NCBI GenBank assembly: GCA_004563595.2
Contig: CP042461.1
Span: forward strand, 780,001-812,000
Source: Candidatus Saccharimonadota bacterium
Lineage (GTDB): Bacteria > Patescibacteriota > Gracilibacteria > BD1-5 > UBA6164
Length of the DNA stretch: 32,000 nt
Direction of reading: 5' to 3'
In this document: in pieces, positions 1-32,000 of the stretch
How the letters are laid out: each line of letters opens with the position of its first letter
How positions within the stretch are numbered: the first letter of the stretch is position 1
Position numbers and translations under genes: made by a program
Notes under the pieces: model-generated
Told to the model about the DNA's origin: nothing
The model's input: the letters and a program-made list of their open reading frames with translations, nothing else
Database searches by the model: none

Positions 1-19
1 AAAAAGGAGTTTATGGATA

Positions 20-283
20 ATGATTGATAAAACGATAAAAAAAATTCAAGAAAAAACACCAGAATTGATAGAATTAGAAGAAGTAAAAGACAGAATTACT
101 GGAATCTTATTCTGGAAAAATGCACGTTTTAAATATCTAAAAGCTAATGTGCAAGAAAAATTTTATAAAGAATGGGTAATATTAGCAGAAAAAAGTGTTA
201 AAATTGGAAATAGAAGACTAGAAATGATTGAAGCATCTCGAAAACTAACTCGAGATGAAGCTAACTATGAAGAAATAGAATAA
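20..283 (+). CDS. hypothetical small K/E-rich protein (87 aa)
   Basis: Intact ATG..TAA ORF with no internal TGA. AAGGAG at 4-9 lies 10 nt upstream of the ATG, and a hairpin terminator follows. No family recognised. Confidence 0.5.
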   Translation: MIDKTIKKIQEKTPELIELEEVKDRITGILFWKNARFKYLKANVQEKFYKEWVILAEKSVKIGNRRLEMIEASRKLTRDEANYEEIE

Positions 284-310
284 ATCATCTCAGTAGTAAG
301 TTATTTATAC

Positions 311-343
311 AAAAAAAGCCGGAAAGTAATTTTCGGCTTTTTG
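311..343. terminator. bidirectional rho-independent terminator between convergent genes
   Basis: aaaaaaAGCCGGAAAgtaatTTTCGGCTtttt: a GC-containing stem flanked by an A-tract and a T-tract, placed between the stop at 283 (+) and the ahcY stop at 360 (-). Confidence 0.6.
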
Positions 344-359
344 CTATTTTGAGTTCTTT

Positions 360-1763
<1,404 letters not shown>

Positions 1764-1782
1764 ATTTATTATAATAATGTAA

Positions 1783-2721
1783 TTAAAATTTTATATCTAT
1801 TTGGTAATTTTCTTTCATTGTTTTTTCAATCATTTCAAGATGGATTGAATGGTTTTGACCTCCATGGGATTGTACACACTCAGCTCAACAGATTGATCAA
1901 ATTTTTGCTGATGTTTCAAAGTCATATCATCACTTCAATCATATAATTAATCCTGCTCTAAAAGCATCTCATGCACCTGTTGGGTCAACAACTTTTTCAA
2001 TTTTTACAGCTTCAATGAGTGTTTCTCAGTCAGAATCGATTATCTTAGCACCTTTTCATCAGAGAGTTACGATTATTTTTTCATAATCTTTTAATAATTC
2101 TCATTCATTTTTTCAAATTTTTTGTTTGAATTCTTCAAATTCATATTCATTCACAATCAAATAATCTGCATATTTCGATGCTTGTTCTAATTCTTCCTTC
2201 CCAAAAAGAAAAATTATTTGTCCTGGGTCAAAAAATGATTTCACTCCCAATTCAGAAAGTTCTTGTATATGTTGTAGCATTGCTTCTTTTTTATTCGGTG
2301 AAACAATTCAGTAGTGAAGTTCTTCACTTACATCATTTACTGAAACAGTATCTGCCATATCCATTGCTCATGGATAGAAAGCATTTATTTGTTTTGATTT
2401 TGGATCAGAAATAATGTAACATGAAGCTGAAAGAAGCTCTGTACTTATATGAAGATAGTTTAAATTAATTTTTTCTTTCATGAATCAATCAAAAATAAAA
2501 TCATCTCAAGCAGCTCCTAAAAGTATTGATTTTTCTCATAACATAGCAAAGTTATAAGCTATATTTAATCATGTTCATCACATTTCTTTTTTTAATTTAT
2601 GTATAAAAAAAGAGACACTAAGATTATCTAAATTATCTTTGTTGATAGAATTACTAAAATCATCTCCATGATCCATTATAAAATCATACGCAATTGATCA
2701 ACTCACAAGTATTCCTGACAT
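1783..2721 (-). CDS. PfkB/ribokinase-family kinase, adenosine-kinase-like (312 aa)
   Basis: Read through TGA: [18 protein letters not shown]..., [15 protein letters not shown], and the PfkB signature [19 protein letters not shown] near the C-terminus. It ends 19 nt upstream of the ahcY start on the same strand. Confidence 0.85.
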
Positions 2722-2802
2722 ATTTATCTAACTATAATTAAATATTAAGCCCAAATATAATATGAAAATATGGCTAAATGCAACTTTTTCCTCAAAAAGC
2801 TA

Positions 2803-2830
2803 TTGTGAAAAATCAAAAATAAAGTATAAA
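2803..2830 (+). promoter_or_regulatory. candidate sigma70-type promoter (TTGTGA-16 nt-TATAAA)
   Basis: ttgtga (2803-2808), a 16-nt spacer, then tataaa (2825-2830), about 27 nt upstream of the ATG at 2857. The AT-rich background makes chance matches likely. Confidence 0.3.
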
Positions 2831-2856
2831 TGAAAGATATTTCTTATACTAAAATT

Positions 2857-3540
2857 ATGGCACTAGAAACGTACACTCTCTCTCAGAAAAAAAAGCTCAC
2901 AAATGATGTTTATGAACTTATTTTTACGTCCGAAAAAGATTTCAATTTTGTATCAGGGCAATTTATTACTTTTATATTAAGTAGTATTTGATGAAGAGCG
3001 TATTCAATATTAAATATTCATTGAAAAGAAATCACACTGATAATAAAAAGACGGGATACCAATAATTGAGGAAGGTGATGAAGCATATACATATGTGATA
3101 AAACGATCTGAGAGACACTTATGTGAGTATGACCTGCATGAAGATTTGTGCTTCAACAAAATAATAAAAATAAACTATTCCTTTGAACATGAACTTGATT
3201 TGTTCCTCTTTACAATCAAATAATATGAGCACTCGAACTGCAACAAAAGTGTACTCTCAGACTTATTTTTTGAGTGAGAAATACTGAAGATCTCTTCTAC
3301 ATTAATCAATTAAAACAACTTGAAAAACTTCATAAGAATTTTCATTTTGATGTATACGTGAGTAGAGATCATCTCACGAAATACAATCATTGATATATCA
3401 CTGAATTTCTCACTCTTGATAATATAGAGGAATACGAAGAGTTTTATATATGCTGAGCACCATGAATGATTGATGCCTCAGTGGCTATATTAAAAGATAA
3501 AAACATTGAGGAAGAGAATATATTTACAGAGAAGTATTAA
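2857..3540 (+). CDS. FNR-like FAD/NAD(P)-binding oxidoreductase (227 aa)
   Basis: FNR-family motif order: FAD-binding GGRAYSI, then GVGPAGRF, NAD(P)-binding LFLGTGTGFVPL, and C-terminal FYICGAPGMI. There are many Gly-TGA codons. An alternative in-frame ATG at 2830 would overlap the putative -10 box. Confidence 0.75.
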
Positions 3541-3549
3541 TTATCTACT

Positions 3550-4161
3550 CTATAATACTAATTCTAAAACTTGTACAATATTATCATTTATTCATAAATT
3601 ATCAGTATCTTTTCAGATTATGCCTTTTAATACAACTGTTTTTTCAATTAAATTATTTTTTCATAATATAGATAAAACCTCATGTGATTCTGTATCAACA
3701 ATATCTATTCCTTCTTCTTCTAAAATATCTTCAACATTTTTCTTATCATTTGTGCTCAAACAAAGTCCATTTAAAACAAGTCCAAATTTATGTAAGTCGT
3801 AACTTTCTCATATAGCGTATTCTAAAAAGATTGATTTTCCATTTTCAATACTATCAATAAAAGTATTTGGTAAAATAACATCTCAAATATTTAATTCAAA
3901 ATCTATAACAGCTTCTGCATATCATAGGGCAAGAACTTTCTCTACATCATAGTTATCTAAAACGTCAGTGATTCATAATTCAATACTTTTATTATCACAA
4001 TAGAGTAAAACAATATCCTCTGATTCATCAGTGATTATATTTGTTCAGGTATAAATTTCAAAACCACCAGACTCTCAGTCTACTTTTGATAATTGAAACC
4101 TTGTTAGTACTTGTGTAAAAATGGTTTTTTGCGTTGTTATGATGAGTTTATTTATTTTCAT
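3550..4161 (-). CDS. hypothetical protein (203 aa)
   Basis: Open ATG..TAG frame under table 25 (MKINKLIITTQKTIF...VQVLELVL) with about 10 in-frame TGA codons. No motif recognised. Confidence 0.55.
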
Positions 4162-4298
4162 GATTTCTTTTTATTACTTTAATAATTATCCTTTTGAGGA
4201 TACTATAATTTTTCTCTTAAAAAGCAAGAAAATACTTTACAAAAAATAAATAATATATACATTAAAACTATATAAAATATTTTGTAATAAAATCAACT

Positions 4299-5363
4299 GT
4301 GGACAACAATATTATCCCTTTATTTTCATTTTGAATTGCAACATTTGTAGTATGATTTATCATGATCCCATTCTTTATAGATTTACTTATAAAGTTTAAG
4401 ATGTGAAAACAGATCCGTAGCGAAGCAACAATAGGAAAAGCTACTGAATTTGAAAAACTTCATAAGAAAAAGAAATGAACTCCTACTATGGGTTGATTCA
4501 TTATCATATTCATTGTGTTCTTAATGGTAATAGCAAGTATAATATTACAAGAGCTTGGCTTCATACGTAATTCTCTCCTCAATCAAAGAGAAACATACCT
4601 TTCTCTGTTTACTCTATTATCAGTATGAGGTTTAGGGCTTATTGATGATTATTTAAATATAAAGTGAGTCTGAAAAACCAAGTGACTCTCCGCAAGAGTA
4701 AAAATGTTCTGACTCATACTCTTTGCTACACTATGAGCATTTTGGTTTTATTATAAACTTTGATGGAATGTTGTAGATTGAATGTGAAACTATGTAAGAA
4801 CTTTAAATAATCCATTTTGAGATAATATATCAATCGGGTTATATTTTATTCCTCTTTTTATATTTATAATTATTGCAACATCTAATAGTGTAAATCTCAC
4901 AGATGGCCTTGATGGACTTGCATGATGATTACTTCTCTTTAGTTACTCTGTGTATGCGTATATCACGTATGATCAATGATTATTTCTTCTCTCAACACTC
5001 TGTATAAGTATCATCTGAGCTTTAGCAGCATTCTTATGGTTCAATGTAAAACCTGCCAAATTTTATATGTGAGATGTTTGAAGTCTCGCCCTATGAGCAA
5101 ACCTTTGAATTATGGCAATGATTACAAATACAGTATTTATATTAATCATAATATGAGCTATATTCATACTTGAAACTCTTTCAGTTATCATACAACTCAT
5201 CAGTAAAAAATTCAGAAACTGAAAAAAAATATTCAGAATTGCTCCATATCATCACCATTTAGAAGCAATTTGATGGTCTGAAGAAAATGTAGTTTTTAGA
5301 CTTTGGTTAATTGGAATGCTCTTTTCAGTTATCTGAATAATATTTTATATAATTCAAGGATAG
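4299..5363 (+). CDS. mraY: phospho-N-acetylmuramoyl-pentapeptide transferase (354 aa)
   Basis: MraY motifs are present: [53 protein letters not shown] and [16 protein letters not shown]. The start is taken as GTG 4299, the first start codon after the in-frame TAA at 4263. ATG 4362 would remove the first TM helix, so the start is uncertain. Confidence 0.9.
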
Positions 5364-5366
5364 TAT

Positions 5367-5912
5367 ATGGATATTTGGATATGAAATAGTTCTGAGCTAG
5401 ATACAAACCTAGTATCTCAAATTGAAGAAATGTCTCCATGGTCTTGTTTACAAGAATGAAAAATACTTGACTCTGATGCTCCTAATATATGGACTCGTTT
5501 TTTTAATGAGAATTTTGTTAGTATTATGACTGACCAAAAATCTAACTTAATCTCATGTTGATCATTTGGAAATAACTGAGAATTAGCAGAAGCAATAATT
5601 ACATCAACAAACTCGCAAGTTGAAGATGCTATGGTAGGAATGTTTTTATTTACTCATAACGACTTTCAAAATAAGGGTCATGCTGAAACAGTGAAAACAG
5701 CCCAGAAAACTTTCTTAAAAACAGAGCATACCTCTATCAAATCTCTCATCTGATGATGTGAAACACAAGAACAACTCAACCTTTACAAAAAATATTGAGC
5801 CAAAGAAATACAATTAGATAATCAACCTAACCCGATAATAACTCAGCAAGGAATTGATAACTGGATTTTTTACTCTTACTTAATGAATGAAATATGTGAT
5901 TTAAAATGATAA
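5367..5912 (+). CDS. hypothetical protein (181 aa)
   Basis: The ATG lies 3 nt after the mraY stop. The frame is open under table 25 (MDIWIGNSSELDTN...NEICDLKG) and uses both TGG (Trp) and TGA (Gly). No family recognised. Confidence 0.55.
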
Positions 5913-6205
5913 ATGAAACTTTTTGCTGTGGAAACTGTGGAAAGGAAATAGAAATACATCCAGAATGATCAGCTAGAAATCATTGTCCTTATTGTTTATA
6001 TTCAAAGCATCTTGATAAAGATTTTCCAGGAGATAGGAAATCTGATTGTGAATGATTAATGAGTCCTGTTGATATTGATTACAAAAAAAACAAATGAAAT
6101 ATGATCAAGCATAGATGTATGAAGTGCTGAAAAGAAATCCTCAATAAAGTTGCTCCTGATGATGAGTTCTTAGAATTCGTTAAAAAAAGAAACAAAACTG
6201 TATAG
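5906..6205 (+). CDS. RNHCP-domain zinc-ribbon protein (99 aa)
   Basis: MINETFCCGNCGKEIEIHPEGSARNHCPYCLYSKH...HRCMKCGKEI contains the literal RNHCP motif plus CxxC pairs. The start overlaps the upstream gene by 7 nt. Confidence 0.75.
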
Positions 6206-6221
6206 TTTTGTTTCTTTTTTT
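6182..6221. terminator. bidirectional rho-independent terminator
   Basis: aaaaaaAGAAACAAAACtgtataGTTTTGTTTCTttttttt: an 11-bp stem with an A-tract and a T-tract, placed between convergent stops at 6205 (+) and 6220 (-). Confidence 0.6.
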
Positions 6222-6885
6222 AATCTAAGATTTCAAGAGCTTTCTTACTTACAATATATGCATTTGGAGCAATATTTTTTGTATCGGGTAAGTCATCAAT
6301 TACATACCAGTTTCAAGCAATAGTGTTTTCATCTCAAGTAGCTGACAAAATTCATTCATATTTTTTTACTATGAAATGCATCAGACACACTAACTTATAA
6401 TATACCTCTCCGTCTTCTTTATTTTCTATTAATGCCCAATCTACAAGGGGTTTTTCATTGTATTCTTCGATAATTGTAACTCAAGTTCTATTTTTTGTCC
6501 TTATTCTTGCATTAGCTCTTACTTTTTCAAGATCGAACTTAAATGCTCAACTTTCTTGTATGATAACTTCTTTGTTTTCATCCTCTAGAGGACTTCATCA
6601 TGTAAATTGATGCTGTACTTTTCAATTTTTGTCAGTTGTAACTAAAAAAACCTCTTTTTTTGTATTATCTATGAAAACATGTCCGGAGGAATATACTCTG
6701 ACTACTTCTTTTCAATTATAAGTTTCTTTATTTATAACTTTTTCAAGCATTATTTCTGAAATATTTCAAGTCAGGTCCTTAAATCAGGCTTTACTCATTC
6801 ATTCATCAGTTTTTCTGACAGTGCAAAAGTTTATTCATTCACAAAATTCTCACTCTGGTGCTTTTGGTAGGTATGATTTTTCCAT
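6220..6885 (-). CDS. hypothetical protein (221 aa), last gene of the SUKH-MazG operon
   Basis: Open ATG..TAA frame under table 25 (MEKSYLPKAPEGEFCEG...SKKALEILD). A weak Nudix-like stretch FTGGSPLEDEN is present, but the catalytic REUxEE part is missing, so no family is called. Confidence 0.6.
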
Positions 6886-6912
6886 TATTTTTATTAATAT
6901 CTAATATAATAT

Positions 6913-7248
6913 TTATTTTAATTTTTCATTATTTTTATGCCTCTGACTATCTCGCTTTGTTTTTTTTTCAAGATTTTTTTGTAAAGCACTTGTTAAATCT
7001 ACTCATGTTTGGTTTGCAATACAGATAAGTACAAACAATACATCTGCTAACTCATCTCAGAGATCACCTTTTTCATCTGATTTTTTAAAGCTTTGCTCTC
7101 AATATGTCCTTGTAATTATGCGAGCTACTTCACCAACCTCTTCTATGAGCTGTCAAAGATTTGTAAGCTCAGAAAAATAACGGACTCAAATAGTCTTAAT
7201 CCAGTTATCAACGATTTCTTGTGACTCTTTGATTGTAAGTTCGTTCAT
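6913..7248 (-). CDS. MazG-like nucleoside triphosphate pyrophosphohydrolase (111 aa)
   Basis: Small all-alpha MazG/YpjD pattern: WIKTIGVRYFSELTNLGQLIEEVGEVARII...DLGDELADVLFVLICIANQTGVDL, carrying the EExGE and ExxD metal-ligand motifs. Confidence 0.75.
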
Positions 7249-7279
7249 TTTTTCACCTCATCTAAAAAATAATATTTAA

Positions 7280-7684
7280 TTAGCTCAGTTCACCTAAAAA
7301 TTCTTCTAATGAATCAGCCCGTTTACTAAGCCCTGCAGAGTGACTCCACATATAAACTGGGTAACTTTCTTCATCTTGTTTCACAGCAAAAAACTCTTCA
7401 GAATCAGAGCGAGAAGCATCCATCAATATTTCTTCCTGTTCATCATTAGTAGTAGAATATACTGCTAATGGAATATATCCCTCTGGCCAACCTTTAGATC
7501 AGATCCAGTCCATGAAATGAGGACCATTCAAGATTTGTGGAGCAATCACTTTTACAGCAGAAAAATCGAGTCATATTTGCAAAAAACTATCTTTATGAAT
7601 TTTTCCAGAATATTCCTCAGTTTTACATTCTACTAGTTTTTCCAATAACTCATTGTCTGCTTTCATATTAATTGTAATTCCCAT
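7280..7684 (-). CDS. SMI1/KNR4 (SUKH-1)-like protein (134 aa)
   Basis: SUKH-like pattern: ...GWPEGYIPLAVYSTTNDEQEEILMDASRSDSEEFFAVKQDEESYPVYMWSHSAGLSKRADSLEEFLGEL. This has the IP-A motif, an acidic loop, a late aromatic-W-H segment and a terminal F-EFL. The call rests on pattern only. Confidence 0.55.
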
Positions 7685-7785
7685 TTTATTAATTGATTAG
7701 TGAATAAACCATTCGTAAAAATTTTATTGCTTTCCTTGTTAAAGTCAATAGAGTCATACTAATAAACTTTTAAAAAGCATAAAAA

Positions 7786-8721
7786 ATGCAAAATATAGAA
7801 ATTTTTCTTACTCAATATATCAAACCAGATGAAAAAATAATACTTGGCTGTTCAGCATGACCAGACTCTATGTTTTTGTTATATAAAATTCTTGAAACAA
7901 AGTATGCTAAAAATCTAATAGTATGTTACTTTAATCATAAAACAAGGCCAGAGACTGACGAGGAAGAAATATTTATTGCAAAGCTCTGAAAAAAAGAATG
8001 ATTTACTGTTGAGGTTGCTGAATGTGATTTTGAAAAAATTAAAAAGCTCTATCCAAGTAAAAGTTTTGAAGAGCTTGCACGTGAAAAAAGATATGCGTTT
8101 TTTGATGCTATTTCACATATACATAATACAAGATATGTCCTCACAGCTCATCACCTAGATGATAAAATAGAAACTTTTTTCTTTAACCTTGCAAGGTGAT
8201 CAAAACTTACAGGTCTCATTAATATGACTGAGTCTTCATGATCTATATTAAGGCCTCTTTTATGAATTACAAAAAAAGAGATTCTAGATTATTTAGATTC
8301 AAATAATTTAGAATACAAAGTTGATAGTAGTAATGCTGAAATTGAATATACTAGAAATTATATTAGACATGAAATAATCCCTAAATTCTCAGAAGTTAAT
8401 TCGAATTATAAAAATAACATTTCTAAAACTCTCAGTTATTTTGAAGAGTTAAAAAATAGTATAGATGAAGAAGTTAAAAAATTTTTGCTATTGTCAAAAT
8501 GAAATATATTTAGTATAAAAGAATTCAACTCTCTCCCCTCTTTTATGCAAAAAGAAGTGATTAGATATATTTATTATATTTCGAATAATAAATCTACTAT
8601 TTGACTCAGTGAAGCAAATATAGCTGAGGTAATTAGATTTATAAACTGAAAAAATAATAAAACTATCAAAGAAATACAGTGATTAAAAATGGAAAAAGAT
8701 AATCTCATTATCAGATATTAA
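7786..8721 (+). CDS. tilS: tRNA(Ile)-lysidine synthetase (311 aa)
   Basis: N-terminal PP-loop ILGCSAGPDSMFLLY (SGGxDS type), followed by LTAHHLDDKIETFFFNLARGS and LRPLLGITKKEILDYL. No internal TAA/TAG was found when read codon by codon. Confidence 0.85.
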
Positions 8722-8752
8722 AAAAGATATATTTTAAAATATATCTTTTTTA
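8720..8752. terminator. weak AT-only bidirectional hairpin
   Basis: aaaaAGATATATtttaaaATATATCTtttttt lies between the tilS stop (8721) and the convergent stop at 8754. The stem has almost no GC. Confidence 0.4.
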
Positions 8753-8753
8753 A

Positions 8754-9035
8754 TTATTCATTATTTTCAGTAGTATCTGTAACCCTATTTTCATACAATC
8801 AGGCAGGAATCTCTCACTCAGTTTGTAAGTGATGAATATGTGCTGCAAAATCTGATGTTATTTCAGTAAACACCTCTGGTATTTGTTCTCTTTCTCAATT
8901 AGTCAATTCAAGATCGATTCAATCTTGATTGTTATTTGATTGATCATCAGGTGATAATATTTTACTAGCAGGATCTACATTTTTTCATTGACTATTTTCT
9001 CTCGTTGGAGCTCCTGGAATATTCACTATTTTCAT
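8754..9035 (-). CDS. hypothetical small acidic protein (93 aa)
   Basis: Open ATG..TAA frame under table 25 (MKIVNIPGAPTRENSQG...TDTTENNE). No motif recognised. Confidence 0.45.
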
Positions 9036-9095
9036 AACATAACTTTAAAAAATAATATTCACTATATTAACACAGATTAATTTATATGTAAAACA

Positions 9096-10565
9096 TTATC
9101 AGGCTTTTTTATCATCTAAAACTGAGATGAGTTGATTTAAATATTTTTTTGATAAATCAGCTTCAATTGATTTCATTGTTTTAGGTCCAAAAACTCAGGC
9201 TCCCATATCATCAGTGTGTTGTATAATTTCTTTATCTAATTGATAGTCAATTAGACTTGTTTTTGTAATGTCTCAAAATATTGCTGTATCTTTATTATCA
9301 AAATATCATAATTCTTTTAATGTTTTTTGTAACTCTCTTACTCCAGGTGATACTTCTCCAAATTTTGGAGATCAAAGAGATACTAATTTATCTTTTGCTT
9401 TTTTCTCTGAGAGATCCTCTAGTTCTTTAAATTTCTTTTCCAATTCTTGTTTTCTTTCCTCTTCCTCAAATTTCTTTTTTTCAATTTCTAAATAATTACC
9501 ATATTTCTTCTGTAAAACAGCTCTCGTTTTTGGTCCGTAACTTCATGCTCCTGGAGTATACTCACTTACTACAATCCCTTCTGAAATTTGGAAATCATAT
9601 ATCGTACTTACAAGATCTTTATAATTTCATGTAAGTTTTCATTCATATATTCATAATTTTATTAAAACTTCTTGTAAAAGTTTAATATCTTCTTTTTTTG
9701 TAACGTTTCACTGTAATATATTTTTATATTTATCAGTATTTTCTAATACTGTTCATTTATCATGATTCTTATTTTCTACAAATTTATCTCACTCTACTAT
9801 GTCATATTCTCAATTTAAATACTTTTTTAGAAATAATGCTCTTGTGTTCCCTCCCCAATAACCAGCTCAATTGTAGGTTCATTTTTTAATGAGTTTGTTT
9901 TCTATTTGAAAATCATAAATAAAATCAATTAAATCCGAACTATATATTCCGTTCATTTCACCAGTATATACTCAAATAGATATAAGGAATTTTTTCAAAT
10001 TATTTACCAGTTTTTGATCACTATCTTTCCCTATTCATGTATTAAATATATTTGGGATTTTTTTAAAATTTTTAGTTACCCATGTAGGAGCAGATATATT
10101 ATTATAATCAAGCGTTGTTTGTGTATTTTGTTTTACTATATTTCATTTCACAGTCCTTTTTCCCCAATATAATGCTCTTCTTAATCCTTCATCTCCATAC
10201 CCTACCCAAACATCTATCCTATCATAACTATAGCCTCTATTTCAAGCATTTACAATCGCTCATCACCTATCCTCTATTACTCATACTCATAATCACTCTA
10301 AATGAATCTTCGTTCAAAATTTATAATTTTTTGGTCAAGCAAGCATTCATGAAAAAACTTTTTTTCATGATGCTCATGCAATTCATTTTCAATTAAGCCT
10401 CATCTCACTTTTATAATCTCAAGTCAGGTAATAGTTTTGATCTGGAAGAGGAGAATAATATGCAGTTACAACAAAATATCCAGCATTACTATTAGAAAAA
10501 GCTGTATATGGGTACAAAAAAGATACCATTGAAACGGATAATATAAAGGCTAAGATTTTCCTCAT
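9096..10565 (-). CDS. secreted 3D-domain (MltA/RlpA-like fold) protein with three peptidoglycan-binding repeats and a charged coiled-coil linker (489 aa)
   Basis: Signal peptide MRKILAFILSVSMVSFLYPYTAFS. The 3D domain reads YFVVTAYYSPLPDQ...GKGIAGASGKKVF...GVIEDRGGAIVNAGNRGYSYDRIDVWVGYGDEGLRRALYWGKR. PG_binding_1-like repeats follow (GVYTGEMNGIYSSDLIDFIYDFQ; GIYEGKLTGNYKDLVSTIYDFQ; GYFDNKDTAIFGDITKTSLIDYQ), with an E/K-rich stretch between repeats 2 and 3. Confidence 0.8.
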
Positions 10566-10610
10566 AAATATTTTCTTAAAGGTATTAATATATGAGTAAT
10601 TTTAGCATAT

Positions 10611-10645
10611 AAAAAGCTTATCTGACAAATATCGATAAGCTTTTT
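10611..10645. terminator. hairpin terminator between the two 3D-domain genes
   Basis: aaaAAGCTTATCtgacaaatatcGATAAGCTTttt: a 9-bp stem with flanking A/T tracts, lying downstream of the stop at 10682 (-). Confidence 0.55.
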
Positions 10646-10681
10646 ATATTATTTTTAATTGACGACTTTAAAATTAGTATT

Positions 10682-11935
10682 TTAAAGTATTAATTTTAAA
10701 AATTTTAGTTGTTGTTTTTTCTTTTTAGATCCAGATTTATCAATGACTTTTTCCAATTTTTTCCTGAAAGAAGATTTGATTTTATATTTCTTTAAATTAT
10801 TTCATCCTGATAGAGTATCAATATATGAAAGTATTTTATATTTCACTTTTTTTAACTTGAGTATTTCCCTTCTTGTAAGTTTTGTATAATCCTTTAAATA
10901 TTCAACCTCTGCAAATATTCAAGATCAAAACTGAGTATGCAAAGTATCTAATGTTTTCACTCAAAAATATCATGCTTCTTCACTTATCCTACTTTCTATG
11001 ATATGGTTTTTTATCTGAAAATCTATGAGTTCATCTTTTATACTGTTATAATCTCCATCAATATCTTTATTATACAGTTTAATTTCAGTAAATAAGGATT
11101 GTAATTTTTTAATATCATCCTTTTTACTCTCAGCATTTACTCTCAATTTATTATATTTTGTAACTGGTGACTCATCAAATCCTACAGTAGGTAATTGCTC
11201 ATCTTCAACTATTCTTCATTTCACTTTTCTTTTTCACCATTTCAAAGCTCTTCTGAGTCATTCATCTCAATATCACATCCATATATCGATTCTATCATGC
11301 TCAAATCATCTCTCTCAAGCATTTACAATTGCTCACCCTCTATCTTCAACACTTCATATTCAAATTCATTCTAGTTCAATTTTAGTCCCATACTTATAAT
11401 TTCTTGGGGCTGCGAAAAGTCCCACGAAAACAGGTTTTCATGAAGCAGTAATTTTTCAATTTCAATTCAACCTTTTATCTCAGGCGTATGTTCAAGTAGT
11501 ATATCTTTTTTGTCATGGAAGCGGTGAATAATATGCAGTTACATAAAAGTATCTCTCATTACTTTCAGGCTCATCAACTTTCAAGGTGTTCAAATTATCC
11601 TTAAATCTATCTCAAAATTCTTTTTCAAGAGCAGTAAGGGTTTTCTTTCAAAAAAATCATGCTCACCAATCATCGCTATATTTTACTATTCATGCTGTCA
11701 TTTGATAATCAATGAGAGATTTTTCTATACTTGAATATTTTCCATCAATATTTCAATTATATAAATCTAAACTTTTAAAGAATATTTGAAGTTTTGTTAT
11801 TTTTACGATATTAGACTCCGCAGATATATTTGATTCTATACCAGAAAAAGAACTAGATGCCGAGACACCTAGAACTCCAAAAAAGAAAAATATGATTGAT
11901 ACGAGTATAAGAACTATACTCTGGAATGGTTTCAT
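10682..11935 (-). CDS. secreted/anchored 3D-domain protein, paralog with permuted domain order (417 aa)
   Basis: Hydrophobic N-terminus MKPFQSIVLILVSIIFFFFGVLGVSA. A PG-binding repeat comes first (LYNGNIDGKYSSIEKSLIDYQ...GFFGKKT). The 3D domain follows: YFYVTAYYSPLPGQ...GNGKITASGKPVF...GSVEDRGGAIVNAGERGFEHDRIDIWMGYGDEGLRRALKWGKR. A second PG-binding repeat and a K-rich tail complete it. The track ORF 11753..11935 is only the N-terminal fragment. Confidence 0.8.
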
Positions 11936-11998
11936 AATATTATTTACGAATAATGATTGCGAAACAATTATATGAAAATATTGAATAAAGCAAGTTTA

Positions 11999-12559
11999 TT
12001 AATTTCACGCTCAAACAACTACTTTTGCATGTCTTAAAACTTTATCATTTAATAAGTATCATTTTTCAAATTCATCAAAAACAATTCCCTCTGTTTGTCA
12101 TGGGACAGTAGTCATAACATCATGTTTTTCGGGATTTACATTTTCTCATTTTGAAGTAAATGAAGTTACTCACATAGATTCAAGATCTTTTATAAGCTTT
12201 GTTTGCATTGATGCTACTCATTCATACAGTGCTCCAGTCTTCATCTCATCTGGAGTATTATGAATCATTCTATCCATATCATCTAACCTTGGCAAAATCT
12301 TTTTAAGAATATCTGATTTTAAAAAAAAGATCATGTCATTTTTATCTCTCTGAGTTCTTTTTTTAAAATTATCAAAATCTGCTTGAGTTCTTGCTAATAT
12401 ATCTTGTAAGCTTCCTGACTCAGGTTCTCACCCATTTTGTGCATCTTGAAGCTTTTCTTCATCTATTCCCCCTTCTTCATTTTCAATTTCATCAATTTCT
12501 TGTTCCATTTCTTCTACTATATCTTGTTCTTCTATATCTTGTTTATCGTGGTTTGTCAT
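11999..12559 (-). CDS. grpE: nucleotide exchange factor GrpE (186 aa)
   Basis: Acidic N-terminus, then ARTQADFDNFKKRTQRDKND...ILPRLDDMDR...GENVNPEKHDVMTTVP...GYLLNDKVLRHAKVVV, which is the typical GrpE layout. Confidence 0.85.
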
Positions 12560-12689
12560 TCTATTATATCTAAACAATTAAATTATTAGGCCCATTATAT
12601 TCAATATCTATTATTTTCAAGGGGAAAAACTTTACATTTTCATATGAAAGACTAAAATCATATTTAATTACAAACTAATACAATAAAGA

Positions 12690-13472
12690 ATGAAAATTAT
12701 CTCTTGGAATGTAAATTGAATAAGAGCTGTTGCAAAAAAATGATTTAAAGATTTTGTAAAGTCAGAAAATCCTGACATATTAGCTATACAAGAAACAAAA
12801 GCGTTTGAAGATCAATTTTTAAAAGAAGTATGAGAATTGGAATGATATGATTATATATGGCATTCTTGAACAAGAGCATGATATGCAGGTACAGCAATTT
12901 TTTATAAAAAAAATCTTCTGCCTACATCATCAAAAAATAATTTCTGAGAAATTACACATTTCTATGAAGATGGAAGAATTACAGAAGTAGATTTTTGAGA
13001 TTTCATCCTTATAAACGGTTATTATCCTAATGGTTGAACAAGAGCAGATGGAACCGAAATGGTAAGTTATAAACTCGATTTTTATGATCATATTATTTCA
13101 TATTCAAATAAGCTGATTGAAGCATGAAGAAATATAGTACTCACATGAGACTTTAATGTTTGCCATAAAGAAGCCGATATAGCAAGACCAAAAGAAAATA
13201 AAAATTCAATTTGATTCTTGCCAATTGAAAGAGAAAAAGTAACAGAATTATTAAAAAACTGATATATTGATACATTTAGGCATTTATATCCAAAACAAAC
13301 TGACACCTATTCATGGTGGTCATATAGAGCTGGAGCAAGGCCGAGAAATGTAGGCTGGAGGATAGATTATTTTGTAGTAAACGAAAGCTTCATAGAAAAA
13401 GTAAAAAATATGAAATACTTAACCGATGTAATGTGAAGTGACCATTGTCCTATTCTATTAGAATTACAATAA
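12690..13472 (+). CDS. xth: exodeoxyribonuclease III (260 aa)
   Basis: MKIISWNVNGIRA...ILAIQETK...LTGDFNVCHKEADIARPKEN...YSWWSYRAGARPRNVGWRIDYF...SDHCPILLEL: all EEP/ExoIII catalytic motifs are present, and Trp is encoded by TGG. Confidence 0.9.
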
Positions 13473-13476
13473 AATA

Positions 13477-14145
13477 ATGAATACCTTTGATAAAAGATTC
13501 TTTCAAAAATATACTCCCGAATGACAAGATATCCGAGGAATAGTACATCAACATCCGATTGATGTACTATGAAGAGTATTTTTATGGCTCTGACTTGGAG
13601 CACTTTTACCAAGTTTTCTCTATTATTACTCCATATCAATCAAAGACTTAATCCCCTTTTACCTACTTGAGTGATTCCTAATTATTATATACATAAAAAT
13701 TATTTACGATATATTTGATTGGTATAATGATGTATGGATTATTACAAATGATTGAGTCATTGATCTCGATCGGTCAATATTCAAAGCAAAAATGCAGACA
13801 ATTTCATATGATAATATCGAGTGATTAGAAGTAGAAGAAAACTGAATTATTGATAAAGTGCTTAAAAAATGAGACCTGATTATTCACAAGATTTGAGCTG
13901 ATGCTTTTGTAATATATGATGCAGTACAACCATATAAAGCTCTCAATTTAATTGAAAGAGTAAAACATGAAATAGATGAAGAAGGTCTCATGTGACAAGA
14001 TAAATTTGATGTTATTATGGATGCTCTTTGATGAGTAGTAGAAAATTATCTTGATAATAAATGAATGACAAATAAAAAAATAGATGATGAAGATGAACTC
14101 ATAGAACAATATCAAGATAATGAAGACACTATTGATTTAAGATAA
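13477..14145 (+). CDS. membrane protein with bacterial PH-like (bPH_2/YdbT-like) domain (222 aa)
   Basis: Two hydrophobic helices (VFLWLGLGALLPSFLYYY; FYLLEGFLIIIYIKIIY) are followed by WYNDVWIITNDGVIDLDRSIF...ISYDNIEGLEVEENGIIDKVLKKGDLIIH and an acidic tail. Confidence 0.6.
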
Positions 14146-16010
14146 TGATTTATATGCCAAATTTAGATTTACAACATATCCCTAAGTCTCCTTGAATATA
14201 TAAATACTTTAATAAGGAATGAACCATAATTTACATATGAAAATCTGTAAATCTTTTTTCACGTGTAAATAGTTACTTCAATGGAAAATCAAAGCTCAAC
14301 TTTGCAAAGAAAAAAATGGTAGAACAAATAGTGAGGATTGAAACTATTATAACAACAAATGAAACTGAAAGCTTGATATTAGAGACAACTCTTATAAAAC
14401 AACACAAACCAAAATATAATATTTTAATGAAAGATGACAAAAATCATCTTTATATCAAAATTACAGATACAACCTTTCCAAAAATACTCAAAACAAGGAT
14501 CAAAACAAAATCCTGAGTATATTTTTGACCATATATAAGTACTTTTCATGTTAATAATATATTAAAGATAATTAAGAAACACTTTTGATATGGTTGTCAT
14601 GATATTCATTTTTTTAAAGAATGATGATGATATAATTTAGATAAATATTTATTTAAAAATAACGGGATCATCTCTCGTCCTCATACTTCTAGTACCCCAT
14701 TTAATAATGACGGGGGTGAAAAAATAGAAGATACAGTTATTAACGAATATAATCAGCAGATAAAAAATATAAAAAAATTTTTGAAATGAAATTTTCAAGA
14801 TGTTATTTCAAGTATTGAGGAAAAAATGAAATCTCATGCAAAAGAGCTTAACTTTGAAGAGGCTCAAAAAGCAAAAGAGCAAATTGAATCCATCAAAAGT
14901 CTAGAGATAAATCAAAATGTTCGTGATGCAGTACAATGAGATTATAACGTAATTCATTATTTAGAAAAATTTGATAGTTTCTATATATGACTCATAGAAA
15001 TTCGTGACTCAAAAATAACATGATTCAATAATTTTGAAATCTCAGCAAAACTTTGAGAAACAAAAGAAGAATTATTAAAGATTTTTATAGAAAATAGGTA
15101 TATCTCAGATAGAGAAGAAAAAATAAAATGTAGTTATATACTTCCTATAAAATTAGATGATATTCTAGAAGATATAAAAATTGAGCTCCCCAAAAAATGA
15201 GCAAAACTTGAGTTATTACAACTGACATACAAAAATATATATGAATATGCTTATAAAAAATATCTCAACTCCCTTTCTACAAAAGGCTTTACAAAAGCTA
15301 CCATGAAAAATTTACTAAAAACACTTTGATATAATCAAATAAATAAATCTCTCATTTTTGAATGTAATGACATATCTCATTTAGCCTGAAGTCATACTGT
15401 TGCAAGTAGAAGCATTATAGAAAATTGAAAAAGTAATACATCAAAATACAAAAAATTTAAGATTAAAACTCTTGAGTCATGAAAAATTGATGATTTTTGA
15501 AGTATGAAAGAAATAATGGAAAGAAGGCTCAAAGAAATAGAAAAATCAGGAATAATTCCTGATTTAATAATTATTGACTGAGGAAAATGACAACTCAATA
15601 GTGTTATAAAGATAATTCATAGGTTTAAAAGTGAACACTCAAATAAAGAAACTCTAGAACTTATAAATAATCTACAAGTTGTTTCAATCGCAAAAAGAGA
15701 AGAAGAATTATTCCTTCCATGAGAAAGTGAACCAATTTTACTCGATAAAGAAAGCTTAGAACTCAGACTTATTCAAAAAATAAGAGATGAAGCTCATAGG
15801 TTTGCTATTACCTTTAACAGAGACAAAAGAATCAAAGCAATGAAAACAAACTTACTTGAATCTCTTCCATGATTTTGACCTATTACAAGAAAAAAAATAC
15901 TGAAAACGTATTGAAGTGTTAATAAGCTATCAGGAATAAAAAAGCAAGAGCTTGAGAAAATCTTAAACAAGAATCAAATTCAAACCCTTGAAGATCATTG
16001 AATTATTTAA
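14145..16010 (+). CDS. uvrC: excinuclease ABC subunit C (621 aa)
   Basis: GIY-YIG N-terminus [33 protein letters not shown]...[24 protein letters not shown]-like segment [17 protein letters not shown]. Endonuclease core [10 protein letters not shown]...PDLIIIDGGKGQLN...[14 protein letters not shown]-terminal Hh[18 protein letters not shown]. The ATG overlaps the upstream TAA (TAATG). Confidence 0.9.
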
Positions 16011-16080
16011 TATAAATTAACCTTTACAAAAGCCTCATATTTTGTACACTAAATCTAGACTTATTTTCAATATAATTTTT

Positions 16081-16602
16081 ATGCCAGATATACTAAAAAA
16101 ATACAAACAAAATAGACTTATTTCTAATGCCTGAGTTATTGCAGCAAGCTTGGTCATAGCGTTAGGTATAAATTTTATTGTCATTGATGGTACAAATATC
16201 TGACAAAGTTTAAAAACAAGTGTCCTCAACTCTCAATGAGTTAAAATAGACTCTGATATTTTTCTTGAAAAAAATGATGATGGATTTCAAGTAGTTACCT
16301 CTAAAAATATTGGTAATATACAAACCCTTACTCTTAGCTTTGCATATAACTCTGAAAATATATCAATTGATAACTTTAAAACTGAAAATGCTGAAATTGT
16401 GAACCTTGATAATACACCTTGAATAAATTCAATTATTATTAACTTCAAAGAAGCAACTAATATCGATGTAAAATGAAATATCTTACAATTTGATTTTCAC
16501 AGAAAGAATAATAAATCAGAGAATATAAACATCATGAATGCTAATTTCACTGATAATACTTGAGAAACATACCTATTATCAACATCTTGACTCACTTTTT
16601 AA
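16081..16602 (+). CDS. hypothetical N-terminally anchored protein (173 aa)
   Basis: The ATG is followed by a TM segment GVIAASLVIALGINFIV and then a beta-rich N/S/T-rich region. The frame is open under table 25. No family recognised. Confidence 0.5.
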
Positions 16603-16610
16603 TATTAATT

Positions 16611-17405
16611 ATGTTTATAGATACTCACTGTCACCCACTCTTATCAAAAGAGAAAACTGAAGAATTTATTATTGAAAATTTTCAGAAGTCAGGCTGAAAA
16701 TACTTGGTTTCTATTTGAACAAATTTAAATTCAAGTAAACAAAGTCTTGAATTAGCAAATAGATATGACTGTATCTATTCCACAATATGAATACATCCAA
16801 CTGATACTATAGAACTAGAATGAAAACTTGATGAATCTATAGACTTTTTAGAAGACATATACCTAGCAGATAAGGATAAAGTAGTTTGAGTATGAGAGTG
16901 TTGACTTGATTATCATTGGCTCAGTAAAGAAAACACAGAACATGAAAAAAAAATACAAAAAGAATTCTTTCTCGCACAAATTAAACTCGCAAAAAAATAC
17001 AAGCTTCCACTTATTATTCATAACAGAGATGCTTGAAATGATATACTTGATATCTTATCTCAAGCAAAATATGAAAATTTTATTATTCACTGCTTTTCTG
17101 AGAACCTTGAATTTGCAAAAAAATGTATCGAAATATCTCCAAAATGTAAACTTGCATTTTGATGAATCGTTACATTTAAAAATACATATGATATACAAGA
17201 AGCTGCTCAAAAAATTCCACTTGAAAATTTGATTATAGAAACTGATAGCCCATACCTCACACCAACACCCTATAGAGGAAAAGAAGAAAATGAACCAAAA
17301 TATGTACAATATGTCCTTGAAAAAATAATTGAACTCAGAGATGAAGATCCTGAACTGATTAAAAAACAAATTTTTCAAAATAGCTTAGATATTTTTAATA
17401 TTTAA
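16611..17405 (+). CDS. tatD: TatD-family metal-dependent hydrolase/DNase (264 aa)
   Basis: MFIDTHCHP..., GIHP, GECGLDYHW, LPLIIHNRDA, IIHCFS and [22 protein letters not shown]-like motifs give the full TatD metal-ligand pattern. Confidence 0.9.
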
Positions 17406-17425
17406 TTCAGATAAAGAATCCGACC

Positions 17426-17457
17426 AAAAAAAAGAACAATAAATTGTTCTTTTTTTA
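17426..17457. terminator. weak bidirectional hairpin
   Basis: aaaaaaaAGAACAataaatTGTTCTttttttt lies between the tatD stop (17405) and the convergent stop at 17455. The stem is short. Confidence 0.45.
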
Positions 17458-18339
17458 ATTTGATGCAAATAACTCATCATTTTCTGAAATTTCATTTAAT
17501 CACAGCTCCATTAACATTTCTTTGAAATCATCACTATTGCTATATAATTCTTTACAAAAATCATAAATATCGTCGATATCTAATCAATTATTATTACTCG
17601 TTTTAAAGTATTTTTTAAATGAAAGCAAAACAGAATCAGGAATAAGTACCATTACTTTCTTTGGACCAACAAATTCAATTGCTCACTCTTTTATTGCTAG
17701 AAAAATCGATTCAACAATAAGAAATAATTGCTCTTTTTTTGAAAGTGTATCAAACTCACCTTCGAGTCAGACTAAAAATTTACTAATTACATCTCATGAC
17801 TGAGATGTAAACTCGTCATAACTACTTTGAAACCTATCTGATAATGTTGCCTGAGATCATTCTGAACGCTTTAAGTTATCAATTCCAGTAGAAAAAAAGT
17901 CTAACATAGAGTCACTGAGATCATCTAGTTTATTTAACACTACTGTATTAAATAATGAATCAGATTCAACCAGCTGTCAAAGTGTTTTATTGTCACTTCT
18001 TGTTTGTAAGTTTCATATTTCAATTACAATTTCTTGAGAAAGTTTAAATCTAGCTGATAGACTTTTTTTTGTTATAGAATCATATCACTTAATTATATTT
18101 TCTAAAGCTTGTAATTTCTTTTTTAAAGGTTGAATAAGCTTCCAATCAACGGTCTCTTTGTTATCGTAGATTTCTAAAACTGCCTGTTTTAAGTCTATTA
18201 AATCATCAGAAATTTTTTGCTTATTATGAAAATTGCCTAATAAATCTTCAATATTTTCAATATCAGAAATAAGTCATTGGAAAGATTCTTCCAAATCATC
18301 AGTGTATCTCTGATTATATTCTTGAGCTGACAAAGACAT
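17455..18339 (-). CDS. hypothetical acidic, probably all-helical protein (294 aa) co-transcribed with the PilB-like ATPase
   Basis: The start lies 12 nt after the ATPase stop. The frame is open under table 25 (MSLSAQEYNQRYTDDLEESFQG...NDELFASN). No TM segment and no recognised motif. Confidence 0.6.
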
Positions 18340-18351
18340 TTTAGTGTTATT

Positions 18352-19566
18352 TTAATATTCTAAATCAATAATATCAGTAATATTTACTGATCATTCCAAA
18401 GCTTTATATAGAGCATCAATATAAAAAGGAATAAATCATTTTTTTAAAAGGGCTTCTTTTAATTCTGTCTCTCATGCATTTGATAATAGTAAATCATATA
18501 TATCATCATCTATTTCAGCTATTTCTGATAATACTACCGATCAGTTATAACCTTTATTACATTTTTCACATCCTCATGGGTTATTCTTGAAAACTGCAAT
18601 AATATCATCATTAATATATTTTTGAAAAATTTCTGGAAGTGTATTTTTATTAATCTTAGTCTCAACTTTGCAACTTTCACAAAGTCCTTTTATCATTTTT
18701 TGTGAAATTATATATTTAATCCCGCTTGCTAACAAATATGAATCAATTCATAATTGACGAATTCTCGTTACTACTGAAATAGAGTTATTCGAATGAATGG
18801 TTCACATGACAATATGTCAGGTATTGGCAGCTTCCAAACAAGTCTGAGCCTCTTCTTTTCTTCTTATTTCTCAAATCATAATTACATCTGGATCTTGCCT
18901 GAGTATTCAGACTAAACCTTCAGAAAATGTATAAGAATTTTTATTACTTGAACTTCATTTTACAGTTTTAATTTGTGACTGAACATATCAATCTATTTGA
19001 TACTCAATTGGATCTTCAAGAGTAAAAATTCATGACACATCTGGGTCAAATTCATTTAAAAGGGCATATAAAGTTGTTGTTTTTCAACTTCATGTCCCTC
19101 AACACACAAGTACTAATCATTCTTGAATACTCGTGACTCTTTTTAATAATTTTGCATTGTTTTCAGAAAATCATAATCAACTAATTTGTAAATAGTTACT
19201 TTCAGTTAATAAAAGCCTTATAACAATATTTTCTCCATAGATTGTTGGAAGACTTGAAACTCTTCCATTTACTCAAACCTGTTTTGTATTTACAGCAAGA
19301 TTCATGAAGATCTTTCCATCTTGGATATGATTATGCTCACTAATATCCATCCCTGACAAGACCTTAATCGAGTTAATAAACTTATCGTGGAGTTCTGGAG
19401 AAAAAGAATATAATGTATGGAGCTCTCATGATATTCTAAATTTCACATTTACTTCATTTTTTCATGGAGAGATATGTATGTCTGAAGCTTTATATGAAAC
19501 TCCTCATTGTATAAGTTTCTCTATAAAGTTATTTGAATCATCAAAAGAAATATGTTTTTTTTCCAT
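18352..19566 (-). CDS. pilB: type II/IV secretion (GspE/PilB-family) assembly ATPase, short form (404 aa)
   Basis: ASDIHISP...; Walker A LVCGGTGSGKTTT (three Gly encoded by TGA); Asp box TLEDPIEY; Walker B/His box ILRQDPDVIMIGEIR...TGHIVMGTIHSN; tetracysteine Zn motif CESC...CEKC, which is typical of PilB/GspE rather than PilT. The long N-terminal domain of canonical PilB is absent, so the symbol is a family-level assignment. Confidence 0.85.
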
Positions 19567-19733
19567 CTATACACACGAATAAAAATTAAATATTTTATAC
19601 TAAATAATAACATATATTTAACAAAACTACAAAAAATCCTGAATTAAGTTTAAATTAAGTTTTCTTTAAGGTAGAATCATTATATTAAATCGCCCAGACA
19701 CTCTACCGTTTTATATTTTTAAATATACTCAAT

Positions 19734-19865
19734 ATGCAGAATAAGGAATTTAAAAATCAGGTAAATGATAATATTCTCAAAGTCCAAAAAATTTGGAAAA
19801 TTATTTCTAAAACATCCTGGGCAAGCTGATTATTATTATCACTTCCCCATAACAATACAAAATAA
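19734..19865 (+). CDS. possible small ORF (43 aa)
   Basis: ATG..TAA with one TGA (MQNKEFKNQVNDNILKVQKIWKIISKTSWASGLLLSLPHNNTK), ending directly at a good hairpin. That hairpin also serves the convergent gene, so support is weak. Confidence 0.25.
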
Positions 19866-19889
19866 AAAGCACCTTAATTGGTGCTTTTT
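19864..19889. terminator. bidirectional rho-independent terminator
   Basis: aaaaAGCACCttaattGGTGCTtttt: a GC-rich 6-bp stem with A- and T-tracts. The convergent DUF1761-like gene stops at 19901. Confidence 0.65.
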
Positions 19890-19900
19890 ATAATTATAAT

Positions 19901-20296
19901 TTATACATAAAACATAATACTTAGCATTCAAGCATAAGCTAAAATAGAATAAATAGAATTAAGAAGAACCAATACGAATTTTTCTTGTTCCCAAATATAT
20001 TTAGAAACTTCATTTGTTGATACAATTATACCAATTATTACAGCAAAAATTAAATTTTGTTCAAGTGTTGAGATTCACAGTAAATATGATCATCCACTTA
20101 AAATAATAGCTATAGACAAAGCATTAATTATCGCTTTTACCATTGCATGTAATGGCATTTTTTTATTTTGCATATCTTCATGAATAAAGCCCTTTGCTTT
20201 GCACCATATTTTTCAGAACATTGCTGAAGAATACCAAAACATTCATAATGCTATATAAAAAACTCACGCAAGAATAATTCACATTAATTCACTCAT
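19901..20296 (-). CDS. DUF1761-like small membrane protein (131 aa)
   Basis: N-terminus MSELMGIILAGVFYIALGMFWYSSAMFGKIWCKAKG matches the DUF1761 hallmark (LG-lWYs-lFGk-W), followed by 3 more hydrophobic segments. Confidence 0.65.
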
Positions 20297-20363
20297 AAAA
20301 AAATTTTTAAATATTAAATCATTAATGAGAGTATAACAGATAATAGAATTATTCAAAAAAATA

Positions 20364-21692
20364 TTATATATTTTTATACCTTTTTGCCCACCATTTAATT
20401 GCAATTGGAGCAGATATATCAAGAAGTAATATAGTAACAACAATCACCGATATAAATGTACTTGATTCTTCTATCAACCCAGCACTAATTCATACTCATA
20501 GAATTACAAATGCAAGTACATCTCTTGGCCACATTCAAAATCAAACAAGTACTGAATCATTAAAGCTAAGTTTTGCTGTATACCTTGCAGCAAATGAGGC
20601 TGAGATAAATTGAAAAACTGCTATAAAAATAAATAAGACGAAAGCGCTCGAGAATATTTCTGAAATATTTTGTCAATCAATGATTAATTTTGAACCTAGG
20701 TATATAAAAAATATTGGTCATAAAAAATGATTTGCTAGAGAGTACATAACTCCAGTTAAACTTTTATAATTTGTTTCAACCTCATCGTGAGGGAGTTCAT
20801 CACTTTTTTTATATTTATCAGGAGAATAAAACATATCCACATGAAGAATCAATCCAGTAAGATATGCTCATATAGCTACATGTAATCACATTACATGAGA
20901 AAATATAGAAAGTGAAAATATTAAAAATAAAGTTGTTGGGATCATAATTTCAACTTTATGAAACTTTTTTGTAAACCACTTTAATCAGATTAATTTAAAA
21001 AAAGTTGTAGATGTTTTTCATACACTTTTTGCCAGTGTATCATTCATCCTTACTTGTGAGTGTTCACTTGGAAAAATAATAACAGCTAGTATATAAAAAA
21101 CTCCAAAACATAAAAATAATAAAAATAATTTTCCTAATGTTTCAAAAATTATAGAGCTCATATCTACCACTCAACCAGATTGATAGAGTACAAATGTTGA
21201 AAATACAGCAGACATAGTAATAATTGAAATGAATCCATCGGCCATAGCTGCAGCAACTATAGATTTAGCACCTGGTGTATTTTGGAGTTTTAGGCTTTGT
21301 AGAATCGCAATTGTAAAAGGAACAGCTGTAGCCGTAAATATGAATCAAGCGACTATTGCTTCATGAAAGGTAAATCACAAAAATGAAATTCATAAATATG
21401 CACCAAGAAATGGTCAAATAGCTCCAATGATGGCAACCCATTTATTCTCAATTACTTTTTTAAAAAACGTCTTTGAATTTTCCATCCACCCTGCGTAAAA
21501 CATAAGGAAGATAACTCATATTTCAGATAAAAATGCGAAAACTTCACTTTCTCTCGGTAATATATCTAATTTTGTAATAATAAATCAAAGAATAATATAG
21601 ACAAGTACGTCTACTATTTTTAATCAATGTGCAATAATCTTTGAAAGTACAATTATTGCGATCAAAATTGAGAGCAAAGCTAAAGAATCCAT
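20364..21692 (-). CDS. cation:proton antiporter, CPA2/Na_H_exchanger family (442 aa)
   Basis: About 11-12 hydrophobic segments, with family-typical stretches LSEIGVIFLMFYAGW, FTATAVPFTIAIL, IVAAAMADGFISII and GAYLTGLIL. Confidence 0.8.
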
Positions 21693-21780
21693 AAAACAAG
21701 AAAATTATGAGAAATAAACAAACGTATATAAATATATAGTATTTTTTAAAATATAAAAATATAAAATAAATTATGCATTA

Positions 21781-21809
21781 AAAAAAGAGATATACGAATC
21801 TCTTTTTTT
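21781..21809. terminator. hairpin terminator after the PTD-repeat gene
   Basis: aaaaAAGAGATatacgaATCTCTTttttt lies immediately downstream (minus sense) of the stop at 21808-21810. Confidence 0.55.
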
Positions 21810-23025
21810 AATTTTCTAAACAAATCGTAAATGCCCAAAAATAATTATAAACTGGATCAGTTGTTTTATATGCAACAGCTCCAATCTTAACACCAGCTAC
21901 ATTAAATACTTTATAGTAATCTCCTCAACTTGTTTCATTTGAAATAAATAAGTTCCAAGTCGCTTCTGGGAGTTCTAAAGTAGTAATACTCGAGATATTT
22001 GAATAGATTTTGAATTCATTAAAACCTATTGGACAAGCTTGGATAGTTGGGAAAATAGGGCTTCTCATAGAATCTACTACTACTTTTAATTGTTTTCATC
22101 AACTTACGTATGCAGTATTATTGAAATAACCTAGTGGATCTGTTGGGTCCGTTGGGTCCGTTGGATCCGTTGGATCTGTTGGGTCCGTTGGGTCCGTTGG
22201 GTCCGTTGGGTCCGTTGGGTCCGTTGGGTCCGTTGGGTCCGTTGGGTCCGTTGGGTCCGTTGGATCTGTTGGGTCCGTTGGATCTGTTGGGTCTGTTGGA
22301 TCTGTTGGGTCCGTTGGATCTGTTGGGTCCGTTGGATCTGTTGGGTCCGTTGGATCTGTTGGGTCCGTTGGATCTGTTGGGTCCGTTGGATCTGTTGGGT
22401 CCGTTGGATCTGTTGGGTCCGTTGGATCTGTTGGGTCCGTTGGATCTGTTGGGTCCGTTGGATCTGTTGGGTCCGTTGGATCTGTTGGGTCCGTTGGAGT
22501 TACTATAACTGGAGTTGTTGTTTCTTGTAGTGGTTCTTCTTCTGTTATGATTTCAGTTTCTTTTACTACTTCCTCTACAATATCAGTTGAATCTTCGATA
22601 ATATCTGTTTTTCACTTTTCTGTCACTGTGGAACTATCAGGTTCTGTTGATCAATTAGTATTTTGACTAGAAGAGCTTCATTTGTTAGATGTACTTGTAG
22701 AGTTTGTATTTTCTGATCACTCAGAAGTATTTGATTGATCAGGTGCAGATGCATAAGGAACCTCTTCATTAATTCACTCTCATTCAGAAGCTTGAGTAGA
22801 AGTTTCATTTGAAGTTCACTCTGGTCATTCAGATGAAGTATCAGTTTCTTCCTGTTGATCCGGACTTGAAACCTCAATTACTATTAATTTCTCACTTTCC
22901 TGAAAAGAAGGAATAAATGCAAATACTACTCATCAACTTATAAGCACTCAAACAAAACCCAAAAGTACGATCGTTTTATGATATTCAAAAAATATCATAA
23001 AGTCATTTATCCAATCATTTAACAT
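21808..23025 (-). CDS. membrane-anchored surface protein with (Pro-Thr-Asp)x40 repeat linker (405 aa)
   Basis: N-terminal TM segment (TIVLLGFVGVLISGGVVFAFI), about 130 aa of S/T/E/N-rich acidic low complexity, 120 aa of uninterrupted PTD repeats, then a C-terminal domain of about 108 aa (PLGYFNNTAYVSGGKQLKVVVDS...YNYFWAFTICLEN). The track + strand ORF 22134..22508 is the antisense shadow of the repeat. Confidence 0.75.
22135..22494 (-). repeat. 40 tandem 9-bp units (coding sense ACGGACCCA / ACAGATCCA)
   Basis: I counted 40 in-phase units directly. There are 9 consecutive ACGGACCCA units (22180-22260) and 11 perfect 18-bp alternating pairs (22297-22494). Two hybrid units sit at 22162 and 22288. 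All differences are synonymous third-position changes. The repeat is a GC-rich island in AT-rich DNA. Confidence 0.95.
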
Positions 23026-23087
23026 AAATTTAATTTTTTATTTTCTATAAACTATGTAAAAGGATATCATACTTATATATATATAGC

Positions 23088-23120
23088 AAAAAACAACTCA
23101 TAAAAATGAGTTGTTTTTTT
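23088..23120. terminator. hairpin terminator between pilin gene and PTD-repeat gene
   Basis: aaaaAACAACTCAtaaaaaTGAGTTGTTttttt: a 9-bp stem just downstream (minus sense) of the pilin stop at 23132. Confidence 0.55.
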
Positions 23121-23131
23121 AAATATTAATC

Positions 23132-24571
23132 TTATTTATATAAAAGTTTATAATCATCAATTTCAGCACTCGTAGCACTTAATTCTATAATTGGATTTCA
23201 AACTGACATAATAGTACCATCTCAATAAAAACTTTTTGGAATATCATTTATAAATAATTCTATACTAATTCAAGAAAATATAATCTTCACCGTACTATTA
23301 TTTGGAATAGCTTCAACAAGTGAATCCAAAGAAACCAAACTTCACAAATACATTCTTTCTATATTATATCAATTTGTAGGATGAAGAGTAATTACATAAT
23401 AATTGTTTGCATCGACATAACGAGAATATATCTTTATATCTCCTCATTGGAAATCAGATATTGTCAATTCAAGTATTGTATCTGCAGAAGTAATAGCAGG
23501 AGAAGGTAGAGGAATCACTCATGATCAAGCACTAATTTTTCTTAATTTATTTCAGACAATAGAATATGATCATATACTAGCCCCTGTCCATGATCACAAA
23601 GTATCAGGTACATGAGAAAGCAAAGCTTCATCAGTTCAAAATGTATCACTGAAAAGATTATCAGGTGCAGCATCATTCACTGCTTGAACTAAATCGTTTC
23701 AAATCTTTATTCCATTTTCTTTTAACTTTTCAATTGATCAAAGCTGAAAAGGCGTGGTAAGTGAATGGAAAATTATTTGATCAAATTGTATTTTTCAATT
23801 AAATGTTTGATATGCAAGAGATAACTTAGATATATATGAATTTAATTCTGATAAAGTGGTAACACTACATGAATTTAAAACTTCTGAGATAGTAAAATCG
23901 ACTCATGTAAGTGGAGTATCCACTTGGTCTTGAAAATTTGTTGGAATATTTAAACTCGTATTATAACTAAATTTGTATGTTCCAGCATTTGATAAGATTC
24001 ATCATGCAGGAACATCTGTTATCATCATTGATGGTATTGCTAAATTATAACAAGTACTTCAAGTTTGAACTTTCATATCATACAAATCATATTCTCATGC
24101 AACAAAAGCTTGAGCTTCATTATTTGAAAGCGCATTTGTTTCTGAAATAATGTTATTATTATAAGAAAACAAATCTCCCTCCATAATTCATCCAATCTCA
24201 TATTTTTTTCTTGAACTAGAAACAGAATAATTATACTCTAATTCTAATAAAGGATCAACTGGTTTGTGTGATAAAGTTCCTAAGTTTGTCATAACATTAT
24301 CTCAAAATACTCATTGAGAAAAAACAAGCGCTCATGAGTATGTTATATCCTGAGCATTATCTGCTTGGGGATACTTTCATGTTTTCACTACAAAAATTCA
24401 TAATGCTTGTTTCATAGTTCAAACATCAATAGATCTTACTGAATTTCTTGATTTTTTTGAGTACCCTTGAAGTGATAAAAAAGCTATAGTTCACAAAATC
24501 GCTAATATTGTTATAACAACTATCAACTCAACTATTGTGAAACCCTTTGTAGTATTTCTCATAACTTTGCA
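23132..24571 (-). CDS. large type IV pilin-like protein with C-terminal LamG/ConA-like region (479 aa)
   Basis: Prepilin class III signal ...YEKYYKG/FTIVELIVVITILAILGTIAFLSLQGY (Gly-1, Phe+1, Glu+5), followed by about 440 further residues. The tail ...YVDANNYYVITLHP...VKIIFSGISIELFINDI resembles a LamG-type jelly roll. The start is assigned to TTG 24569-24571, the only canonical start in frame, with GGAGGA 15 nt upstream. The nearby ATG 24561 is out of frame. Confidence 0.8.
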
Positions 24572-24615
24572 AAGTTTTATGATAAGATTCCTCCGTATAG
24601 TATTTTTAATATAAT

Positions 24616-24644
24616 AAAAGTCTAGTATTTTAACTAGACTTTTA
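24616..24644. terminator. hairpin terminator closing the ATP-grasp/MFS/GltS-like operon
   Basis: aaaAGTCTAGtattttaaCTAGACTttt lies 48 nt downstream (minus sense) of the stop at 24692 and upstream of the pilin start. Confidence 0.5.
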
Positions 24645-24691
24645 TACTCGTTGCATTATAAATAATAGGCTATTTTTTGATACATTAGATC

Positions 24692-26374
24692 TTATTTCCT
24701 AATATTCATTTTTAATTGTTCAGCAATATGCTTTTTTTCAAGTAAATGTGGGCTATTCACTCATGAAATTGATGCTACTTGAATTAATCATTTATTATGA
24801 GCTTTCACAAAATTCCCAATTTGTTCTATTTTTTTATCCCAAGTTTGTTTGTATGCTCTTCTATTTTTCTTTTTCATAGTTGCAAGCCCTACAGGACAAT
24901 CTCAATATTCACCTGAACATAAACCAGCTCTAATACACCCTCATGCAATCATTATAGACCTTGCATTTCAAATTGCATCTGCTCAAAGAGCAAGAGCCTT
25001 CGCTGACATAAATGGAGAATAGAGTTTTGCAGATGCAAATACTCTTACCTTATCTCTTACATTATATTCATTGAGAGTTTCAATAGCTATCTGAAGAGCT
25101 TCATATATTTTCTTTCAAAATAATGTAGAAAGGTAAATTGGAGCTGCTCATGACCCACCATCCCCTCAATCAATAGTAATAAAATCTGGTGCTATTTCTG
25201 GATAATCTGCAATTGCTTTTGCGAGTGGTTTAATGTTTGATTTATCTGATATAACTATCTTCATTCACACAGGCTTTCCTCATGCTTTTTCAGAAAGATG
25301 ATCAATAAACTCAAAGAACTCTTTTTCTCATCATTTATTATAAAAGGGGAATCTATTTGGAGATATCAGATCATGTCCTGGCTCTACTCACCTAATTGCA
25401 GCTACCGTTGGATTATTTTTTACAGCTTTTAGTACTCAACCACTTTGTTTTGCTCATTGAGCAAGTTTAATTTCAACCCCTCTACAAAATGACATAATTT
25501 TCTGAAACCTATCCCAATTAAATTCTAAACTTCCATCTGTAGTATGTTTTTTAAGTCCATAGAGTCACGAACCTATTTGTAAAATAACTTGTCAGAAATC
25601 ATCTGTCATATCTTCTACTTTTGGAAAAGCACTTAATGGTGCTGACCAATCAATGGTATAAAATACAAACGAGTCTTTGCAAAATAAATATAAATCAGTT
25701 TTATCTTTTTCTAATAATTGTTTCGCAAATATATCAACGATATGATTTTTTAACCTTGCTCAAGGTGTTAACTTGTAGAGTATTTTTCAAATTTTAGGAA
25801 GTCTAACATATTTAAAATATTTTTTATCTTCACTGAATGGAATCCTTGGAACATGTTGAATCGCAAATCCTCATTCTCCTGTATTGAATGGTGCTTTTGT
25901 GTCAGCACAAGCTGCAGCCATTGCAGAAGTTGCCTCAAAACTAAGAGCTCACAGACTCATCGCACTTCTATATATATATGAACCAAATTGAAATGGGTGT
26001 TTTCTTTTTTCTCATACAATTGGAAATTTTACATCCATTTCATCTGCATTTAATGGAGTTGAAGAGTGAATCATATCATATTGACCATTATGAAGTGTTC
26101 CACTCGAATCAAATTTATCAAATCAAAAATATCCAGTTTTCCCACTTGATACCTTTAAAATCCAATCAATTACAACTCTATTTACAAAATCATTATCATC
26201 CAAAAAATATTGCCTTATAAAAGGTCTTATTTCATGGCCTAAGTATCTGAATCTCCCAATAAGTGGAAAGTTTGCAAGTACTAAATTTTTTGTCTGAAAA
26301 AATCTATCATATATTGCTACACATAATAACAAAGCAATGATAAATCAGATAATTCCTAGAAATATATATAACAT
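24692..26374 (-). CDS. membrane-anchored FMN-binding glutamate-synthase-family oxidoreductase (GltB domain-2 homolog, 560 aa)
   Basis: N-terminal TM segment MLYIFLGIIGFIIALLLCVAIY, then NFPLIGRFRYLGHEIRPFIRQYF. FMN-domain motifs are AMSLGALSFEA, KLAQGAKQSGGVL, DLISPNRFP and ITIDGGDGGSGAAP. The C-terminal stretch is GGCIRAGLCSGEYGDCPVGLATM. The track ORF 26123..26332 is a fragment. Confidence 0.85.
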
Positions 26375-26412
26375 ATATATAATAATTAAAAGGTAAAAAA
26401 ATAATTTTTAAA

Positions 26413-27576
26413 TTATGTTTGTGAACTTCAAAGGGGTTTATACAAAATAAATAATAATGATATTGGTGCTAAGATATAGTATACATACATTAAAGATATT
26501 TCAATACTCCATTTTGTATTATAAAAGATCAAAGCCAAAACTCAAAATATAAAAAATATAAAGAATTGAGAATAATAACTTTTCATCATCATATAACTGT
26601 GGGTATCTACACTTTTTGCCGTATGAAAGAATTGTTTATTAAAAACCAGACGGAAAAACGAAGTGCAAAATGCAATAACCAGAACCAGTAGATAGATAAC
26701 ATAATTATCTTCTAAATTACCTACATATCATCTAAATATCCAGGAAAAGGCATATAATATCACCGCAACATAAAGAAGTTGTTGTCATTGTACCTTATCT
26801 ATTTTTTTCTTTATTCATATAAAAATTACTGAAAAAACAATAGCTAACACAACCACCAAAATTCATAACTTATGATAACTTTGTCCAGTAATTAAAAATA
26901 ATGACAATAACCAAAAAAAACTTTCAAAAAATAAAAATGGTCCGTCTAGCATAAATATATACTTAGACCTTAATCTATCCTTAAAAAGGAATACTTTTTT
27001 GAGAGAAACTGGTGATGCTTGAGAAAATTCTTCCAAATTTTTCACCAATTTCTTATGACTTACAAAGTAATATACCCCGTATGCAGATAACAAGATTGAA
27101 ACTACTAATACATAATCATAGTGATTATTCCCTAAAAGATATGATCAAAGCAAAATCCCTATTTTTACAAGGACAAATGCAATAATTTGAATATTTCAAA
27201 ATTTATCTCATACTTCATGTTTCTCTGTACTCGAAACAAAAAGAACTCTTTTTGTAAGCCAAAAAAAACAATTATATACTCAATATATAATTGAAAATAA
27301 AAATAAAAAAAGGAAATTTTTATCAAGTGTTCAAACACATAATATTCAGATCTCAAGAAAAAAAGAGATGACAATCAGGATTCTTATACCACCTTTGTAT
27401 CTGATTCTATCCCATACAAGCATTGATATAACAAAACTCAGTCACGTAAGTGATATAAAATATGAAATCTCCGAAAGAGAAAATCAATTTTTATATAGAA
27501 ATACTGGAATAAAAAATATGAATAATCATGTTAATATAGAATGGAGTCACAAAAAGTTGTATAATATTTTTTTCAT
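26413..27576 (-). CDS. MFS-type transporter (387 aa)
   Basis: I read it codon by codon, and the frame stays open under table 25 from ATG 27576 to TAA 26413. There are about 10-12 hydrophobic segments. An MFS motif-A-like loop MLVWDRIRYKGGIRILIV (G-x-x-x-D-R-x-G-R/K type) follows TM2. The track ORFs 26863..27093 (in frame) and 27165..27374 (off frame) are a fragment and a shadow respectively. Confidence 0.75.
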
Positions 27577-27607
27577 TTATCCTGTTATCTCATTTAAATA
27601 TAAAGGT

Positions 27608-29365
27608 TTAATATATCCCTCTTCACGTAATATCAAGAGCATCAAGTTTCTCATATAATGGTTTCATATCTGGTTTTTCTCAATATCTTGGATAATTATG
27701 CATTTCAAGATATGGTCTCGAGTTTACTTCTAGGAATATACATTCTTGCTTATCAAAATCTACATCAATTCCCTTTTCCATAATGACATCTATACCAAAT
27801 ACATTCGCTCCAAACGCATCAAGAATTTTAAAAAATATTTCTTTATTTTTTTCAGTGATAGTTTCTACTCCAACTGTTTCGAGTACTCCTCCTGGAGCTA
27901 AAGAAACTCTATGATACATTGTTAATTTCTTCCCTTTTTCTAATATACTATCAAAGTGATAGCCAAATTGTTTCATATGATTTTTTACTCTGCTTCACTT
28001 TTCAATAGTATGAATAACAGGAATTAAATTCATTTTTTCTCTCTCCTTATTTTCTTCATCAATAAGTCTAGAAACTGTTTTTTTTCCATCTCAGATTACA
28101 AAACCGGGGTATCTTTCCATAACTATATCAACCGATCACTTTGTTACTACAACTCTATAATTTTTTCATAATAAATATTGCTCTATAACACTTGATGGCC
28201 ACCAAAGTTTTACAAAAAACATAGCTTTCCAAAAATCTTTATAATTCGTGATTGGAAAGAAGCTCCCGCGCGAGTATCCTCATACGTTTGGTTTTAAAAC
28301 TACAGGAAATCAATGCTGTTGTACAAATTTATAAGCTGTATAGGGATTATAAAATATACTTCCCTTTGCATGAGGAACATCATATTTTTGAAACATCTCT
28401 CTTGCTTGTTTCTTTGATCTACATAATTTTCTCACTTCTAGTGAATTATAATCAGAGCATCCATGTAAAAACTTATCTTCTATAAATTTATATATTAATT
28501 TTTTAATTTTCATAAAGGACTTATTATTATTTAATTTAATTTTATAATGAGTAAATATTTTTCTAAAAAATATAGATTTGTTATTTTCCTTTGGTATATG
28601 TGAAGTCAAAAGAGCTAAACTTTTCGTAAATTTTTTTAGAAACTTGTTCTTTTCAATTTGTAAAATATTCTTATCAAGAAGATGCAAAGGAAATGGAATA
28701 AAAATATTTATTTCAAATATTTCAAATATTCAATCTTTTAAATCCTGAAGACTATGAGATTTTATTCATACCCTCGCTATGTTAAAGTCTCATATTTCTT
28801 TCATGTATCATCTAAATCTTTCTTTCTGAGTCTCACTCCATTTATCTGATATATCATGATATGTCGTATTACAATAAATTCCATTTATAGGATATTTTGA
28901 AGCTTCACTTGGTTTTGCTTCAACCATGCTTTGAAGAGTAATCATATGAGGTTGAATAGGATCCCTTGTATATAATACCTCATATTCATTCTGATATTGA
29001 GAAGTTTCTTGATATATATATGATATATTATCTTTTTTAATTTGCTTTAAACGCCTCACTAATTCTTTTTCAGTCTCTACTACGAATATTCCATGAGAAT
29101 TTTGTCCCCATTCGGGTTTAAAAAAAACAGGAAGTGACATTCTTGATAAAATTTTATTTTTTTGATCTGTTATAGACAAATTACTTTCTATGATATAACT
29201 CTGTAATTTCCACTTATCTGGAATATTATCCTCTATCTCACATTTTGAGTAAATACCTTTTTCATCATTAAAATACTTTGCATTCAACTGAAAAAACCTC
29301 CATGGTCTTGTTTTGATAACCGTGCAGGAATAAATATAGTACAAAATTATTTTTAATCTGAGCAT
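27608..29365 (-). CDS. fused double ATP-grasp ligase (585 aa); C-terminal module is cyanophycin-synthetase-G-domain-like
   Basis: One continuous table-25 frame joins track ORFs 28808..29365, 28310..28687 and 27680..27976. Module 1 (about aa 1-240) has LPVFFKPEWGQNSHGIFVV and FEIFEINIFIPFP (E-x-N). A K/N-rich linker follows. Module 2 (about aa 310-585) has AREMFQKYDVPHAKG, GFPVVLKPNVGGYSRGS, VIEQYLLGKNYRVVVTKGSVDIVMERYPGFVIGDGKKTVSRLIDEEN, LAPGGVLE and CIFLEVNSRPYLEMH (E-x-N). Confidence 0.8.
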
Positions 29366-29383
29366 AATCGGGAAATTTCAGTA

Positions 29384-29911
29384 TTATTTTTTACTTGCTT
29401 CAAAAGCAATTGTTGATGCAGCTTTTCATATATTAGAATTCTCTACATTAATTCAATTGGCTTTAAGAATACGTACCATAGTATCTAAATGATGAGTTTT
29501 ATGTTGAAAATGTGCATATAATATTTCACTTTGATAATTTGTTACTATGTGCACTTTTTTTCAGCTAGGAATAGTATCTATCTTGGTAACATTTTTGGTA
29601 AGGTCAATTTTTTTATATTTAAGCGTGTCAATTATCTGAAAAATCTCGATTTTAAAATCCCTAAAACTCGTTTCTAATAAGCTATCTCTTGTCCTTGTTC
29701 ATGGATAATCAATAATACCTGGCTCTCCATTATATTCTGCTTTTATATATCAATTTATGACAGTATTCATATGATCAACAACATGCCTAACATGTTTTCA
29801 TATTAATTCGTACGATGAATCTGATAAATCATTTAAATAGGATATCTCCTGAAAAATATTCTCTGACTCTATTATTACATCTTCATTTGTTAATGTATTT
29901 TCTTCACTCAT
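29384..29911 (-). CDS. DinB/YfiT-like four-helix-bundle protein (175 aa)
   Basis: The spacing of the His clusters is typical of the DinB_2 superfamily: HVRHVVDHMN near the N-terminus and HFQHKTHHLDTM near the C-terminus. It ends 18 nt before the ATP-grasp ATG. Confidence 0.65.
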
Positions 29912-29983
29912 TGAAACTCAACTCTCTATTCACATAGATTATAAAACTTATATATATATTGTTACTCTTCCTTTTTATACAAC

Positions 29984-30517
29984 CTACATTTTTTTTCAAA
30001 ATCACATTACTTCAATTATTTTCTTAATCATTGTAAAAAGATTCTTGAAATGAGTTACAAATAAGGCAAGTCACAATCCCCAGATTGAGACTGCTGCTCT
30101 AAATAAACTTCCTCCATCATTATTTACTTCTACACCAAGAGGAGTAAATAAATGAAAAAATATAGCTCATGACATGATCATTACTGCTCACAAACCTCAC
30201 AGAGCAAATAGATATTCTGGAACCATCTTTGCCTTGAATAATCATAGTAATTTAGCTATATACATAAGTACAGGAATGATGAGTAATATTGATATAATTA
30301 ACTCTCCTGTTCATATCAGATATGCTCAGTAATTAGTAAATCAATTTCAAATAGTCTCTCAAAAAGTCATACTCATCCACTCTCATATAGTTCAAAAAAT
30401 GTGTTGAGTTTCTGGATCATCAGTAAACTTAAACGTGAGTGAAATCAAAAAGACATATGATATCCAAATAGAGACCAACGAAGTTACCGTTTTTTTAATT
30501 ATAGAACATGTTTTCAT
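29984..30517 (-). CDS. DoxX-like small membrane protein (177 aa)
   Basis: Four hydrophobic segments with the G-ELI pattern (YLIGTGELIISILLIIP; GGLGAVMIMSGAIFFHL). The frame ATG..TAG is open under table 25. The family call is tentative. Confidence 0.5.
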
Positions 30518-30673
30518 AATATAAAAATTAACAAATAATATAAAATTAACATCGTAATAAAATATTTTAAAAAAGCTCTAGCCTATAAGACATTGTAATA
30601 TTATTTTACTAAAACTCAAACGATATTTTATGAGTAAAACTTAAATTAATCTTAATTCCAATTTTTATATTAT

Positions 30674-32000
30674 TTAAATTGCTAATTTATCATCTGCTAC
30701 GAAATATGTTGGGTCTTCAATTACATTAATATCAACAATTTTATCTGCATTCTTGATAAGCTTTCTACAATCTGGTGATAGGTGTTTTAAATGAAGCGTT
30801 TTTCATGCTTTTTCATATTTTTCTGTAAGAGAATCTATAGCTTCAATAGCAGAATGATCCATTACTCTTGAATCAGCAAAATCAATAATAATTTCTTTTG
30901 TATCATTTTTTACATCAAATAATGTTTTGAATTTTGTAATCGAACCAAAGAACACTGGTCAATCTAAGTCATAATGAGTAATATTATCTGAATCAATAAA
31001 CTTTTCTACATGTATACATTCTGCCTTTTCCCAAGCAAAAACTAAAGCTGAAATAATAACTCATGATACCACTGCAAGAGCTAAATCTCAACTTACAACA
31101 GTAATAGTAGTAACCGCAATTATTACAAATGCATCACTTTTTGGAATTTTATTTAACATTTTTATTGTTGGCCATGCAAACGTACCAATTACAACTATAA
31201 ACATAAGCCCTACAAGCGCAGCAAGAGGAATCATTGAAATGTATGCAGTAGCAAAAACAATAAGAAGTATTAAAAATATTGAAGATGAAATTCAAGACAT
31301 TCTCCCCCTTCATCCATTTGATATATTGATCATTGATTGCCCTATCATCGCACACCCTCACATCGCACCGAAAAATCAACAAATAGTATTTGCAATTCAT
31401 TGACCAATTGATTCTCTATTCCCTTTTCATCTTGTTTCAGTAATCTCATCAATAAGAGTTAGAGTCATTAATGATTCTGTTAAACCAATAATAGCAAGAA
31501 TAAACGAATATGGGATAATAATATACAACATCTCTAAAAGTGGTATATCTATAATAGGAATATGGAAGCTTGGAAATGAACCAATCAAACCTGTATAGCC
31601 ATTTTCAGATAAGTATGATGATACCGTTCTTACTCCTTCAAAACCAGGTATAAATAGGACAAGTAATGTAACAAATACAATAGCAACTAATCATGATGGA
31701 ATTGCTTTTGTTAATTTTGGTAAAAAATAAATGATTCACATAGTAAGCAAAATCAAACCTCACATAATGAGGAGTTCTTTTTGAGCCAGCCATTCTCATC
31801 ATACTTTAAATTGCCCGATTTGAGCTAAAAAGATAATGATTGCGAGTCCATTTACAAAACCAAGCATTACAGGATGAGGTATAAGTCTCACGAATTTTGC
31901 TCATCAGAATATTCAAAAAAGTATTTGAATAAGTCACATGAGAATAAGCGTTGCAAAGAGATATTCAATACCATGAGCCAGAACAAGAGAAGTCATTACA
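30674..32000 (-). CDS. SulP-family anion permease with C-terminal STAS domain (N-terminus beyond window end)
   Basis: [17 protein letters not shown], the SulP signature [38 protein letters not shown], and the STAS tail [15 protein letters not shown]...[22 protein letters not shown]...[12 protein letters not shown]. The frame is still open at 32000. The track ORF 31149..31400 is an off-frame shadow. Confidence 0.9.

What the first reader, a model, noticed from the sequence alone, without database searches (positions are those of the whole stretch)
21808..23025. Surface protein with 40 perfect Pro-Thr-Asp repeats encoded by a GC-rich 9-bp microsatellite
The interval 22135-22494 is 40 uninterrupted 9-bp units and stands out as a GC-rich island in AT-rich DNA. 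On the coding (minus) strand every unit reads Thr-Asp-Pro. The only variation among units is synonymous (ACG/ACA, GAC/GAT), including the two hybrid units. The units are arranged as a homogeneous 9-unit block plus eleven perfect 18-bp alternating pairs. This points to recent slipped-strand or recombinational expansion under strict protein-level constraint, and it predicts length polymorphism between cells or strains. The protein has an N-terminal TM anchor, an acidic S/T-rich region, the rigid PTD stalk (resembling PT linkers that are often O-glycosylated) and an unknown C-terminal domain of about 108 aa. That is the layout of a stalked, cell-surface-displayed binding module. It sits directly downstream of the giant pilin gene but behind its own terminator.
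Basis: partly seen in the sequence, partly recalled or inferred. Interest (0 to 1): 0.7.

Follow-up and report, generated by a model that had tools for sequence, protein, structure and literature searches.

The report
Published PTD-repeat stalk protein, pilin-partnered family
The 40-unit Pro-Thr-Asp repeat gene is real, but it is the "hypervariable PTD repeat protein" already published in 2019 for a marine Gracilibacteria genome; what is new here is that it belongs to a conserved family of membrane-anchored stalk proteins that usually sit next to a large type IV pilin gene.

Summary
Window 22138-22497 (minus strand) holds 40 perfect 9-bp units that all encode Pro-Thr-Asp. They lie in a 405-aa ORF that is only open under genetic code 25 (TGA = Gly). 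This is not new: the protein, the codon statistics and the flanking stem-loops match the "variable PTD repeat protein" of the closed Gracilibacteria BD1-5 genome (Sieber et al. 2019, mBio, PMC6851277). That paper already reported the four synonymous 9-mers, the TM anchor, the extracellular prediction and the expected slippage. It also states that the unit number and order are a manual reconstruction that short reads could not measure. New here: the non-repeat parts define a family, with 15 database representatives and about 20 metagenome loci, all from TGA-recoded organisms. The 14 full-length members share an N-terminal motif plus one TM helix, a 200-747-aa acidic Thr-rich stalk holding a lineage-specific in-frame tandem repeat, and a ~105-aa all-beta C-terminal domain with the protein's only two Cys. 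That domain models confidently (pLDDT 85) but has no PDB or BFVD fold match. In 9 of 11 informative lineages a homologous ~480-aa type IV pilin lies directly upstream. One homolog appears with 4, 9 and 14 units in different samples. Most likely it is a surface-displayed partner of that pilin whose stalk length varies.

The parts
21808..23025 (-). Complete CDS of the PTD-repeat stalk protein (405 aa plus TAA stop; genetic code 25, 14 in-frame TGA = Gly)
   Evidence: Non-repeat residues are identical to Text S1A of Sieber et al. 2019 apart from PDF-reading noise. Codon percentages match the paper exactly.
22975..23025 (-). Conserved N-terminal (predicted cytoplasmic) motif, aa 1-17, MLNDWINDFMIFFEYHK. 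The family consensus is MF.DL(L/I).(D/E)I..F. It validates the start codon.
   Evidence: N-terminal alignment of 14 full-length family members
22906..22974 (-). Single transmembrane helix (signal anchor), aa 18-40
   Evidence: Kyte-Doolittle 19-residue peak 2.59 at aa 19-38 and no other TM-like window. Also predicted by Sieber et al..
22498..22905 (-). Acidic Ser/Thr/Glu-rich low-complexity spacer, aa 41-176 (net charge -27)
   Evidence: An equivalent low-complexity region is present in all family members.
22138..22497 (-). 40 x 9-bp tandem array encoding (Pro-Thr-Asp)40, aa 177-296; four synonymous unit variants; 57.8 % GC
21811..22137 (-). Conserved C-terminal all-beta domain, aa 297-405. 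It contains the protein's only two Cys (C331, C402) and ends ...FTICLEN.
   Evidence: 15 relatives at E 4e-18 to 5e-4; alignment A1; AlphaFold2 with A1 gives pLDDT 85.0, pTM 0.76 and 7 strands; no PDB or BFVD fold match; no Pfam, NCBIfam or PDB sequence match
23088..23119 (-). Hairpin (14-bp stem, 4-nt loop) followed by a U-run, between the pilin stop and the stalk-gene start; terminator- or attenuator-like
   Evidence: The 115-nt intergenic stretch (23026-23140) that contains the hairpin folds at -20.2 kcal/mol, z = -3.4, with 0 of 200 shuffles as stable. Corresponds to the 14-15-bp stem-loops in Fig. S4 of Sieber et al.. The consensus scanner missed it because it requires at least 3 G-C pairs.
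21777..21812 (-). Hairpin (15-bp stem, 6-nt loop) with flanking A- and U-runs, overlapping the stop codon; intrinsic-terminator-like
   Evidence: The 76-nt stretch (21740-21815) that contains it folds at -15.7 kcal/mol, z = -4.7
23132..24562 (-). Partner gene: a 476-aa type IV pilin-like protein. It has a prepilin N-methylation motif and alpha1 helix, plus about 400 aa with no known match.
   Evidence: Pfam N_methyl 1.1e-6; NCBIfam GspG/IV_pilin_GFxxxE; the profile matches PilA/PilE/GspG N-termini only; full-length homologs at 35-45 % identity lie directly upstream of the stalk gene in 9 of 11 informative lineages
23033..23060 (-). Weak sigma-70-like promoter match (TTTACA-16-AAAAAT) between the upstream hairpin and the start codon; a possible own promoter
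   Evidence: 9 of 12 matches. This is a consensus match only. The region shows no excess of such sites over shuffles.

Best explanation
This is the published 'variable PTD repeat protein' of the closed marine Gracilibacteria (BD1-5) genome from a Deepwater Horizon oil microcosm. It belongs to a family specific to Gracilibacteria-type organisms that read TGA as Gly. Its members are bitopic membrane proteins. A short conserved N-terminal motif and a single TM helix hold the protein in the membrane, N-in and C-out. A very acidic, Thr-rich, low-complexity stalk of about 260 aa (net charge -67) includes (Pro-Thr-Asp)40 and projects outward as an extended chain. If the PTD part is polyproline-II-like it could reach roughly 37 nm. 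At the tip is a conserved ~105-aa all-beta domain, probably disulfide-bonded, which is the working end. The gene is a conserved partner of the large type IV pilin encoded directly upstream. The most likely role is cell-surface contact, meaning attachment to a host, prey or substrate together with that pilus. Because the stalk is encoded by near-identical in-frame tandem DNA units, slipped-strand mispairing or unequal recombination changes stalk length without destroying the protein. Different lineages have replaced the repeat unit entirely while keeping its Thr/Asp-rich acidic character. Shown: identity with the published gene, the family, the architecture, the pilin synteny and the allele series in a homolog. 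Inferred: topology, extended conformation, disulfide, binding function and the cooperation with the pilus.
For: Identity with the published gene: the 285 non-repeat residues match Text S1A. Six codon percentages in the paper equal the 40-unit window gene to the printed precision. GC content, code 25, the four PTD 9-mers and the flanking 14-15-bp stem-loops all match. Family: an exhaustive HMMER search gave 15 representatives, E 4e-18 to 5e-4, mostly 398-579 aa with the domain at the extreme C-terminus. A DNA-pattern scan gave 12 further true family loci among 19 pattern matches. Architecture: all 14 full-length members have the N-terminal motif, one TM helix, a stalk of 200-747 aa with net charge -28 to -109, and exactly two Cys, about 72-87 and 4 residues from the C-terminus. 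Every member has an in-frame tandem array in the stalk, but with a different unit: 9 bp PTD here, 27 bp TTP(P/H)DDGGG, 51 bp TDGDTTTTTDPDGTTTT, and 39/153 bp S/G/E-rich. The C-terminal domain is a real fold: pLDDT 85, pTM 0.76. Pilin linkage: a full-length pilin homolog lies immediately upstream on the same strand in 9 of 11 informative lineages. The other flanking genes differ between lineage groups, though several lineages share prenyltransferase and ClpP neighbours. Length variation: L023, L008 and L019 carry the same gene (99.3-100 % nt identity in the flanks) with 4, 9 and 14 units. L019 equals L008 plus 5 copies of the terminal unit. Native ancestry: TGA-Gly codons occur throughout the family genes and even inside the 27-bp repeat units.
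Against: There is no experimental evidence for expression, topology, glycosylation or binding. The C-terminal domain has no fold or sequence relative of known function, so 'binding module' rests on position and conservation only. Two divergent members (L032/P0009 and L037/P0015) lack the upstream pilin. In this genome a strong hairpin separates the pilin gene from the stalk gene, so co-expression is not assured. Unit counts in all assemblies, including the 4/9/14 series, come from short-read or low-coverage contigs and could be collapsed. Many contigs break in the array (L009, L010, L020, L021, L025; a gap in L007). For this gene the authors inferred from coverage that unit number is 'not highly variable'.
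Confidence: 0.6

Rival explanations
1. Pilus-machinery accessory, not an adhesin. In this reading the protein is a bitopic inner-membrane component that assembles, anchors or regulates the specific large pilin encoded upstream. Its conserved cytoplasmic N-terminal peptide would dock onto the assembly machinery, much as the PilN N-terminus binds PilM.
For: Tight and conserved gene pairing with the pilin, with intergenic gaps of about 3-24 bp in several lineages. The short N-terminal motif before the TM helix is conserved across the family. A T2SSE/PilB-type ATPase lies 2.2 kb downstream in the window.
Against: No sequence similarity to PilN, PilO, GspL or GspM, or to any Pfam or NCBIfam family. 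A 200-747-aa hyper-acidic disordered stalk of freely varying length is not a feature of known alignment-complex proteins. Two members occur without the pilin.
Confidence: 0.2
2. Envelope spacer or shield. In this reading the working part is the acidic repeat itself. It would form a polyanionic brush or a membrane-to-wall/S-layer tether whose length sets envelope spacing or shields the surface against phage, predators or adhesion. The length-variable Vsa proteins of Mycoplasma pulmonis work this way. The C-terminal domain would merely anchor the distal end.
For: Composition (Thr/Asp/Ser/Gly-rich, net charge -28 to -109) is conserved across the family while sequence and unit length are not. Unit number differs between samples. 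In the published population only synonymous variation is tolerated in the repeat.
Against: The C-terminal domain is the best conserved part of the protein (36-52 % identity, two conserved Cys), which points to a specific interaction. The conserved pilin pairing is not explained by a generic shield.
Confidence: 0.12
3. The PTD array, or its GC-rich part, is foreign or partly artefactual. It may have been acquired from, or reconstructed with reads of, the co-occurring abundant Colwellia psychrerythraea, which carries the same 9-mer in a 3,459-aa surface protein. If so, the array's unit order, its 9-unit homogeneous block and its count of 40 would not describe any real cell.
For: [quoted passage not shown] Both arrays end with the same 9-mer, and the locus was rebuilt by manual read placement. 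ACG and GAC are rare in this genome (39 of 453 Thr codons, 59 of 492 Asp codons) but make up 60 % of array units. The array contains no TGA.
Against: The gene as a whole is native. It has 14 TGA-Gly codons outside the array and homologs only in TGA-recoded organisms. A Thr/Asp-rich tandem array at the same position is ancestral to the family. GAC and ACG enrichment inside arrays recurs in two other lineages whose repeats are unrelated and, in one case, contain TGA. So GC-rich codons do not by themselves imply a foreign origin. The authors curated the read pairs and confirmed alternative coding across the region.
Confidence: 0.15

Closest known systems
BD02T64 BD1-5 'variable repeat protein' (Sieber et al. 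2019, mBio 10:e02128-19, PMC6851277; genome CP042461)
   Same: It is the same gene. The non-repeat sequence is identical and the four PTD-encoding 9-mers are the same. Codon statistics, TM prediction, flanking stem-loops, genome GC content and code 25 all match.
   Different: Nothing differs at the sequence level. The 76 units in the held copy of Text S1 are a PDF-reading artefact. The paper did not report homologs of the non-repeat parts, the conserved C-terminal domain or the pilin pairing. It also floated acquisition of the region from a Colwellia-like bacterium, which the family data argue against for the gene as a whole.
Ser-Asp (SD) repeat stalks of staphylococcal Clf/Sdr adhesins (own knowledge: Hartford et al. 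1997 showed that the ClfA SD region must be long enough to project the ligand-binding domain through the wall; SD repeats are glycosylated by SdgA/SdgB)
   Same: A short acidic Asp-containing peptide repeat encoded by a short in-frame DNA repeat. It acts as a length-variable spacer between the anchor and a folded binding domain.
   Different: The orientation is reversed: here the anchor is an N-terminal TM helix and the domain is C-terminal, whereas Clf/Sdr have a C-terminal LPXTG wall anchor. There is no LPXTG motif and no homology. The unit is Pro-Thr-Asp, not Ser-Asp. The spacer function is inferred here, not shown.
Pro/Thr-rich 'PT' linkers of bacterial glycoside hydrolases (e.g. Cellulomonas fimi CenA/Cex; own knowledge)
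   Same: Pro every second or third residue plus Thr gives an extended, protease-resistant and often O-glycosylated linker between modules.
   Different: PT linkers are 20-40 aa, uncharged, and not encoded by perfect DNA repeats. This array is 120 aa, carries -40 charge and is identical at the DNA level.
Size-variable tandem-repeat surface proteins of wall-less, TGA-recoded Mollicutes (Mycoplasma pulmonis Vsa, M. hyorhinis Vlp, Ureaplasma MBA; own knowledge)
   Same: Membrane-anchored surface proteins in small, AT-rich, TGA-recoded, host-dependent bacteria. In-frame tandem repeats change in number and modulate adhesion or shielding.
   Different: Those are lipoproteins with the repeat at the C-terminus and no conserved distal domain. 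They are not pilin-linked and are not homologous.
Modular type IV pilins with grafted adhesive modules (e.g. Streptococcus sanguinis PilB/PilC; own knowledge)
   Same: This describes the partner gene: a canonical pilin N-terminus followed by a very large extra region (476-490 aa in total).
   Different: The ~400-aa C-terminal part of the Gracilibacteria pilin matches no known module. No separately encoded TM-anchored stalk partner is known for those pilins.

Membership tests
Published BD1-5 variable PTD-repeat protein (Sieber et al. 2019) | Amino-acid sequence outside the repeat as in Text S1A | tested here: met
   Global alignment of 176 N-terminal and 109 C-terminal residues. The only differences are a few single-residue insertions, one deletion and two swapped residues, typical of machine-read PDF text.
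Published BD1-5 variable PTD-repeat protein (Sieber et al. 2019) | Four 9-mer nucleotide variants all translating to PTD, with the paper's codon incidences in the gene | tested here: met
   Four variants found. GAC 6.17, GAT 6.67, ACT 4.20, ACC 0, ACA 6.91 and ACG 6.42 % against the paper's 6.2, 6.7, 4.19, 0, 6.9 and 6.4. Versions with 58 or 76 units do not fit.
Published BD1-5 variable PTD-repeat protein (Sieber et al. 2019) | Flanking stem-loops with 14-15-bp stems and 4-6-nt loops; genome about 28.9 % GC; code 25 | tested here: met
   14-bp stem with 4-nt loop and 15-bp stem with 6-nt loop. Window GC 28.5 %. TGA = Gly.
Type IV pilin / pseudopilin | N-terminal class III signal peptide with the G/FTLxE N-methylation motif | tested here: not met
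   No N_methyl or IV_pilin_GFxxxE hit for the target, although the upstream gene hits both. The target N-terminus MLNDWINDF... belongs to a different conserved motif.
Phase-variable contingency locus (on/off switching by a simple sequence repeat) | Repeat unit not divisible by 3 inside the ORF, or a repeat in the promoter, so that slippage switches expression | tested here: not met
   The unit is 9 bp. All family arrays have periods divisible by 3 (9, 27, 51, 39/153) and lie within the ORF. Slippage changes length, not frame.
Size-variable tandem-repeat surface proteins (functional class: SD-repeat adhesins, Alpha C/Rib, Vsa/MBA) | Near-identical in-frame tandem DNA repeats inside a surface-protein gene | tested here: met
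   40 units with 96-100 % identity. Surface location is predicted from the single N-terminal TM helix only.
Size-variable tandem-repeat surface proteins (functional class) | Copy number differs between strains or cells | tested here: inconclusive
   Not measurable for this gene. The paper says short reads cannot determine the number and that coverage suggests it is not highly variable. In a homolog, 4, 9 and 14 units occur with 99.3-100 % identical flanks in three samples, but assembly collapse cannot be excluded.
Size-variable tandem-repeat surface proteins (functional class) | LPXTG sortase signal or lipoprotein lipobox anchor | tested here: not met
   The protein ends ...FTICLEN with no LPXTG. 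The N-terminus has no lipobox Cys, and the only Cys are C331 and C402. Anchoring would be by the TM helix.
O-glycosylated Pro/Thr linker | O-linked glycans on Thr of the linker | not testable with these tools
   Composition only: 40 Thr in the array, and 23 % Thr in the stalk region between the TM helix and the C-terminal domain. No glycosyltransferase gene was identified next to the gene.
Pilin-associated acidic stalk protein family (defined here) | N-terminal motif MF.DL..(D/E)I..F plus a single TM helix | tested here: met
   Alignment of 14 full-length members.
Pilin-associated acidic stalk protein family (defined here) | C-terminal ~105-aa domain with two conserved Cys and the signature YYKVFNVNGVKIG.V.YKT.NPD.DY.W.FTICL | tested here: met
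   E = 3.7e-40 for the window protein against the family profile, and it is the only copy in the window. See also alignment A1.
Pilin-associated acidic stalk protein family (defined here) | Homolog of the ~480-aa pilin immediately upstream on the same strand | tested here: met
   In the window the pilin stop is 106 bp upstream of the stalk-gene start. The same arrangement holds in 9 of 11 informative lineages.

The most novel reading that the evidence does not exclude
The stalk protein and the large pilin together form a previously unrecognised two-gene attachment module of Gracilibacteria-type (code 25) CPR bacteria. The conserved, disulfide-bonded C-terminal domain would have a fold with no known relative. 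It would dock onto the pilin's ~400-aa unknown module or onto the same host-surface ligand. The rapidly turning-over acidic repeat would set the working distance, so repeat-length alleles would tune host or prey contact in these uncultivated episymbionts.
Probability: 0.3. Interest if true: 0.6.

Novelty: already known. Interest (0 to 1): 0.35.

Why it matters
The finding as stated rediscovers a published curiosity, so it adds little by itself. The extension matters somewhat more. The 2019 paper treated the gene as an isolated oddity, possibly imported from Colwellia. It is instead one member of a conserved family native to TGA-recoded bacteria, and that family is usually paired with a large type IV pilin. 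This gives a concrete candidate for part of the host-contact apparatus of Gracilibacteria, whose hosts and attachment mechanisms are unknown. It also names a small, confidently modelled domain of unknown fold to test. There is a practical point as well: assemblies break or collapse at this locus in many metagenomes, so unit counts from short-read MAGs should not be interpreted.

Tried and rejected
1. Table-11 ORF calling fragments the gene. This was rejected in favour of code 25 after codon counts and Walker-A restoration. Code 4 (TGA = Trp) was rejected because it would give about 4 % Trp and put Trp at invariant Gly positions.

2. The word-indexed protein search with the C-terminal domain found nothing. 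Scans of GTDB genomes and JGI metagenomes with exact 8-mer peptides also found nothing. The domain looked like an orphan until the exhaustive HMMER search.

Placing X at the three TGA positions was accepted.

4. The single-sequence AlphaFold model was useless (pLDDT 41.6). Only the alignment-based model was used.

5. Synteny through the Glu-synthase-domain neighbour gave only distant Gracilibacteria and Absconditabacterales MAGs, with no conserved neighbourhood and no target homolog.

A hand-designed degenerate DNA pattern that avoids Gly/TGA columns replaced it. Seven of its 19 matches were chance hits in unrelated short ORFs.

7. The consensus terminator scanner reported 0 sites because it needs at least 3 G-C pairs. 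Direct folding showed both hairpins.

8. The 76 PTD units in the held copy of Text S1 at first suggested a different assembly version. This was rejected after the paper's codon percentages matched only the 40-unit gene.

9. Foldseek against the PDB and BFVD, PDB sequence and profile searches, and Pfam and NCBIfam scans gave no informative hit for the C-terminal domain or the full-length members.

10. The idea that the protein is itself a pilin was rejected because it has no prepilin motif.
Full report
**1. Observation.**

The window is 28.5 % GC. Under table 11 the region breaks into short ORFs. In-frame TGA is the commonest glycine codon in the window: 423 TGA against 243 GGN, with TGG kept for Trp. 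TGA also encodes the invariant glycines of the Walker A box of the T2SSE ATPase (G-g-G-T-g-S-g-K-T). The genome therefore uses code 25.

Read this way, 23025..21808 on the minus strand is one 405-aa ORF with 14 TGA codons. TRF reports a single strong array at 22135-22498 (period 18, 20.2 copies, score 644). Parsing it unit by unit gives 40 uninterrupted 9-bp units:
- CCAACGGAC x23
- CCAACAGAT x15
- one CCAACAGAC
- one CCAACGGAT

All of them encode Pro-Thr-Asp. The order is (AB)x11-CB-AB-Ax9-B-D-A-A-B. The array is 57.8 % GC and the rest of the gene is 31.6 %. About 44 % GC is forced by Pro/Thr/Asp codons. The rest comes from ACG and GAC, which are rare elsewhere in the window (39 of 453 Thr codons and 59 of 492 Asp codons).

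**2. It is already published.**

A literature search led to Sieber et al. 2019, mBio 10:e02128-19 (PMC6851277). That paper describes the first closed Gracilibacteria (BD1-5) genome: 1.343 Mb, 28.87 % GC, code 25, GenBank CP042461, from a Deepwater Horizon oil microcosm. Its headline curiosity is a 'hypervariable' gene with these features:
- Four major 9-mer nucleotide repeats all encode PTD.
- There is one N-terminal TM helix, and the rest is predicted to be extracellular.
- Only beta and coil secondary structure is predicted.
- Stem-loops with 14-15-bp stems and 4-6-nt loops flank the gene.
- The population shows 17 synonymous and 0 non-synonymous variants.
- Slipped-strand length variation is expected.

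The protein in their Text S1A is identical to the window protein outside the repeat, apart from PDF-reading noise. My folds of the two intergenic regions give a 14-bp stem with a 4-nt loop (z = -3.4) and a 15-bp stem with a 6-nt loop (z = -4.7), as they describe.

The held copy of Text S1 shows 76 PTD units. However, the paper's codon incidences for the gene (GAC 6.2, GAT 6.7, ACT 4.19, ACC 0, ACA 6.9, ACG 6.4 %) equal those of the 40-unit window gene to the printed precision. They do not fit 58 or 76 units. The window is therefore the published curated sequence, and the 76 is a reading artefact.

[quoted passage not shown] They report that the order of variants differs between cells. From coverage they judge the number to be about right and 'not highly variable'.

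**3. New here: a family.**

The C-terminal 109 aa has no Pfam, NCBIfam or PDB sequence match. The word-indexed protein search and the exact-peptide scans of GTDB genomes and JGI metagenomes also found nothing. An exhaustive HMMER search of 1.84 billion representatives, with X at the three TGA sites, found 15 relatives (E 3.7e-18 to 5.5e-4). Most are 398-579 aa with the match at the extreme C-terminus. Their excess of Trp, in columns where the window has Gly, shows that they are code-25 genes translated with code 4.

Further members came from tracing these proteins to contigs and from a degenerate DNA-pattern scan for the signature Y[YF]K[VI][FYI]N[VA]N-x-[VI]K. The scan gave 12 true family loci and 7 chance hits. 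After re-translation with code 25, all 14 full-length members share one plan:
- a conserved start motif MF.DL(L/I).(D/E)I..F, which also validates the start codon at 23025
- a single TM helix
- a low-complexity stalk of 200-747 aa with net charge -28 to -109, usually Thr-rich
- a ~105-aa domain that ends ...FTIC(L/V)x(D/N) and contains the protein's only two cysteines

Each member has an in-frame tandem array in the stalk, but the unit differs by lineage:
- 9 bp, PTD (this gene)
- 27 bp, TTP(P/H)DDGGG
- 51 bp, TDGDTTTTTDPDGTTTT
- GDTSGGGDTGGTDTGS
- 39/153-bp Ser/Gly/Glu-rich units

In one truncated member (P0012) the stalk is replaced by tandem ~97-aa modules with only weak Ig-like similarity.

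With the 16-sequence alignment, AlphaFold2 gives a confident seven-strand all-beta model (mean pLDDT 85.0, pTM 0.76). The single-sequence model was useless (pLDDT 41.6). Foldseek finds nothing significant in the PDB (best E 0.43, TM below 0.36) or in BFVD (best E 0.011, TM about 0.3). AlphaFold DB was not available.

**4. The pilin partnership.**

The gene upstream in the window (24562..23132) is a 476-aa protein. It has a prepilin N-methylation motif and a pilin alpha1 helix, followed by about 400 aa that match nothing.

I could examine the upstream DNA of a complete family gene in 11 lineages. In 9 of them a full-length homolog of this pilin (35-45 % identity, 476-490 aa) lies immediately upstream on the same strand. 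Those lineages are the window, L008/L019/L023, L011, L012, L026, L033/L034, L035, L036 and L031. In L031 the pilin is split by one stop in a 2x long-read contig. Intergenic gaps run from about 3 bp to 106 bp.

The other flanking genes are less consistent. Several lineages share polyprenyl or undecaprenyl synthase genes upstream and ClpP downstream. Others carry a DEAD-box helicase, and the window has a Glu-synthase-domain gene and a Na+/H+ exchanger. The pilin is the only neighbour conserved across these different contexts. Two divergent members (L032/P0009, L037/P0015) lack it.

The 2019 paper does not mention homologs or the pilin neighbour. It suggests the region may have come from a Colwellia-like bacterium. 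No later paper in the library mentions the family. The family data argue that the gene is native to TGA-recoded bacteria: TGA-Gly codons are spread through all members and even lie inside the 27-bp repeat unit. Only the origin of the particular PTD 9-mer, shared with a Colwellia surface protein, stays open.

**5. Length variation.**

L023, L008 and L019 come from three different metagenomes. They carry the same gene, with 99.3-100 % nucleotide identity in 540 bp 5' and 390 bp 3' of the array, and have 4, 9 and 14 units. L019 equals L008 plus five more copies of the terminal unit. This is the pattern expected from slippage or unequal exchange. These are assemblies, however, and the locus is a known assembly hazard. 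Contigs L009, L010, L020 (a 152-kb contig), L021 and L025 end inside the array, and L007 has a scaffold gap there. It is unmeasured for this gene, and the only published estimate, based on coverage, leans against large variation.

**6. Mechanism.**

Shown:
- sequence identity with the published gene
- family architecture
- a conserved, well-modelled C-terminal domain
- the pilin synteny
- in-frame arrays with lineage-specific units

Inferred:
- N-in/C-out topology, from the single hydrophobic helix, with the only nearby basic residues (His16, Lys17) on its N-terminal side and the acidic stretch on its C-terminal side
- an extended stalk. Pro at every third residue and -40 charge favour a polyproline-II-like, self-repelling chain, about 3.1 Å per residue or roughly 37 nm for the array (textbook geometry).
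- an extracytoplasmic disulfide between the two conserved Cys
- a binding role for the tip domain
- cooperation with the pilus

The closest functional analogue known to me is the Ser-Asp repeat stalk of staphylococcal Clf/Sdr adhesins, with the orientation reversed and a TM anchor in place of LPXTG. The protein is not a pilin, because it has no prepilin motif. It is not a phase-variation switch, because the units are divisible by three. Rivals are a pilus-assembly accessory, an envelope spacer or shield, and a partly foreign or artefactual array. They are set out with their tests in the rival-explanations section.

**7. Verdict.**

It goes too far on what the unit order means and understates the link to the pilin. 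The feature itself is already known. The family and its pilin pairing are a modest, apparently unreported extension. That extension turns a one-genome oddity into a testable candidate component of Gracilibacteria surface contact.

Noticed in passing
window 1-32000 (whole window): The window uses genetic code 25 (TGA = Gly; 423 in-frame TGA against 243 GGN). Table-11 tools fragment every gene, and no tRNA or Rfam family was found in the 32 kb.
   Followed up: yes
window 360-1763 (-), adenosylhomocysteinase-like gene: This gene uses TGA for Gly far less than its neighbours (9 TGA against 29 GGN, and 5 TGG). The Glu-synthase-domain gene (24692-26374) is also intermediate (25 TGA, 25 GGN). This could mark more recent acquisition from a standard-code organism. 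It fits the 2019 paper's remark that genes near the PTD gene look non-CPR.
   Followed up: partly
window 22138-22497; L008 and L019 27-bp arrays; L012 51-bp array: Rare GC-ending codons (GAC, ACG) are enriched inside the tandem arrays relative to the rest of the same gene in three unrelated lineages. For example, GAC:GAT is 24:16 against 1:11 here, 10:8 against 4:14 in L008, and 5:14 against 1:28 in L012. The cause is unknown. It could be a mutational or conversion bias in arrays, or selection on DNA or RNA structure.
   Followed up: partly
window 22138-22497: Every CCAACAGAT unit followed by CCA creates a GATC site, and the single CCAACGGAT unit creates GGATCC. The 360-bp array therefore carries about 16 regularly spaced GATC sites in a genome of 28.5 % GC. 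I did not look for a matching methyltransferase or restriction system.
   Followed up: no
window 22134-22508 (+): The opposite strand of the array is an open 124-aa frame (LGPLDLL... repeats) under table 11. It is a mirror artefact of the repeat, not a gene.
   Followed up: yes
window 9096-10601 (-) and 10682-11995 (-): Two adjacent paralogous secreted-looking proteins share a 'YFxVTAYYSPLPxQ...GxGxxEDRGGAIV...RIDxWxGYGDEGLRRAL' core and repeated peptidoglycan-binding-like modules. They may be cell-wall hydrolases. They were not scanned against Pfam.
   Followed up: no
window 18352-19566 (-) and 17455-18339 (-): A T2SSE/PilB-type ATPase (Pfam 5.9e-93) lies 2.2 kb downstream of the stalk gene on the same strand. 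It is followed by a 294-aa protein with no family. Neither is part of a compact pilus operon with the pilin.
   Followed up: partly
L009, L010, L020, L021, L025 (contig ends); L007 around 1740-1840 (run of N): Contigs from independent metagenomes end exactly inside the stalk repeat of family members, including a 152-kb contig. One scaffold has a gap there. The locus is a recurrent assembly breakpoint, as it was in the 2019 genome.
   Followed up: yes
L031 1069-2544: The partner pilin is split into 331-aa and 145-aa ORFs by a single stop, in a contig labelled '2x'. This is probably a sequencing error and not a pseudogene.
   Followed up: partly
P0012 (579 aa, N-terminally truncated representative): Here the family's C-terminal domain follows at least five tandem ~97-aa modules (weak Y_Y_Y and DUF7108_C similarity, below the Pfam cut-offs) in place of a low-complexity stalk. 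This suggests that the stalk can be built from folded repeats in some lineages.
   Followed up: partly
PMC6851277 supplementary Text S1 as held: The machine-read copy of the published protein shows 76 PTD units and several inserted residues. Codon statistics in the paper show that the real published gene has 40 units. Repeat counts taken from machine-read PDFs are unreliable.
   Followed up: yes

What the first reader, a model, noticed from the sequence alone, without database searches (positions are those of the whole stretch)
24692..30517. Five-gene cluster: DoxX-like, DinB-like, double ATP-grasp ligase, MFS transporter, FMN GltS-like oxidoreductase, a candidate small-peptide or low-molecular-weight-thiol module
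Five same-strand genes are separated by only 72, 18, 31 and 38 nt. There is no hairpin between them, and a terminator hairpin follows the last gene (24616-24644), so they look like one operon. Pairing an ATP-grasp amino-acid ligase with an MFS transporter is the logic of dipeptide antibiotic loci (bacilysin BacD/BacE). DinB-superfamily proteins are the thiol S-transferases of bacillithiol and mycothiol systems, and DoxX proteins take part in thiol/sulfur redox homeostasis. Glutathione-type thiols are made by two successive ATP-dependent ligations, at least one by an ATP-grasp enzyme, and here two ATP-grasp modules are fused. A glutamate-synthase-like FMN enzyme could supply or modify the amino-acid substrate. 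I know of no described system with this gene combination, and it is unexpected in a lineage thought to have minimal biosynthetic capacity. The function is inference only.
Basis: inference. Interest (0 to 1): 0.8.

Follow-up and report, generated by a model that had tools for sequence, protein, structure and literature searches.

The report
Fused two-ligase small-peptide operon in Gracilibacteria
The five genes form a real operon, but its core (a small membrane protein, two ATP-grasp ligases and a transporter) is an unstudied gene module found in about 300 mostly marine bacterial species, which probably makes a small amide-linked compound from sulfur-amino-acid derivatives.

Summary
Five minus-strand genes (30517..24692) have short gaps, no internal terminator and a strong terminal hairpin.

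Four of the five labels hold: double ATP-grasp, MFS, GltS-type FMN/[3Fe-4S] domain, and DinB (at family level). "DoxX-like" is not supported: g1 belongs to a large, unannotated 4-TM family.

The module is not specific to Candidate Phyla Radiation (CPR) bacteria. Genome scanning found 299 relatives, mostly marine Gammaproteobacteria, SAR324 and Desulfobacterota. There the ligase is two adjacent genes (GRASP_N and GRASP_C), usually ordered YHS, g1, GRASP_N, GRASP_C, MFS, DinB, TANGO2. CPR genomes fuse the two ligases and add the GltS-like gene.

Accessory genes point to sulfur chemistry. These are cysteine dioxygenase plus a CSAD-like decarboxylase (also in the closest Gracilibacteria relative), MsrA/MsrB, and a disulfide-reductase fusion.

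The C module is closest to the cyanophycin synthetase G domain and GshF. It lacks the Mur-ligase domain and three CphA substrate-contact residues, so it is not cyanophycin synthetase.

The product is unknown. I infer two sequential ligations giving a small (hypo)taurine- or cysteine-derived peptide that the MFS transports. No paper I found describes the module.

The parts
29984..30517 (-). g1: 177-aa membrane protein with four TM helices. It belongs to a large uncharacterised family (905 clusters, all named 'hypothetical'). Invariant residues include W18, K30, H122 and the D-G-G-S-L-F motif. The 'DoxX-like' label is not confirmed.
   Evidence: It scores 2.1e-54 against an HMM of standard-code family members. 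It has no Pfam hit even at E<=10. Only 2 of 30 family members hit DoxX_2 (best 4.7e-5). The AF2 family model has pLDDT 95.9, with no PDB match better than E=0.59. It sits next to the ligase in 54 of 84 loci.
29384..29935 (-). g2: divergent DinB-superfamily protein (183 aa; alternative start at 29911). Conserved metal-site-like residues are H48, R50, H51, D54, R81, R83, E88, E137, H145, H148 and H149.
   Evidence: It is 100% identical to hypothetical protein A9Q91_03810 of Candidatus Gracilibacteria bacterium 28_42_T64. It has no direct Pfam hit. In its family, 21 of 22 members hit DinB/DinB_2 (best 8.6e-11). The window protein scores 1.9e-14 against an HMM of the other 21. The family is in 24 loci, usually after the MFS, and is absent from the other CPR loci.
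28520..29365 (-). g3 N module (about residues 1-282): ATP-grasp module 'GRASP_N', distantly Ddl/VanA-like. It is a separate gene of about 281 aa in Proteobacteria. Invariant residues are K83, E85, Q88, N89, G92, Q119, E127, E129, R198, E218 and N220. By spacing, R198 occupies the slot of the first Mg-binding acid.
   Evidence: Weak Pfam ATP-grasp hits at residues 30-129. The family profile hits Ddl/VanA at 5e-4. The AF2 model has pLDDT about 85-90 for this module, and Foldseek returns Ddl/ArgX/RimK. Conservation across 77 sequences is. The true start at 29365 is supported by conservation of residues 1-26 across phyla.
27608..28519 (-). g3 C module (about residues 283-585): ATP-grasp module 'GRASP_C', closest to the cyanophycin synthetase G domain, the GshF C-terminal module and N-acetylglutaminylglutamine synthetase. 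It is a separate gene of about 302 aa in Proteobacteria and is fused to GRASP_N in CPR.
   Evidence: NCBIfam: cyanophycin synthetase positions 210-460 at 5e-43, GshF at 1e-26, Ngg at 3e-18, all far below the family cutoffs. PDB: 7wac 4e-25, 7ta5 2e-20, 3ln6 3e-17. Residue map to TeCphA1: K318=K220, K358=K261, R404=R309, R418=R323 and E546/N548=E450/N452 are kept. Y364 replaces H267, S488 replaces N394 and E554 replaces R458. About 100 positions are at least 90% conserved in 73 sequences.
26413..27576 (-). g4: MFS transporter with 12 TM segments (387 aa). It is the most constant partner of the ligase pair.
   Evidence: Pfam MFS_1 at 3.6e-15, 56 bits against a cutoff of 33. Twelve hydrophobic segments. 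Its family is adjacent to the ligase in 65 of 73 loci and is 46-58% identical in other CPR loci.
24692..26374 (-). g5: membrane-anchored (one N-terminal TM) glutamate-synthase-type FMN/[3Fe-4S] domain protein (560 aa). It has no amidotransferase domain.
   Evidence: Pfam Glu_synthase at 6.4e-58. It aligns to Fd-GltS residues 960-1165, keeping the K-x-AQGAK and DGG-x-GA motifs and the three cluster cysteines, with C-x5-C-x6-C-P spacing. It is linked to the ligase in 8 of about 10 CPR loci with enough flank and in one Deltaproteobacterium. It is 74-75% identical to the GltS copies in L084 and L086, whose ligases are only 59-62% identical.
24616..24644 (-). Intrinsic-terminator-like hairpin after g5.
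   Evidence: 13-bp stem, -15 kcal/mol, z = -4.71, 0 of 200 shuffles as stable, followed by UUAUUAUAUU.
30518..30673 (-). 156-nt AT-rich intergenic region upstream of g1, the likely promoter region. It holds a sigma-70-like match, TTGAGT-16-TACAAT, at 30619-30592. This is a consensus match only.
   Evidence: The count of promoter-like matches in the region does not exceed the shuffles, so this is weak evidence.

Best explanation
The locus is the CPR (Gracilibacteria) version of a conserved, uncharacterised biosynthesis-and-transport module. The module's core is a 4-TM membrane protein (g1), two cooperating ATP-grasp ligases (GRASP_N and GRASP_C, fused here into one 585-aa protein) and an MFS transporter.

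Proposed mechanism (inferred):
1. GRASP_N, which is Ddl-like, joins two small carboxylate and amine building blocks into a dipeptide-like intermediate.
2. GRASP_C belongs to the CphA-G / GshF-C / Ngg clade. Every characterised member of that clade activates the C-terminal alpha-carboxylate of a dipeptide, N-acyl amino acid or peptide. GRASP_C would phosphorylate that carboxylate and add a third amine.
3. The residue that binds the incoming amino acid's alpha-carboxylate in CphA1 (R458) is not conserved here. In addition, cysteine dioxygenase plus a CSAD-like decarboxylase sit beside the ligases in several lineages, including the closest Gracilibacteria relative. The terminal amine is therefore plausibly a decarboxylated sulfur amino acid such as hypotaurine.
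4. The MFS moves the product out, or a precursor in.
5. DinB (a metal-dependent, thiol-transferase-type fold) and the GltS-like FMN/Fe-S enzyme are lineage-specific accessories. The GltS-like enzyme would supply glutamate or a related amino acid from a 2-oxo acid, or carry out a redox step.

The compound's role is unknown. The most likely guesses are an antioxidant or redox agent, or a compatible solute.

Shown: gene structure, domain identities, conservation, fusion versus split, and intact catalytic residues.
Inferred: order of reactions, substrates, transport direction and physiological role.
For: Operon anatomy.

Conservation:
- 299 relatives in species-representative genomes.
- The order YHS, g1, GRASP_N, GRASP_C, MFS, (DinB), (TANGO2) recurs.
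- The GRASP_N/GRASP_C junction is most often a 4-nt overlap (17 of 63), which suggests coupled translation.
- The CPR fusion points to a physical complex.

Catalytic competence: the ATP, Mg and acyl-phosphate residues of GRASP_C are invariant and map onto TeCphA1 K220, K261, R309, R323, E450 and N452. GRASP_N folds as an ATP-grasp with an invariant Lys, loop and E-x-N.

Clade chemistry: the nearest characterised relatives are CphA-G, GshF-C and Ngg.

Substrate hints: the PLP decarboxylase is closest to CSAD and GADL1 (5e-80). The CDO-type cupin keeps the Y-x-R, H-x-H and S-x-H-x-Y motifs. Both lie directly beside the ligases in SAR324, Desulfobacterota and Sedimenticola and in Gracilibacteria locus L084, whose ligase, MFS and GltS are 62%, 58% and 74% identical to the window's.

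Redox theme: MsrA/B in L084 and L052, a DedA-fused class-I disulfide reductase in L013 and L014, and the DinB family.
Against: - There is no biochemical or genetic evidence for any member, and no literature.
- The window itself has neither CDO nor the decarboxylase, and I could not search the rest of its genome.
- Most gammaproteobacterial versions also lack them in the cluster.
- GRASP_N has an invariant Arg (R198) where ATP-grasp enzymes have the first Mg-binding acid. It could work differently or be regulatory.
- The AF2 model of the C module is only moderate (mean pLDDT 69; the lead sequence had Trp at the TGA codons).
- The accessory sets differ between lineages (YHS, DinB, TANGO2, GltS, DedA, AMP nucleosidase/M14), so the product or its use may differ too.
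Confidence: 0.5

Rival explanations
1. Low-molecular-weight thiol system. The two ligase modules make a glutathione-like Cys-containing peptide. DinB is its S-transferase, the MFS exports it, and g1 and YHS use it for envelope redox homeostasis.
For: GRASP_C resembles the glutathione-forming module of GshF. The DinB family is present. A glutathione/mercuric-reductase-like FAD disulfide reductase sits inside the cluster in L013 and L014. MsrA/B are neighbours. The periplasmic YHS protein has a conserved Cys in a GGYCAWA motif and belongs to a (seleno)protein family.
Against: The recurrent partner is cysteine dioxygenase, which destroys the thiol, together with a CSAD-like decarboxylase. No glutamate-cysteine-ligase-type domain is present. 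The reductase is in only 2 of 84 loci and DinB in 24. The proteobacterial hosts are lineages that normally already make glutathione (from general knowledge, not tested here).
Confidence: 0.15
2. Cyanophycin-like storage polymer synthesis. The published analysis of this genome says amino acids are converted into cyanophycin. On this reading, GRASP_C elongates a poly-Asp-type backbone and GRASP_N replaces the Mur-ligase domain to add the side-chain residue.
For: The best sequence and structure matches of the C module are the CphA1 and CphA2 G domains. The published metabolic reconstruction mentions cyanophycin (PMC6851277). Two ligation activities occur in one protein, as in CphA1.
Against: There is no Mur-ligase (M) domain and no CphA N domain. 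NCBIfam scores are 147 bits against a cutoff of 850. P-loop His267 is replaced by Tyr364, and the Asp contacts Asn394 and Arg458 by Ser488 and Glu554. No cyanophycinase is in the window cluster. The constant partners are an MFS and a 4-TM protein, which fit a small molecule.
Confidence: 0.07
3. Post-translational tailing or a RiPP-like modification. The ligases would add residues to the C-terminus or side chains of a protein or peptide, in the manner of RimK, TTL or graspetide enzymes. The membrane proteins would be the target or the exporter.
For: RimK and LysX/ArgX are among the structural neighbours. An M14 cytosolic-carboxypeptidase-like gene lies beside the cluster in 8 Granulosicoccaceae loci; enzymes of this type are thought to trim poly-Glu tails.
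Against: No conserved acceptor is evident. The C-termini of g1, g2 and YHS are variable. I noticed no recurrent small precursor ORF in the gene orders, but I did not search for one systematically. The C module belongs to the CphA-G/GshF clade and not to the graspetide ligases.
Confidence: 0.08
4. Only the three-gene core (g1, ligase, MFS) is a functional unit. DinB and the GltS-like gene in the window are co-transcribed neighbours with unrelated roles.
For: DinB is absent from every other CPR locus examined. GltS is absent from nearly all proteobacterial loci. In L001, L002 and L087, GltS is separated from the ligase by four other genes.
Against: GltS is linked to the ligase in 8 of about 10 CPR loci, and independently (with a different N-terminus) in a Deltaproteobacterium. 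DinB follows the MFS in 22 proteobacterial loci. The gaps in the window are 18-72 nt with no terminator.
Confidence: 0.15

Closest known systems
Cyanophycin synthetase CphA1/CphA2, G (ATP-grasp) domain
   Same: GRASP_C aligns with the G-domain core (TeCphA1 residues 219-466, E=4e-25). It keeps both ATP-binding lysines, the acyl-phosphate Arg (R309=R404), R323=R418 and the Mg ligands. The chemistry is probably the same type: activating a C-terminal alpha-carboxylate and adding an amine.
   Different: There is no N domain and no Mur-ligase M domain. The partner activity is a second ATP-grasp. Identity is only 22-28%. Three substrate-contact positions differ: His267 to Tyr, Asn394 to Ser/Ala, and Arg458 to Lys/Glu. 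The genes sit with an MFS and membrane proteins, not with cyanophycinase.
GshF (bifunctional gamma-glutamylcysteine ligase / glutathione synthetase)
   Same: Two sequential ATP-dependent ligations occur in one polypeptide. The C-terminal ATP-grasp is homologous to GRASP_C (NCBIfam 1e-26; PDB 3ln6 3e-17).
   Different: The first module of GshF is a GshA-type ligase, not an ATP-grasp. GRASP_N is Ddl-like. No evidence here points to Glu, Cys or Gly as substrates.
N-acetylglutaminylglutamine amide pathway (Ngg/AsnO), an osmolyte dipeptide
   Same: Its ATP-grasp is homologous to GRASP_C (3e-18). It makes a small amide-linked solute in Proteobacteria.
   Different: Ngg carries a GNAT domain and works with an amidotransferase. 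Neither is present here.
Bacilysin-type L-amino-acid ligase plus MFS exporter (BacD/BacE) and other Lal enzymes
   Same: The logic is the same: an ATP-grasp ligase plus an MFS transporter in one operon. GRASP_N has a marginal hit to the Lal enzyme BL00235 (E=0.017).
   Different: There is no significant sequence relationship to BacD. Two ligases are present, not one. None of the prephenate-derived tailoring genes are present.
Animal and bacterial hypotaurine/taurine route (cysteine dioxygenase plus cysteine sulfinate decarboxylase)
   Same: In several versions of the module, including a Gracilibacteria one, an Arg-type CDO and a CSAD/GADL1-like PLP decarboxylase lie directly beside the ligases.
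   Different: These two genes are absent from the window. No ligase step is known in taurine metabolism, so linking hypotaurine to a peptide would be new.

Membership tests
ATP-grasp superfamily (g3 C module) | ATP-binding lysines, Gly-rich loop, hinge Glu, and D...E-x-N Mg ligands | tested here: met
   K318, K358, G363-S-R-G-S, E395, D526, E546 and N548 are invariant in 73 sequences. They map onto the TeCphA1 catalytic residues.
ATP-grasp superfamily (g3 N module) | ATP-grasp fold with Lys, loop and D/E...E-x-N Mg ligands | tested here: inconclusive
   The fold is supported (pLDDT about 85-90; Foldseek returns Ddl/ArgX/RimK). K83, G92, E218 and N220 are invariant. By spacing, the first acidic Mg ligand is replaced by invariant R198; this was not verified in 3D.
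Cyanophycin synthetase CphA1 | Mur-ligase-like M domain that adds Arg, and an N-terminal polymer-binding N domain | tested here: not met
   No Mur_ligase or CphA N-domain match. The alignment covers only CphA positions of about 210-466. NCBIfam gives 147 bits against a cutoff of 850.
Cyanophycin synthetase CphA1 | G-domain residues that recognise the Asp substrate (Asn394, Arg458) and P-loop His267 (PMC9427784) | tested here: not met
   They are replaced by Ser488, Glu554 (Lys in most homologues) and Tyr364. Arg309 and Arg323 are kept.
GshF / glutathione-type thiol synthesis | GshA-type gamma-glutamylcysteine ligase module | tested here: not met
   The NCBIfam GshF models match only residues 319-565, against the models' C-terminal ATP-grasp part. 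The N half is a Ddl-like ATP-grasp.
GshF / glutathione-type thiol synthesis | The product is a free thiol with a dedicated disulfide reductase | not testable with these tools
   A disulfide-reductase fusion is seen in only 2 of 84 loci. The product's chemistry needs experiments.
DinB superfamily (g2) | Match to the Pfam DinB / DinB_2 profiles | tested here: met
   The window protein has no direct hit. However, 21 of 22 family members do (best 8.6e-11), and the window protein scores 1.9e-14 against an HMM of those members alone.
DinB superfamily (g2) | Conserved His metal-binding triad on a four-helix bundle | tested here: inconclusive
   H48, H51, H145, H148 and H149 are invariant in the family, which fits an H...H-x3-H triad. 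The fold and metal binding were not modelled.
DoxX / DoxX_2 (g1) | Match to the Pfam DoxX-clan profiles | tested here: not met
   The window protein has no hit at E<=10. Of 30 family members, 2 hit DoxX_2 and 1 hits DoxX, alongside equally weak Zip hits. None of 120 database homologues carries a precomputed Pfam domain. The four-TM topology is compatible but not specific. No solved structure matches.
Major facilitator superfamily (g4) | MFS_1 profile above the gathering score, and 12 TM helices | tested here: met
   56.2 bits against a cutoff of 33.4. Twelve hydrophobic segments.
Glutamate synthase (g5) | FMN-binding domain with [3Fe-4S] cysteines | tested here: met
   Pfam Glu_synthase at 197 bits. 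The FMN motifs and three Cys are aligned to Fd-GltS, with spacing C-x5-C-x6-C where GltS has C-x5-C-x4-C.
Glutamate synthase (g5) | N-terminal glutamine amidotransferase domain and the full multi-domain alpha subunit | tested here: not met
   Only GltS positions of about 930-1165 are matched. The N-terminus is a single TM helix.

The most novel reading that the evidence does not exclude
The module encodes a previously unrecognised and widespread marine bacterial pathway. In it, two cooperating ATP-grasp ligases attach a decarboxylated sulfur amino acid (hypotaurine from CDO plus a CSAD-like enzyme, or scavenged taurine or hypotaurine) to a dipeptide. This would give a new glutathione-like sulfinate or thiol tripeptide, used as an antioxidant or redox agent or as an osmolyte and moved by a dedicated MFS. 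Gracilibacteria would have captured the pathway, fused the ligases and recruited a GltS-like enzyme. That would give a 'minimal' CPR cell its own small-molecule stress chemistry.
Probability: 0.25. Interest if true: 0.8.

Novelty: new variant of a known kind. Interest (0 to 1): 0.6.

Why it matters
If the inference is right, about 300 species share a biosynthetic pathway that nobody has described. They include cultured Amphritea, Neptunomonas, Psychromonas and Colwellia, sulfur-oxidising and host-associated lineages, and some CPR bacteria.

- The product could be a new redox or osmotic metabolite linked to marine taurine, hypotaurine and cysteine cycling.
- For CPR biology, it would be a rare case of an anabolic small-molecule pathway kept in a 1.3-Mb scavenger genome.
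- It corrects a likely mis-assignment (cyanophycin synthesis) in the published metabolic model of this genome.
- Because cultured hosts carry the module, the question can be tested directly.

Tried and rejected
- Table-11 ORF calling is useless here. I replaced it with code-25 calling in Python.
- The word-indexed protein search with the ligase returned only CPR relatives and wrongly suggested a CPR-restricted family. The genome scan corrected this.
- The protein search with g2 found only the protein itself.
I used P0001, a code-4 translation, so the C-module model is mediocre.
- Foldseek on the g1 family model found nothing significant, so DoxX-likeness cannot be settled structurally.
- Recent transfer from Colwellia, as hinted in PMC6851277 for genes near the PTD gene, is not supported for the ligase. 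The CPR ligases form their own clade and are 46-49% identical to the best proteobacterial sequences, with no special affinity to Colwellia.
- Five literature searches found no description of the module.
- The ~180-aa proteins that follow the ligase in other CPR loci are not DinB homologues.
- The nearest outgroups of GRASP_C are themselves uncharacterised.

Full report
**Source and genetic code.** The window comes from the closed genome of Candidatus Gracilibacteria bacterium 28_42_T64. Gene g2 is 100% identical to its protein A9Q91_03810. The window also holds the PTD-repeat hypervariable gene described for that genome (PMC6851277). Under table 11 the region breaks into fragments. With TGA as sense, ORF coverage rises from 6.9 to 49.5 kb. 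At the 42 TGA codons of g1, g3 and g4, standard-code homologues have Gly in 63% of cells. Gly is invariant at 10 of the 42 positions and the commonest residue at 30; Trp is commonest at only one. So UGA codes for Gly (code 25).

**The observation.** Five minus-strand genes occupy 30517..24692. The gaps are 48 or 72, then 18, 31 and 38 nt. No minus-strand terminator-like site lies inside the cluster. A 13-bp hairpin sits at 24616-24644 (-15 kcal/mol, z = -4.7) after the last gene.

**Gene identities.**
- g3 has two ATP-grasp modules.
  - The C module matches the cyanophycin synthetase G domain (5e-43), the C-terminal ATP-grasp of GshF (1e-26) and N-acetylglutaminylglutamine synthetase (3e-18), all far below family cutoffs. 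The same set appears among solved structures and in Foldseek.
  - The N module is confidently modelled as a compact ATP-grasp. It has only weak Ddl/VanA sequence similarity.
- g4 is a 12-TM MFS.
- g5 is a TM-anchored GltS-type FMN domain that keeps the FMN motifs and all three [3Fe-4S] cysteines but lacks the amidotransferase domain.
- g2 has no direct Pfam hit. It belongs to a family in which 21 of 22 members hit DinB/DinB_2, and it scores 1.9e-14 against an HMM of those members alone. A His/Arg/Asp/Glu set is invariant.
- g1 is a 4-TM protein of a large family (905 clusters, all named 'hypothetical', none with a Pfam domain).
  - Only 2 of 30 members touch DoxX_2.
  - A very confident family model (pLDDT 95.9) has no PDB counterpart.
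  - The DoxX label is therefore not supported.

**The module is widespread and usually split.** A scan of species-representative genomes found 299 relatives of the ligase. Most are marine Gammaproteobacteria (Amphritea, Neptunomonas, Psychromonas, Colwellia, Granulosicoccus, Endozoicomonas, Sedimenticola, Arenicellales). SAR324, Desulfobacterota and a few CPR genomes also carry it.

Outside CPR the ligase is two adjacent genes, GRASP_N (about 281 aa) and GRASP_C (about 302 aa). Their junction is most often a 4-nt overlap.

I clustered all ORFs of 84 loci. The number of loci carrying each family was:

| Family | Loci |
|---|---|
| GRASP_C | 73 |
| GRASP_N | 69 |
| g4-type MFS | 65 |
| g1 | 54 |
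| Secreted YHS (seleno)protein family | 40 |
| g2 (DinB) | 24 |
| PLP decarboxylase | 12 |
| TANGO2-like | 10 |
| GltS (g5) | 8 |
| CDO-type cupin | 6 |

The canonical order is YHS, g1, GRASP_N, GRASP_C, MFS, DinB, TANGO2.

An exhaustive profile search found only two full-length fused cluster representatives among 1.84 billion. The CPR ligases (Gracilibacteria plus one Peregrinibacteria) form one clade. They are 46-49% identical to the best proteobacterial sequences and show no special affinity to Colwellia.

**CPR-specific features.** I examined twelve distinct CPR loci.
- g1 is adjacent to the ligase in all of them.
- The ligase is fused in all of them; the one possible exception, L033, is called as two ORFs.
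- GltS is linked in 8 of about 10 loci with enough flanking sequence. It is more conserved (74-75% identity to the L084 and L086 copies) than the ligase in the same loci (59-62%).
- The MFS is replaced in one sub-lineage by DUF6796, FG-GAP and DedA/VTT genes.
- DinB occurs only in the window genome.

**Clues to chemistry.**
- Catalytic residues. GRASP_C keeps K318, K358, R404, R418, E546 and N548, which correspond to TeCphA1 K220, K261, R309, R323, E450 and N452. Three substrate-contact positions differ: the P-loop His267 and the Asp-recognising Asn394 and Arg458 become Tyr364, Ser488 and Glu554 (Lys in most homologues).
- GRASP_N. It has invariant K83, E218-x-N220 and an invariant R198. R198 lies 20 residues before the E-x-N, exactly where GRASP_C has the Mg-binding D526.
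- CDO and decarboxylase. In SAR324, Desulfobacterota and Sedimenticola, a PLP decarboxylase and a CDO-type cupin lie directly upstream of the ligases.
  - The decarboxylase's best solved relatives are cysteine sulfinate decarboxylases (5e-80) and GADL1.
  - The cupin keeps the Arg-type CDO motifs.
- The same pair in CPR. Both genes flank the fused ligase in Gracilibacteria locus L084. This is the closest non-identical relative of the window cluster, and MsrA and MsrB follow it.
- Other redox genes. A fused MsrAB precedes the SAR324 cluster. Two Gammaproteobacteria insert a DedA-fused class-I FAD disulfide reductase.

**Interpretation.** Every characterised member of the CphA-G/GshF-C/Ngg clade activates the C-terminal alpha-carboxylate of a dipeptide, N-acyl amino acid or peptide and adds a free amine. 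I therefore infer that GRASP_N makes a dipeptide-like intermediate and GRASP_C adds a third amine. That amine is plausibly a decarboxylated sulfur amino acid (hypotaurine), either made by CDO plus the CSAD-like enzyme or scavenged. The MFS would transport the product or a precursor. The window genome lacks CDO and the decarboxylase in this region, and the roles of GltS, DinB and g1 remain open.

However, the CDO association favours a sulfinate. The published statement that this organism makes cyanophycin is not supported if it rests on this gene. There is no M or N domain, the score is far below the family cutoff, and the Asp-binding residues are changed.

**Novelty.** No paper in the searchable library describes this module. 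Database names are uniformly 'hypothetical protein'. It is a new variant of a known kind: an ATP-grasp-based small-peptide biosynthesis operon. It has an unusual two-ATP-grasp pair, a new membrane partner and a CPR-specific fusion.

Noticed in passing
window 21808-23025 (-), GC spike at 22001-23000: A 405-aa protein with a long perfect Pro-Thr-Asp (PTD) tripeptide repeat. This is the hypervariable gene described for this genome (PMC6851277). That paper also notes that genes adjacent to it look non-CPR in origin.
   Followed up: partly
window 23132-24562 (-): A 476-aa protein with an N-terminal type IV pilin methylation motif (Pfam N_methyl, 1.1e-6) and a large C-terminal region with no Pfam match. 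It lies between the PTD gene and the operon.
   Followed up: no
window 30674-31996 (-), runs off the window end: A SulP-family transporter with a STAS domain lies directly upstream on the same strand, 156 nt from g1. It is not conserved next to the module in other lineages.
   Followed up: partly
L084 2225-11325: In the closest Gracilibacteria relative, the fused ligase sits in the run CDO, g1, DUF2721-like, PLP decarboxylase, ligase, 178-aa unknown, MFS, GltS, MsrA, MsrB. A class-V aminotransferase (the cysteine desulfurase / sulfinate desulfinase type) lies upstream.
   Followed up: partly
L007 8910-9374 and 39 other loci: A secreted YHS-domain protein (NCBIfam YHS_seleno_dom, 1e-48) with a signal peptide and a conserved GGYCAWA motif precedes g1 in 40 loci. 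Its family includes selenoproteins. It is absent from the window.
   Followed up: partly
L013 7454-9622 (also L014): A 722-aa fusion of a DedA/VTT membrane domain with a class-I pyridine-nucleotide disulfide oxidoreductase (related to MerA, glutathione reductase and lipoamide dehydrogenase) is inserted between g1 and GRASP_N.
   Followed up: partly
L015 13235-16042 and 7-8 other Granulosicoccaceae loci: An AMP nucleosidase and an M14 cytosolic-carboxypeptidase-like gene recur just after the MFS.
   Followed up: no
proteins P0202 (1467 aa) and P0207 (773 aa): Uncharacterised proteins with two or three tandem CphA-G-like ATP-grasp modules plus an acylphosphatase domain. They belong to a wider unexplored radiation of this ligase clade.
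   Followed up: no
window 9096-10565 (-) and 10682-11935 (-): Two paralogous secreted proteins share a YxVTAYYSPLP...GGAIV core and carry peptidoglycan-binding repeats (the first hits Pfam PG_binding_1).
   Followed up: no
window 29287-29365: Public gene calls (P0001, 559 aa) start the ligase at Met27. Residues 1-26 are conserved across phyla (R-L-K-I...C14...P21-W...F-Q), including in the separate GRASP_N genes. The true start is therefore 29365.
   Followed up: yes

Follow-up and report, generated by a model that had tools for sequence, protein, structure and literature searches.

A fused two-module ATP-grasp protein annotated in part as cyanophycin synthetase is a candidate bifunctional amide ligase of Gracilibacteria

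The window analyzed here, a 32,000-nucleotide stretch of the Candidatus Saccharimonadota bacterium genome (contig CP042461.1, positions 780,001 to 812,000), encodes a single 585-residue polypeptide that consists of two non-identical ATP-grasp modules. The first (N) belongs to an unannotated ATP-grasp family and the second (C) is the counterpart of the G domain of the cyanophycin synthetase CphA1. With moderate confidence, the protein is interpreted as a bifunctional amide/peptide ligase that would make a small peptide-like metabolite in two steps, and the gene appears to have originated by the end-to-end merger of two neighboring genes. Each module would bind Mg-ATP and convert a substrate carboxylate to an acyl-phosphate for attack by an amine, which is the established ATP-grasp mechanism. 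Two modules with this chemistry imply two ligations, and the small peptide-like product would have the rough form X-Y-Z. The architecture and the conservation of the gene pair suggest that the two ligations are sequential and take place on one enzyme, with both modules active and acting in turn on one product, probably a small peptide-like metabolite and not cyanophycin. The features of the locus are collected in Table 1.

Table 1. Positions of the ligase gene, its modules and motifs, and the neighboring genes within the window.
Feature	Position	Strand	Basis or remark
Fused two-module ATP-grasp ligase, 585 codons plus TAA, code 25	27608..29365	-	ORF, homologs, TGA columns
N module, aa 1-283, divergent ATP-grasp with two long helices at its end	28517..29365	-	Weak profile matches, AlphaFold2, Foldseek
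Hydrophobic/basic N-terminal segment, aa 1-26, missing from the 559-aa public model	29288..29365	-	Conservation, hydropathy
N-module strand and phosphate loop K83-PEWGQNSHG	29090..29119	-	K83 equivalent to DdlB K144
N-module Mg-binding motif E218-I-N220	28706..28714	-	Equivalent to DdlB E270/N272
C module, aa 284-585 plus stop, CphA1 G-domain equivalent including the Glid insert	27608..28516	-	Approximately TeCphA1 residues 186-489
C-module P-loop K358-PNVGGYSRGS	28262..28294	-	Y364 in place of CphA-specific His267; GshF-like Tyr/Phe type
C-module lid motif V-I-G-D-G-K-K, aa 423-429	28079..28099	-	Common to CphA, GshF and Ngg-type ATP-grasps
C-module Mg ligands D526, E546, N548	27722..27790	-	Equivalent to TeCphA1 D431, E450, N452
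MFS transporter	26413..27576	-	Starts 31 nt downstream of the ligase gene; conserved member
Membrane-anchored Glu_synthase (FMN) domain protein	24692..26374	-	Mainly Gracilibacteria-linked
DinB-like gene, 183 aa	29384..29935	-	Stop 18 nt upstream of the ligase start
Small membrane protein, about 4 TM	29984..30517	-	Most constant upstream partner

AlphaFold2 modeling of the N half from a 46-sequence alignment gave a pLDDT of 93.9 and a pTM of 0.90. The top 50 Foldseek matches to this model in the PDB are exclusively ATP-grasp enzymes (RimK, ArgX, Ddl, VanG, CPS and PurK), with a probability of 1.00 and TMq of up to 0.60. The predicted structure identifies the N module as an ATP-grasp fold, in agreement with the initial annotation, which had described this half as a divergent member of the superfamily and had named a non-ATP-grasp model of it as a refuting outcome; that outcome did not occur. 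Every match of the window N half to Pfam and NCBIfam falls under its cutoff. Dala_Dala_lig_C is matched at E <= 0.1 by 11 of the 15 N halves scanned, and its 24-bit cutoff is passed by one fused N half (P0003, 26.0 bits) and one stand-alone protein (P0026, 26.8 bits). Relatives of the N module number 641, and many are free-standing proteins about 275 aa long; RefSeq labels the type 'hypothetical protein' and no specific Pfam or NCBIfam model exists for it. An origin of N and C by internal duplication was considered and rejected, as hhalign aligns only 31 columns near the K-P loop (E = 0.003).

The N-module residues K41, K83, Q119, E127, R198, E218 and N220 are invariant among 69 N halves. They were compared with the DdlB ligands K144, E180, R255, D257, E270 and N272. 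The alignment relates K41, Q119, E127, R198, E218 and N220 to the DdlB K144 region, E180/E187, R255, E270 and N272, with R198, the R255 equivalent, lying upstream of E218-I-N220. Most of the ligand set has an invariant equivalent (K83, Q119/E127, R198, E218, N220); the D257-type Asp, a Mg ligand, is replaced by G200, a TGA-encoded position that is acidic in 0 of the 69 sequences. The motif pairs noted in the initial annotation are present and conserved in both halves (69 N halves, 80 C halves). In the N halves K83-P-E-W-G-Q-N and E218-x-N220 are invariant, and the invariance of residues 83-89 is partly explained by the use of this very pattern to retrieve the loci.

The absence of a D257-equivalent Mg ligand and of a pre-ATP-grasp domain raises the question of whether the N module is catalytic at all. 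Its sequence is highly divergent, with no above-threshold Pfam or NCBIfam match in the window N half, and it stands N-terminal to a G-like module just as the CphA N domain does. The C module alone might then be catalytic, with N as a scaffold, substrate-binding subunit or regulator that replaces the CphA N domain. We regard this as improbable. The seven nucleotide- and Mg-site positions listed above are invariant across phyla, which fits a selected active site and not a scaffold. N also occurs without C at some SAR324 and Desulfocapsaceae loci, so it is not strictly dependent on C, and in SAR324 the N-type gene without C adjoins a cysteine dioxygenase (CDO)-like gene. Remote relatives of the N module look like ordinary ATP-grasps carrying lid inserts. 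Two active ligase modules remain the preferred reading. The C module also lacks the canonical N-terminal pre-ATP-grasp domain, and substrate binding must therefore be arranged differently in both modules.

The two modules meet directly. The initial annotation placed a K/N-rich linker of about 70 aa between them, and this linker does not exist; the segment belongs to the ends of both modules. Residues ~226-283 form two confidently modeled helices that are the end of stand-alone N proteins, and residues 284-316 are the conserved N-terminus of stand-alone C proteins with its invariant G-C-S-x-Y-N. The end of the N protein thus abuts the start of the C protein, and the fusion junction is essentially of zero length. 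The full-length AlphaFold2 model, computed from P0001 (the same protein called with code 4, hence Trp where TGA occurs), has a pTM of 0.46, a good N half and a C-half pLDDT mostly below 70, so its inter-module geometry is unreliable.

A census of 87 loci, covering the best 80 of 301 loci retrieved with one peptide pattern, was used to determine how the modules are distributed. The initial annotation raised the idea of split versions in relatives, and two neighboring separate genes, N then C, are in fact the commonest form among these loci. N and C are adjacent and co-oriented at 82 of the 87, usually with overlapping stop and start codons. Across the same best 80 of 301 loci, fusion is confined to the TGA-recoded Gracilibacteria and one gammaproteobacterium (Granulosicoccaceae, L085), and the two fusions arose independently. 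Two independent fusions argue for a physical and functional partnership of N and C. Another locus, L066, was rejected as a code-25 fusion: the organism uses the standard code and its N gene stops at TGA, so the apparent fusion reflects only the way fusions were called. About 300 species representatives, mostly marine bacteria, carry the pair, and several of them are cultured, among them Neptunomonas japonica DSM 18939, Amphritea balenae, Colwellia demingiae and Psychromonas marina.

The gene pair is embedded in a cassette. A gene for a small membrane protein comes first, in many cases followed by one for a PLP decarboxylase; N and C are next, and a transporter gene of the MFS or DedA type follows them. 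DinB-like or CDO genes are occasionally added. Within the best 80 of 301 loci covered by the census, MFS genes occur at 56 of 87 loci with DedA/VTT in the same slot in 17 others, and the small membrane protein is found at 55, the PLP decarboxylase at 34, the Glu_synthase (FMN) gene at 7, the DinB-like gene at 6 and CDO at 4. The window carries a small membrane protein, the DinB-like gene, the fused N and C, the MFS gene and the Glu_synthase gene, in an order shared with relatives, and so follows the pair-cassette pattern defined here, in which the ligase genes are flanked upstream by the small membrane protein and downstream by a transporter. Neither a decarboxylase nor a CDO gene lies near the ligase gene in the window. 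Orthologs of the 183-aa DinB-like gene match PF05163/PF12867 and follow the MFS gene in five gammaproteobacterial loci. The small membrane protein may be called DoxX_2-like only transitively, as it has no Pfam match and a paralog alone reaches 25.5 bits against the cutoff of 26.3. The NCBIfam search gave no equivalog for the decarboxylase, with DABA and aspartate decarboxylase models scoring best and far under their cutoffs. A search of the published literature that covered few subscription papers found nothing relevant to the cassette or the gene pair.

These partners suggest how the ligase might be supplied and its product handled. The PLP decarboxylase of many relatives, sometimes together with CDO, probably provides a decarboxylated amino-acid amine, and the MFS transporter (DedA-type in other lineages) probably exports or imports the product or one of its precursors. 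More speculatively, and with only a modest chance of being correct, the product may be a small peptide that contains sulfur and has so far escaped description, for example a low-molecular-weight thiol or a conjugate of the hypotaurine/beta-alanine type. The users of the cassette would then be sulfur-cycling bacteria of the sea, reduced-genome chemosynthetic symbionts (SUP05, Ruthia and Bathymodiolus symbionts) and Gracilibacteria. If so, the fused Gracilibacteria protein would be a convergent GshF-like bifunctional synthetase built from two ATP-grasps.

The same cassette can be read as that of a processive or tailing enzyme that, like RimK or CphA2, adds many residues to a peptide, a protein or an envelope/lipid acceptor at the membrane. 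The nearest relatives by fold and sequence include the polymerases RimK, CphA1 and CphA2, and the constant partners are all membrane proteins. MFS and DedA/VTT exchange in one slot, and in P0153 a remote N-like ATP-grasp is joined directly to a DedA domain. The hydrophobic/basic segment at the N-terminus of the N module (aa 1-26), which may form an amphipathic or membrane-proximal helix, is conserved across fused and stand-alone homologs. However, the cassette has no conserved acceptor-protein or carrier gene, the accompanying PLP decarboxylase, CDO and MFS genes are more typical of small-molecule pathways, and the primer-binding residues of CphA are not kept. An enzyme of this kind is therefore unlikely, and two single ligations that yield a small peptide-like product are preferred.

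The C half is assigned by sequence to the ATP-grasp superfamily with its catalytic core kept. It passes the cutoffs of RimK (PF08443, 26.6 bits versus 21) and CPSase_L_D2 (22.2 bits versus 19.8). K318, K358, R366, G367, R404, R418, D526, E546 and N548 are invariant among 80 C halves from several phyla, and G425 of the lid motif, encoded by TGA, is an invariant Gly among orthologs. The match to CphA1 in the PDB (7wac) has an E value of 1.6e-24. The match to the cyanophycin synthetase model TIGR02068 has an E value of 5e-43 but spans only positions 210-460 of the 862 in the model and scores 147 bits where the cutoff is 850. Pfam gives no Mur_ligase match and the protein stops at the G/M boundary, which bears out the initial annotation of a G-domain-like half with no Mur-ligase M domain.

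The protein might instead be a cyanophycin synthetase, or a pared-down form of one whose product is a storage polymer of poly-Asp or a cyanophycin-like kind. Among families and PDB entries, the C half matches CphA1 and CphA2 best, GenBank names the C-half product QFR39780.1 'cyanophycin synthetase', and the genome paper has amino acids turned into cyanophycin (PMC6851277). The partial TIGR02068 match and the lack of the Arg-adding M domain and of the CphA N domain make this reading very improbable, as does a setting in which an ATP-grasp of another kind is the obligate partner and transporters and a decarboxylase, but no cyanophycinase, make up the cassette. The primer- and Asp-binding residues of TeCphA1 are replaced throughout the family: in 80 sequences E215 becomes K/R313 (an equivalence extrapolated four residues past the start of the HMMER alignment), H267 becomes Y/F364, N394 becomes S/A488, G456 becomes Y/F552 and R458 becomes K/E554. 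R323 alone is kept, as R418. Position 364 is Tyr or Phe in 80 of 80 C halves, and the P-loop rule is Tyr/Phe in GshF versus His in CphA (PMC9427784). A 'cyanophycin synthetase' without the defining parts of that enzyme means that cyanophycin storage is not supported by the ligase gene, and the published inference for Candidatus Saccharimonadota bacterium is probably an over-annotation.

Translation of the gene gives 585 codons and a TAA stop in one frame that is continuous only when TGA is sense. The initial annotation had proposed a single polypeptide, and the same fusion is found in at least 15 full-length homologs (576-596 aa, 45-98% identity). It had also verified the frame across two TGA junctions at 28808 and 28310; both are in-frame, and they are two of the 12 TGAs present, at aa 186, 192, 200, 212, 352, 362, 400, 410, 425, 457, 562 and 581. 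Across 60-71 standard-code orthologs, the 12 corresponding alignment columns comprise 808 cells, of which 514 are Gly and none is Trp, and Gly is invariant in four of these columns. Gly residues of the solved CphA1 align with the TGAs at aa 352, 362, 400, 410, 425 and 562. These alignments identify TGA as Gly (code 25) in the ligase gene. A tRNA scan of the window detected none, so tRNA-Gly(UCA) lends no support to this assignment. Under translation table 11, the gene breaks into many fragments, the longest of which are the three open reading frames seen initially. The start at M1 (29365) is backed by conservation of residues 1-26 in homologs, stand-alone N proteins included; the public 559-aa model starts 26 codons downstream.

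GenBank models the C half alone, as a 301-aa gene, and the halves are separate genes in most organisms, but a merger of two genes by assembly or frameshift error or by misreading of TGA has next to no probability given 585 codons without TAA or TAG at 27% GC, the same fused frame in the homologs above and in seven independent assemblies (L001-L006, L008), Gly at TGA column by column, and a split Gracilibacteria relative (L083) whose N gene stops at TAA, so that genuine stops are visible where present.

For the first closed Gracilibacteria genome, these results correct both the database label of the gene and the metabolism that was deduced from it in print. They define an unannotated ATP-grasp family that is partnered with a stand-alone CphA-G-like ligase in about 300 species representatives, and the cultured marine carriers among them make genetic tests possible. 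The cassette is kept by symbionts whose genomes have only about 1.2-2.0 Mb, which suggests an undescribed metabolite of real physiological importance. The fusion places a two-enzyme pathway on a single chain, an arrangement well suited to biochemical and structural studies.

CphA1 (N-G-M; PDB 7wac, 7lg5) is among the closest characterized systems. Its G domain is homologous to the C module over about TeCphA1 186-489, and the two share the ATP-grasp core, the lid V-x-G-D/N-G, the equivalents of K261, R309, D431, E450 and N452, and R323. The C module differs in the absence of the M and CphA N domains, in its replaced recognition residues, in the unrelated ATP-grasp ahead of it and in its genomic context. 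CphA2 (PDB 7ta5, 8fxh) is a top Foldseek and sequence match and uses only its G-domain active site, but it retains the N domain of CphA and a shortened M domain, both absent here, and polymerizes beta-Asp-Arg dipeptides. RimK, LysX/ArgX and D-Ala-D-Ala ligase are the nearest folds to the N module (TMq 0.45-0.60, 11-17% identity) and the only source of its Pfam matches, which are weak. Unlike these enzymes, the N module has neither a pre-ATP-grasp domain at its N-terminus nor a D257-type ligand. Its own features are the K-P-E-W-G-Q-N loop, which is invariant, and two helices that extend its C-terminus. The CPS large subunit also carries tandem ATP-grasps that act in sequence on one chain; its halves are internal duplicates that perform carboxyphosphate/carbamate chemistry, whereas the halves here come from two genes and share the K-P loop motif only.

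The ATP-grasp of Ngg (TIGR03103) is related to the C module with E values of 3e-18 to 7e-22. Ngg makes a dipeptide osmolyte, a role that fits the mostly marine spread of the N and C pair. It is fused to a GNAT acetyltransferase and not to a second ATP-grasp, and its AsnO-type amidotransferase partner is absent from the cassette. The CphA1 G domain, the GshF ATP-grasp and Ngg have one type of reaction in common, the addition of an amino acid at a C-terminal carboxylate (PMC9427784). GshF/GshAB (PDB 3ln6, 3ln7; NF002688) likewise performs two sequential ATP-dependent ligations on one polypeptide, as proposed here for the fused protein. The C module is a homolog of the ATP-grasp at the C-terminal end of GshF (E = 1e-26), with a P-loop Tyr/Phe in both, and NF002688 is matched at positions 491-741 of 756 only, the ATP-grasp part. 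The NCBIfam search gave no GCL match in the N half: GshF begins with a gamma-glutamylcysteine ligase of the GshA fold, whereas the protein here begins with an ATP-grasp of a new family.

With TGA read as sense, and only then, the fused double ATP-grasp ligase gene is one uninterrupted frame of 585 codons closed by TAA. Under table 11 the frame contains 12 internal TGAs (aa 186, 192, 200, 212, 352, 362, 400, 410, 425, 457, 562 and 581), so a mechanical ORF list returns the gene as fragments only. The initial annotation was right about the single frame and wrong in counting two TGA junctions in it; the peptides it quoted already carried Gly at the other TGAs. In-frame TGA is abundant in every long ORF of the window, and the GC content is 25–33% over the 32 kb except for one repeat gene. 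The recoding is genome-wide and not a local oddity of this gene. Code 25 (TGA as Gly) was tested against code 4 (TGA as Trp) with solved CphA1 and with standard-code orthologs. HMMER alignments place a Gly of solved CphA1 opposite the TGAs at aa 352, 362, 400, 410, 425 and 562. Across 60–71 aligned standard-code bacterial orthologs, 514 of the 808 cells at the 12 TGA columns are Gly and not one is Trp; Gly is invariant in 4 of the 12. Code 25 was likewise used in the genome paper of Candidatus Gracilibacteria bacterium 28_42_T64 (PMC6851277). ARAGORN found no tRNA or tmRNA genes in window 1–32000.

Three public or derived gene models cover the locus: GenBank QFR39780.1, a 301-aa C-half protein starting at M285 and named 'cyanophycin synthetase'; the 559-aa ENA/JGI code-4 model (P0001/P0171 type) with Trp at TGA and a start later than M1; and the 585-aa code-25 model, which is the one supported. 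P0001 is 98% identical to the code-25 protein and differs at Gly/Trp positions; one member of its cluster bears the organism name Candidatus Gracilibacteria bacterium 28_42_T64. Fused and stand-alone relatives alike conserve residues 1–26, which the 559-aa model lacks, and this makes the ATG at 29365 the likely start. The continuous two-part layout is kept in at least 15 full-length homologs (576–596 aa, 45–98% identity), and the junctions, read in all fetched loci, show the fused frame in independent assemblies of recoded relatives (L001–L006 and L008). An ORF created by assembly or frameshift error is effectively excluded.

Table. Positions of the features discussed, and occurrence of cassette members in 87 loci that include the best 80 of 301 found with one peptide pattern
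Feature	Sequence	Positions (strand)	Loci of 87	Placement or remark
Small ~4-TM membrane protein	Window	29984-30517 (-)	55	Upstream of N
PLP-dependent group II decarboxylase			34	Upstream of N
DinB-like 183-aa gene	Window	29384-29935 (-)	6	One is the window's own contig
Fused ligase	Window	27608-29365 (-)		
MFS transporter	Window	26413-27576 (-)	56	Directly after C; downstream of the fused ligase
DedA/VTT protein			17	Same slot as MFS
Membrane-anchored Glu_synthase-domain protein	Window	24692-26374 (-)	7	Mostly Gracilibacteria
Cysteine dioxygenase-like cupin			4	SAR324 and a Gracilibacterium
PTD-repeat ORF, 410 codons	Window	21808-23037 (-)		
Secreted paralogs	Window	9096-10601, 10682-11995 (-)		Adjoining
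Second fusion	L085	6001-7782		Granulosicoccaceae MAG
Cupin and N type	L049	5460-6951		SAR324 MAG
Cupin and N type	L054	5454-6894		SAR324 MAG
Sulfur-related neighbours	L003	777-5064, 10427-11325		Gracilibacteria relative

Sequence libraries gave the N module of the window protein (aa 1–283) sub-threshold ATP-grasp matches only, around K-P-E-W-G-Q-N-S-H-G. Searched against 1.84 billion representative proteins, a profile of the N halves matched 641 relatives, of which 60 lay below 1e-30; many are stand-alone proteins of ~260–300 aa with full profile coverage, some come from standard-code, higher-GC organisms, and the RefSeq label of one is 'hypothetical protein'. The N half modelled alone from a 46-sequence alignment (pLDDT 93.9, pTM 0.90), and its top 50 Foldseek PDB matches were all ATP-grasp enzymes (probability 1.00, TMq up to 0.60), including RimK, ArgX, Ddl, VanG, CPS, PurK, biotin carboxylase and synapsin. 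These results bear out the earlier assignment of a divergent ATP-grasp fold and identify the N module as a new, unannotated branch of the superfamily, without an N-terminal pre-ATP-grasp domain. Profile alignment with E. coli DdlB places K83 on K144, Q119/E127 on E180/E187, R198 on R255 and E218/N220 on E270/N272. K41, K83, Q119, E127, R198, E218 and N220 are invariant in 69 N-type sequences, the invariance at 83–89 being partly imposed by the pattern used to find the loci. The equivalent of the DdlB Mg ligand D257 is G200, a position that is never acidic in the 69 sequences. A non-catalytic N module, which would leave the chemistry to the C module alone, is unlikely. Compared as profiles, N and C have nothing in common beyond the K-P loop motif (E 0.003), which rejects a recent duplication as the origin of the two halves.

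The C module (aa 284–585) matches TIGR02068 only over the G-domain segment (210–460 of 862, E 5e-43), at 147 bits against a cutoff of 850, in agreement with the initial description of a cyanophycin synthetase G domain without the M domain. Weaker matches were to the ATP-grasp part of bifunctional GshAB and to N-acetylglutaminylglutamine synthetase. The closest solved relatives are CphA1 (7wac, E 1.6e-24), CphA2 (7ta5, 8fxh) and GshAB (3ln6), and the module maps on TeCphA1 residues ~186–489, which is the G domain (162–487) and nothing else. Experimentally defined TeCphA1 residues (PMC9427784) were transferred by the CphA1 alignment and checked in 80 C-type sequences from several phyla. The ATP-grasp machinery is invariant (K261 to K358, R309 to R404, D431 to D526, E450 to E546, N452 to N548), as is R323 to R418. 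P-loop H267 is replaced by Y/F364, the type ascribed to GshF (PMC9427784), Asp-binding N394 by S/A488 and G456 by Y/F552; R458 corresponds to position 554, mostly K and E in the window protein. Primer-binding E215 becomes K/R313, a position assigned by extrapolation, 4 residues outside the aligned block on its N-terminal side. Neither the M domain nor the CphA N domain is present in the protein, which is therefore not a cyanophycin synthetase, and the positions that make one are not kept. Cyanophycin synthesis by this enzyme is highly improbable, and the statement that 28_42_T64 makes cyanophycin (PMC6851277) is not supported by the present analysis.

The K/N-rich linker of about 70 aa proposed earlier dissolves into the two modules. 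Residues ~226–283 form two long, confidently modelled helices that are the C-terminal end of stand-alone N proteins, and residues 284–316 are the conserved N terminus of stand-alone C proteins, with an invariant G-C-S-x-Y-N motif. The fusion junction is at ~aa 283/284, essentially without added linker.

Split versions, which the initial annotation suggested seeking, are common. In the standard-code locus L007 (44% GC), N (288 aa) and C (303 aa) are separate genes with a 7-nt overlap, and C is 55% identical to window aa 286–579; an MFS gene 33% identical to that of the window follows, and close by are a PLP decarboxylase and a small membrane protein as in the window. When GTDB species representatives were scanned, the N-type gene turned up in ~300 species of Gracilibacteria, Peribacteria, Desulfobulbia and other Desulfobacterota, SAR324, Myxococcota and many marine Gammaproteobacteria (Endozoicomonas, Amphritea, Neptunomonas, Colwellia, Psychromonas, Sedimenticola, and SUP05/Ruthia/Bathymodiolus symbionts). 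In 82 of the 87 loci, which include the best 80 of 301, the gene next to N on its downstream side is of C type; L015 and L055 have little or no sequence downstream of N and no C was scored, and L024, L049 and L054 have N only. Among fetched loci, fusion is confined to the recoded clade and L085, an independent 593-aa fusion with an unrelated junction sequence; the Gracilibacteria L011 and L083 are split, the latter with an ATGATAA stop/start overlap. L085 comes from a standard-code MAG of 62% GC, and its ~45-residue junction has many His and Ala residues, as though the end of the N gene had been read through or frameshifted. In L049 and L054 the N type directly follows a cysteine-dioxygenase-like cupin, and a sigma-54-type regulator lies upstream. 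A complete decarboxylase-N-C locus (L013) is present in the MAG of L054 as well, which means that N-type genes have paralogous uses.

The window cassette runs in the order small membrane protein, DinB-like gene, fused ligase, MFS and Glu_synthase-domain protein; with its members on one strand (minus) and little space between them, it looks like an operon. In Gammaproteobacteria the orthologs of the 183-aa gene match the DinB family, the small membrane protein resembles DoxX_2 transitively only, and no equivalog assignment was found for the cassette decarboxylase. Chemosynthetic symbionts (L018, L051, L053, L058, L061, L073, L080 and L084; SUP05/Ruthia/Thiodubiliella/Bathymodiolus), with chromosomes of ~1.2–2.0 Mb where complete, keep the fixed order small membrane protein, PLP decarboxylase, N, C, DedA/VTT, except that L018 has no decarboxylase match and L080 only a short fragment. 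A distant N-like ATP-grasp protein from a JGI metagenome (P0153, 537 aa) has a V-T-G-D-G lid insert and an N-terminal DedA/VTT membrane domain, echoing the DedA/VTT gene after C. In L003, a class V aminotransferase, cysteine dioxygenase, DUF2721 and PLP decarboxylase surround the ligase, with MsrA and MsrB downstream, a sulfur amino acid/oxidative-stress neighbourhood not seen in the window. Elsewhere in the window, the sole GC spike (0.42 at 22001–23000) is an ORF with a long Pro-Thr-Asp run that looks like the hypervariable 'PTD tripeptide repeat' gene described for 28_42_T64 (PMC6851277). Two paralogous secreted proteins, their translations judged by eye, have repeated peptidoglycan-binding-like segments and a common 'YYSPLP...RLNG.GI...DRGGAI' core that looks like a 3D/MltA-like domain.

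ATP-grasp enzymes bind Mg-ATP, turn a carboxylate into an acyl-phosphate and then join this to an amine, and each module would do the same. Different conserved modules adjoin and were fused twice independently, a transporter follows the pair, and a decarboxylase that could furnish the amine often adjoins; together these point to two ligations that would build one small amide-linked metabolite. Characterised C-module relatives (CphA G domain, GshF ATP-grasp, Ngg) each append a single amino acid at a C-terminal carboxylate. The links to cysteine dioxygenase, DinB-like proteins and MsrA/B, with the GshF-type P-loop and sulfur-cycling marine hosts, make a sulfur-containing peptide a tentative guess for the product. 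Membrane-located polymerase or tailing activity is improbable.

No published description of the N+C pair or cassette was found in the literature searched, where the sole link is the genome-paper statement on cyanophycin (PMC6851277). The chemistry would be of a well-known class. The protein has a CphA-G-like domain and departs from cyanophycin synthetase in the defining architecture and residues. Because it lacks the GshA domain of the GshF family it is not a member, but it would resemble the GshF-type bifunctional ligase in its mode of working.
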